The notes below the pieces were generated by a model. The model was not told where the DNA came from. It was given only the letters and a program-made list of their open reading frames with translations, and did not search any database. A DNA stretch of 64,000 bases from Octopus sinensis (lineage: Eukaryota). Location of the stretch: the NCBI RefSeq assembly GCF_006345805.1, contig NC_043007.1:59520001-59584000 (forward strand), given 5' to 3'. This document shows, in pieces, positions 1-64,000 of the stretch. A program made the position numbers and the translations under genes. The stretch's first letter is position 1. Every line of letters starts with the position of its first letter.

Positions 1-23
1 TTTTTATTAAACCCCCATTTACT

Positions 24-118
24 CTACAGGTCGGGGCAAACTCCACTTTGCGTCACCATTCTTGATAAATATTTTAACAGCAAACACACAATGTGCACCG
101 TCCAAACTATGATGGCAA
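24..118 (-). CDS. Candidate terminal coding exon of an unidentified gene (AIIVWTVHIVCLLLKYLSRMVTQSGVCPDL*)
   Basis: Minus-strand acceptor ttttattttcAG at 119-130, frame open to TAG at 24-26, and AATAAA at 3-8 about 16 nt downstream. No homology recognised; could be chance. Confidence 0.3.
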
Positions 119-310
119 CTGAAAATAAAACGATAATGCATTAGCTACACGGAGACATCTTTACCGCCCACTTAACCTCACAAGCGCCACACCAGAGGTT
201 GTGTGAAATATAGTATGCTGGAAATAATATTTGGGAAGATAATTTGCGGGACTGATGTAATTTTTCGCGATGTCGATTCCAATGAACTAGGACTTCTCAT
301 AACAGCTTAC

Positions 311-372
311 ATACGATAATGAGAAGGCAAACAATTCGAACACACGTGAGAATCAACCATTTACACGAAAAC
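311..372 (-). CDS. Candidate 62-nt internal exon (FSCKWLILTCVRIVCLLIIV)
   Basis: Acceptor tttctaacAG and donor GTAAGC. Only one frame is open, and it is phase-compatible with the 24-118 exon across a 192-nt intron. Confidence 0.3.
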
Positions 373-2366
373 CTGTTAGAAACGTCATTCTTATGTCATA
401 ATGTTTGTTGTTATGTGTTATATGTCACCTTTCATCCCTTCAGGGTCGATAGAATAAAGTGCTGGCGAAGTAGTAGGGCCATTCGTATCGACTAAACTTA
501 GTCAAAAAGTTTTTGACCGTGTACCTACATTAAGAACCATTTTCTATATCTCTAATCAAGTACTGACGTCGATTTAATCGATTTCATACTTCTTCACGAT
601 TAGTGGTCATCTATCAATGAGAGAAATCAATATATGAATCTCAAAGTATTGTCAATAATTTTATTTAATGAGATCCATTTTACTTCTTTTGTAGTTGGTA
701 TGGGGTTGAATATTTATTGAATGTTTATTGAGTATTTATTGAAAACAGATATGTTATACGAGAGACGTGGTAGCATCTAGGTTAAATGTTGATGAAACAC
801 TCTCTCCGAAACGTTGAATACTCTATTCCCACGACAATATCACTGTACTCTTGTTACTTTTTCTAAATGATAAAGTTTTGGCAACGCAGGCCATCGCCAG
901 CTTTCTGTTTTCTTAGATACTGATTTGCAAGCTTTTCTTTCTAAAGACGAAATGATTGCGAGCACTGTATAGTCGTTTCTGGCAAACTAAAACTCTTCAT
1001 AGTCAAGTTAACCGTTACTCAAGAATCAATCTGAAAATTTAGCTTGTACTAAACTAGGGTCCAACGCAAGGGAGACTTGATTTTCGTTCGCATATAGTTT
1101 CACTAAAATATGACCTGGTCATCCAAGTTAGCATTGATGAGTTCATATCAATATTCGCTAAGCAGCAGTGAGACATTGGTGGATCTCCGATGTTCGGCGA
1201 TGAGGATTCAGATTTTCAATTAACTGAATTATCTGTTCTTGAATGAACGCGCAAATGGCTGAGCATTCAACAGAAACGTGTACCCTTAATGTAATTCTCA
1301 AGTAGAATCAGCATGACATGGGGCCTGACAAGGCCGTACCTTTTGAATTACAGGTACAATCCATCTGACAGGCTTCTATACAGTTTCCGTTTACCCAATT
1401 TCACTTACAAACTACTGGTCGACTTAAAGCCAAAGAAAATGATATTGCCCCAAGATGCTACTTAATGGGATCGAACTCGGGACCAAACGGTTCCGGAGAG
1501 ACATTCTTAACTATTTGGCCACATTGCACCTACACTGGGCATTATGTCATTAACTTAATTCCTTAAATACTTTATAGTCGTTGCATTTACTGATGAACGT
1601 TTTTCCGGTAAAAGTGGTGGCTATCACAATTAAAGCTGATATTTGAAGCATCAAGATTGATACTCACAGTGAAAATTATGTACAAATGATGAAGCAATTT
1701 CACTTTAATAATAGTGAAAACTTAAAGGGAAGAAGTTTAAAGACTATGTTCTTTCTGAAGTTATTTTGTGGCGTCATCATTAGTGACTCCATTTATTGCG
1801 TGTTCAAAATGTATCCGATATAATTTCTTGTATTTCAGAATCGTTAAACCTAGAAAATAACACTTAGAGCATTCAACGTCATTTTTAAATACAACAATAA
1901 CTTCTTTCTGAGAAAATATCGGGAATTGTAAAGGGCGTGATAATGGTGATGCAAATGATAACGATAATAGTGGAGGTGGTCGGAGCGGTGATATTGTGTA
2001 GTTGGTATTAGAAATTCTACTAAGTGTTTGTACTCTGGTGACCAGTAATTCATCTAGTGACGGGCGATGTAATCGATATGAATATACAAAAAGGCATGTA
2101 TGGTGCCTCACGAAAGCTTTTTGTTCGGAGTAAGATTCCCATTAGAGAGCAAAATCGATCGAGAGTTTAACGGAAAAAAATAGGCACATTTAAAAAACAT
2201 AAAATAAAAATAACAGCTTCTAAATGAGTTGTGACATTGCTTAAATCCTCCCACCTCCCACTCTTTAATAATTTCTCAATCATATACTTCCATTAATACT
2301 ACTTGGTTGTTGTTGGGAAAAAACGTATTATTACTTTACTTCGCTCTCACGAAAACTGCTTTCGAA

Positions 2367-2370
<4 letters not shown>

Positions 2371-2453
<83 letters not shown>
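2371..2453. repeat. Compound (CT)n(AT)n microsatellite
   Basis: Directly visible. Confidence 0.97.
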
Positions 2454-2457
<4 letters not shown>

Positions 2458-2976
2458 AGTACTATAGACAGCCATAGAGGTTGAATCTATCATAGTGGAC
2501 GTCTGTCTACGATGTATTTCAGCGTAAAGTCGTAACTAATGACTCTGACCGAAAATTGGACAAAATTTTAAAATTTCATGTCTACAGTTATTAGGATGCA
2601 TCTAAAATGTTTAAAGTACAAAATAATCTGTATTCAGAGAACTGAATAACTAAACATCTCATTCATTATGTTACAATAAAATAATGCACACAATTGTGCA
2701 ACAAAGACGGTTTACTGAAGACTCACAACGTAGTGTAACTAATCGGGAAACACAACTTGAGTTTTAATACGGGAATGTGGTTTTAATAAATCTTAGCAAA
2801 GAAGTGTTTGATGATGTTTCACTCTGTTTTTATATTGTCAATATTAGTCACTAGCAGAACCCGGGAGAACTCAGTTATTTTGAAAACTTTAAGGTGGTTG
2901 GAAAATCTATGAAATACATGATCTCATATATATATTTCTTTATTCACATACATGCATATATACTGACATACATATA

Positions 2977-3280
2977 ACTAGCACTCCGTCGATTACGACG
3001 ACGAGGGTTCCAGTCGATCCAATCAACGGAACAGCCTGCTCGTGAAATTAACGTACAACTCTTTGAGCACTCCACAGACACGCGTACCCTTAACGTAGTT
3101 CTTAGGGAGATTCAGCGCGACACAGAATGTGACAAGGCTGGCCCTTCGAAATACAGGAACTTCTCATTTTTGCCAGGTGAGTAGAGACTAGAGCAACGTG
3201 AAGTAAAGTGTCTTGCTCAAGGACACAACGCATCGCTGGGAATTGAACTCACGACTTTGCGACCGTGACCCGAATATCCT
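2977..3280 (-). mobile_element. tRNA-headed SINE (family S4)
   Basis: The reverse complement of gggaattgaactcacgac...cctaa gives a B-box-like GAGTTCAATTCCC head. The body motif gagcaacgtgaa recurs at ~49748, and a diverged relative lies at ~1230-1535. Confidence 0.65.
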
Positions 3281-3365
3281 AATATACAGAAAATCGTGTA
3301 TCGAACATGCAACTAATCATTCTACTAAACACTAAAACACACTTCATAAATATTTTTATCACAAA

Positions 3366-3775
3366 GGCAACGAGCTGGCAGAAACGTTAGCACACCGGGC
3401 GAAATGCGTAGCCGTATTTCGTCTGCCGTTACATTCTGAGTTCAAATTCCGCCGAGGTCGACTTTGCCTTTCATCCTTTCGGGGTCGATAAATTAAGTAC
3501 CAGTTACGCACTGGGGTCGATATAATCGATTTACTCCCTTTATCTGTCCTTGTTTGTCCCCTCTATGTTTATTCCCTTGTGGGCAATAAAGAAATAAGAA
3601 ACGTTAGCACGCCGGGCGAAATGCTTAATTCTGAGTTCAAATTCCGCCGAGGTCGACTTTGCTTTTCATGCTTTCGGGGACGAGAAATTAAATACCAGTT
3701 GCGTACTGGGGTCAATCTAATCGACTGGCCCCTTCCCCCAAAATTTCGGGCCTTGTGCCTAGAGTAGAAAAGAAA
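3366..3775 (+). mobile_element. SINE family S1, head-to-tail dimer
   Basis: Core ttctgagttcaaattccgccgaggtcgactttgcctttcatcctttcggggtcgat occurs twice here and more than 12 times in the window; B-box-like GAGTTCAAATTCC. Confidence 0.9.
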
Positions 3776-3794
3776 ATTTTGATCACATACACAC

Positions 3795-3831
<37 letters not shown>

Positions 3832-4129
3832 TTATTTAATCCCTGCTCTTTAGACTTCTCTGTCTTAAACTCCTCCTTCTCGCACCTTTTCTCCTGTCTT
3901 TGCCCCGATTTCTGTTCCTCACCTCCAATCTCATTATGAGACCGTGCTAGCTTTATTCCTCTTTCTCTTTTGACTCCTTCTCTCTAATATTTCAGTATAA
4001 ACATCATCACCACTGCCACCACCACCGATTACTATTACCATCTCTTATTTTCTTTAGCTTTTAGTCTCTCTCTCCCTCTCCTTTACTCTCTTTGTAGTTA
4101 TATACCACTAGTTACAATGTACTTCCAGT

Positions 4130-5082
4130 TCTTTCTTGATTGCGCCCTTTTTTTTTCCATCTTGGCTCAAATTGTTTTACTGCATCGTCTTCCCATCACC
4201 GTGGAGGACTTGGGAGTGGCCTTTTCCGATGTCTTAAATATCCGTCAGTCACTGTTCGGGTCTGCCTTGTTATCCGTAAACCTTGTGACATGTCCGGCTC
4301 AGCAGAACTTGGGCTTTCGGTATTATGAAACCACGTCGTTCCGTTCATGAATTATGCTTTCGTAATGATATTCCTAGCATGGAAATTTCCATGGTCCTTT
4401 GCATCATAGCCAGTTGATATTCTTCCCCTTTCATAGCAACCTACATCTCACTTGGGTATAAGATCGCATGTGGGACGATGCCATTGACGAGATGGTACGT
4501 AAGGTCTTGTTCAGCTTTGCTTTGAGCACATCCTTTATCAAGGTAAACGCCCCCGCCCATCCTGCCCTTATTCTCTTCGAGATTTCAGCGTCCCTGTCTC
4601 GGCGCATATTTACTGTGTGTCCTAAACAGGCGTACTCCTTTACCTCCTCAATTTCCTCGCTTCCCATTTCTATTTGGCTTTGCGCTACCCTTTCGGATGC
4701 AAATATTTACTTTTTCATGCGATTCATGTTAAGGCCTATTCAGTACGGTCTGCGGCTGATCTGTGATTTCGACCATAAATAAGACATCATCTGCGAATCG
4801 GATGATGTTTACGACATTTTCTTGTTAATGTCTCTGATGGCCATTTCTAGACATGCAGTGAAGATCTTTGGAGAGACGGCAGCACTTTGTTTCACGCTCC
4901 TTTCAGTCGGAAGAGCTATATCGAGAGTGCATCCGGAATCCGCGTTCCTGAGCCGTCTGTTGTATTCCATCTTGATTCTTTGCATTTCCAGAATTCAGCA
5001 CTGCGTTCATCTTGTCACAATCGAAAGCCTTTCCGTAGTCGACAAAAGTGATCCACAAAGGTAGCTTGTATTCTTTCTCTCG
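4130..5082 (-). pseudogene. Degenerate RTE-clade LINE reverse transcriptase fragment
   Basis: Minus-strand translation gives REKEYKLPLWITFVDYGKAFD, SPKIFTACLE and EEVKEYACLGHTVN...EISKRIRAGWAGAF; multiple stops and frameshifts. Confidence 0.85.
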
Positions 5083-5341
5083 TTCTATGTATGTATGTAT
5101 GTATGTACTTCTGTCCCTCTCTCCTTCTCTGTCATAAGTCTAGTTCTATTTATATTTTAATTGACAAAAGGTGATACAGTGAAATATTTTATGTTTTGAA
5201 TACCACACCTAAGCAATAATTTCTTAATACGAATTCTGACATCAACCGCAGACACCTACTGTCCAATTCATATTAACTAACACCAAAGACACATCAAAGG
5301 TTGTAGTAGTTGTCAAAGCCTATTGCGTCGTTTCGTTCCGA

Positions 5342-5385
<44 letters not shown>

Positions 5386-5469
5386 GTATATACATACTTA
5401 CATGCATTACGTAGGTATGCAATCCTCGACTCTAGCTCCCTCGGAGTATATCAGTTTTGTACCTTTGAT

Positions 5470-5571
<102 letters not shown>

Positions 5572-6369
5572 GTGTGTATGTATGTATAAACACATATGAA
5601 TATATTATGATATAATATATTCAGATACTTTTAGCATTTTTATGCTTTTACCTGTCAAAAGGCAAACATTTTTTGCCGCTTCCTTTCATACAACCTGGTC
5701 CATACAACTAAATTCGGATATGTTAGTGGACATTCTACGAATCTGCTTTACCCTTTATATAAGGTGCCACCCCAAGGCGCCACCACTCGTATGTGATAGC
5801 CAATCATAGGTCATTTAGTATACAAAGAAATAATGTGCAATTGAATTTTTGTCACAAATCTTTCAGAATACTTCATTGTAATATTAAACCATCAAAATGT
5901 GCTTTTGCTTATGAAAGAAAGCTTTTATATGCGTATGCGTGTGCACGTCTCTATATGCATATATGTATTTCTTTCTGTAACGTTCATCATCATTTTCTGA
6001 AAGACGTTAAAAAAATCCATACTGATATGTTTTCTCTTTGTTCTATTGGCTTATCTCTTTTTCATTCTATTAACCCAATCAATATTTTTGATATTGATTT
6101 CTTCCTGCGAGGTACGAAATAACTGAGTTCGATAATTGCATTATAAAAAGGATTCGATCAAAGAAGCGAGATTGGATTTCGTTTAAGCCCACTTTTAAAA
6201 GTACAACAGCAACACACAAATACCCTTCGTCAGCACGCACCTGGAACATTCCCATTTAGTGAAGTTTGCAGTTAATACAAATTTGGTTATCGCAGTTTTC
6301 CGACTCTAGCAACGCTTTCTTTCACCTTTCTCCAACTAACCTACCAACATAACTTTATCTTTTCTTATG

Positions 6370-6388
6370 AGAGAGTGAGAGAGAGAGA

Positions 6389-6479
<91 letters not shown>
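6370..6479. repeat. (AG)n microsatellite
   Basis: Directly visible. Confidence 0.97.
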
Positions 6480-6480
<1 letters not shown>

Positions 6481-7384
6481 CCATTGGTAATTCAATTGCT
6501 GATTCAGATTGAATTAAAATGCCTACTGGTGACCTCGTTAATGTGGTTATATTTGTTGTAGACGTTTTCAGAAAGAGTAGAAGAAAATGTTAAAGCAATA
6601 TCAATTAGATATGTAATTAATACAATGCTAGATTTGGGAGAAAACAAATATACTCGTGACGATATCTGAGGTTGGTAATGTTGTTAATTACGTTCATATA
6701 ATCTTCAACGCAAGACAGACGGTTACAGACAAATCAATTTGACTTCAACATGCTTTATCAATTACTTGTGACTTTTATTTAGTGTAATATATGGAGTGTT
6801 GAATTTGCAGAAATAATGGGAGAGCGGATTTGAACTATTCGATTTTGGCCCTCAAAGTTGTAAGTTCTAATCCTTTAGAGGTATATGTTGCATTTAATTT
6901 ATTCGGGATCAATAAAATAAATCCCAATCAAGTCGTCAAGTTATGGGATCAATGCAAGTGACTTTGAGCTTATGCATTAAGACTGACAGCCAAATTCATA
7001 GTTTACGGTCAAATCCTTCTTTTAAAATTCAAATTTCAGAACATGCTTGAATCAGGTGAATATTTGGAAGATTGAATTTTGACAAGATACATGGATGATG
7101 CTGTCTTCTTCTTCCAATCAGGACTCTCGCCATTAGCCACAAAGAATAATCTCTAATTCGAGCCTACTCTAAGCTACTAAGAATGCGTGTGCAACTTGAA
7201 GATCCACTCTCCACACGCGATAGACGGGCGCGAAAGCTACGTCGTTATCCTCATTCCGTAAACGGTGGCTTTTAACGGGTGGAGAGCTGAACCATCCTGG
7301 GGTACAGAGAATTCGCAATCTAGACAAGGGTCTGAAAGTTTTACCACACCATAGAGGGTCACACCATGGTTCCGCTGCTTTGTG

Positions 7385-7570
7385 GCTGGTAGAAAGAGTG
7401 AGAGAAAGTTGTGATGAAAGAATACAGCGGGGTTCACCCCTCCCCCACCGGAGCCTCGTGGAGCTTAGGTGTTTTTGCTCAATAAACACTCACAATGCCC
7501 GGTCTGGGAATCGAAACCGTGTTCTTACGACCGCAAGCTGCCCTAACTACTGGGCCATTGCGCCTCCACG
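7385..7570 (-). mobile_element. tRNA-headed SINE (family S3)
   Basis: Head GGAGGCGCAATGGCCCAGTAGTTAGGGC...GGTTTCGATTCCC (A/B boxes). The body aaacacctaagctccacg-ggctccgg is shared with 45560-45803. Confidence 0.75.
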
Positions 7571-7942
7571 GATGATGCTGTGGCGGCCCAGATCAGCTTC
7601 AATCTATTAGGTCTTCAATTAAGAACGTTCGAAATGTAATCACGCCCTTTTTTTTTAACCAATATATTCTTTAAATTTGTTCTTCCTTTTTTAAGACGGT
7701 AAGGTGACGTTTGAGGGAGATTTTGTTAATATTTCTAGAGTGAAATGGTTACGTAGTAGATAGATAGTTTGCTGTCACAACCACTAAGAAGATAAAGTGT
7801 CACTTAGGGCTCTACCTCCATGTAGTAATTATAGGAGGTATGTTTGAGAGATTCCTTTTCATTGATTTCAATTGAATATTACAGCTAATGAAACACGCGT
7901 CAGTTATACAATGCTTTCAATGTTTGAGCCTTTCGATCTTAC

Positions 7943-8006
7943 CTTTTACAACTGATTAGAGGTAGGCAGCTAAATACAAGGAGGCACCTTAAGGAGAAAA
8001 ACTTCG
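7943..8006 (-). CDS. Candidate 64-nt internal exon (KFFSLRCLLVFSCLPLISCK)
   Basis: Acceptor gttatctttAG and donor AAAG|GTAAGA; single open frame; phase-compatible with 311-372. Speculative. Confidence 0.2.
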
Positions 8007-8084
8007 CTAAAGATAACACTGTTTTTATTATAATTTTAGTAGTTTGTCTATTTTTGCGTCCTCTTCCATCTTTGACCATTTCCA

Positions 8085-9140
8085 TGAATATTTATTCCTC
8101 TTCTACCACTTCTTATTTTTGTTTTATGTTTTATGTCGGTCATTTCCTGCTCTACCTCCACCCTACATTCCCCGTCCTCCTCCTCCCTTCAACCTTCTCT
8201 CATCCTTCTTTTCCTTTTCTTCTCTTATTCCTCTTCATCCATTCTTCCACCTTTCTTGTTCCTCTTACACCCTTTCTCCTCCTCCTCCTCTCCCCTCAAC
8301 CTTCTCTCATCTTTCTCCCTTCCTTTCCCTATTTTCCTTTTCTTCCCTTGTTCCTCTTCGTCCATTCTTCCTTTTTTGTCCCTCCTTCCCATTCTTCTCC
8401 CCTCCACCTCTCCTCCTCCTCTTCCTCCTCCTCACCTATCTTTTTCCCATTCCTTATCTTTTCCTCCTTCCCTCATACTTCTCGTTTCCTCCTCCCTCCC
8501 TCCCTTCCTTCCTTCACCTCCCATCTCATTTTTTTCTTTCTCCTTCTTCCCCCTCCTCCTCCATCCCTACCTCCCTCCTCCTCCCCTTTTCTCTTCATCT
8601 TCGCTTCCTCCTCCCATTTCTTCCTTTTCCCTTCCCTCTCTTCTTTTCTCCTCCTCATATTTCTCCTCCCATCCATTCTTCTCCCCTTCACCTCTTATCT
8701 TTTCTTCCACTCATACTCTTCCCTTCACTTCCTTTCTTTTCTTCGTCTATCTTAATTGCCCACTTCCACTTTTCTTCCTTTCTAGCTTCCTCCTCTTCCT
8801 CCTCCGCTTCCGCTTCCTCCTCCTCCCTCCGCTTCCTCCTCCTACCTCTGCTTCTTCCCTCCACTTCCTCCTCCTCCTCCTCTTCCCTCTCCTCTTCCAC
8901 ATCCTCCCCTTCCCTGTCCTCTTCCTCTTCCTCATCCTCCTCTGCCACACTCCCCTCTTCCCCCTTCCTCTTCCCCCTTCCTCTTCCTCATCCTCCTCTT
9001 CTCCCTTCCTCTTCCTCATCCCCCTCTTCCACACACCCCTCTTCCCCTTCCTCTTTCTCTCCCCTCCCCTTCCTCCCCACCATCCTCTACCTCCTCCTCG
9101 TCCTCATCCCCCTCTTCCTCCCCCTCCCCCTCTCCTGTTC
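8085..9140 (+). repeat. ~1-kb polypyrimidine/polypurine low-complexity tract with degenerate internal repeats
   Basis: Almost pure C/T on the + strand; recurring units such as tcaaccttctctcatc and ttcctcttcctcatcc. Confidence 0.95.
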
Positions 9141-9349
9141 TGTTAATTAGTCGTTTATGTTTGATCTGACACTTGGACGTATATTTATCACGTTGAATTA
9201 TCGTTGCTTCACTGATCAGCGAAAACGAGGCTTTACATGAAAAATTAATGGAAACTTTCACCATCGGCAGATACTATTGTGCGTCTTTGTAATACATTTC
9301 ATACTTTGTTTCATGCATATGTTTATTCAGGTGCGCGCGCACGTGCAAG

Positions 9350-9410
9350 TATATATATGGATAAGAATATCTGCACGTATTCATTAGTAATTGTATGTAA
9401 TTTATACATG

Positions 9411-9441
<31 letters not shown>

Positions 9442-9468
9442 CTAAATATATAGATATGTATATATTTG

Positions 9469-9533
<65 letters not shown>

Positions 9534-9756
9534 GAATATATGTATATATATATGTCTATATGTAAAGATATATGTATATGTATATATATATGCATATATA
9601 CATATGTATGTATGTATATATATATATATATATGTACATGAATATATATATGCATATATATGTGTATATATATGCATTTATGTATATATGTATATATATG
9701 TATATTTTTATGCATGTATATATGTATATATATATGTATATATGTATATATGTATA
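9350..9756. repeat. Degenerate (TA)n/(TATG)n microsatellite flanking the LINE 3' end
   Basis: Directly visible. Confidence 0.95.
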
Positions 9757-9843
9757 TAACTTAGAATAACTTAGAAAGGTTTTGGCCAGTATTGGCCCAG
9801 GCCATGTCTAACTTAATAGCACCACCTGGCGAAGTCTTTCAAT

Positions 9844-12714
9844 TCAGGATTTGAGCACCAAGGCCCATTCGAGCAGAGAGTTATTGTTTGCGGAGACATA
9901 TCCGGGTGTGGGTGGTTTGTCCGAGACTGTTTGAAGGAATTTGTCCAAAGACCTCTTGAATTTTGTGTGGTCAGTTTCTTTTTTGACGTGTCCTGGTGTA
10001 ATGTTGAAGAGAGCGGGTCCAATTGAGGTGAAATAGTTGTGCCGTATTGTCGTTATGTGATGCGATTTAGATTTTTGTTGTGGACGGATGGCACATGGTC
10101 CAAGCCTTGGATGTATTTTGAAGGTGATGCCAACATCATTCGGACAGTGCTGATGGAATATTTTCCACATCATACAGATAATGTAGCGTTCACGGCGTCG
10201 TTGGAGTGAATACAGTTTCAGCTTCTCTAGTCTACCCCAGTAGTCAAGGTCTGACATGCCATCTATCTTTTTTGTGATTGACCTTTGGGGAGCTTCAATT
10301 CTCATAATATTTTGTTTTGTGTAGGGAGACCACAGTGGACAGCAGTATTCAAGGTGGGGTCGGGCAAAAGTGAGAATCTAGGAACACATTCTGCGGGCCA
10401 TGTCAACTTTGCTGCTTATATGTGTAGCCCAGCTTATGTTGTTGTCCACTGTTACTCCCAAGTCTCTGATGTTGTTGGATGCCATGAGAATTTCTCCAGA
10501 AGGAAGAGAGTATGGGAGTTTCAGAGCGTCCTCCCTTCCAAAGTGGATCAGTTCGAATTTGTCTTCATTTAGCAACATGTTATTCTTTTCCGCCCATTGG
10601 ACAACAGCCAGTAGGTCTGACTGAAGGCTTATTCGGTCATCCACGAAAGAGAAGTGGGCCCAACACAGTGCCTTGTGGGACACCACTGCTGACTTTGGCT
10701 GGGCTGGACTTGACTCCTTCGACTACAACATGTTGGGTTCTGTTAGACAGGAAGCACTTGATCCACCACAGCAGCTTTCCAGTGACACCAATATTGGACA
10801 GCTTTCTCAGAAGGATCTTATGATCAACCCTGTCAAAGGCCTTGCTGAAATCAAGGTAGATGACATCAATGTTGGAACCCTCTCCCAAGGCTCTCAAAAT
10901 GTCATCAAAATGATGCAGTAGCTGCGTCAGGCAATCTCTCTCATTACGGAATCCATGCTGGTTGGAGTTCAGCATATTATGACTCCCAAGGAAGTGAGTC
11001 ATACGCGATCTCAGCACTCTCTCAAATACCTTAATGACATGAGAGGTGAGTGAGATTGGACGGTAATTCACGGCAAGCGATTTGTTTCCTTTTTTGAAAA
11101 CTGGGACAACAGACTGGGATAGAAGGTCTTCTGGTATATATCCAGCATCCAGTGAGTTCCGCCACAGATTGGCTAGAGGGGGTGCAAGTTGGTTTTGACA
11201 CATCTTCAAGACACAAGCAGGGAACCTATCGGGACCTACTGCTGAATTATGCCTCATTTCCTTTATTGCTGCTAAGACATCAGGAGCGCCAAAGGTTATG
11301 TCCGATAAAGTGTATTGGGGAGTAACATCACTGATACAGCCCAGATCAGTCATATCAGGATTGCTGAAAACAGAGCAATATTGTTTCTGCAATATCTCTC
11401 CCATGGTTTTGGCATTGTCTTGAAGAATACCATTTTCATCAATCAGAGGGCCAACAGTAGAACCAGTGACTCTGTGTTTTTTTGCAAATGAAAAGAACAC
11501 TTTGGGATTGAGTTTGATCTTCTCAATGGCCCAGGCCTCTTCAACTCTTCGCTGACTATTGATGATAGACATCATGTTGTTTTGGAGTTTATGTTTTTTA
11601 ATCTCTAGCGACGAGATGGCAGTCAGGTTGGTGTGTTGCTGTTGACAGCATTTCAGCTTGTTGATTTTTTTGTTAATTCTTTTAATTTTCCTGATGAGAG
11701 ATTTTCTATTTCTAGGGATTCGACACTTAGATTGTTTGCAGATCTTAAGGTGTGTTTTGCACATATGTTCGTAATGGTGTCTACAAATGACTGCCAGGAC
11801 TTTTTGATGTTAGTGGATGTGTATGTGTGCGTGAAGGACCAATCGACTTGTGCAAGATCATTATTGATCGCTTCCCAGTTTGCATTGTGGAAATCCATAG
11901 TGTCAAATGGATGAACAGGAGGGATGACATTTGTTTTGCATTTTGGCCAGTGAAATCTCAGATCACAGAGAACCATGTCATGATCGGAGAGAGTAGGGTT
12001 TTCTCACTGCAATATTGTGGATAGTATCAGTGTGATTGCTGAAAATTAAGTCTAAGACGTTTTTATGACCTCTCGTTGGTTCGAGTACCAGTTGGGACAG
12101 GAAGAAATCATTCATGAAGTCAAGAAGCGATTCCACTGCCTCCCTGTCAGGGGTTGAGAGAGAAGAACCTGGCGACAGACTGTTTGTAGACCAGTCAACC
12201 CCGGGAAGGTTGAAGTCTCCCATCATTAAAATGTTGCCAGGTTGACACTGCTGAATGAAACACTTTATGCTGTTGAGGCATTCCTTGAAGCATGGTAGGG
12301 GCGTTTGGGGTGGTCTGTAGAGCCCAACTACTGTTAAGTTGTTGGCTTGACTGAATACAGCGACTGCTTCGCAGTATCCATTGGAAAATATGTTCATGGC
12401 TTCTGTTGAGAATGAATCATGAACAAAAGGCAGTCCCACCCTTTCTCTGCCCAGCACGATCAGCACGAATGGTTTTGAAATTTTTAACTTTCACCTCGGC
12501 TTCCAAGTGAAGGTTACTAAGATGGGTTTCAGTGAGGACGAAGAAAGGGATGTGGTTGGATGGGCCTCGACCCAGTCCTCCAGGAATCTTATCTTCATTT
12601 TTGTGTATTAGTGGAAGGGCTGATGCCTTGGGCATTAAGCAAAAATGTTGAGGCGAGAGTGGATGGTTTTAATTGTTTTGGTGATTTGTTTATTTGATTG
12701 CTTTTTAATGGCAT
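9844..12714 (-). pseudogene. LINE ORF2 (APE endonuclease + reverse transcriptase), disrupted
   Basis: Supplied ORFs 12417-12635, 11978-12466, 11653-11976, 10637-11764, 10378-10686 and 9844-10305 are colinear pieces of one ORF2. About five frameshifts, a W-to-stop change at 10378-10380 and deletions near 10640 and 10370. Confidence 0.92.
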
Positions 12715-13391
12715 GTGCAGTGGGGTAATAGTGGTGGATGGTGGTGGGTGATAGCTCGGATGTTTTTTTCCAGTTCCTTTGCTAGATTCATTATAGCTAA
12801 AAAAGAGGAAGAAGAGGTGGTTTCCTGTCTAGGGAACTGTAGGTGACTGTGGTTGTGGTTATTTTTATGTGAGTGGTTATTTCTATATGAGTCGTAGATT
12901 TTTTTGCTTTTATTTTTATTTATAATGTCATTTGTCCGACGAGTCCCCGGGAGATGGGTAAAGGGGCAATCCCTGTGACAAACACAATCTGTCTCGGTGG
13001 GAATAGCGGCAGATTTGGGGATTCCTTGTTTGAGATATTGGTGGTTGTGGTGGTGTTGTAATAGAGTATGTATTATGGTGGTTGCTGTTGTAGTTTGTGG
13101 GGATAGAGCGTTTTGTTCCAGGTAAATGAGTGAATTTGCAGTCTCTATCAGTGCACAGTCTATGGCGAAGAGAATATCGGCAAATGATGGGGTTTCGAGT
13201 GGGTGTGTAGGTGCGTGTGTGTGTGTGAGTTGTGAGAGGTGTAGATGATAGTTTGTTGAAGTTTTGGCGACCTTTGTGACTTGTAGGAGGTAAATTCCTT
13301 GAGATAGCATTAGTAGTAGTAGTTGTAGTAGTAGTAGTAGTAGTAGGTAGAAGAGATGTTGACTGGTAATGATTGAGGAGGTCGATTCCAT
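12705..13391 (-). CDS. LINE ORF1 candidate, 228 aa, uninterrupted
   Basis: ATG at 13391 ([11 protein letters not shown]...) to TAA at 12705-12707, directly upstream of and overlapping ORF2. N-terminal Leu-rich stretch and a [11 protein letters not shown] motif. Confidence 0.6.
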
Positions 13392-13548
13392 GAGATAGCG
13401 GTAGACAAAGAGTTGATATATAATATATATATATATAATATATATATATATATTATATATAAAGTTAATCCAAACAAAAAAACAGAAAAAAAACATAGCA
13501 ACGCGAGGACGTGGAACAATAAAGTATTATATATATTATATATATATA

Positions 13549-13803
13549 TCGCTGTTACACTTCCAGATGGGAAGGTTCTTCCTTTGATGCTGACATGCAA
13601 TGTCTGTGCAAGACCCTGCCTCAGTAAAGCTGAACTCAAGAGTCATCTTCGTAGTCATAAAGCGAGACAGATGAGTGACAACCTGGCCACTGGTGGTAGT
13701 GTAACGCACCATACTAATCATATCTGTCGGGCATGTGGAAGAGAGTGTAATTCGGCAGTAAGACTTAAACGACATGCAAAGGTACATGAAGCCCAATTAC
13801 AAC
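13549..13803 (+). mobile_element. Fragment encoding two C2H2 zinc fingers, probably an RTE-type LINE C-terminus
   Basis: [21 protein letters not shown] (13596-13658) and [21 protein letters not shown] (13725-13787) are both C-x2-C-x12-H-x3-H. There is no TGEKP linker, and both sides are TA repeats. Confidence 0.6.
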
Positions 13804-14190
13804 TATATATATATGTATATGCATATGTAATATATATGTATATATATGCATATAAATATGTATATATGTATATATGTATATATATATGCATATATATGTG
13901 TATATGTATATATATGTATATATACTTATATATATATATAGATAGATATATATACATATATATACATATATACATATACATATATATGTACATTTTTATA
14001 TATACATATATATACATATACACATATATATACATATATATACATATATATATACACATATATATATATACATATATTTGCATATATATGTATATATATG
14101 TATGTAGGCATATATATGTGTGCATATATAGATATATATGTGTATATATATCTATATCTATATATAAATGTATATATATATAATTATATA
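13803..14190. repeat. Degenerate (TA)n/(TATG)n microsatellite
   Basis: Directly visible. Confidence 0.95.
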
Positions 14191-14193
14191 TTT

Positions 14194-14262
14194 AAAATGA
14201 ATAAAAGAATGGAGTCGATTAACCGAATTATCAATACTAGGATAATTCATTCACCTACTTAA
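14194..14262. mobile_element. 70-bp internally deleted remnant of the 63191-63620 element family
   Basis: The left part aaagaatggagt matches ~63200-63212. The right part tcgattaaccgaattatcaatactaggataattcattcacctactt matches 63572-63617. Confidence 0.65.
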
Positions 14263-14273
14263 TATAATATATA

Positions 14274-14329
<56 letters not shown>

Positions 14330-14332
<3 letters not shown>

Positions 14333-14702
14333 CATTCTAAGCTACACCAATGCTAGAACGGGACGACACTGCATAGTGCCAAAGATCCCAGCAATGCCAT
14401 CACGCTTCAGGACCAGCTTCTGCAACAGCCTGGGTTTCTGGGGCCCACAGCTTTTTAATATTCTCCCAAAGAGTCTGAGAAACTTGCACAAAGTAGATGT
14501 AGCAGTTTTTAAATCAAATCTGGACATCTTCCTGTCGAGAGTCCCAGATAAACCTACCTCACGGCAAGAGGTGCAAATGAGAGTAGCTATGTCAAATTCC
14601 ATTCTTCACCAAGTGCCATATATTAGAGGAGGTTCTTCGTAATAACAGTGTGGCACAAAACGGCGGTGCATCAGCATGGCCTCAGCTCTAAGCTGAAGCA
14701 AG
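14330..14702 (+). mobile_element. 5'-truncated 3' end of a second CR1-group LINE subfamily
   Basis: GPQLFNILPKSLRN...FKSNLDIFLSRVPDKP is homologous to the ORF2 C-terminus at 9844-10060; stop at 14640-14642; short 3' UTR; begins directly after (TA)n. Confidence 0.88.
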
Positions 14703-14804
14703 CCCCCCAAAATACAGATAAAGGGTGAAATATAATTAATTTAATAAAATCAACAAATTTCATGTGGTCTAGCAACTTGTTGCAAAGACTCTCATTGTTA
14801 TAAT

Positions 14805-14857
<53 letters not shown>

Positions 14858-14924
14858 TATATAATATATATATATATTATATATTATATATATATACATA
14901 TATATATAACATATATATATATAC

Positions 14925-14971
<47 letters not shown>

Positions 14972-14996
14972 ACATATATATATATGTATATATAAC

Positions 14997-15033
<37 letters not shown>

Positions 15034-15132
15034 TACATATATATACATATATATATATGTATATATATACATATATATACATATATATATGTATATATAT
15101 GTATATATATACATATATATATATTATATATG

Positions 15133-15163
<31 letters not shown>

Positions 15164-15252
15164 GTATATATGTATAAATATATGTATATATATATGTATA
15201 CATATATATGTATATGTATATATATATAATATATATATATATCTATATATAT

Positions 15253-15285
<33 letters not shown>

Positions 15286-15345
15286 TATATATATATGTAT
15301 GTATATATGTATATATATATGTATATATATATGTATGTATATATG
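14805..15345. repeat. Long degenerate (TA)n microsatellite
   Basis: Directly visible. Confidence 0.96.
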
Positions 15346-15893
15346 TTGCTTTCCTTTCTGATATACTTATTTATTCATTTATTGTTGCAGTTAAGCCGAG
15401 TTATAGACATCGATCGATCAGTAAATAAATAAATATGTTGATAAAACTGGTTTGATGCTTTGCCAATTTTGCGAAAAGTCCACTTAATAGCAGATTGGGG
15501 AGGCAGGGTAATGGAAGTCTTCTTATTGTTGGTGGTGGTGACGCTCATGGTGTTTGGTATGATGTCTGTGACGGTGGAGATATTGGGCAGTCAATGGCGT
15601 CGAAATCGATGATGTGTTGTAGTTGTTGTTGCGGTGGTGGTGTGATATACGCCTTGGTTTTCTATCACCGTCCTCCTTTCTTTCTTCCTGTCAACTTTCC
15701 TTCCTTTCTTCATTCTTCGTATCATTTACATCACTGCCACCTACCGGCCACCAACCGCAATCATCGTCGTTCGCCGTTGCCTTAACTCAGTATCACGGAT
15801 GTCACTCTACCAACGCGATATTTATTTAAGTTAGATTGTTCAATGCAATTATGAAGATAGACGAGAGCAGAGATTAACTGTATATAACTTGAA

Positions 15894-16069
15894 TTCTTCT
15901 TCTTCTTCTTCTTCTTCTTCTTCTTCTTCTTCTTCTTCTTCTTCTTCTTCTTCTTCTTCTTTCTCTTCTTTTTCTTCTTCTTCTTCTTCTTCTTCTTCTT
16001 CTTCTTCTCTTCTTCTTCTTCTTCTTCTTCTTCTTCTTCTTCTTCTTCTTCTTCTTCTTCTTCTTCTTC
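15894..16069. repeat. (TTC)n trinucleotide array
   Basis: Directly visible; a second array lies at ~18258-18329. Confidence 0.97.
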
Positions 16070-16307
16070 AAGAACATTTCGGGTTGGTGAGAGTTTTTTT
16101 TTCCTTTTCCATATTCCATGTCTGCCAGTGGAAAGCAAGCAATTGCAACTCATTTCCAAGCAATCATGATCAACACAATCATCATAATCATGTTCATAAT
16201 TCTTGTTATTGCTTGTGTTGTTTGTGTGTGTATTTAATGTATACATACATAAATACATACATACTACACACACACACACACGTAATATATATATATATAT
16301 ATATATA

Positions 16308-16344
<37 letters not shown>

Positions 16345-17007
16345 CACACATATGTACATACATATATACATATATATATGCATATATACATATAGTATGT
16401 TTAATATATAGTATATATATATATAATATATTATATATATATTATATATATATATATATATATAGATAGATAGATAGATATATATATACACATATACTTA
16501 TGTATGCACTTTATACACACGCACTCACACACACACACAGACACATATTGTATATGTCACAATTTCAGAGATACATTTTCTGTTTTTTGTTTTTGTTCTT
16601 TATCTATTTATCTATTTATCTATATATTTATTTATTTAATATCTGAAAGAAAATGTGGCACATCTTAAAATGACTTGAAAGCCGTGCTGGAATATAAATA
16701 TGTCAAAACAAATAGATACTCAAAAAGAAAGATGCTGACAAGATTCTTTGATGTTAGAACTGCAAATTCCCGGAACTTTCACATGTTTGTACTAATAGGT
16801 AACCCCGCTGACGTTTTGTTAAAGAACTGCCTGTGTGTCACTCGAATGTGAAGCAATTACAAACGGAATGATGTAGAAAATGTGTTTTTCCCCTCCTAAT
16901 GCACTGTAATAGATTTAAGTTAGTAAAATCAGTCTCACGTTTTTCAACTTGTTTTTTAGATATATTTACAGTTAATTTTACTATATTGCTTTGTTAATTA
17001 TTAAAAC

Positions 17008-17029
17008 ATTATTATTATTATTATTATTA

Positions 17030-17075
<46 letters not shown>

Positions 17076-17135
17076 CGTTATTATTATTATTATTATTATT
17101 ATTGTTATTGTTGTTGTTGTTGTTGTTCTTGTTCT
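17008..17135. repeat. (TTA)n/(TTG)n array
   Basis: Directly visible. Confidence 0.96.
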
Positions 17136-17141
17136 TGTTAA

Positions 17142-17790
17142 GGCGTCGAACTAGCAGAATCGTTAGCATACCAGTCAAAATGCTTCGCGGTATTTCGTCC
17201 GTCTTTACGTTCTGAGTTCAAATTTCGCCTAGTTTGATTTTGCCTTTCATCTTTTCGGGATCGATAAATAAAGTACCAGTTGAGTACTGGGGTCGATGTG
17301 ATCGACTGTCCCCCACTCTCCAAAAAATTCGGGCCTTGTGCCTAAAGTAGAAATGATTATTGTTGGGGTGACGAGCTGGCAGGATCTTTAGCACGCCGGG
17401 CGAAATGCTTAGCGGTATTTCGCCTGCCGTTACGTTCTGAGTTCAAATTCCGCCGAGGTCGACTTTGCCTTTCATCCTTTCGGGGTCGATAAATTAAATA
17501 CCAGTTACGCACTGGGGTCGATATAATCGACTTAATCCGTGTGTCTGTCCTTGTTTGTCCCCTCTGTGTGTAGCCTCTTGTGGGTAGTAAAGAAATAGGT
17601 ATTTCGTCTGCCGCTACGTTCTGAGTTCAAATTCCACCGAGGTCGACTTTGCCTTTCATCTTTTCGGGGTCGATTAAATAAGTACCAGTTATGCACTAGG
17701 ATCGATATAATCGATTTAATCCGTTTGTCTATCCTTGTTTGTCCCCTCTGTGTGTAGCCCCTTGTGGGCAGTGAAGAAATAAGAACCGTT
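17142..17790 (+). mobile_element. SINE family S1, three head-to-tail copies
   Basis: The S1 core repeats at ~17210, ~17435 and ~17620. Confidence 0.9.
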
Positions 17791-18334
17791 CGCATGTTGC
17801 AATTGGTAGAGAAACGAGTTTTTAGTGGCAGTATTTAGTTGCGAACTTTAATAGTATCGGAAATCCCCCCGATCTCTGGATTGATTTTTGCTTTTCTTCT
17901 TCCTGGGGTTGATAAAACAGCTCCTAGTAAAGTACTAATCTCGATTTAATCGACTGTTCCATGTTGCTGCCTCTTTGTCACTTTGTGAAAGTAGTGAAAA
18001 TCGTTGTCATTAGTCATTTTATTGGTGGAGTTCGAATTCCGGTGGAATCGATTTTGTTCCCAATCAAGTATTGGCCTTCTCGTGCTATGATATTTATGTT
18101 TTTTTAATATTCTTTATTAATATACTTGGTGTACCAATTAGTATTGTTGCCTTTTTTTTTCATTTACCAAATCCAGATTATTTCCATTTTGAGATTCTTG
18201 TAATTTGATAGCCTTTTCCCCCACTTCCTTCCGTTCAATGTTTTAGAGAGAAGAAATTTCTTCTTCTTCTTCTTCTTCTTCTTCTTCTTCTTCTTCTTCT
18301 TCTTCTTCTTCTTCTTCTTCTTCTTCTTCAAATA

Positions 18335-18612
18335 TATGTTAGGTTTGATCTCCTTTGTTAGTCTGACCGGAAATGTCTCAGACTATTGTACGCATGTCAT
18401 TGTCACAGATCGGATTTGGTACGTGCTTTTAGCATTTATTTTCGGTTTTGATGTGGAAGTGTCGACATATTTCCTAATGGATATAGTTGCCTACCCTGTC
18501 ATGCCTGTGGACATATTCTACACTTGCAGGAACTTGTCAACCGGAAATGAGTCAGTCTTTTTTTTTTCCTGTTGACTGCATAGACTGCAGTTGATGTTGG
18601 TCTCTCGTTTTA
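18335..18612 (-). pseudogene. Old R4/Dong-like retrotransposon fragment (zinc knuckle to RHD region)
   Basis: Minus-strand NINCSLC and EYVHRHDRVGNYIH*EICRHF align by eye with EYIHRHDRVGTYIHWKLCQH in the 60247-61644 ORF; W-to-stop changes. Confidence 0.7.
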
Positions 18613-21161
18613 TAATTTCATCTCAGTTTTTTTTTATATGAATAACAATTGACGTTGTGCAGCTAAAATCGAATTTTTTCTGAACTTTTGAACAAGTGCT
18701 GGCTTTCTTATATCCAATTTCATCTCTGTTCAATCGTGCCGGATCTTGAAAATGATGGGATTTTCTCTAGTTTTTTTCTATTGTGTGCTTTTGGAATTTC
18801 TTTTTCAGTTAGCTTCTTTTTTTTTGAAACATTTTTGTTGTGTCTTCTTACTTTAAATTTCTCTTCAGTATACTTATCATGTAATTTATATTTTATATTT
18901 TTCTATAAATTTAGAAAAGTTATTTTTATTATGTTTCCATAGTGTATCAACCAATCTTTCTCTGCTTGCGGCTGTAAAAACTCCTTCAATGATATTCAGA
19001 GGGATATTACTTCGCAAAGAAGGCTTTCTTTCAGTTCGTATGCTTCACATAATTGTAAATTGTAAATTGGGATAAAACGTAGTCCGAGTTATTTAGTAAC
19101 CTGAACTGGATCAAACATCTACTTTACTGATTGGTCTGTGGGTTTCATGAGACATGATTTCTTGTATTCTATAGACGGTTAGGTTACTGCATACGAGACG
19201 AAGTCACGGACTATACTGAGTTGTGCAAATCCTTCTTGTGGCTTTTTAAGTGTAGCAGAAATCTTTGGTCTGATTATGTTATCGAGCTACCATACAGCAC
19301 ACTTGATCGAAGCCCCATAATCTTTTTCCAGTACGAAAATTAAGTGCAATGTGATGGTTGGCACGCAAAATTTTGATAACAAATTTTGTGAAAGATGGGT
19401 GCGAGTTTGGTGTATATGAATGATTCTTTATCCCCAAAGAAGTCAGGTGTGTAGAAACATTCTTGAGAACGTCTCGTTCATGAAGACTAATGACCAACTG
19501 GATCTACGCTGGCATTATGTGAGAGCAGCAGATAGATGAGGAGATGAAAAAACCTCGCAACCCGTTCATCTGGCTGGGTTTCCTAAGTTTGCCATTGTAT
19601 GCCGTTCTGGGTTCAAATTACACCGAGGTTTACTTTGCCTTTCATCCTTTTGAGATCGACAAAGTAAGTACCAGCTGAGCACTGAGGTCGATGCAATCTA
19701 CTTAACACCTTCCACGAGTATGCTGGCTGTGTGCTAAAATTTGAAACCAATATTTGGGAGAGTATGTCATTGAAAATGTTGCGAATGGCGACGAGAGGTC
19801 TTTGAAAAACATAACTGATTGATTGATTGATTGATTTATTATTTAGTTGGTTTTAAATAACTAACCAATTGACGAATATTAATTAAAAAGTGCATGTGTT
19901 TATTAGCACAACGGTCCTCACGAGATACAACAAAATCCATAACAAAACGTATTTCAACACACGCGTTCACATTAAAGATCTTGAAAACTAAATACAAAAA
20001 TGAAATAATAATTTGGATATCGAAGTGCCATCAACTTTAAGCCAGTTCCAAGAAGCTGAGTCTGAAATGCAGTTTCAACCCCTTCTTTTCTCATACACTA
20101 ATCATTCTCTGGGAAAACGATGAACGTAACACAATTCCATTTCTCTTTTACAAATTAACTAGAGACCTCATACTTAGTTGTAAGAAACTTCTGTACACAC
20201 CTATGAAGGAGTGCTATGGAATAGAGCCACAGTACATTCGAGGTGACTGTGTGTCTTCTTTAAGATTCTCGTTGTAGCCATTTCGTATTCTCACATCACT
20301 AATATCACCGAGAAAGTCACGAATACGCAAACGTCCCATTGCTATTAGACTATAGCTTCGAAAGCACGGTGATGCTTATATTCAGAACCAATATAAAGAA
20401 GTTAGATGCTTACTTGATAACTTGGCATTGGTTTGCGCGCATGAGATTAAATCTGTCTAGCTGAAAAGAGATTCTTGCTTCTGCAGTTGATGCTGTGATT
20501 GATATTGGTATTGCTGTTGATGTGGTTGCTGGAGTTGTTGATATTGCTGTTTAGTACCGGATTAACACTTCTTAATTAGACCTATAATGAAGCATTCAAA
20601 CGATGGTCGACTCATTTTTCTCCAAATATAATATAGTCAACGAAGGAATTTGACCTACTATAAATAACAGCAGAATGTCTCTCAGATCTCTTATGAAAGT
20701 GTCTTTAATTGTAACCCTGGGCCGACCAATGTCTTTTAGTTGAACTGGTGGCCGGAAATAATGTGGAAGCTCATAATAATGTGGCGCGTGATTATGTGTG
20801 CGCACTCGTGTGGTGTAGTGTGTGTGTGTGTGTGTGTGTGTGTGTTGTGTGTATGTGTGTGTGTATGTGTGTGTGGTGTGTGAGAGAGGAGAGAGAGAGA
20901 GGGAGGGAGGGAGAGAGAGTGTGTGTGTGTGTCTTTGTATTGTTTTTGAACGCTCCACCGCTTGACTATGTATACTGGTTTGTTTAATTCCCCTATAACT
21001 TAGCGGTTAAGCAAAAGATGCCGGTAGAATAAATTCCAAACTTACAAGTAAGTAGTGGGGTCGATTTTTTCGACTAAATCCTTTAAGGAGTTGCTCCAGC
21101 ATTGCCGAAATCCAAAGAATGAAAGTAATAGCAGAATAAAAGAACAATAAGAGAATAACCT

Positions 21162-21251
<90 letters not shown>

Positions 21252-21484
21252 AAAACCTTCAGTAAAGATCTGCCAGTTTTTCCTTTCAAGACATAATGTT
21301 TTACACACATACACAAACACACACGCAGACATACACACACACGCACACACACACACACGCACACAACACACACACACACACATACACGCACACATACACA
21401 CACACACAAGCTGATACCCGTACGCACAAGTACAACTGCACAAACGCACATGCACAACCACATACATTTCTTAGTCGCACTTAC

Positions 21485-21515
21485 AACAAAGATAATTTTC
21501 TGAAAAGCAACGATT
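21485..21515 (-). CDS. Candidate 31-nt micro-exon
   Basis: Long pyrimidine tract ttttttcatctttatttttgttctttAG and donor GTAAGT. All three frames are open, so coding status is untested. Confidence 0.25.
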
Positions 21516-21841
21516 CTAAAGAACAAAAATAAAGATGAAAAAAGATTTTAAGGAGGTAAATGGATCTCAAATTAAATGAATTGCAGTAGAGTCGGTTGGT
21601 GAGAAAGGTATCAGAAGCTGCCAAAACTTGTGTTTAGTCCATTTGCTGAGCAACCTGCGATTATTTCATAAAACAAATGCAAAACAGTAAAGATATTTGG
21701 CAATTTATCAATAAGATTGTTTGTTACATGTAATGATGCTTCGGATTACAGGATTATCAAACAGCATATGCGTGCGTGCGTGTCTGTGTGTTTGTCTCTG
21801 AGTGTGTGAGAGTGTACGCGTGTGTGTGCTTGAAAGTAAGG

Positions 21842-21873
<32 letters not shown>

Positions 21874-22006
21874 TGTATGTATGTATGTATATGTACGTAT
21901 GTTGTATGTATGTATGTAGTAGTATTCACACATACGCATATATATAATATGATATATTATATATATAGATATTTAGATATATATATATATATAATATATA
22001 TATATA

Positions 22007-22043
<37 letters not shown>

Positions 22044-22122
22044 TGTATCTATATAATATTATAGAATCTATATATGGTGTGTGTGTGTGGTGTGCGTGCG
22101 TGCGTGCATGTATATATATATA

Positions 22123-22157
<35 letters not shown>

Positions 22158-22274
22158 TATTATATATATATTATATATATATAATATATATATATATAGG
22201 GATGAGATAGATAGATTGATAAACACACACACATACATATAAGTATATATGTATATGTATTCATGCATATTATA

Positions 22275-22434
22275 TAGGCGCAAGCGTGGCTGTACAGTAA
22301 GAAGATTGCTTCCCAACCACATGGTTCCGGTTTCAGTCTCACTGCGTGGCACCTTGGCAATTATCTCTACTATAGCATCGGCCCACCAAAACCTTGTGAG
22401 TGTATTAGTAAACGGAAACTGAAAGAAGCCCGTC

Positions 22435-22440
<6 letters not shown>
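22275..22440 (+). mobile_element. SINE family S2, 5' half
   Basis: tRNA-like head ggcgcaagcgtggctgtacagtaag...ggtttcagtctc, ending at the internal (TA)n. Confidence 0.8.
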
Positions 22441-22488
<48 letters not shown>

Positions 22489-22511
22489 ATATTATATATA
22501 TATATATATGT

Positions 22512-22741
22512 ATTTCTTTACTACCCACAATGGGCTAAACACAGAGGGGATAAACAAGGACAGACAAACGGATTAAGTCGATTATATCAACCCCAGTGTG
22601 TAACTGGTACTTAATTTATCGATCCCGAAAGGATGAAAGGCAAAGTCGACCTCAGCGGAATTTGAACTCAGAACGTAACGGCAGACGAGATACGGCTACG
22701 CATTTCGCCCGGCGTGCTAACGTTTCTGCCAGCTCGCCGCC
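22512..22741 (-). mobile_element. SINE family S1, full copy
   Basis: Reverse complement of the 3366-3600 sequence. Confidence 0.9.
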
Positions 22742-23577
22742 TTCTCTCACGCGCACTCTTCACCTTTCTTCCCTATTCTTTGATTTCCTTTTCCCCCACT
22801 TAACTTGTCTCTTCCTCTCTCTCTCTCATTCTTCATTCTCTCTCTCCCCCTCACCATTCTTCATGGTCTCCTCGCACCATTCCCCTTCTTCTCTCCCTTC
22901 CTCTTGCTCCTCCTCCCCCCTTCCCGTCGTCCACCCGCGACGATACTTCCGCCCTGACTGCTAACTGTCTTTCTAGCCTGCCTTTCAAGGTAACTGGACG
23001 ACTTTTCCTGCTCTCTCGTCGTTCACAAAAAATTCTGCGTTTGCAATACTTTTTTTCGTTCGGCGTCAACAGCCCTTCTTATCTTGTTTTCCCTGTCCTG
23101 TCTTTTACTGTTATATATATATTTTTTACTGTTTATATATTTTTTTACTGTTTTTTTACTGTTTATATTTTTGTACTGTCGTTACTGTCCTGTTTTTTTA
23201 CCATTTTTTTTTTTACCATTTTTTTACCATTTTTTACCCCTCTGCGAAAAGATCTCAGAATTTTAATTGATTTGCTTTTCGCAGGAAGGAAAGTTTCTTG
23301 TCGAAGATACGTCTCGCTTTTATCCTTCGAAACGTAGAGTAGATGAAACCTTAGCGACTGAAGAAGGGGTTTTTTCGTTGTGTTAATTGTCCTGTACTCC
23401 ATTTTTTGTTGTTTTTAAAAAAATGTCCTGTTCCTTTGGTTTGTGTCTATGTTTTCGTTTCTCTTTGTGTTCGACGTCCCTTTGGTGTCCTGTACTCATA
23501 TATGCGTGTATATGTACATTTAAAGGTAGCTACGTACATATATGTTTATATATATGCATATGTTTTATTTCATTTAA

Positions 23578-23619
<42 letters not shown>

Positions 23620-23667
23620 ATATATATAATATATATATATATATTATATATATATATATATTATATA

Positions 23668-23703
<36 letters not shown>

Positions 23704-23989
23704 TGTATGTGCTTGTGTATCTGCGTTTGTCCCCCATGTGGGTGTGTTTATGTCCCAGTAACTTAGCGGTTTGGCTCAAGTGATCTATAGAAGTGATCTA
23801 AGCTTACAAAGAATAAGGGTCGATTTGTTTATCTAAAGGCGGTGCTCCAGCATGGCCGCAGTCAAATGACTGAAACAATTAAAAGAATATAAAAATGAAA
23901 AGAAGAAAAGGAATAAAAGAATATATTATTATTATTATTATTATTATTATATTATTATTATTATTATTATTATTATCATCATCATCATT

Positions 23990-24387
23990 GAGTGAGGGAG
24001 CGGCACATGCCATCGAAGTGATACAAAGCCCAGTTTACCCATCATGACTACACGTCTGATAAGAGCATACCAGGCACATGCATCACAACGATATGTATGC
24101 GACATAGTAATCTCACATCAAGACAAACAGTGTATGACCTTGCAGGTGGGGCCCAGTTAGAATCTTCTTCGTGTCGAGTAGACCATCCCGCTCGAATAAA
24201 GATTGTTTAAGGATGTTGAACGAGACACCCATGTTTCCAAGGTTGAATTAATCAAACCCCAAAGAATTCCTCTCAACACATGGCTATGATGTTCCCCAAC
24301 TACTTCTCCTCGTGATCAGACATGCACATATCGTCAGCCACCAAGGGTCATACTCAACAGATTAAGGTCAAACAACTGATAAGCAAA
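23990..24387 (-). mobile_element. TAA-tailed non-coding interspersed repeat, 5'-truncated copy
   Basis: Homologous to 38648-39060; same 3' end; (TTA)n on both sides. Confidence 0.8.
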
Positions 24388-24849
24388 TTATTATTATTAT
24401 TATTGTTGTTGTTGTGGTTGTTGTTATTATCATCATCATCATCATCATCATCCTTATTATTATTATTATTATTATTATATTATTATTATTATATTATTAT
24501 TATTATTATTATTATTATTTCCCCATGCAACTTCAAGGAATTCTCCCTTTTAAGGCATCTGGTGTCGCTGGAATATTGATCCCACTTCTAACAACACCAT
24601 GTGACCTGCCTTGACCAATGGCAATCCAATTTCTGGTAGTCATCTTGGAATTCCTGCATCGTCTCCATTCGGTTAAATGAGCCCAATGAGCTAGGTTTCA
24701 CTAAGAAGCCTACTAAACTTTAAGTCACATGGAACCGAATCAAACTGTTTTAAATAATAATATATGTATCTCCCACTAAATGTGTTGAGTACTTTTCCTT
24801 TCGTTTGTCCACAAACACGATCACCAAGACATAGAAGAAAACCAGCACC

Positions 24850-26510
24850 TCCACATACAATAACATAAATACAGAAACATAGAGGATCATGTACACTACC
24901 TTTCCACGTTACATCCCACATTTCACTTAAGTATCCCAAACTCAGTTTCCTTGCCAACCCCAAATGCAGGCTAATCAACATTATCTAAAACGAAGTAACC
25001 ATTTGCAATACGTGCATTTTCAATAGCATCAACTTAGATATTAGAAGGGCCGCAGGGTTGATTCAATGGGATTCCAGTGCAGCTATGATTGTTTGCTTCT
25101 GTGGTATCGAGAATAAATCAGCCTGCTGATTCTCACAGTTTTACATCATAAAATTCTACTTTGCGTTATAGAAATCTCTTCTGAAAGCCCTGGATTTCGC
25201 TCGGCAATTCAGTTGTATAAGTGATCTAGATGTCAGAATCTTCACCAGAGAATCAATCGTGACATCTCCAGAGAATCAATCGTAGTTCATGACGACTCCT
25301 TCTGGGTGAGAAAAGAAGGCGATTATCTCTTCAACGTTTCTATGGGGAGCTTCGAAGGGGCTGAGATTGCCGACCCCGTCGGCTTTTTTATCTTGGATAC
25401 CCCCAAGAAACGCTCTCACCCACACAGGTCAGCTCTTTACAGGGACGGCAGTCTGGCAATCTCAATTCACATGAACGGCCACGCCATGGACAAGTTTGGG
25501 AAGGACCTGATAAAAATATTCAAAGAATTTGGCCTGCCTATAATAGTTACCACCAACTTGACCACTGATGACTTCCTAGACTTGAACTAAGACCTGAAAA
25601 CGAGCAAGTAATACTTTTACAGGAAACCCAGCGAAGAAACTGTGCATTTTCAGAAGCTCGAATCACCCATTCACAGTAAACAGTTAGCAGATATCTAAGC
25701 ATTCAACCGATAGGGAAATCTTCAATAGGACTACAGTGATACATTGGTGTGGAGTGGATTTTCTGAGAAGCCAGCATATATGGATGACTCTTATAATGGA
25801 GAAGGAGAGACTCCACAGGTATCATAAACCTTCCATTCCATTATAAAACCACTACCCCCAAACCGGAAGAGGAAAGGAAGAGAAAGATAATCTGGTTCAA
25901 CTTTCAATTTAACCTAGAAGTTTCCACCAACATAGCTAGGAGCTTCTTGTCGTTGATTAAGAAAACATTTCCATGCGGCCATGTGTACTATAAGCTTTTC
26001 AAACCACATGAAGTCAAGGTGAGCTATTCCTGCTTAGACAGCATTGCTTCTAACATTACATGCTACTACAGGTGCAAACACGCATCCACACAACCTTCAA
26101 CCTAACCTGTAACTACCGAAACCCTACCAGCTGCCATCTAGGAGGACTCTGCCACTCAAGAACTGTAGTCTACATAATCACACTCACATCACCCGATAGC
26201 ATCACAATGCACGACATGAGCATGGCGGCCAATGGCCTCAAGGGAGGTACACACAACATATGCTTTCTTTTAGATGCAAAGATAGAGAGAATTTCACCTC
26301 GTTGTCTCGTTTCTTCTGGAGACTTCGCGGCCTCCGGAATGAACCCCCCAACATCGAATGAGTTCTACCTTACCTCGCCCGGCACATGTAATTGCCCGTT
26401 CTGCCTCTGCGAAAGACTGCATATTCTTTACCATCCTGCAGTGTCTGTCAACAAGAAATATGAACTATCTTATTGCTGCTATCAGAGGTACCTCTTCCTG
26501 GTAGACTTCA
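24850..26510 (+). pseudogene. Penelope-like element ORF remnant (RT + GIY-YIG endonuclease)
   Basis: NPKCRLIN, LLKALDFARQF, FNVSMGSFEGAEI, ALYRDGSLA, KDLIKIFKEFGL, RKIIWFN, VKVSYSCL, CHLGGLC...VVY and CPFCLCERL; many stops and frameshifts. Confidence 0.85.
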
Positions 26511-27559
26511 AACCACTGGCCGCCGACAACTCAGATATACCATCTTAACATTAACTGCACTTCAGTACTGGCTACCCAACAACCACGGACAAAGTTTCTA
26601 ACCAGCGATGCATACGTAGACCACAGATTGACTTTCCAGACTTGTGCATTGCCTGTAACCCCACCACATCTGTCTCCAAGATATATGTGTGCACAAACGC
26701 ATACATCATTGTAGGTATACACCTACACACATACATATACGCTTGCTTTTCTTCTGTTTCTTCCCCACTTAACCACAACCGAACCTCTTTCCCCTTTAAC
26801 ACCACCAAGCCTCAATCCAACACCAAATTCTCCCACCTCCACCCTCAACAATGCGGTTGCAACAACACTGGCATACATCTATCATGCTCACCCAAAACAT
26901 AAATATATATGTATGCACACGCGCACACCAGATGAAAACACACGCACAAACGCATACATGTTCTTCAGAAAGCACTCACGCATTCATACGTACTCATAAA
27001 GACAGGAATGTACTTGCTCACATTCACCAAGCGTCCATACAAACATACATTCATACATACATTCTGAACACGTACACGTATACATGCGTACACAACAGGC
27101 ACTAACACACACGTATTCGTTCGCGCGCACATACATACCCCCACACACACACATGCATGCACACCCTTAAAACTAATATATACGTAGCTGATATACACAG
27201 TTGATACAAACACCCACATACTCACGCACGCGGGTACTCACACATGGCTGAAACTCCTTTGCATCTATATGTACACACAACCTAGAAAAGACGCACATAC
27301 GCACTAACGAGCTGATGACATCATCTCTCACCCACACGCCAGCTAACACAGACGCGCACCTTCCACACATATGCATAACAGATACACAGGTATCGGCATC
27401 AGACACCCACACTTACGTACTTATACATCTAGTATACACTCACATCCTCGCCTGCAAGTCCCTTCATAGATTGGCCAGACAGCAAGCTCCGAGGGTGGGT
27501 ACTTGGCGTCGTGTGTATTGAATAGTTTCTGATATGTTTGGTAGATTAGGAAATGTATG

Positions 27560-28040
27560 ACGGTTCGTTTTAGAAATGTTTTACATTTGGCTAAAGTTAC
27601 CGTTCCTCTTTCTAGTTTTCTTTGATTTATAGTTCGTTTTCGGGTCTTTGGGAATGTATTGTAATTTGTCTTTGAACTTGCTATTTTTAGGAATTCATTA
27701 TTGAATGCTATTGACTGATGGATTTATTATTTTGCTGGATGATATTGTGGAGATTATCCGGGGCTTATGTTGATCCAGTCCGTTATCGTTGAAGGTAGGT
27801 GGTTTGAATACCTGTTTATATATAGGAGCACTTCATTCGGTTTTCTTCAAGGTTTATATGTTTTTAGAGGTTATTTTAGAGCTATGTCTAGGGAACATTA
27901 TTAGATTAGGGAGGTTATTTTGAGGTTCAACTCTTTTATGACATTATTTTTGCTAAATGCGTCTAATTTGTGTCGTTCCGTGACATAGGGAATTATTAGG
28001 CTAACCTCTTCTCTAGATTGGTTGGATATATTGATATATT
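27560..28040 (-). pseudogene. Penelope-like element RT thumb fragment in opposite orientation
   Basis: Minus-strand SLDIALK...TYKP*RKPNEVLLYINRYSNHLPS resembles the PLE FLD...YKPYRKPN.P.YIN..SNHPP motif. Confidence 0.65.
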
Positions 28041-29035
28041 GCTCAGCTTTCTTGACAGGACAACAGTAAATGAATAACTTAATGAGCGGGTTGCTGCAGA
28101 CAATGAATAAGCGATAAGCAAATAGACTGTTGTAGCCGAACAGGACAAAGCTTAGGAAAACAAGGTGCTGTTATGCAATCGAAAATCAGAAACAGAACTA
28201 CTGCATTATGTAATATGAAAGGATGTAGAGAAAAGCAAATTTAGTAAATAAAGTGAAGCTGATCATGAAAAAGGGAGACAATGAATAGGCGAATGAAGCG
28301 ACACACAACGCTTTAATAAAAAAATAACAACATCAAAAACAAGTCAATGAAAATTATAGACAAAGAAATGAATTTGCTCCAATGTATTCAAGGCGACCTG
28401 AAAAAAAGACATTTTTCTGTTGAAAATCGCGCATAAAAGAATTCAGTTAAAATAATTTACCCTATATCATGTGTTGAATATTCTCTAACACTTTCGTTCA
28501 TATGCATGTATATGTATTTATGTATATGTGTATATGTATGCACATATTTATATGTGTGTGTATGTGTGTGTGGATGTGTAGTATTTATGTCAGCGCGGTA
28601 TAGCCGAATTAATCAATGTGTGTATGTAGGTATGTATGTATGTATCTACATGCACATACACACACACATACACATACACACACACAATGTAGGCGCTGTA
28701 TAACCAAAAATTTAAGAAATCCAAATTGCAGCAACAAGGTCTGGGTTCGATCCCACTGAGTGGTATCTTCTTAGCAACCACTATTTGCAACGGCCTTGGG
28801 TCAACCCATTTCGAACGAAATTGGGTAGATGAAAACAGAATAAAAGCCCTTCGGTTCCTGTGTGTCTGTAATTCAAATGGGACGGCCTTGCCAAACATAC
28901 TGAGTCACACTGATTCTACTTCAGAATTATGTTAAGGGTACACGTGTCTGTGGAATGCTCAACCACTTACGTGTTATTTTAGGAGCAGATAATTCTGGTG
29001 ATCACACAACTGATTCTTCTTCAAATTGCGTTGTT

Positions 29036-29103
<68 letters not shown>

Positions 29104-29300
29104 TGTGCGTGTGCATATGTATGTATATGTATATTTTACGAAGTGATATGTGTATATTTGCATGTACGAAACCAAATCTATGTACAATTGCCCATGCGTA
29201 TTTATGTACCCATGCGCACTAATACACACCCACAAATACACACATACACACATGCTGTCACACAAATACACTCTCATACACACATATATACACACAAGTA

Positions 29301-29341
<41 letters not shown>

Positions 29342-30489
29342 ACTAATATCTTTTGAATGCCAGCCAAATAAGAAGCTGTTTTCTTTTTCTCAATGACTTT
29401 GCAGATACAGATCAATGGTTTTTCGCTGCTTGCAGAATATCCTCTTGCCATATTCTTGGCAGCACTGATAATCGAATCTAATGTTGACTCCCATCCAGAA
29501 CCAAATGTGGCCGTTGGCTATTTCACGGGTTGATTTTTACCTTAATGCCTATCAATTCTATCTTTTGTATTTCTTACAATTGTTGTGTTTTTCCTTTTAG
29601 CAGTTTGCATCAGTCAGATCTACTTTTTATCTGATATCGAATCCATGTATCACCAGCTGAAAGATTCAGGTTGTTGGATCTGAGGGTAAACTAATCGCCA
29701 TTATCTTCAGATATCTTGATGATATAGAGAATCTACAGATAAGATTTTTTTTCTTTTTGTATTTGCTTTTTACAATAATGGTGGTATAGACCAACACAAG
29801 TGTAAAATAAGTTGGGATGGAATACTTTTAGATTTAGGATTTGTTGGTCAGGATTGATCTGAAACTAAAAAAACAATATAGATAAAGAAAAATTTGCATT
29901 TGAGCATTAAAAAAGATTTATAAGTAGTACTCTTACATATAAAATCCACCAAATACACTGTCCGGTCTACCTTCATATCCATATTTCTCACATTAAATGA
30001 ATCCTCTTAAATTCTTCTCCACACCACTCATTTGACCTCTACGTGCACACAATCATAAAGTTCGACAACTTCCGATCATTTCAATCTAAAATGGCTGCCT
30101 GTTTTGACATCGTCTCGTATTTTATCCTCTAACAGTTCACTTCTACATGTAGCACCTATGCTTGACACGATGTTAAATCTTCACGGAGAAATAACTGAAT
30201 TTAGGAAAACAAACTAGAGTATACCCATTACAAAGAAAGAAATGTCTTTCAAACTTAGCAACTATCGCAGCATGATCTTCAATGGCAACATCTTAAAGAT
30301 GTGGAAACGAGTGCAGACAACCAACTCTTGTATCGTTTTGAATTTCTTTCATTTTACATTGATTGTTTGTATGACTTTCGGAGAATCAAATCTGCTGGTG
30401 ACTTGTTCTTTTACGTCAGCATCGGTTGTCTTTGACCCAAAATATCGTTAAAACCCCATATTTCTGTCTGATGTGAAAAATATCTGGCT

Positions 30490-30950
<461 letters not shown>

Positions 30951-32566
30951 TATGAAAGCCTACTACACAGGTAAGTTATCCACCTTCGATCACTATCTTT
31001 CTCTCTCAACTCCTTCATTGAAATAAAGCTCTCCTGCTATGTATGCTTTCTTCACATCAGCCTGATTTGATGTGCCATCTTAGACCAATATTTTATCAAC
31101 TTTATTTCTTCTGTTCTACATTAACAATTTGACACAGCTACCTACACACTTACATATGCATATGACAACACACTGAACTCAGTTTTCCTTCTGTTTTCAT
31201 GATCAGAGTCCTTGAAATCATCTTCCAATGGAAATTTTCTTGTCGCTTTCCACAGCTCCAACGCAACCACTCCACATTAATGAAGCAATCACACTACAGC
31301 TTCCCTATGCAACAAAACTGTTAAACGTTGCTGTAAAGGCAAGGCCTCGCAACGTTTGATGCTTTCACATGAGATATGACATATAAAATGTTTAACCTTA
31401 GGGAATAATTTGCAGCACCAGAACTACGGAAACACAGCTGACATTAGTTGCCGATCCTTTAAAAACTTACAGCAAATTCGTTGGAATAGTGCACTGACAT
31501 GAGATGGATTGTTGCTACACACACACACACACACACAGACACACACACGCACGCACACACACACACACGCACACACACACGTACACATGGATGATAGGTA
31601 ATAATTTACTCACCAAAATTACGATTTTTTGTCGATAAGTTCTGCTTTTTCACTTCTCTTCTAGAGCTGCCACAATGTCGTCTGCTTCTCTGTGTAAACA
31701 AGACTTGCCTTTCATTTAATGCATCTTCTTTTCGTCCTCACATTCTTCCCCTTGCGTCTCACTCCGCAAACCCGTACTTAATATTTTACCCTAACCCTAA
31801 ACATTATTTCTCAGAAATTCCAATTTTCTGTAATTTCCCTCTTAGTTCTGCGCTCTTTCTTCTTAAATTTACCGTCTATCAAACAGCAGAAATTTAAGCC
31901 TAACATTAAACTGCACCAACTTCAATCGTTTGGGTATGTGGTTGATGCATTGATGGTGGTGGGGATGGGTTTCTGCGGCGGTGAGGCGGCATAGTGGGGT
32001 GGTAGTTTGAGGTGGTGACTTGGAGGGTTGGTGGCATGAAGAAGTGGTTGAATGAAGGAGTGGTGGTGTGGAAGAGTGGTGATGGAGTAGCAGAGTGGTG
32101 GCACAGGGGGGCGGTGGCACAGAGGGTAGTGCCCCAGAGGCAGTGGCACAAAAGGGCGATGGCGTAGAGATAGTCGCGTAGTCAGGTTGGTGATTATATT
32201 TTGTCTTATTGTGGCCGAAAGGGTGAATGGCAAAGTTAATGATTCTGCCAGAAAAAGAAATATCGAAATTTAAATACGTTGCTCAACATTGATCTGCTGC
32301 TGCTGCTAGTTTAAGTCGTTGTTGTTGCTTCTGCTGTTGATGTTGTTATTCTTTACTGGTTCAGTTGAAATCCTGTATCTGTCTGTTGGTTAGATTACTT
32401 ATATCATGTTCAGTCTTGTTATATCTTGTGGTTGTTTAGCTTCAGCTCCGCCCTGACAGCATTGACTTGTGATCGAAAGCATTGTAATCATCAAAAACAG
32501 AAACAGTAGGATGCGAAATAAGGGAGATTTTCTTTCTATTTCTAACATATGAAGCGGGCCATTTAC

Positions 32567-32620
32567 AGTGGCAAAATTACAAGAATAAATATCTTTCAAT
32601 CTCCAATCGGTATCTGATTT
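32567..32620 (-). CDS. Candidate 54-nt symmetric exon (KSDTDWRLKDIYSCNFAT)
   Basis: Acceptor tacttttttttttcttaAG and a moderate donor GTAAAT; speculative. Confidence 0.15.
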
Positions 32621-32934
32621 CTTAAGAAAAAAAAAAAGTAGACTGATACAAGTAAAGCTATTCATTGCTCCAGGCACCACAACGACACATGGCGAAAAAA
32701 TACGGTTAGAAGTGAAATGATAATAAACCAACAACATAATAGTCAAAACAAAACTAACTCACACAATAAACAACATATAACATCGCAATGTTACAAACTG
32801 TTCTCGGTTTTGTTGTTTTCCGGAGAAATGTTAATTTGGAAGCTGATACGAGTTTATTTAGTTTCAACACTTTTTTTTATATGAAAGAAATAGTTCGATA
32901 AAGAAAAAAAAAAGCAATTGTGATACAAACTCTC

Positions 32935-33080
32935 TTTTACTCTACTCTTTTACTTGTTTCAGTCATTTGACTGCGGCCATGCTGGAGCACCGCCTTTAGT
33001 CGAGCAAATCGACCCCAGGACTTATTCTTTGTAAGCCCAGTACTTATTCTATCGGTCTCTTTTGCCGAACCGCTAACTGT
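32935..33080 (-). mobile_element. SINE family S2, 3' part
   Basis: Reverse complement of the S2 tail. Confidence 0.85.
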
Positions 33081-33214
33081 TAATTAAAAGTTCTTTTTTA
33101 AAAGAAATCCTTTCCGTGCGTACAAATCAGTAATATTTCAAGAGCTTTTCGAAATGCGGAGGTGCGTTTTTATAATTTGCTGTTTTTTCCTCCATATATT
33201 ATATCTTATTATAT

Positions 33215-33602
33215 TCTTTTCTACTCTAGGCACAAGGCCCGAAATTTTGGGAGAGGGGGCTAGTTGATTAGATCGAGCCCACTACGCAACTGGTACTTAT
33301 ATAATCGACTCCGAAAGGATGAAAGGCAAAATCGACCTCGGCGGAATTTGAACTCAGAACGTAACAGCAGACGAAATACCTGTTTCTTTACTACCCACAA
33401 GGGGCTAAACGCAGAGGGGACAAACAAGGACAGACAAAGGGATTAAGTCGATTACATCGACCTCCAGTGCATAACTGGTACTTAATTTATCGACCCCGAA
33501 AGGATGAAAGGCAAAATCGACCTCGGCGGAATTTGAACTCAGAACGTAGCGGCAGACGAAATACCGCTAAGCATTAACGCCCGGCGTGCTAACGTTTCCG
33601 CC
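33215..33602 (-). mobile_element. SINE family S1 dimer
   Basis: Two S1 cores on the minus strand. Confidence 0.88.
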
Positions 33603-34104
33603 ACGCCATCTTATATTATATTATATTATATTATATTATATTATATTATATTATATTATATTATTATATTATTATATTATATTATATAAAAGTATCCTAT
33701 ACTACTATCGTTTACTATTACAAAGTAATTTCTATGATTGTTATTTCATTACATGTGTATGCGCACACACACTGACTTACACACATGCGTACAAGCAAAC
33801 AAACAAAAAGAATGCAGCTCGTATAACGGACAGAGTCAACGACTATTGAAAAGGCTGGAAGACGCAACGAAAGTTTTAGAAAAAATAAATAAGTGAATGA
33901 GTGGAAACTTTACCGGTGGGTGTGTTAAATAATAAGGCACTAAAAGAGAATGACTCCACCCAGACAGCAATATATCTCAGATCCAAGGATCGAGGTGTAG
34001 GAAGAATGTAAACTTCAAGCAATCCGTAGTAAATATAAAAAGCAATTTTCAGGGATAATACTGGTTTACTGAGACGGAAGCTTGTGGATTTTTTTCGTCT
34101 CGAA

Positions 34105-34135
<31 letters not shown>

Positions 34136-35843
34136 TGTATGTTGTATGTATGTATGTATGTATGTATGTATGTATGTATGTATGCATGTATGTATGTACT
34201 CATGTATGTGAATGTGTTTTTCTCCCCACCGCCACTTGGTTTGTTATGTTACATAATTAATTGTAGGGAGGCCATTGCTAAAACACATGTAAAAACTTTT
34301 GATGAAAATCGTATCGTATTCACCACTGAGTCGTTTTCGCTTTTCTTGTAACCTAATCTGCCATAGGTAATGATGGTGCATTTAGAGTAGGGGAACTTCA
34401 CGGTATTAGTGACAGGACATGAATCTTTAATCATGGGAGACTCTTTAATCAGAGAGCACTGTTTAATTAGAGGACACTTGGTGCTTTTTCTGAAATGGTA
34501 TCTCTGTTTTGTAACGTACTGTCAAAGACCATTAGAAATCTGGGTCAAATATTCATGTCCCCACATTCTAATGTATCTTACATACCCTCATTAACGCTCT
34601 TAATCTCACTTGCATTCTTATTCATAATATACATCTTTCCATCTCTTAATCTTCACCTCTCTCCCTTTCTCTCTCTCTCTCTCTCTCAGCCTCTCACTAA
34701 CCCTCTCTTGTGGCTCTCCATTATCTTTTTTCTCCATCTGCTCCGCCTCATCCATCGGCACACAATTCCTTTTTGCTTCACTCTCCTTGTTGCTTGTCTG
34801 AAGAATTTATAATCACAATAGTGATCACTGGCAATGGCTGACTGATATACAATGCTTAATACTCTTGCCGCCATCTTCGCTATTTCATACGATCAATATT
34901 TATTTAGTAATAATTATTCAAGTAAAAGCCAGCAATTGATTTTCGGCTCAAGTTTACGCGGTCTGCTTTCACTCACTTAAAGCAAGCTTCTTTCGGCCGT
35001 CCGTTAGTTACATCGTCCTATTTCTACCTCTTTTTCTTTTCTACCTTCTAACTCATTTAATTTCTTTAAATTTTCGTTTCACTCTCTCTCTTTCTTAATT
35101 CTTTCTGTTTTTTTTTTATCAATTCCGTATAATTTTTATTTTATAACCTATTTTTCCTTTTAAGTTTTAATTTTTTTCTTCCCCTCTCCTGCTTTTTTTT
35201 TCTTACAGAGTTACTTTTTCCTATTTTCTTTCCTTACAGAGTTATTTTTCTTTCTCTCCTTGTTTCTTTTCTTTTCTTCCACTTCTCTCATATCCTTATT
35301 TGTATTTTATCTTTTCTAAGCAGTTCAATAACTTCTTAGATATTGTATTTTTCTATTTGTTTCATTCAATCTTTTCTCTGTTTACTCATACACTACTAAA
35401 CACACTACTTCGTTTTTATTCCGGCTTTTGTTTCCATTCCTCCCACATCCCTTCTGTTCCGTACCGTACCATCTTAACATTTTCCTTCGTTTCTTTCTTT
35501 CTTTCTTTCTTTCTATCGCTCTACCCTCCCCCTCTCCTCACTCTAGTCACTTTATTACTTCCATATTTTTACCTGATCGCCATTCACACCCACCACCACA
35601 CCCCGCTACCTAACATGCTTTGTTTAGCTGTACCAGTTCAGCCATTCATCTGATCCAAACTCCACCATTCCACCTTACCACCACATCATACAGACATTTC
35701 ACAATCAATTCATTTCACCTCATCTCACGTTCGTCCTACACCTCCACCATATTTTCTCTATCACTCTGACACCATATTTATTTCTCTACCTTCACGTATT
35801 ACCATCCATTAATACATTTGTTGTTGTTTTGTTGTTGCTTTTC

Positions 35844-35881
<38 letters not shown>

Positions 35882-36231
35882 CTTCTTCTTCTTCTTCTTC
35901 TTCTTCTTCTTCTTCTTCTTCATGTCCGTTTACTCCAATCCAAACCTTCTCTTCTCCAACCCGCCCTCTCCTGCCAAACTCTAATTTCTAATCTCGAATG
36001 TGATGTATGTAAGAATCGAAGGTTGCGTTCTTCATCCAGTATAGCCTACTCCACTACTCTCAGACGCATTTCTCTCTCCCACTCGCCTCTCATTCCGACA
36101 CATTTCTGCCCCCACAGCGCTCTCTTTCTAACACACAAAGGTTACATTTGTCTAATATCTAATATATCTATTATTGATAAAGCACTGGACATAGCTATTG
36201 ATATGCTTAACAAGTAGAATGTAAAACTTAC

Positions 36232-36276
36232 ACAGTCTTTACGAAAAGTACTCTCCCATTCCAGTAGAGCTCTTCT
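36232..36276 (-). CDS. Candidate 45-nt symmetric micro-exon (RRALLEWESTFRKDC in phase 0)
   Basis: Acceptor ttcgttcttatttgtttttcttAG and donor GTAAGT; length divisible by 3; lies in non-repeat sequence. Confidence 0.3.
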
Positions 36277-36595
36277 CTAAGAAAAACAAATAAGAACGAA
36301 TTAAACTGCTTCATTGCAACTGAGATTGTTCTCATAATGTTTTTCTTTGTTTTTGTCTGACTATAGAAATGAAGGGATTTTTGAGAAGATGAGAAATATG
36401 GCATGTATTTACACACACGCACGCACCAATGTATGAATGTACAGATGCACAATCCGATGTATGCATTCATTCAATGATGTATACACATGTAATGTAAACA
36501 AATATACACGTATGCTCAAAATAATCGCGATCAAAGTATTGAACCAGCTAAGCTCATAATGTTACACCATTACTAATATTAATTATGCTAACGAG

Positions 36596-36925
36596 GGCAG
36601 TGAGCTAGCAGAATTGTTAGTACGCTTGGCGAAATGCTTAGTGGCATTTCGTTCGCCTTTACGTTCTGAGCTCAAATTCCTTCGGGGTCGACTTTGCCTT
36701 TCGCCTTTTCAATGAATTAAGTACCAATTGAGTACTGAAGGTTGATGTAATGGACTTACACCCTCCCTCCGAAATTGCTGGCTGTGTGCCAGAATTTGAG
36801 ACCTATTTCAGATTTTAGCTCAAGGTCAGCAATATCGGTAAGTCGATTACATAAATCCAGGTGCTCAACTGGTACTTATTTTTATCGACCACGAAAGGAC
36901 GAAAGGCAAAGTCGACTATGTTGGC
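36596..36925. mobile_element. Two S1 SINEs in inverted (tail-to-tail) orientation
   Basis: Plus copy ~36596-36805 is followed by minus copy ~36805-36925. Confidence 0.75.
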
Positions 36926-37737
36926 AAGGTTCTAACAAATCTTACTATGCTGTAATACAGCTTTATTTTTGTAACGGTATAAAATGCCTATGGCAGGACT
37001 CGAGTGACTGAAATACAATGGCTGCCGTCTCATCTGAGTTGGAATTTCTGAAATAGACTACACACACACTCACGTACGTACAAGCACACAACAAAAGAGA
37101 ATACACATACACTGATTTTGTGTGTGTGTGTGTGTGGCGCTTAATTTTAAATATTTATCAGTCAATTGTTTTACGAATACTATAAATTATATAAATGGTT
37201 TATCTCTAACCAGATTATGCCTTCAATTTCGTTTCGTAGTTTATCAGTCGGTTGTCTCACGAACAGTGTAAATGTTATGTACAAAACAGGTTATTTCTTT
37301 GATTTCGTTTCATATATAGACTGTGGGAAAATAGTGTTATAGAAGGCAGAGAAGAAAGAAAATGGAAATAGGAGAGAGTGACAAGGAAAAGTGCAAAGAA
37401 GACCTAAGGAGAAAGAGATGTCCAAATAAGAATAACAAAAAGAAAGAAACAAACGAAAAAGAAGAAATGGAAAGAAAACAGGAAATGAAGGAACATGGCA
37501 AAACGAAAAGGAAAGAAAGAAGATAGTAAATAAGCAATGGAGGATAAATTTTAGGCAAGACACCAATGGACAAGGAATGTACCCAAGCTACAAGAAAGCT
37601 CTGGTTGAGAGAAGGAAAGAGGTTAGGAAAGATTCAAAGAGGCTAGAAGGATCACCTGAGAATAATAAACTAATAACAGAAACATTATTTACATTATTTA
37701 CATTTGACAGATATTTGTTCTCATCTTGTTTGTTGTT

Positions 37738-37783
37738 AATATAACGTTTCAGCTGATATACCCTCCAGTCTTCATCAGGTGTC
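37738..37783 (-). ncRNA. Degenerate minimal hammerhead motif of a PLE terminal repeat (copies also at 38445-38490 and 39701-39746)
   Basis: Minus strand reads gacac CTGATGA agactggagggtatatcagct GAAA CG TT atatt. The core is present with palindromic AACGTT, but stem I has two C-A mismatches; the third copy reads GAAATGTT. Confidence 0.5.
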
Positions 37784-37856
37784 TTGGGGAAATTTCGAAC
37801 CTGGGTTCTCATTCCTAAGGTATTTTTCAATGTTGTTGTTGTTGCTGTTGTTGTTG

Positions 37857-37912
<56 letters not shown>

Positions 37913-38647
37913 GTTATTATTATTATTATTATTATTATTCACTGCCCTCATCTCTTAAGTATAAAACTGTAATAAAAGAAGGAAATAAAGAAAAGCGAAA
38001 GAGCAAAGAAAAAGAACAGAATAAATAAATAAAAACACGAACGAATGGATGGTGTGAATAAATAAATGAATGAAAAAGTAAATAAGCAATAATTAATAAA
38101 TAAGTGATGAACGAATGAAAAAAAATGATCAGAAGAATTAAGAAAAGAGAAAAAAGGTAAGTACAGAAAATAAAATGAGAGGGATGAAGGAAAAATAAGA
38201 CCGAAATATAAGAAAGCAATTAGAGATTTTCGAGGGAAAAATTGAAAGAAGTAACATGAAAGAAATGAAAGAATGAGAAGTAACAAGGAATGAATAAAGA
38301 TTAACAGAAATATTAGAGGTGGTCAGAGTCAGTAGACTCTATTTTGAGGCTAGAAGTATCAACTGAGAATAATAAACTAATAACAGAAACATTATTTACA
38401 TTATTTACATTTGACAGATATTTGTTCTCATCTTGTTTGTTGTTAATATAACGTTTCAGCTGATATACCCTCCAGTCTTCATCAGGTGTCTTGGGGAAAT
38501 TTCGAACCTGGGTTCTCATTCCTAAGGTATTTTTCAATGTTGTTGTTGTTTTTGTTGTTGTTATTATTATTATTATATTATTATTATTATTATTATATTA
38601 TTATTATTATTATTATTATTATTTATTATTATTATTATATTATTATT

Positions 38648-39200
38648 GAGTGAGAGAGCAGTGCATGCCATCAAAGTGACACTGGGGTAAAATATACGAA
38701 GCCCAATATACCCATCATGACTACCCGTCTGATAAAGGTACCAAGGCACATGCATCACAACCATATGTGCGCGACATGGTGATCTCTTATCAAGATAAAC
38801 AGCACATGACCTTGCAGGTGGGGCCCAGTTAGAATTTTCTTCAGGTTGAGTAGCCCATCCCGCTCAAAAGGTCCCTGAATAAGGGTTGTTTAAGGATGTT
38901 GAAAGAACCACCCATGTTTCCAGAGGTGAATTATTCAAACCCCAAAGAATCCCTCTCAACACATGGCTATGATGCTCCCCCACTACTTCTGCTCGTGATC
39001 AGAGATGCACATATCGTCAGCCACTAAGGGACATGCTCAACTGGTTAAGGTCAAACAACTGACAAGCAAATCTGTGGTATTGAGCAGAATATTTGCTGTA
39101 GCCCATCTTTTATACCAAGACAAAACAATGTACATGATAACACTTCCAATCAGTTAAGATCAGAAGCCATGAGAGCCACTGCCTGGTACTGCATCAGGGC

Positions 39201-39203
<3 letters not shown>
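38648..39203 (-). mobile_element. ~555-bp TAA-tailed non-coding interspersed repeat
   Basis: Embedded in (TTA)n on both sides; present in only one unit of the triplication; homologous to 23990-24387. Confidence 0.85.
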
Positions 39204-39246
<43 letters not shown>

Positions 39247-39834
39247 GTTATTATTATTATTATTATTCACTGCCCTCATCTCTTAAGTATAGAACTGTAA
39301 TAAAAGAAATAAATAAATAAAAGCGAAAGCGCAAAGAAAAAGAACAGAATAAATAAATAAATGATGAACGAATGAAAAAAATGATCAAAAGAATTAAGAA
39401 AAGAGAAAAAAGGTAAGTACAGAAAATAAAATGAGAGGGATGAAGGAAAAATAAGATCGAAATATAAGAAAACAATTAGAGATTTTCGAGGGAAAAATTG
39501 AAAGAAGTAACATGAAAGAAATGAAAGAATGAGAAGTAACAAGGAATGAATAAAGATTAACAGAAATATTAGAGGTGGTCAGAGTCAGTAGACTCTATTT
39601 TGAGGCTAGAAGGATCAACTGAGAATAATAAACTAATAACAGAAACATTATTTACATTATTTTCATTTGACAGATATTTGTTCTCATCTTGTTTGTTGTT
39701 AATATAACATTTCAGCTGATATACCCTCCAGTCTTCATCAGGTGTCTTGGGGAAATTTCGAACCTGGGTTCTCATTCCTAAGGTATTTTTCAATGTTGTT
39801 GTTGTTGTTGTTGTTGTTGCTGGCTCAGGAACGA

Positions 39835-40355
39835 ATGCATCAGGAATGTATTACTCTTGGAACCAATGTATGACCGTAGGTGTAGTGGTCAACTGACTAC
39901 AACAGAATTATCAACCATTTTTTTAATCTATGGACCCCTTTGATTACTATTCTATTCTGATGGACCCCCATAGCTATTCGATGTCTAAAATATAGTTTTA
40001 TAGAAACTTCTTTTAAAGAAAATTCCTATTTTGTTTTCCACACATTAACATGTGTAGGATGAAATATGTAAAATGTTAGAGAAAGCAACCCAGATGTTTC
40101 ATGCAATACATACCAATACACACATTTAAAGAAAAAATTTTCAGGGACCCTTAAAATACTATTGCAGATCCTCAATTCACTATTTTGTTTCGTGGACCCC
40201 ACCCCCAAATCTTATATGGAACCTCAGGGGCCATATGGATCCAATTGAGAACCACTGGGCTACAACATACGTTGATAGAGTGGTGATCCACAGCAGCTTA
40301 TCAGTTCCCGAGTTGAACTCGGTAATGGAGGATAGGGAGTATCGGAGGAGCGTCT
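39835..40355 (+). pseudogene. RTE-type LINE 3' coding fragment split by a hAT MITE
   Basis: Removing 39903-40257 plus one TSD copy gives IRNVLLLEPMYDRRCSGQLTTTYVDRVVIHSSLSVPELNSVMEDREYRR, which resembles RTE C-termini; a (CAA/CAG)n tail follows. Confidence 0.6.
39903..40257. mobile_element. hAT-superfamily MITE
   Basis: Right end ttgagaaccactg is the reverse complement of CAGTGGTTCTCAA; the left end cagaattatcaa is degenerate; 8-bp TSD gactacaa/ggctacaa. Confidence 0.75.
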
Positions 40356-40684
40356 GTGCGGATCGAGGAAACAGCAACAACAGCAGCAGCAACAGCAACA
40401 ACAGCAACAACAACAACAACAACAACAACAGAAATAATGAAAATGAGAATGGAAGGGAGCAGTGAAAGAAGATAAAAATGAATAAAAAATGAGGGTAATG
40501 AATGAAGAATGTAGAAATGAAGGAGTGAAGGAAGGTATGTCAGTGAGTGTATGAACGAGAGTATCGCAAGGAATGAAAGACAGAAAATGAAATACAGAAG
40601 ATAGAAATGGATTAAAGATTTAGAGATTTAGAGTGTTGAAAAGAATAAAAAGATTGAGTTTGTGAAGGGTGTATATAGAAATTA

Positions 40685-41027
40685 TTCTTTTCTACACTAG
40701 GCACAAGACCAGAAATTTTGAGGGAGGGGGTAGTCGATTAGATGCACCCTAGTACGCAAGTGGTACTTAATTTATCGACTCCGAAAGGATGAAGGGCAAA
40801 ATCGACCTCGGCGGAAATTGAACTCAGAACGTAAAGACGGACGAAATGCCGCTAAGGATGTTGTTTCAGTCATTAGGCTCCGGCCATGCTGGGGCATCGC
40901 CGTGATGAATTTTTAACCGGATGAATCGACACCAGAACTTATTTTTGTTAAGCCTAGTACTTACTCTGTCGATCACTTTTGTGAAACCGCTAATTTATGG
41001 AGACGTAAACACACCAAAACCGGTTGT

Positions 41028-41068
<41 letters not shown>

Positions 41069-41225
41069 ACACACACACACGCACCCATGCACGCACACAT
41101 ACGACATATACGACGGGCTTCTTTCAGTTTCCGCCTACAAATTCACTCACAAGGCTTTGATTGGCCCGAGGCGATAGTAGAAGACAGCTACTCAAGGTAC
41201 CACGCAGTGGGACTGAACCCTGAAT
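40685..41225 (-). mobile_element. Adjacent S1 (40685-40860) and S2 (40860-41225) SINEs
   Basis: Reverse complements of the S1 core and the S2 body and tail. Confidence 0.82.
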
Positions 41226-41373
41226 CACTGAGAATTAATTAAAAGACTGGGTGTGTCTAGAGTTGATTGAAAGACTGGATGTGAGAAATGAATAAAAGAG
41301 TCACATAGAAATAATTGGAACGAGTGTAAATATAATGATTTGAGGTAAGAGCAAGAAATTGTACAAATAAATA

Positions 41374-41541
41374 GGCGCGGGAGTGGCTATGTGGTAAGTA
41401 GCTTGCTTACCAACCACATACCTCTGGGTTCAGTTCCACAGCGTGGCACCTTGGGGAAGTGTCTTCTACTATAGCCTCGGGCCGACCAAAGCCTTGCGAG
41501 TGGATTTGGTAGACGAAAACGGAAAGAAGCCCGTCGTATAT

Positions 41542-41611
<70 letters not shown>

Positions 41612-41832
41612 TATATATGTATATGTTTGTGTGTCTGTGTTTGTCCCCCCAACATCGCTTGACAACCGATGCTGGTGTGTTTACGTCCCCGTAACTTAGC
41701 GGTTCGGTAAAAGATACCGATAGAATAAGTACTAGGCTTACAAAGAATAAGTCCTGGGGTCGATTTGCTCTACTAAATGCGGTGCTCCAGCATGGCCGCA
41801 GTCAAATGACTGAAACAAGTAAAAGAGTAAAT
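41374..41832 (+). mobile_element. Full-length tRNA-derived SINE, family S2 (reference copy)
   Basis: A-box-like TGGCTATGTGG, B-box-like GGTTCAGTTCC, internal (TA)n, LINE-like tail gcggtgctccagcatggccgcagtcaaatgactgaaacaag and an A-rich end. Confidence 0.92.
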
Positions 41833-42388
41833 GAAAAGAGATTGCGTTGAAACGAATGAAAAGCAGTTGTGAAATGAATCAGGAGTGCAGAAATGAATGA
41901 AAGAATGAGTGGTGAGGTCAATAAAAGTCTGAGTGAGTAGAAATGAATGAGTGTAGTGATGAATGAAGGACAGGATACTTAGAAAGAAATTAAAAACTGA
42001 GCGAATGAGTGTGCGAAAATAAATTCAATTAAGGATGTGGTAGAAACGAGGGTAGAAGTGAATGAAAAAATGAGAGACAACGATGAATGAAACGAAGTAA
42101 CGAAGAAAGAAAAGCTACCTCAGAAAAAAGAAACGTATTTGTTAATTAATCAATAATATTTAATTTCCTTGTCAACCACCATTTCTAATTCTTAAAGGCG
42201 TGAAAAGCAAATAAACGGACCACGGATAGATTGCAGTGTTTATTTTGCTGGTTTATTTATGAATGTGTATGTACGCAGTTGAATGTGTGTGTGTGTGTGG
42301 TGTGTGTTTGTGCGTGAAATAAAGAGAGAGAGAGAAAGAAGAGAGAGAGAGAGAGAGAGGGAGAGAAGAGAGAGAGAGAGGAGAGAGA

Positions 42389-42430
<42 letters not shown>

Positions 42431-42750
42431 GAGAAAGAGACACAGAGATAGAGAGAGTGAATGAGAGAGAAGTAGTGTGCGTATGTGTGTGTGTTTCAAA
42501 GTTTCATTCTAGAAACAAGAACACTAATATAAATGAAATGGCCCACAGCAGCTATAAAAACAATTGTAGACACAGCAAGAGTTCTGACAACAACGACGAC
42601 GATAACAACAACAGCAACAACAACGTTATCATCATTATCATCATCGTTATAAGCATCAAAGCTTTCGCATTCATCATCATCATCTACAACAGCAAGAATG
42701 CATCAGTAACAGTGATAGAATCAACAACAGTAGCAACAACAAGAGCAGCA

Positions 42751-42782
<32 letters not shown>

Positions 42783-43032
42783 TACAACAACAACAACAAC
42801 AACAACAACAACAGCAACTACAGGAATCACTGAAACAATCAAAGCAGCAGCAATAAGTGCAGAAGCAATACGATATAGCGTCAACGCATTCGGATTAAAA
42901 GTCAAAAGAAAAAAATATATATAAGCTCATGTATTCAGTCCTGATTCTCTTATTAGTTTTATAAGACGTGTACGTACATAACCACACACGAGACCTGTAC
43001 ACAGACACGCACGCATGCACGCACGCACGCCA

Positions 43033-43076
<44 letters not shown>

Positions 43077-43330
43077 CACTCACACATACACTCGCGCACG
43101 CACACACTTTGGAGTTAGAAAGGCGTGCACTGATGAGGTCGCGAATGACGACGAATGGAGTCTGACAAACCAACAGAGTGATTAAGTGATTGATCGAGCG
43201 ATTAATGAATCTATTGACTGGTTAACTGGTTAATTTTTTAAAACTAGTTTATTACTAAGTGAAAGAAGCGAAAGAGAATGTGCGCGCGCATTTCTTCTTG
43301 GGAAAAATGAGCCTCTCACTAGACAGCTAC

Positions 43331-43369
<39 letters not shown>

Positions 43370-43423
43370 AAATGAGTAACGTCACCTACTTTGGAATCTG
43401 CACTTTGGAAATACTATAGAAAG

Positions 43424-43949
43424 TACCGTAAATCCTCGAGTATAGTCCGCCCTTGAGTATAATACGCAGGGGATTTTTAGAGGGCTGTACCTCTGAAAAA
43501 CCTAAACCTTTTGTATAATACGCACCCCTTCTCTAAATTGAGTCGTGCGTAATTAAGCCAGCAGCACCTTGTCAAACAAACACTTCCGCGCATGCGTAAT
43601 ACAATAATGGTGATGTTCTTAACTGTTATATGGGAATGTAAATATATCTGCAAATTGTTTTTGTTACATGTTATTCTGTGTTCTGAATACTTTTATTTTA
43701 ATAAATGTTGCTTACTGCAAGTTATGGATGATTCTTTTATGACTTCATTGCTTTCAGGCTTAGCTTAAGATATTTTCGTGCCCGACATCACAAAATGCGT
43801 CTGAATAAACATTACCGGACAGCAAATAGGGACTCGGACATTACTTAGAAAATATTTTTCATTTTTAACCTCGTATATAGTACGCACTAGGGATTTTGAC
43901 CTTTAAATTTTGGGGGAAAAATGCGGATTATACTCGAAGATTTACGGTA
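43424..43949. mobile_element. Tc1/mariner-superfamily (pogo-type) MITE
   Basis: TIRs TACCGTAAATCCTCGAGTATAGTCCGC versus the reverse complement TACCGTAAATCTTCGAGTATAATCCGC (2 mismatches, TA included); subterminal gtataatacgca repeats; non-coding. Confidence 0.9.
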
Positions 43950-43962
43950 TCTTTATATAAAG

Positions 43963-44818
43963 TACATGTCTGAACTACCAAGAGATATAATATTTTTAAG
44001 ATTATAAACCTGGAAAAGTTATTACACTTGGAAGAGTTCAGGACAACTCAGTACATCTGGTAAAGTACAGAAGAAAAAATTTTTTACTTAAAATATTACT
44101 TCTAAAGATAGAATTATTTGATTTTAATTTGCAATGTAACACTATAATTAAAAAAGGTACCATCATTTTGTTAAAATATTGACACACTAGAATACTTAAA
44201 AAATGAGAGCCAGAAGTACCAATATAGTTAAAATTTTATGAGAAATAGAATAGTATATACAGTAGGAAAACTAATTATGTAAAATATAGGCATAGGCTCA
44301 AGACTAAAAATGTGAAGACTTTGCAATAACTTGGGAAATATTTCAAGCGAATTTTACTGTGAATTTGTTGTTATACATAAATTTTATTGTAATATGTAAC
44401 TAATTTTTTGCATTATTCTATTTATTGTACTAACTAATTATGTACTACTATTATTTTTATGACTTATTTGCAAATTTCTAATTATCAATTAATAATTTAA
44501 AAATTAATTTTTCGAAAAGGCAAAAAATATTTTGAGTTATTTTCCATTTTTAATAGAAGCAACAAGTAATGTCAAATAGAAATAATATCTTGTAATAAAA
44601 TATTTAGTTTTAATGAAAGCTAATATTTTCTAAATCTAAATATTTTATTTGAAATTTTATCCATAGCTGCAATATTTTAAGTAAAAATGTTCTTGTTCTG
44701 TACTTTACCAGATGTAATAAGTTGTCTTGAACTTCTCCAAGTGTAATAACTTGTCCTGTAATTTTCCAGTTTTATAATCTTAAGAATATTATTTCTCTTG
44801 CTTGCACTTTTCCATGTA
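43963..44818. mobile_element. AT-rich foldback element with ~140-165-bp imperfect terminal inverted repeats
   Basis: 43963-44100 matches the reverse complement of 44651-44818 (for example aagttattacacttgga and tacatctggtaaagtacagaa). Confidence 0.75.
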
Positions 44819-44904
44819 ATATATATATATATATTTCTATATTCTTTATTATACATATATATATATTTATTATATATATATATTCATTATACTTTCTTTT
44901 ATTC

Positions 44905-45099
44905 TATTACTTGTTTCAATCCTTTGACTGCGGCCATGCTGGAGCACCGCCTTTAGTCGAATGGAATCTACCCCAGGACTTATTCTTTGTAAGCCTAGTA
45001 CTTATTCTATCGGTCCCTTTCGCCGAACCGTTAAGTTACAGAGACCTAAACACACCAGCATCGGTTGTCAAGCGATGTTGGGGACAAACACAGATACAC

Positions 45100-45146
<47 letters not shown>

Positions 45147-45300
45147 GTATACATATATATACGACGGGCTTCTTTCAGTTTCCGTCTACCAAATCCACTC
45201 ACAAGGCTTTAGTCGGCTATAGTAGAAGGTGTCACCCAGTGGGACTGAACCCGGAACCATTTGATTGGTAAGCTAGCTACTTACCACACAGTCACTACTG
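44905..45300 (-). mobile_element. SINE family S2
   Basis: Reverse complement of 41374-41832 with an internal (CA)n(TA)n. Confidence 0.88.
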
Positions 45301-45559
45301 TGCCTATATATATATATATACATATCAATACGAGAGAGTGGACGAACGAAAGAAGGGCACTCAATAAATTTATTGGGAGTTACAAGTGTGGATCAAAACA
45401 GCTTCATTAAAATTCGTTGGTACTCTTGAGTTTCAAGCGGGATGCTAATCGTCAGCCATTTTGAATTTGAAAAACAAAAGTTGGTTGTTATTACCGTAAG
45501 GTGGGCTGCGATTTGTAGAGGAAGGTCATACGGTGTCGTGGTTTGATGTTGGTATATGA

Positions 45560-45803
45560 GCAAAAGTTAGCTAGACTGGGCAATGTGTGTGTTTATGAGC
45601 GAAACACCTAAGCTCCACGCGGCTCCGGCAGAAGGTAATGGCGAACTTCTGCTGACTCTTTCGCCACAACTTACTCTCTCTTTCCTCCTGCATCTTGCAG
45701 CTCACCTGCGACGGACCGGCGTTCCGTCCAGGTGGGGAACCTATATGCCAAGGAAACCGGAAAACTGGCCCTTATGAGCCAGGCGTGGCCCTAGAAGGAA
45801 CAA
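45560..45803 (+). mobile_element. SINE family S3 inside the inverted-repeat spacer
   Basis: Shares aaacacctaagctccacg-ggctccgg with the 7385-7570 element. Confidence 0.7.
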
Positions 45804-46266
45804 GTATACATATAATGAATACGCATGTGTGTATGAGTATGCGTGTATATGTGTGCATGTGTGCGTATGCACTCGTATGTGTGTGCGTGTTCATCCAAGC
45901 ATGTGTGTGTGTGTGTATGTATGTGTGCAGACGTGCGCGTGCACGCCCATGTACAGATGTGCAGGCTCCCATCAATACACACATGCACGAAAAACCATAT
46001 GAGCGTGTCTACACACCCAGATATAGAACTATATACTTGTACATGCCGCCCCTTCCTACTTCCCCAACCCCAACAACCTGACCGATTTCTTAATCGCCAC
46101 GTGGTCTATTTCCTGTCCTTCATGTTGTCAATTTCCTGTTCACCATGTGGTATTTTCCAACTAACTGCTATTACCAATATACCAACATCAAACCACGACA
46201 CCGTGCAACCTTCCTCGTCCAATCGCAGCCAACCTAACGGTAATGGCAATCAGCTTCTGTCAATCA

Positions 46267-46322
46267 AATTCAAAATGGCTGACGACTAGCATCACGCTTG
46301 AAACTCAAGAGTACCATGAATT
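46267..46322 (+). ncRNA. Type I hammerhead-like ribozyme motif (mirror copy on - strand at 45411-45467)
   Basis: aattc-aaa-atgg CTGACGA ct-agc-atcac-gct-t GAAA CTC aa GAG T A ccat-gaatt. Stem I is 9 bp with a 3-nt bulge and stem III 4 bp, with a GUA cleavage triplet. The base of stem II is non-canonical (C-U, U-U). Confidence 0.5.
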
Positions 46323-46340
46323 GAACCAAACTGCTTTGAT

Positions 46341-46414
<74 letters not shown>

Positions 46415-46415
<1 letters not shown>

Positions 46416-46809
46416 TAGCAGTATCGCCCGGCGTTGCTCGGGTTTGTAAGGGAAATAACTATATAAGCATTTTTAGAGATGTAAAGTATAATAGCCATCT
46501 CAATATAGCTAACCACAAAGGGTGGTGTTACTGTAGCTTTTTACGTTCTGAGATTTAATAATACATTTTTAGAGAGTTACTTCCCTTATATAATAGCCAA
46601 AAAATGCATTAAAAATGGGAAAAAATGATGGTAAATTTCTTTTAAAATCGTAGACTCATCGTAGACGCGCGCTAATACCCAGAAGGGCTCGATATGAATC
46701 ACGACTATAAGATACCCGCTTTTGGTTACACTGCACCGCAAAATGTGGGAGTAGTTAGGAATCTAAATCGTAGGAGACAGACACACAACTTCACTTTTAT
46801 ATATAAAGA
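46415..46809 (-). mobile_element. Non-autonomous Helitron, 395 bp
   Basis: 5' TC at 46809, 3' hairpin CCCG-agcaacgc-CGGG 8 nt before terminal CTAG at 46415-46418, inserted between A and T, no TSD. Confidence 0.85.
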
Positions 46810-47299
46810 TATATATAATATTAAGTATGTTATAGAAAGTATAGGCTATTGTGAAATAATACTAAGTAGAGGAAAATGAAAACGCAAATCCTAGATAGTC
46901 AACCAAAATTCCCGAATGCATATATATATATATAGTGTACATTTAAACAAATAAGAGGTATCCGTCATAGGAATCCTGGCACGCTAGAAGGAACACCCGA
47001 AGTTCAAAGAACTATTACGGACAAAAACTTCGAAGGGAATGAAAAATAAAAACATCTACCATCTATCTCCTGGACCATGACCTCTGACTTTTTTTAGCAA
47101 ATAAAATAATTTGCTAACCGAAGTTTTCATCAACAGGTATGCCTCGATTAAACATGTACGAGGAAATCCAGCATGTGCCTCTTGCTTATACATTATAATT
47201 TTTCAAATCCACCGCGCAAGCGCAGTTTTTTGTCGGCAGCAAAAAAATAATATCGGGGTTACTTCGAAAATTTTCTAGAAAAAATTATCAATAATTAAT

Positions 47300-47510
47300 A
47301 ATATCAAGGTAATAAAGATTTTAGAAATTTTTTACTACCAGTGGCCTAGCGTGTAGAAAAATCAGTCAATAGACTATATATTATTTATATAAATACTGTG
47401 TACGTTTAAACAAGTAAGAGGTATCCGAAATATATAGTCAATTGACTCATTTTTCTACACGCTAGGCCACTAGTGGTAAAAAAATTTTAAATCTTTATTA
47501 CCCTGATATT
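47300..47510. repeat. ~83-bp inverted repeat with 46-bp spacer
   Basis: 47300-47382 matches the reverse complement of 47429-47510. The spacer contains a direct repeat of ~46936-46965. Confidence 0.9.
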
Positions 47511-47561
47511 ATATATATATAATATGCATATATATATATATAGATACATATATATATATAG

Positions 47562-47612
<51 letters not shown>

Positions 47613-47640
47613 CATACATACACGCATTTATATATATATT

Positions 47641-47675
<35 letters not shown>

Positions 47676-47939
47676 ACGGATAAGGGAAATGGAAAATGGA
47701 GACAATTGTACAAGACGTTATTTAAACCATATTGTGCGTTTGTCTCCATTTTGTATGTCTCTTATGTTCTGCAAAACACGCCTCACTTCTCTTTGGAATT
47801 ATTACCTATGTATGTAATAGCTAGTTGTAAAATCTCAAGTCGAGATCAGAGCAATAACTATACTAACAAGTAAAGTTAATCGCCACATCGAAGTGGCTGT
47901 TCCATGTTACTACTAGTTTAACATGCAATTTCTGGGTGG

Positions 47940-48240
47940 GGTAAAGAAGCTTGGTTCGTTAACACACAGTTATAGGTTCAGTCCCACTATGTCATACCTT
48001 GGGCAAGTATCTTCTATTTTAGCCTCGGGCTGACCAAAGCCTTGTGAGTGTATTTGGTAAACGGAAACTGAAAGAAGCCCGTCGTGTATATGTGTGTGTG
48101 TATGTCTTTGTATCTGTGTCTGTCCCCTCCACCGCTTGACAACTGGTGTTGGTGTGTTTACGTCCCTGTATCTTAGCGGTGCGGCAAAAGAGCCCTGGGT
48201 CGATTCATTCGATTAAAAATTCAAGACGATGCTCAGCATA
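47940..48240 (+). mobile_element. SINE family S2, internally deleted
   Basis: ggttcagtcccact...ttgggcaagtatcttct...aaagaagcccgtcg. Confidence 0.8.
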
Positions 48241-48259
48241 ACCGAACTCCAATAACAAA

Positions 48260-48309
<50 letters not shown>

Positions 48310-48404
48310 TGTATGTATATATATATACATATATATATATATATTAAATGTATGTGTATTTTTCCAGTGTTATAAATAACAAGGAAAAAAATACGCAGTT
48401 ACCA

Positions 48405-49055
48405 GAGTAGCACAGTTTCGTGAAGCTATAGAAAAGAATTTCCCAAGAAATTCAAGATACTATTCGATTATTAACTCACACCGAATTAGGATAGGGTTTT
48501 CTAACACAAAAATCTTTCACAAATCATCTCTTCGCATAATAATAAGTTGTTAAATACAAATCCACTTAATAAAAATACTAACATTAATTTTGTTAACACT
48601 AACCATTCTTTAAATAATATTAACAGCAGGGTTATTGTTTCTGAACTCAACTCCAATCGCATTTGTTTTCTTAGCAATAATTCTAAGACTAGAAACTCTA
48701 TTTATCAATGTAAAACTACTTCCGGTTCTGACGTCTTTTTTATATTGTAGTTCTTCATCTCAGTTGTCCAAAAGATTATCCAATCATTACTCTACATTTA
48801 AGCATATCAATAAACGTAACAATACTGTGCTTAGTAAATTAATCTGGTATCTAAAAGATCATAATAAACAATTTGATTTGGAATGGAATATTCTCTCTAT
48901 TTCTTTACCTTATGATAAAGGTAAATCTTTTTGCTCCCTTTGCAATAGTGAAATGTTTTTTATCCTATTCTCAATAAATACGTTTATAGAACGCGTTTGT
49001 CGTTGCAAACATTGGAAGAAACATACCTTTAGTTCCTATAAGTTATTTCTACCAT
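48405..49055 (+). pseudogene. Penelope-like element GIY-YIG endonuclease fragment
   Basis: EKNFPRNSRY...KNLSQIISSHNNKLL, SIYQCK and KRLSNHYSTF...TVLSKLIWYLK...EWNIL...PY...CSLCNSE...CKH; frameshifted. Confidence 0.85.
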
Positions 49056-49334
49056 TCTTTAAAATTCGACCTTTGACTGTCTTCTTACATTGCACTTCTA
49101 CTAAATATATCTACTTCCATTCCTTTAAGCTTTATTCTAATTCACCTATCTCTCTATTATTCTCCACTATTAGTTTTCTGCTAATTTCTTTCTTTCTCCT
49201 CCTTCTCCTTCTATAAACTACCTTCGACATTATATCTACTAACGGTTTTAAAAAAATAAACTTGAAAGCGTTCCCATCATCATATACACAGTCATCACAT
49301 TCTGTTAAAATGCCTTATTGATGTGTTTGGTTTC

Positions 49335-49462
49335 TTTCTTACCCCGATGAGAAGAGTGCATTGTTTTACACCATTTTATTCCTTCTGGAATAATACCAAT
49401 GTTGTCTTCGAAACATATGCCGGAAGTAAAAGAATTTGAATAAACCTGCGTTCAACTCCATT

Positions 49463-49465
<3 letters not shown>
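49335..49465 (+). ncRNA. PLE terminal repeat with mutated hammerhead core
   Basis: CCGATGAG (49344) ... CGAAAC atat GCC (49409-49421), then cgttcaactccatt. Homologous to the 63235-63329 motif but with U4-to-C and U16.1-to-C changes. Confidence 0.55.
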
Positions 49466-49521
<56 letters not shown>

Positions 49522-49526
<5 letters not shown>

Positions 49527-49765
49527 GGGTAAAGACCCCCTTCGGTCATGAATGACCATGGGATTGCACCTAGAAAGTTACCCTCCTAGACACAAGTCCG
49601 GGCAAAGTTGTTTATGGAAGACCAGCAGTCGCCCATGCATACCAGCCTCCCCTCTCCACGCCACCAGTGTTATCCAAGGGAAAGACAAAGGTCGATACAG
49701 CTTGGCACCAGTGACGTCGCAACTCATTTCTACAGCTGAGTGAACTGGAGCAACGTGAAATAAAA
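49522..49765 (-). mobile_element. SINE-like repeat related to family S4
   Basis: Shares tgagt...gagcaacgtgaa with ~3178-3205; flanked by (TA)n. Confidence 0.55.
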
Positions 49766-49842
49766 TATATATATATGTACATATGTATATATACATATAT
49801 ATATATATACATATATATATACTTATATATATTTATATATAC

Positions 49843-49873
<31 letters not shown>

Positions 49874-51100
49874 TGAGAGAAAGAGAGAGAGGAGAAAGAG
49901 AGAGAGAGGGAGAAAGAGAGGGGGAAGAGAGGGGGAAGAGAGGGGGAAGAGAGGAAGAGAGTGACCGTTGAAAGAATCAAGAAAATGGTGAGTCCTTTGT
50001 TGCAGGTTGTAGAAGCATAGTTAAGAAGTGATTTTTGGAACGCAGGACAATCCAAATTTACTGGGCAAAGCTTTTGTAGAAAGGAACCACAACCTCGAAC
50101 ACAGTAACCATCACCCCCCACCACCACCAACAACAACAAAACGGCAATGACACCCACAACAACGATAGAGATAGCGACGTCTTTGGTAACATTAACAACA
50201 AATAAAATATATTATAAAATATAAACAGATAAAGATACGAAAAACTAAGAGAAAAAGAAATTTCGGCAGAAAAAAAAACAACTTAAAGCAAGATTTAATT
50301 CTCACACTATTTCATATTTAATTTTAAATACCTTATACTGAAAGGTTGTCTCCCCTACCTCTTCCTGACCAGAATTAATAATTGAAGATAAAAATATATT
50401 TTCTTCCACAGCATGTGTAATTTTAATTGATTAAATTTTCTCACGACAATGATTATGTTAGCTTCCATTTTATTACTCATGTTTCCCGCAGAAGGCGTCC
50501 CTAGGCATTATTTTTTTTTCCATTTTACGGTTTTATGTTCATTGTGACGGAAGGAATGGTGGGAGGATGAGAAAGTGTTCATCCATCGCCATCATCTTAC
50601 TCACCACCTTACCTCCACGTATAGATTTGAGAGAGAAAGAGAGAGAGAGAGAACGAGGGGAGGAGAGAGAGGGCTGTGGTGGCAGAGGAAGAGACTGACA
50701 GATAGACAGCAAGACGGAATTCCTTTCTTGGTGAGATGAACTGGAAAGGTGTCCATTGGAAAAGTAAACACGGAAGACACATTGAATATTATCTTCATTG
50801 CAAGCATCAATATCAACAAAACCACACCCCGCCATCATTAATACGCCATCCACCACCAACCCAGTCCCCCCATCATCACCACAACCAACAATGACGTTGC
50901 CGCCGCTACTACCAGCATCTCCACCAGCACAAGCAGCAGCAGCAGCACCACCACCACCACCATCACCACCACCAACATCGACAAAACGATGAAACCTGCC
51001 CCATTGCTGTTACCACCGCCCTAATTATCGCCATCCTTATCGTCATCACCACCAATGTCACGACGACGACCACCATGACCACCACCATCAATAATAAGAA

Positions 51101-51401
51101 TTCTTTCTACTGTAGGTGCAAGGCCCGAAAATTTACATCGACCCTTGTGCTAAAGTGGTGCTTATTCTTATTTCTTTATTGCCCACAAGGGGCTAAACAC
51201 AGAGGGGACAAACAAGGACAGACAAACGGATTAAGTCGATTATATCGACTCCAGTGCGTAACTGGTACTTATTTAATCGACCCCGAAAGGATGAAAGGCA
51301 AAGTCGACCTCGGCGGAATTTGAACCCAGAACGGAACGGCAGACGAAATACGGTTACGCATTTCGCCCGGCGTGCTAACGATTCTACCAGCTCGCCGCCT
51401 T
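51101..51401 (-). mobile_element. SINE family S1 inside a degenerate (CAC/CCA)n region
   Basis: Reverse complement of the S1 consensus. Confidence 0.9.
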
Positions 51402-51968
51402 GACTTCAGCAGGATGAATGGCGACCACTAACACGACAACGACCACCACCACCACTACCATCCCCACATCACCATCCCCAGGACCACCACTACCATGACG
51501 TCCACCACAACCACCATGTCCATCATCCAACACCACCATTCTCATGGCAACAACGACGACGACGACCACTACCACCAGCAGCACCACCAATATTACCAAT
51601 GACCATTAACACCGTTCCTCTTATCATCACTTCCAGCAGCACCACCAGAACCACCAGCACCACCTCCACCAGCACCACCACCACCTCCACCAGCACCCCA
51701 GCACCCCCAGCACCACCAGAACCGCCAGCACCACCGCCGTCGTCAGCATCACCAGCAACATCAGCAATGCGATGAACTTCATCCCCAACACCACCAGCCG
51801 CTAAAACCATCATCACTACCTGTATAACCATTATTAATACACCATTTCCTCCCCACTTCTTCATAACACTCATTTTTCAGCCTCAGAGTATGTGCAAGTA
51901 CGTGTATGTGTGAGAAAGAAAGTAAGAGAGAGAGAGAGAGAAACCAGGGAGAAAGAGAAAGAGTGTGT

Positions 51969-52020
<52 letters not shown>

Positions 52021-52400
52021 GTATGTGTGAGTATGTTTATGTATGTATTCTCTGTGCATGTGTATATTTTTATGAATGCGCGCGCACATATATCTATCTA
52101 TCTATCTATCTATCTATATATATATATATCTATATATATATATATATATATCTATATATATATATATCTATATATATATATATCTATATATATATATATC
52201 TATATATATATATATACATGCATACATATATATATATATACATGCATACATATATATATATATATATATATACATGCATACATATATATATATATATATA
52301 TATACATATTTATATTTATATATGTGCGTGTGCGTGTATAAATGCATATATTGATGCATACTATACACACATATATGTGTGTGTATGTGTGTGTGTGTAT

Positions 52401-52754
52401 GTACGTGTGTGTAAGTGAATGTGTAAGTAAATTTACGTAAGGGAGATAGAGAAAAGGAAACGGTGCATGTGTGAATAGTTGAATGTGTGTATGGGCGTAC
52501 ATACGTATATATTGGAGTATGTGTGTCTGTACGTTTGTGTATACATGAATGAGTGTGTATGTACGTGTGTGTAAGTGAATGTGTAAGTAAATTTACGTAA
52601 GGGAGATAGAGAAAAGGAAACGGTGCATGTGTGAATAGTTGAATGTGTGTATGGGCGTACATACGTATATATTGGAGTATGTGTGTCTGTACGTTTGTGT
52701 ATACATGAATGAGTGTGTATGTACGTGTTTGATGGTGCAAGTTTAGGTGAGACG

Positions 52755-52793
<39 letters not shown>

Positions 52794-52832
52794 AGAGAGA
52801 GAGAGAAAGAGTGATAGGAAAGGAAAGAGAGA

Positions 52833-52903
<71 letters not shown>

Positions 52904-53272
52904 TGATAGGAAAGGAAAGAGAGAAGAAGAGAGAGAGAGAAAGAGGGGAGATAGACACAGAGAATGAAATGTTATGTGTTTGGGTGTTTGCATATGTATG
53001 TGCCTGAATGTGTGTGTGTATGTGTGTGTGTTTGGTGCGTTGTGTGTGTGTGTGTATGTGTGTGTGTGTATGTACGTGTGTGTAAGTGAATGTGTAAGTA
53101 AATTTACGTAAGGGAGATAGAGAAAAGGAAACGGTGCATGTGTGAATAGTTGAATGTGTGTATGGGCGTACATACGTATATATTGGAGTATGTGTGTCTG
53201 TACGTTTGTGTATACATGAATGAGTGTGTATGTACGTGTTTGATGGTGCAAGTTTAGGTGAGACGGAGAGAG
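52401..53272. repeat. Three apparently identical copies of a 160-bp unit (52401, 52561, 53072)
   Basis: gtacgtgtgtgtaagtgaatgtgtaagtaaatttacgtaagggag... repeats; the downstream gatggtgcaagtttaggtgagacgg occurs twice. Confidence 0.93.
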
Positions 53273-53369
53273 ATAGAGACAAAGACAGAGAGAGATTGGT
53301 GGAGGAGAATGAAAGAATGTCTATACGCGTGTAATTATGTGTAAGAGAAAGCAAGAGAGGAATAAAGAA

Positions 53370-53407
<38 letters not shown>

Positions 53408-53718
53408 GGCGGGAAATAGGCAAAGATTCTTTTCTGTATAACATGTATTCCTGTGTAAATGTAGAAGAGATATATTGATAGATATACAGAGAATGAGAGA
53501 GAGAGGGAGGGAGAGAGAGAATCTACATGCATCAAAGAGGAAACGAGGGGAGAGAGAGAGAGGGAAAGTGAGGGAGAGGGAGAAAGAATGAATGGAGTGT
53601 GAAGTATGTATGAATGCCTGTGTGTATTTGTGGATAAGTATGTACGTATAGTGAGACCTTGGGCACTTATATATATATATATATGATATATATATATATA
53701 TGTAATATATATATATAT

Positions 53719-53755
<37 letters not shown>

Positions 53756-54137
53756 GCACATATATCTATCTATCTATATATATATATATCTATATATATA
53801 TATATATATATACATGCATACATATATATATATATATACATATTTATATTTATATATGTGCGTGTGCGTGTATAAATGCATATATTGATGCATACTATAC
53901 ACACATATATGTGTGTGTATGTGTGTGTGTGTAAATGTGCACCTGCCACAATATCGCTGTCATCACAATGCCAATTGTCCAACACCTTCCACCGCTGCTG
54001 CCCTCCTTTTATTTCTTTTTTATTCGTCTTTTTAATTATTTATTCATTGTTTGTTTTTGCAATTAACAGCAATGTATGCGAGAAGCGCAGAAAAAGAGAG
54101 ACAGAGACAGAAATAAAGAGACGGAAACGTTAATGTT

Positions 54138-54209
<72 letters not shown>

Positions 54210-54970
54210 GTGTGTGTATGTGTGTATGTGTGTGTGAAGAGAGAAATATTGTAGAGAAAACGTTACACATCCCATAGCAACAGAAACAAGCAAGCAACAA
54301 CAAAGAAAACAATAAAAGTAAATAAAGAAACAGAATGAGACATAGATTAAAACCAAAATGCATTGAAGGCGTCAACAGGATATTAAAGCAATATGGACGA
54401 CAACGAACCCTTCTAAATATGATATAACTACCGACCATTGACGACGTCACATTCAAAGAAAATGTCAATGGCAAAGGAAGGCAGAAACAAAATAAATAAA
54501 TAAATAAATAAATAGATAAATATATGTTCGAATATTGTCAAATCGAGCAAGGATGTTTCCTTTTTCCTTTTGGCAAAAGAGATAGCAATAAACCAGACAG
54601 TTTCTTTTTCTATTTTTTTTAGTTATATTAGTGAAATAAAAAGCAACAAAGAAACAAGCAAAGGAGCTATAAAAATCCGCCATTTTTATTCCAAGGAAAA
54701 ATAAAACACAGCTATAACAAAAACACTCTAAAAACCTCTATGAATCTCATTTGATATAGTTTCCGTATATACTGGGAAATTTCAATTCCAGTTTTGGGGT
54801 AGTATATATATATATATTTCATATTTTATGCTTTTAATTTTTTTTGTTGTGCTTTTTCTTTTCGATGTATGCTTTTTGTATATAATAAATGTCATTTTTT
54901 TGCAAAGATGATAGCTGAACATTTTAGAAATTGTCCCCATCTCTAATTTTTGAGTTTAGGGAAAATAAAT

Positions 54971-56204
54971 TATTGGGTCAACCTATAAATAATGCGTTTT
55001 TTTAAATATTTATTTATTTTTCAAAATTAAGATAAACACAGTTCTTTTTTAATCTAAAATATACTCTCCCTCATTTTCTGCAATGTTCTTCCATCTATCT
55101 TGCAAGGCCCTTCTTCCAAAATTCACTTGTCCGTGATGAAAAATGCTTCTCCAGTACTGATCTGACCTAGCCTACAGAATTCATATTTTTTCCGCCCAAA
55201 TAATTTTGAAGACTGCAGAATAAATGATAATCAGATAGGGCAATGTCTGCCGAATATGGAAGGTGGAGTATCGTTTCCCATTCAAACTGTTCCAGCCTTT
55301 GGAATGTCATCCTCGTTGTATGTGGCCGAGCATTATTTTGAAGGAAGAACACCTTTCGTCTTGAAACCAAAGACGGTCGTTTTACTTTTAGCGCTAACTT
55401 AAGCCGTTCAAGCTGCTTGCAGTAGATCTTTGTTATCGTTTGGTTTGGGTTTAAAACAGATAACAAACCCTACGTGAGTGAAGACCTTCTTTAGATTGGG
55501 GTGCCAGTGTTTTTTCTTCCACTACCCACTGTCTTCGACGCTTGACATTTTTATAGAGAGCCCATTTCTCATCACCGGTCACTATTCGGTCCGAAAAAGG
55601 TTCAATCGTGAGACGTGGCAGCAAAGAAGAACACACATTCACTCTCTGTAGGCAATTAGATTCGGAAAGTTTGAAGGATCCATTAACCCAATTTGCTGAC
55701 TTTTCTGATGGCACGCAGGTGTTGAATGACCAAATCTAAGCTTCTCTTCTAGTTCCTCAACTGTTATGATGGGATTTTGTTTCACTAGGGTTTGCACGTC
55801 GTCCTCGTCGAGCTCTACAGATCTTCCAGGACGAGGCACGTCTTCTAGGCTGTAGTTTCTGGCTCGGAATTTCTGGAACCACTGTTGACGCTGGCTTACG
55901 CTTATTGTTCGATCCCCATATACTACATTAATATCCCTTGCACTTTCTGTTGCGTTATTACCTTTATTGAAGTCATAGAGCAAAATATGCCGAATATGCT
56001 CCTTTGTCAGTTCCATTATAGCTTTGAGAATATAACTGTTAAGATCGAACAGCACTCTTCAAAACTTGTACTAAAAATAAGGACAAGGTAAAATTACTGC
56101 CTGATTTTATAGCAAGTAGATGCAGGTAGTTTATCCCGTCCCCTTCAGACTTTTAGTTTGAAATATAATTGAAAAGACCGCATTATTTATGGGATGACCC
56201 AATA
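54971..56204 (-). mobile_element. Defective mariner (DD34D-type) transposon, ~1230 bp
   Basis: TIRs TATTGGGTCAACCTATAAATAATGCG versus TATTGGGTCATCCCATAAATAATGCG (TA TSD included); transposase remnants inside. Confidence 0.93.
55167..56016 (-). pseudogene. Mariner transposase pseudogene
   Basis: MELTKEHIRHILLYDF...SLEDVPRPGR, RIVTGDEKW, QNNARPH (HDNARPH) and YSADIALSDYHLF (YSPDLAPSDYHLF); frameshifts and an internal deletion. Confidence 0.9.
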
Positions 56205-58009
56205 CAACGAGCAAACGATTAAGTTGATGCTACATTTTCTTTAAATAATTACGTCCCGTACATTTGCAATCACTGAAAATTGTTCAGCTATGTACGATTA
56301 GACTGTAATAATTTTCCTTGCTTCAAACTTTGTTGTTGTTGCTACCCAATATACCATATGGTTACCTTATAGAATATTGGAAAATATGGTACTGGGCTAT
56401 TAATGGCACCCGGCCTTGTTCGTGATATACTTCCACATATCCATCTTGATTCTGAGGCTGCCGTTAGGGCTCTGTTTCTTACTGAAGTGTACTCCCACAA
56501 TCCAGACGTGCACAACATTCGTGTTTCTCACTAAACCAGTTTTAATATTTTGTCGGCATATTGCGCTGAGTGATGTTGCTTTGCTAGTGTTCTGGTATTC
56601 CTACGTGTAATATACCGTTTCGTCAATTTAATATATGTTTTCACGCTCGCAGGATAATTAGTTGTACTAGAGGCAGACAAGTGTTATTTTAAGGCATTAC
56701 AACGCCTTACTATTTTAACAAGAAACCAGACTTCTTCAGGTAGCATCTTGTTATTGGGGATACATTGACTTCTATTTTGTTTTTCCTTCATTTTTGACAA
56801 AATCGCTTCGGGACTGCAAAGAAAAAACAAAAACAGTGTAAAAAGTCTGTTTTGTTAGAAACACACTTTTTACACTGTTTTTTTTCTTTGCGATTTGACG
56901 AAAATCTCTTCTTACAGATGTTTTTATGTCTGATATATATTTTTTTGTTGTACTAGTTCGATGCCCGTTACTTTGCTGATGGCAAGATGTAAAATTTGAA
57001 TTTTAAATTTCGTTTGCCCATTTAAAATGTTACGTTTAATATAAAATATATTCAGTTTAAATACAGAAAAAAAGTATCTTTAAAAGAATTAGAAAGTTAT
57101 TAACTTTACTCCTATTTTCATTCTCAGAAAAATAGAAGTTTTATTAAGCGCGTTTTAGTTGGGTAAATCAACTAATTTTAGGTTGTCTTTCTCAGGAAAG
57201 GTTTTATAAATATAATATTGTTTAATATTATTTAACTAAAATTGTTTATTTTAAAAATATTTTATTTTATACACAGCAAACTCAGAATAAACATTGTATA
57301 GTATTTGCATTTACTTAGCTGACTTCTTCATAAATAACGTTTCTAAACAAAGTCCTGGTTTCATCACTATGATGTGTCTTTCTGGATGATATGAAGGCTA
57401 TTTGACTGCTATTTTAAGCAGTTCGAGAAATCACATAAATGCTCTCACAGCTGTAAATATGTGAGTGTATACTAGTAATATATGTGGCAGTCGGTAAAAG
57501 TAAAAAGGATGTTTATGTAATAATTTTGTCTACAATAACGTAACATTTAAGTCAAAGTGGTAAATGATAAGTTTCAATGAAATATTGTTATTCATAATTA
57601 AATGTTTTCTAGGTTTTTGGTTTTTAATTCCCCAATTCATATTTATTAACAACTATTTAAGTGTAAAATAAACTATTTACCTCACAAACAGCAGAATTCT
57701 GTTTTACTGACTGAAAATATTTGTTCAATAATTTATCGACCTCAGAAATTGTTATAAAAGGGGTCTTTTGCCACTGTTGTACCTGTCTTTTGACAACGAT
57801 TGTCACTCTGACAGATATTATTATATTCCGAAGTCGTCGATAGTCGTGCAGTGTTATCCTCAAAAGGTTGGAGCCGGATAATGCCTACTCAGTATCACAG
57901 TATGATTACACGTTTAACTTCACTGTTCCTCGTCTGTGTATTGTCCTTTATGTTTTGTGTTCGGCTCTGGTAGTCAATAAGGAAAAAATTATTATTATTA
58001 TTATTATTA

Positions 58010-58595
58010 TTTTTTTTTTTTCCTTCTTTCTTCAAATTTTCTTCCATTTCTCGTCGAGTGTTTTCCGTACACCTAGCGCAGAGAAGCTCATTGTATGCAT
58101 TCCCAGATTACACACGCAAACTCACAGGTAAAATATGTATTTAAAAAATTAATAAATAGATTAATTCATGAATGGATGCTGTTTTCATAACGATAATGCT
58201 TTTCTCAGTACATGAGTCGTTCCAGTTAACACGATTTTTTGCATTTCCTGTAGGGATGGCAAGCCTGGTATCATTTTCAAATAGGTTTCAGTACCTTTTT
58301 TTTTTATCATTCCTAGAGATCCTACAATCACTGGTACTGTAGTCGCCTTGAGATGCCACATTTTTTCAATTTCCATTACCAAGTCCTTATATTTACTAAT
58401 CTTGTCAAATTCTTTCGCCGCTATATTGTAATCGCAAGGAATACTCATATCAATTAATAAACACACCTTTTTTGTCTGATCTTTTATAATAATATCCGGT
58501 TTATTAGCTTTTACAGTTCTGTCGGTATGTACGGGGAAGTCCCATAGAATCGACACATTTTCTCCCTCAGTCGCAGCTTCAGGATGGTGCCTATA
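58010..58595 (-). mobile_element. R4/Dong-like RLE retrotransposon 3' fragment (copy A, divergent subfamily)
   Basis: ILWDFPVHTDRTVKANKPDIII...LIDMSIP...EFDKISKYKDL; stop at 58185; the 3' UTR ends in (AAT)n at ~57990-58010. Confidence 0.88.
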
Positions 58596-59059
58596 GTAGA
58601 AAGGATTATTATCATTATTGGGTGATAAATTTGAGCGTCGTAAAAAATTCCTTGCGGTATTTGTTCTGGCCTTATATGTTCTGAATTCAAATCGAACAGA
58701 GCTCAAATTACCCTTTCATCCTTTAGGAGTCTGAACTATAAAATAAAATACTAGTCAAGTGCCGGGGTCGATGGTATCAACTGATCCCCACCTTTGAAAA
58801 TTTTTGGCCCTGTGCCTAAATTAGAGATCATTATAAATAACAAAAGACATATGAAATTGAAACTAGCTCATAAGGAACTCATTAATTTGTTTTCTTTTAG
58901 GACCTTCTTGCTCATACTGAAGCTGCTCTAAAGTAAATGAAATAGAATGGATTCGGCAGTCGTTTGAAACCATATCGTAGATCATGCTGGCAGCTGACTT
59001 CTTGCTACGACACACTCACCTTTGTCATCAATACTTTAGCATATTGATTTCAGATTTTG

Positions 59060-59315
59060 GCACAAGTCCAGCAATTTCAGGGGTGGGATGTAAGTCGATT
59101 ACATCGAACCTGCGCACAACTGGTACTTATTTTATCGACTCCGAAAAGATGAAAGGCAAAGTCGACCTCAGCAGTTCAAATTCCGCCGAGGTCGACTTTG
59201 CCTTTCAACCCCTCGGGGTTGATAAATTAAGTATCAGTGAAACACTGGGGTCGATGTAATCGACTAGTCCCCTCTCCCAAATTCCAGGCCATGTGCCTTT
59301 AATAGAAAGGATTAT
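59060..59315. mobile_element. Two S1 SINE cores fused head-to-head
   Basis: Perfect 19-bp inverted repeat, 59151-59169 and 59188-59206, with an 18-nt spacer and longer imperfect arms. Confidence 0.85.
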
Positions 59316-59439
59316 TATTATTATTTAAGATGTCGCACAGTATTCAATATCGTGATGTTGTTGATTGAAGATACTGTGCCTATCGGGGGTTTGTACTGTC
59401 TGTCACGTCACAACAAAGACCTCAGAGAGACAGTATCTT

Positions 59440-59880
<441 letters not shown>

Positions 59881-61997
59881 CAGTAGTTTTATTTTTATAG
59901 CGTGCTTTCACTTCACTACCGAGCACAGCTCTGTGTGCCTTGGGTATGTGCTGTGATTTGTTGTGATGCTCTGATGGTTATTGTATGGAAAGTGTTCTGC
60001 GTAGGATGTGTGCAGTGCCTAGTAGTGCAATTTTCTGTATGTTATATGTGTTTGTAAGTCCTGGTGTTTTTGTTATGTATTTGTCTGAATATTTTTTTAT
60101 CATGCCCAATGCACCTACTATGATAGGAATTGTTTCTGTTTTCAGATTCCACATTCTAGTTACCTCTATTTCCAGGTCTTTGTATTTTGAGAGTTTCTCC
60201 ATTTCTTTTAGAGACACGTTGTCATCAGCCGGTATTGATACATCAATTAGAAAGCATTTTTTTCTTCATGATCTCTGACAACTATATCTGGTCTGTTGGC
60301 CTTAATTTCTCTATCTGTGTGTATCGGCATATCCCAGAGTATGGTTGCTTTCTCGTTTTCTGTGACCTTTTCTGGTGTGTGCCTATGCCATCTTTTTTCT
60401 GTTGTTATTCCATAATGTTGGCATAGCTTCCAATGTATGTAGGTTCCAACTCTGTCATGTCTGTGAATATATTCCTTCTTAGCCAAGACTGGGCAGCTAG
60501 AGATAATATGATTTATTGTTTCTTGTCCATCTCCACATATTCTGCAGTTACTTGTAATGTTTCTTTTCATTACATGTTTTTGGTAATTTCTGGTGGGGAG
60601 GCTTTGGTCTTGTGCTGCAATTAAAAATCCCTCTGTCTCTGCTTTGAGTCCTGAGCTTCTCAACCATTGCTGGGATTTTTCTTTGTCTATTTCTTTTGCG
60701 TTTAGTTTAGTACAGTATTTACCATGAAGGGGCTTTTCTTGCCATCGTTTGATCATGGTTCGTTGCTGTTCTATTTTTAGTTTGGATTTCATTTGTTTTA
60801 TAGCTTTTGTTGTTTCTTCATCTTCTTCTTCTTCTTCATGTTTATTAGGTGGTATGATTTCTTGTTTGTATTTGTCAGCTTCCTTAAATACTGAGAACAG
60901 TTTTTTGTTTTGCTCGTGTTTTGCCGCTATCTGGATCAGTTTTCCTTCCTTCTGAAGTAGATATTTTTGTAGTCCTATGGTGGTTATTTTATAGTAGTTT
61001 TCCAGCTGTATAAGGCCTCTACCACCTTCTATACGTTGTATATATAGTCTTTCTATGTCAGATTTTGGGTGATGCATCCTAGATCCTGTCATTATTTTTC
61101 TTGTTTTCCTATCTATTTTGGTCAGTTCATTTCGTGTCCAGTTAAGGATATTGTAGCTGTAACTTATAACTGGGAGAGCTAAAGTGTTGATACCTATTAT
61201 CTTGTTTTTAGCAATGAGCTCTGTGTTTAGTATTGTTGTAACTCGTCTATAATATTCTTTTTTTATTTTCTCTTTCATTTGTGTGTGTTGTGTCTTATCT
61301 AGTTCATGGATTCCTAAGTATTTGTAAGTTTGGCTTTGGTCTAATTCTTTTATTTCATTGGTTTTATCTAGTGTGATGTTGTTACTCTTAACTAGTTTTC
61401 CTCTTTTCAGGGTTACTTTGGCGCATTTTTCTAATCCAAATTTCATATATATTTCTTTGGTAAATCCATGAACTGTCTTTAATAGTGTTTCCAGCTGTTT
61501 GTCATTTGCAGCGTATAGTTTTAGGTCATCCATATATAAAAGGTGGCTGATCGTTTTGCCGTAACATTTATATCCGCATCCAGTTCTATTTAGCATATCA
61601 GATAGAGGTGACAGTGCCAAGCAGAAAAGGAGTGGAGAGAGCATGTCTCCCTGGAATATTCATCTTCTAATGGGGATGTCTTTGGTTTTCATGAGTCCCT
61701 CTTTTGTTTGGAGGTGTAGGACTGTTTGCCATTTATTCATAGAGTGCTCTATGAATTTTATGATTGTTGGTGCTACTTTGTTAATGGCTAGTGTTTCAAG
61801 GATCCATGTGTGGGGGATGCTATCAAACGCCTTTTTGTAGTCAATCCAGGCCATACTGAGGCCTTTCTTCTTTCTGTGGCTGTCTTCAGTTATGGCTTTA
61901 TTAATCATTAGTTGATCTTTACAGCCATATGAGCCTTTGCGGCATCCTTTCTGCTCTTCTGGGAACAGTTTGTTTTCGTCCAGGTGCTTGTTCAGCC
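59881..61997 (-). mobile_element. R4/Dong-like RLE retrotransposon, 5'-truncated, young (copy C)
   Basis: EQKGCRK, WIDYKKAFDSIPH, R*IFQGDMLSPLLF, HLLYMDDLKL, CRIC...HI...C zinc knuckle, RHD and RPDIVV...LIDV...KEMEKLSKYKDL. Only one stop (61660-61662) and one homopolymer frameshift (T7 at 60257-60263). Confidence 0.95.

Positions 61998-62092
<95 letters not shown>
61998..62092. repeat. Perfect (TTA)n, ~31 units, between copies C and D
   Basis: Directly visible. Confidence 0.97.
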
Positions 62093-62095
<3 letters not shown>

Positions 62096-63050
62096 TAGTC
62101 TTATTTTTATCACGTGCTTTCACTGCACTATCGAGTGCAGCACTGTGTGCCTCAGGCATGTGCTGTGGTATTTTTCTGATGCTCTTTTCTTACTCTATTG
62201 AAAGTGTTTTACGTAGGATGTGTGCAGTGCTATTTTCTGTATGTTATATATACATGTTAGTCCAGGTGTTTTTGTTACGCAATTGCCTGAATATTTCTTT
62301 TATAACACCTAATGCACCTACTACAATAGGAATAGTTTCTGTTTCTAGACTCCACGTTCGAGTTACCTCCATTTCCAAGTCTTGGTATTTTGACAGTTTC
62401 TCCGTTTCTTTTAGAAAAACATTGTCATCTGTTGATTTTTTCTTGATCTCTGACAACTATATCTGGCACATTGGCCTTAATTTCTCTATCTCTGTGTATT
62501 GACATATCCCATATTATGCTTCCATTCTCATTTTCTGTGATCTTTTTTGGCATGTGCCTATACCATCTTTTTCTGTTGATAATCCTTAGTGTTGGCATAG
62601 CTTCCAGTGTATATAAATCCCAAATCTATCGTGTCTGTGAATATATTCCTTCTTAGCCAGGACCGGGCAGCCAGAGAGAATATGATTTATTGTTTCTTTT
62701 CCATCTTTACATATTCTGGAGTTACTTGTATTTCTTTTCACTACATTTTTTTCGTAGTTTCTGGTGGGAGAGGCTTTGATCTTGTGCTGCATTTAAAAAT
62801 CCTTCTGTCTCTACTTTGAGTCCTTAGCTTCTCAGCCATTGTTGGAATTTTGCTTTGTCTATTACTTTTCGGTTTAGTTCAGCCCAGTATTTGCCATGAA
62901 GGGTCTTCTCTTGCCATCGTTTTATCATGATCCGTTGCTGTTCCAGTTTTAGTTTGGATTTCAGTTGTTTTATAGCTTTCGTTGTTTCTTCTTATTCACA
63001 GTTGTTAGTTACTATGACTTCTTTTCTGTATTTGTCACCTTCCTTAAAAC
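62093..63050 (-). mobile_element. R4/Dong-like retrotransposon, older 5'-truncated copy D
   Basis: Colinear with 59881-60900 including the 3' UTR (cagtagt.ttatttttat..cgtgctttcact); more frameshifts than copy C. Confidence 0.92.
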
Positions 63051-63130
63051 CTTAAGATTCAAGTGCAATAATAATGTTTAACAGTTCAAAACTGAGTAGT
63101 GAAATGCAGAATTAGATCGGCTAACCGTGA

Positions 63131-63181
<51 letters not shown>

Positions 63182-63190
63182 ATATATATA

Positions 63191-63737
<547 letters not shown>

Positions 63738-63759
63738 CGTATGTGTGTGTGTGTGTGTG

Positions 63760-63925
63760 TGTGTTTGTTCCCCACCACCGTAACATCGCAGTTCCAATAG
63801 AATAAGTACTAGGCTTAAAAAAATGAACTGGAGGCGATTCCTTCGACTAAAATTTCTTCAAAGTTGTGACCCAGCATAGCCGCAGTCTAATGACTGAAAC
63901 AAGTAAAAGAGAAAAGATAAAAGAT
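63760..63925 (+). mobile_element. SINE family S2, 3' part
   Basis: Tail cccagcatagccgcagtctaatgactgaaacaagtaaaaga. Confidence 0.8.
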
Positions 63926-64000
63926 TTCGTTATTAAATAGAAGTCAATAGATGGCGTTGTTTAAATAACAAGGAGGGGTGGAGCGGAATTAATGTAAGAA

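What the first reader, a model, noticed from the sequence alone, without database searches (positions are those of the whole stretch)
9779..9826. Shared 3'-terminal motif with a fully covarying hairpin in two LINEs and the S2 SINE
Seen: LINE 1 (minus, 9779-9826) reads GGTGGTGC..12nt..CATGGCC tg [GGCCA atac TGGCC] aaaac. LINE 2 (14662-14702) reads GGCGGTGC atcag CATGGCC [TCAGC tctaa GCTGA] agcaag. SINE S2 (41779-41820, also ~23838, 30898, 32960 and 63870) reads GCGGTGC tccag CATGGCC g [CAGTC aaat GACTG] aaacaag. The flanking motifs are conserved while the 5-bp stem changes sequence but keeps pairing. Established: stringent LINEs of the L2/CR1 group recognise a 3' stem-loop, and partner SINEs borrow it (eel UnaL2/UnaSINE1). 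Inference: this is the cis-recognition element of an octopod LINE lineage and identifies the LINE partner of SINE S2.
Basis: partly seen in the sequence, partly recalled or inferred. Interest (0 to 1): 0.7.

Follow-up and report, generated by a model that had tools for sequence, protein, structure and literature searches.

The report
Shared LINE/SINE 3' two-hairpin tail
Two broken octopus LINE retrotransposons and the S2 SINE end in the same small folded RNA module (two hairpins, then a short tandem repeat), the kind of 3' tag that LINE enzymes are known to recognise and SINEs to borrow, so it is a real but expected feature.

Summary
The quoted sequences are at the stated coordinates, and the motif occurs 6 times in the window against 0 expected by chance.

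The "conserved flanking motifs" GGYGGTGC...CATGGCC are the two arms of a longer hairpin, P1. P1 has a 3-bp base, an invariant G.G mismatch, a conserved G.U pair and a variable upper stem. After P2 come RAAAC and an 8-10-nt microsatellite.

The same module sits at the 3' end of related LINE ORFs in Octopus sinensis, Argonauta hians and about 15 marine-metagenome contigs. Four of those loci were not used to build the model. About 88-90% of cells pair, against 28-47% in slid controls, and many pairs change on both sides.

"Fully covarying" is overstated, because S2 and LINE2 share the CAG/CTG core of P2. The S2 tail is 76-77% identical to LINE2-type tails and 52-57% identical to all others. Its partner therefore belongs to the LINE2-type lineage, not to LINE1.

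This matches the known stringent CR1/L2-type LINE-SINE shared-tail paradigm, already shown for bivalve CR1. It is a new member of a known kind, and its function was not tested.

The parts
9798..9828 (-). LINE1 hairpin P1: CAGGU|G|GUG-CUA..loop..UAG-A-CAU|G|GCCUG. It has a 5-bp base, a G.G 1x1 mismatch, a G.U pair and an upper stem.
   Evidence: RNAfold MFE and centroid are identical, z=-2.57. CM hit 9775-9828, 49 bits, E=3e-9.
9784..9797 (-).
9779..9783 (-). Conserved single-stranded AAAAC (RAAAC) after P2.
   Evidence: The two As after P2 are invariant or nearly invariant in alignment A3.
9756..9776 (-). LINE1 terminal microsatellite (TTCTAAGTTA), 2.1 copies.
   Evidence: TRF period 10, 100% match.
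9844..12466 (-). LINE1 coding remnant, 5'-truncated with at least 3 frame breaks. It comprises an APE endonuclease (11978-12466), the RT (10637-11764 and 10378-10686) and a C-terminal domain (9844-10305).
   Evidence: ORFs. PF14529 E=3e-11 and PF00078 E=4e-20. Homologues in Argonauta hians and Octopus sinensis.
14331..14645 (+). LINE2: a 5'-truncated remnant holding only the C-terminal ~100 codons of a second LINE lineage.
   Evidence: Translation. It is 59% identical to an Argonauta LINE2-type C-terminus and 34% identical to LINE1.
14662..14681 (+). LINE2 hairpin P1: GGC|G|GUGC-AUCA-GCAU|G|GCC.
   Evidence: z=-2.58. CM hit 14660-14703, E=9e-6.
14682..14702 (+). LINE2 hairpin P2 (UCAGCU-CUA-AGCUGA) followed by AGCAAG.
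41630..41830 (+). S2 SINE copy. Module at 41776-41820: P1 41778-41797 (first G mutated to T), P2 41799-41812, then AAACAAG and (GTAAAAGA)n.
32943..33076 (-). S2 copy, 5'-truncated. Module at 32952-32996.
   Evidence: The fold is 96% of the ensemble, z=-3.09.
23741..23886 (+). S2 copy. Module at 23836-23880.
44899..45098 (-). Module at 44909-44953, where P2 carries a G.U pair (GAUUG).
30745..30948 (+). Older S2 subfamily copy. Module at 30895-30939, with P1 loop CCCA.
40859..41027 (-). Module at 40859-40903, with P1 GGCGAUGC-CCCA and a decayed P2.
   Evidence: Its P1 matches the O. sinensis LINE2-type tail.
63794..63911 (+). Degenerate S2 copy. Module at 63860-63904, with P1 mutated and P2 intact.
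   Evidence: E=1.3

Best explanation
The feature is the 3'-terminal cis-acting RNA module of CR1/L2-like (APE+RT) LINEs of octopods. The S2 SINE carries a copy of it.

The module has four parts:
1. Hairpin P1, with base GGY/RCC, an invariant G.G mismatch, a conserved G.U pair and a lineage-specific upper stem and loop.
2. A short hairpin P2, whose sequence is free as long as it pairs.
3. A single-stranded RAAAC.
4. An 8-10-nt microsatellite.

Inferred mechanism, by analogy with eel UnaL2, zebrafish ZfL2 and amniote CR1: the LINE ORF2 protein binds the hairpins of its own transcript. The microsatellite end is positioned on the nicked target, and target-primed reverse transcription starts there. 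S2 RNA presents the LINE2-type version of the module and is therefore copied in trans by a LINE2-type enzyme.

Shown here: the structure, its position, its conservation with compensatory changes, its strand specificity and its presence on the SINE. Inferred: protein binding and the requirement for mobilisation.
For: - Structure: all six elements folded give the same two-hairpin MFE, with z from -1.5 to -3.1. RNAalifold recovers P1 and P2 de novo.
- Pairing in the structure-blind MAFFT alignment A3: 89.7% of cells pair against 28-47% when the 3' partners are slid, and 0/500 shuffles reach the covariation score.
- Pairing in the model-fitted alignment A4 (23 sequences): 88.2% against 29-43%, 9 of 12 pairs have changes on both sides, and 0/500 shuffles reach any measure.
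- Stepwise compensatory series:
  - P1 base pair 3: C-G (S2, LINE2), U.G (LINE1, L007), U-A (L005, L008, L009).
  - P1 pair 8-24: UA, AU, CG and GC.
  - P2 pair 4: U-A (L009), U.G (L008), C-G (L005).
  - P2: S2 CAGUC/GACUG against Argonauta LINE2-type CAGCC/GGCUG.

- Position: the module is always at or just after the ORF2 stop and directly upstream of a tandem 8-10-mer.
- Independent validation: four loci not in the seed score at the expected place (L055 E=3e-8, L052 and L053 E=1e-4, L054 E=0.19). So do loci from O. sinensis and Argonauta hians.
- Not a coding constraint: the stop codon lies upstream of P1, inside P1 or inside P2 depending on the family, and S2 is non-coding.
- Strand specificity: 51 G.U cells against 7 A.C cells, and 88% paired on the sense strand against 72% on the antisense strand.
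- S2 partner: the S2 tail is 77% and 76% identical to LINE2-type tails and 52-57% identical to other tails. An O. sinensis LINE2-type copy has the same GGCGAUGC-CCCA-GCAU P1 as the older S2 subfamily.
- Literature: stringent LINEs recognise 3' stem-loops (PMC4176376). CR1 requires a 3' hairpin plus an 8-10-mer microsatellite (PMC8665684). Bivalve CR1-14_CGi shares stem-loop tails with SINEs, with compensatory changes (PMC4824008).
Against: - No functional data exist. Binding and requirement are by analogy only.
- All LINE copies examined are dead fragments, and several have broken P2 pairs (L003, L054, L057).
- The sequences are related. The seed was picked by the P1 motif, so the statistics for the P1 base are partly circular. 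P1 upper-stem pairing and P2 pairing were not selection criteria.
- No LINE2-type copy with the S2 microsatellite (GTAAAAGA)n was found, and the window LINE2 shows no clear terminal repeat.
- The exact LINE clade (CR1, L2 or another) was not resolved.
Confidence: 0.75

Rival explanations
1. Shared by descent only. S2 acquired the LINE2-type tail once, for example by template switching. The hairpins now serve another role, such as RNA stability or 3'-end formation, or no role, and S2 is mobilised by a different and more active LINE such as the RTE elements reported as active in octopus.
For: RTE is the only octopus LINE with published evidence of recent activity (PMC9115989). No intact LINE2-type element or matching microsatellite was found.
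Against: The module sits at the very 3' end of S2, followed by a microsatellite, as in its LINE relatives. P1 and P2 are kept intact between S2 subfamilies and LINE2-type LINEs with compensatory change. That pattern implies selection on master copies for pairing.
Confidence: 0.12
2. The conservation reflects protein coding. The C-terminal extension of ORF2 (for example ...GG.A...) is read through the motif, rather than the motif acting as RNA structure.
For: In L005, L008, L009, L052 and L053 the ORF runs into P1, where GGUGG encodes Gly-Gly.
Against: In LINE1, L001, L049, L003, L006, L007, L050, L051, L055 and LINE2 the stop lies upstream of the module, and S2 has no ORF. Compensatory double changes and conserved G.U pairs are not explained by coding.
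Confidence: 0.03
3. Chance palindromes. Short GC-rich inverted repeats (GGCC-type) next to a conserved LINE-derived sequence, with no structural meaning.
For: Each single P2 hairpin is only marginally unusual (p = 0.003-0.7).
Against: A hairpin recurs at the same place in every lineage (Fisher p = 1.5e-5 to 4e-9). Slid-partner controls fall to 28-47% paired.
Confidence: 0.02
4. The element acts at the DNA level, for example as a cDNA or second-strand hairpin or as a target-site mimic, rather than as an RNA.
For: None specific. Inverted repeats can fold in either nucleic acid.
Against: G.U pairs are frequent and conserved on the sense strand (51 cells) and would be A.C mismatches on the complement. 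Antisense pairing drops to 72%.
Confidence: 0.05

Closest known systems
Eel UnaL2 LINE / UnaSINE1 shared 3' tail (Kajikawa & Okada 2002) and zebrafish ZfL2-1/ZfL2-2 (Hayashi et al. 2014, PMC4176376)
   Same: A stringent-type design. A conserved stem-loop in the last ~50-60 nt of the LINE, followed by short terminal repeats, is copied onto a partner SINE. Each LINE lineage has its own tail version.
   Different: There is no sequence similarity and no Rfam family matches. Here there are two adjacent hairpins, with an invariant G.G mismatch and G.U pair in the first. The loops of the second hairpin are not conserved. No assay was done.
Amniote CR1 3' structure: hairpin plus 8-mer (rarely 10-mer) microsatellite (Suh 2015, as cited in PMC8665684)
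   Same: APE+RT LINE whose 3' end is one or more hairpins followed by an 8-10-nt tandem repeat instead of poly(A). The repeat unit differs between subfamilies (ATCTAAGT, ATCAAAGT, TTCTAAGTTA, TAAAACAT, CCCAAGGTA).
   Different: The hairpin and microsatellite sequences differ from the amniote ATTCTRTG. Clade membership by RT phylogeny was not tested.
Oyster CR1-14_CGi with BivaV-SINE2 and BivaCORE-SINE1 (Nishihara et al. 2016, PMC4824008), and CR1-1_CGi with Vhc_1 SINEs (Matetovici et al. 2016, PMC4758252)
   Same: A mollusc CR1-type LINE and SINEs share a 3' tail that folds into conserved stem-loops, with compensatory mutations. This is the same argument and the same phylum.
   Different: The host class differs (cephalopods) and the SINE differs. 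I could not compare the sequences because figures are not held and no supplement is held, so homology of the motifs is unknown.

Membership tests
Stringent-type LINE/SINE shared 3' tail (UnaL2/UnaSINE1 paradigm) | The element lies at the extreme 3' end of the LINE, just upstream of terminal short repeats. | tested here: met
   LINE1 9779-9828 followed by (TTCTAAGTTA)x2. The arrangement is the same in L001, L049, L003-L009, L050, L055, L057 and L058.
Stringent-type LINE/SINE shared 3' tail (UnaL2/UnaSINE1 paradigm) | Conserved stem-loop maintained by compensatory substitutions. | tested here: met
   88-90% of cells pair against 28-47% in slid controls. 6-9 of 12 pairs have double-sided changes. 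0/500 shuffles reach the covariation score. RNAalifold agrees.
Stringent-type LINE/SINE shared 3' tail (UnaL2/UnaSINE1 paradigm) | The same tail is present at the 3' end of a short non-autonomous element in the same genome. | tested here: met
   Seven S2 copies in the window end in the module. The tail is 77% identical to LINE2. The S2 body is unrelated to the LINE2 upstream sequence.
Stringent-type LINE/SINE shared 3' tail (UnaL2/UnaSINE1 paradigm) | The tail is bound by the cognate ORF2 protein and is required for retrotransposition of the LINE and SINE. | not testable with these tools
   Needs retrotransposition and binding assays.
CR1-clade LINE (CR1/L2 superfamily) | ORF2 with an N-terminal APE endonuclease and an RT. 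| tested here: met
   PF14529/PF03372 and PF00078 on LINE1 ORFs. Relatives carry both domains.
CR1-clade LINE (CR1/L2 superfamily) | 3' hairpin plus an 8-10-nt microsatellite, with no poly(A). | tested here: met
   The definition is as given in PMC8665684.
CR1-clade LINE (CR1/L2 superfamily) | The RT groups with CR1 rather than L2, Rex1, Jockey and others in a reference phylogeny. | not testable with these tools
   No reference LINE library (Repbase or RTclass1) is available. Named hits are only 'hypothetical protein'. The resemblance of the C-terminal domain (L.L.SL..RR.R; FK..LD..L) to chicken CR1 is from memory, so it is a lead and not a test.
Any Rfam family, including curated LINE 3' elements | Match to a curated covariance model. 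| tested here: not met
   No hit at gathering thresholds in the whole window. No relevant hit at E<=10 around LINE1, LINE2 and S2; only microsatellite look-alikes of miRNA families appeared.
tRNA-derived SINE (for S2) | 5' head recognisably derived from a tRNA, with pol III A and B boxes. | tested here: inconclusive
   ARAGORN finds no tRNA-like gene in the window and there is no Rfam tRNA hit on S2. Only weak box-like strings are seen by eye. S2 does behave as a SINE: it is ~200 bp, non-coding, multi-copy, and has a common 5' end and a LINE-type tail.

The most novel reading that the evidence does not exclude
P1, with its invariant G.G mismatch next to a conserved G.U pair, is a shared docking platform for the ORF2 proteins of a whole clade of marine-invertebrate CR1-like LINEs. 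The P1 apex (and possibly P2) acts as a lineage-specific address. The very large octopus-specific S2 SINE expansion then followed capture of the LINE2-type address. This would give a natural series of matched protein and RNA variants (LINE1-type, LINE2-type and the L005, L007 and L017 groups) in which bipartite recognition and SINE partner switching could be dissected. More distant relatives keep the same architecture of two hairpins plus a microsatellite, but with entirely different sequence.
Probability: 0.3. Interest if true: 0.55.

Novelty: new member of a known kind. Interest (0 to 1): 0.35.

Why it matters
SINEs make up roughly 40% of the repeat content of octopus genomes (PMC8967140), and their expansion is a headline feature of those genomes. 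I found no paper in the held library that names the LINE that moves them. A defined two-hairpin tail shared with one LINE lineage gives four things:
- a concrete candidate partner;
- a covariance model for annotating 3'-anchored LINE and SINE copies in cephalopod genomes;
- specific mutants for testing stringent recognition, namely G.G, G.U, the P1 apex, and P2 stem-breaking and compensatory changes;
- another invertebrate example for comparing how CR1/L2-type enzymes read their templates.

It does not change the general picture, which has been established since 2002 and was extended to molluscs in 2016.

Tried and rejected
- Rfam, at gathering and permissive thresholds, gave nothing relevant.
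- ARAGORN on the window found no tRNA-like head for S2.
A trimmed alignment worked.
- A strict regex for the motif in 46 metagenome loci found only L001. Reading the tails by eye was needed to see the diverged versions.
- The model did not detect the module in more distant relatives (L012-L048) or in the snow-crab LINE. These have different hairpins, so the specific motif is not universal in the clade.
- L004 folds differently, as one long hairpin, and was left out of the seed. L046 and L017 are misaligned by MAFFT and the CM, and they add 'unpaired' cells.
- The CM also missed a decayed O. sinensis LINE2-type tail that BLAST found.
- I considered scanning metagenomes directly with the DNA motif. 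I rejected this because the GC-rich ~15-base pattern (14 plain bases plus one degenerate) would give tens of thousands of chance hits, and the single scan was better spent on the protein-anchored search.
- No supplement text is held for PMC4824008, so the oyster CR1-14_CGi tail could not be compared.
- The search of PMC9795677 only matched 'sinensis'.
- Clade assignment of the LINEs could not be done for lack of reference sequences.
- The automated search for hairpins upstream of tandem repeats in distant loci was noisy and was replaced by a motif-anchored alignment.

Full report
OBSERVATION.
- LINE1, minus strand 9826-9779: GGTGGTGC, 12 nt, CATGGCC, TG, GGCCA-ATAC-TGGCC, AAAAC.
- LINE2, 14662-14702: GGCGGTGC-ATCAG-CATGGCC-TCAGC-TCTAA-GCTGA-AGCAAG.
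- SINE S2, 41779-41820: GCGGTGC-TCCAG-CATGGCC-G-CAGTC-AAAT-GACTG-AAACAAG.

GGTGC-N(3-16)-CATGGCC occurs six times in the window, against none in 100 shuffles. BLAST and an alignment of the S2 copies show nine copies or fragments. Seven of them keep the tail, at 23836-23880, 30895-30939, 32952-32996(-), 40859-40903(-), 41776-41820, 44909-44953(-) and 63860-63904.

LINE1 is a 5'-truncated, frame-shifted APE+RT element spanning 12466-9756 on the minus strand. LINE2 is a ~375-bp 3' fragment at 14331-14706 that encodes only the last ~100 codons.

When the tails are folded, the two "conserved flanking motifs" pair with each other.

I call this hairpin P1. From the bottom up it consists of:
- a 3-bp base, GGY/RCC;
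- a 1x1 G.G mismatch;
- a G.U pair;
- an upper stem of variable length and sequence.

Upper stems seen are S2/LINE2 GUGC-NYCA-GCAU, LINE1 GUG-CUA...UAG-A-CAU, L007 GAGACG/UGUCUU and L009 GCUCUG/CAGAGU.

P2 is followed by single-stranded RAAAC and then a tandem 8-10-mer. LINE1 carries (TTCTAAGTTA)x2.1 and S2 carries (GTAAAAGA)n.

All six elements folded with the tool give this two-hairpin structure as both MFE and centroid, with z-scores from -1.5 to -3.1.

RELATED SEQUENCES. The C-terminal ORF of LINE1 has 85 relatives in the protein collection. The LINE2 C-terminus aligns to the same family through the motifs LYSLQRRRERY and FK..LD.FL..PD.P.

A protein-anchored scan of metagenome contigs gave 46 loci. 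This scan was blind to the RNA motif. Twelve exact-protein look-ups gave further loci, including Octopus sinensis (L057), Argonauta hians (L058) and the snow crab (L059).

The RT of LINE1 is closest to proteins of Argonauta hians (54%) and Octopus sinensis (69% over half its length). An S2 copy 85% identical to the window's, and a LINE1-type element 70-78% identical to it, lie in the O. sinensis locus. The window is therefore octopod.

Reading the 3' ends shows the same layout in L001, L049, L003, L005/L010, L006, L007, L008, L009, L050 and L051, and in altered form in L017 and L046. The layout is GGY-G-G...U-G-RCC, a short hairpin, RAAAC and a microsatellite.

A covariance model built from 15 of these finds nothing else in the window. 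It does find the module at the expected place in four loci that were not used to build it: L055 E=3e-8, L052 and L053 E=1e-4, and L054 E=0.19. It also finds it in the O. sinensis and Argonauta loci.

IS THE STRUCTURE REAL? On the structure-blind MAFFT alignment, 89.7% of cells form standard pairs. This falls to 28-47% when the 3' partners are slid by 1-3 columns, and no shuffle out of 500 reaches the covariation score.

On the 23-sequence model-fitted alignment the figures are 88.2% against 29-43%. Nine of 12 pairs have changes on both sides, and 0/500 shuffles reach any measure. RNAalifold predicts both hairpins by itself.

The changes follow classic compensatory paths:
- the third base pair of P1 is C-G, U.G or U-A;
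- P1 pair 8-24 is UA, AU, CG or GC;
- P2 pair 4 goes U-A (L009), U.G (L008), C-G (L005);
- P2 of octopus S2 (CAGUC/GACUG) differs from an Argonauta LINE2-type LINE (CAGCC/GGCUG) by one double change.

A single P2 hairpin is not impressive on its own, with shuffle p from 0.003 to 0.7. Its recurrence at the same spot in every lineage is significant, with Fisher p = 1.5e-5 for six lineage representatives.

Caveats:
- The sequences are related.
- Several are decayed genomic fossils, with pairs broken in L003, L054 and L057.
- The seed was chosen by the P1 base motif, so only the upper P1 stem and P2 are unbiased tests.

Coding constraint is excluded as the cause. The stop codon lies upstream of P1, inside P1 or inside P2 in different families, and S2 has no ORF.

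The structure is specific to the sense strand. There are 51 G.U cells against 7 A.C cells, and 88% pairing against 72% on the complement. This points to an RNA and to the strand of the LINE/SINE transcript.

TWO LINEAGES, AND THE PARTNER OF S2. LINE1 and LINE2 are only 34% identical in the C-terminal domain. LINE2 is 59% identical to an Argonauta element whose tail is GGUGGUGC-ACCA-GCAUGGCC-G-CAGCC-GACUG-GGCUG-AAAC followed by (TAAAACAT)n.

LINE1-type tails share the long P1 apex UAUUAAGUUAG and a GGCC-type P2. They are found in the window, O. sinensis, Argonauta, L001 and L049.

The S2 tail is 77% and 76% identical to the two LINE2-type tails and 52-57% identical to all others. A decayed LINE2-type copy in O. 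sinensis has the same GGCGAUGC-CCCA-GCAU P1 as the older S2 subfamily.

S2 therefore borrowed the LINE2-type module, not the LINE1-type one. S2 and LINE2 share the CAG...CTG core of P2, so "fully covarying" applies only to LINE1 against the other two. The precise partner family remains unidentified, because none of the LINE2-type copies seen has the S2 microsatellite.

HOW IT MOST LIKELY WORKS (inference). By analogy with UnaL2 and ZfL2, stringent LINEs recognise their own 3' stem-loop through the EN-RT linker of ORF2 (PMC4176376). By analogy with CR1, a 3' hairpin plus an 8-10-mer microsatellite is the recognition and priming site (Suh 2015, via PMC8665684). On that basis the LINE protein would bind the hairpins of the RNA that encoded it, and reverse transcription would start in the microsatellite annealed to the nicked target.

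Within each lineage the P1 apex is conserved, and the G.G/G.U motif is conserved everywhere. The P2 loops vary freely: AUAC, UGUGUU, AUAA and CGGCGC within the LINE1 type alone. I therefore propose that P1 is the main protein-recognition element and that P2 is needed only as a helix.

COMPARISON WITH WHAT IS KNOWN. The design is that of the stringent LINE/SINE shared tail. [quoted passage not shown]

The features that define such a tail are met: position, compensated stem-loop, and presence on a SINE. The functional features cannot be tested here.

The LINEs have the CR1-type hallmarks of APE+RT and of a hairpin plus an 8-10-mer microsatellite with no poly(A). Clade placement by RT phylogeny could not be done. 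No Rfam family matches.

I found no paper in the held library that names a LINE partner for octopus SINEs or describes this motif. Published work on active octopus LINEs concerns RTE (PMC9115989).

VERDICT. This is a real, well-supported structured 3' module, larger than described, that links the S2 SINE to one of two octopod CR1-like LINE lineages. It is a new member of a known kind. It is useful for annotation and for designing assays, but it would not surprise a specialist. Interest 0.35.

DEAD ENDS. See the tried-and-rejected field. In brief:
- a strict regex across the loci found only one extra locus;
- the model does not reach the more distant relatives or the crab LINE;
- L004, L017 and L046 fit poorly;
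- no supplement was held for the oyster comparison;
- S2 has no detectable tRNA head.

Noticed in passing
L021, L022, L025, L028, L030-L036 (last ~70 nt before the terminal repeat): More distant relatives of the same LINE C-terminal domain (30-37% aa identity) lack the GGYGG...TGRCC motif. They carry their own two-hairpin module inside the end of the ORF, upstream of an (ACAAAGTA)n-type microsatellite. Hairpin A has a conserved GAAAGC loop followed by CTGG. Hairpin B is variable, 4-9 bp. RNAalifold predicts 7 pairs, 5 of them with double-sided changes. The end of S2, GAAACAAGUAAA, resembles these repeats.
   Followed up: partly
L059 10430-10640 (Chionoecetes opilio contig): The crab relative ends in a CGCC/GGCG hairpin, AAAT and (ACTAAGTAA)n, without the P1 motif. 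It is followed directly by a tandem satellite of ~31 bp (..GAAGCCTKRGTGAGCCTTAACCTAACAGTGRT..).
   Followed up: no
L058 13380-14370, minus strand (Argonauta hians): Two LINE2-type 3' ends lie ~400 bp apart in the same orientation, each followed by (TAAAACAT)n and long AT-rich repeats. This looks like a local duplication or nested insertions.
   Followed up: no
window 13590-13790 (+): An ORF embedded in TA-rich microsatellite encodes two weak C2H2 zinc-finger motifs (CNVCARPC...HLRSH and CRACGREC...HAKVH). The hit to zf-C2H2_4 is E=1e-5, just below the Pfam cut-off. Its origin is unknown.
   Followed up: partly
window 9602-9758, 14250-14330, 41600-41630, 44830-44900, 48190-48380, 21080-21200: The ends of LINE1, LINE2 and most S2 copies abut (TA)n, (TG)n or TATACA-type microsatellites. 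The same is seen at the Argonauta LINE tails. This could reflect an endonuclease target preference or growth of the terminal repeats. It was not tested against the background density of such repeats.
   Followed up: no
window 8044-9150 and 15782-16363: Long low-complexity tracts are present, CT-rich at the first site and (GAA)n/(A)n at the second. They produce spurious long ORFs on both strands.
   Followed up: no
window 9700-9760 and 13800-14150: TA/TG microsatellites give sub-threshold Rfam hits to several miRNA families (mir-297, mir-3149, mir-1277, mir-466). These are composition artefacts.
   Followed up: yes
L001 (JGI metagenome 3300037538), L049 (ENA ERZ23499376), L002/L050 (GCA_024449705.1): Contigs labelled as metagenome, or of unstated origin, carry LINE1-type tails nearly identical to the octopod ones. 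L001 has the (ATCAAAGT)n repeat, of which O. sinensis shows a single degenerate unit. L049 has the (ATCTAAGT)n repeat seen in Argonauta. They are probably cephalopod DNA within those samples, so they are not independent lineages.
   Followed up: partly
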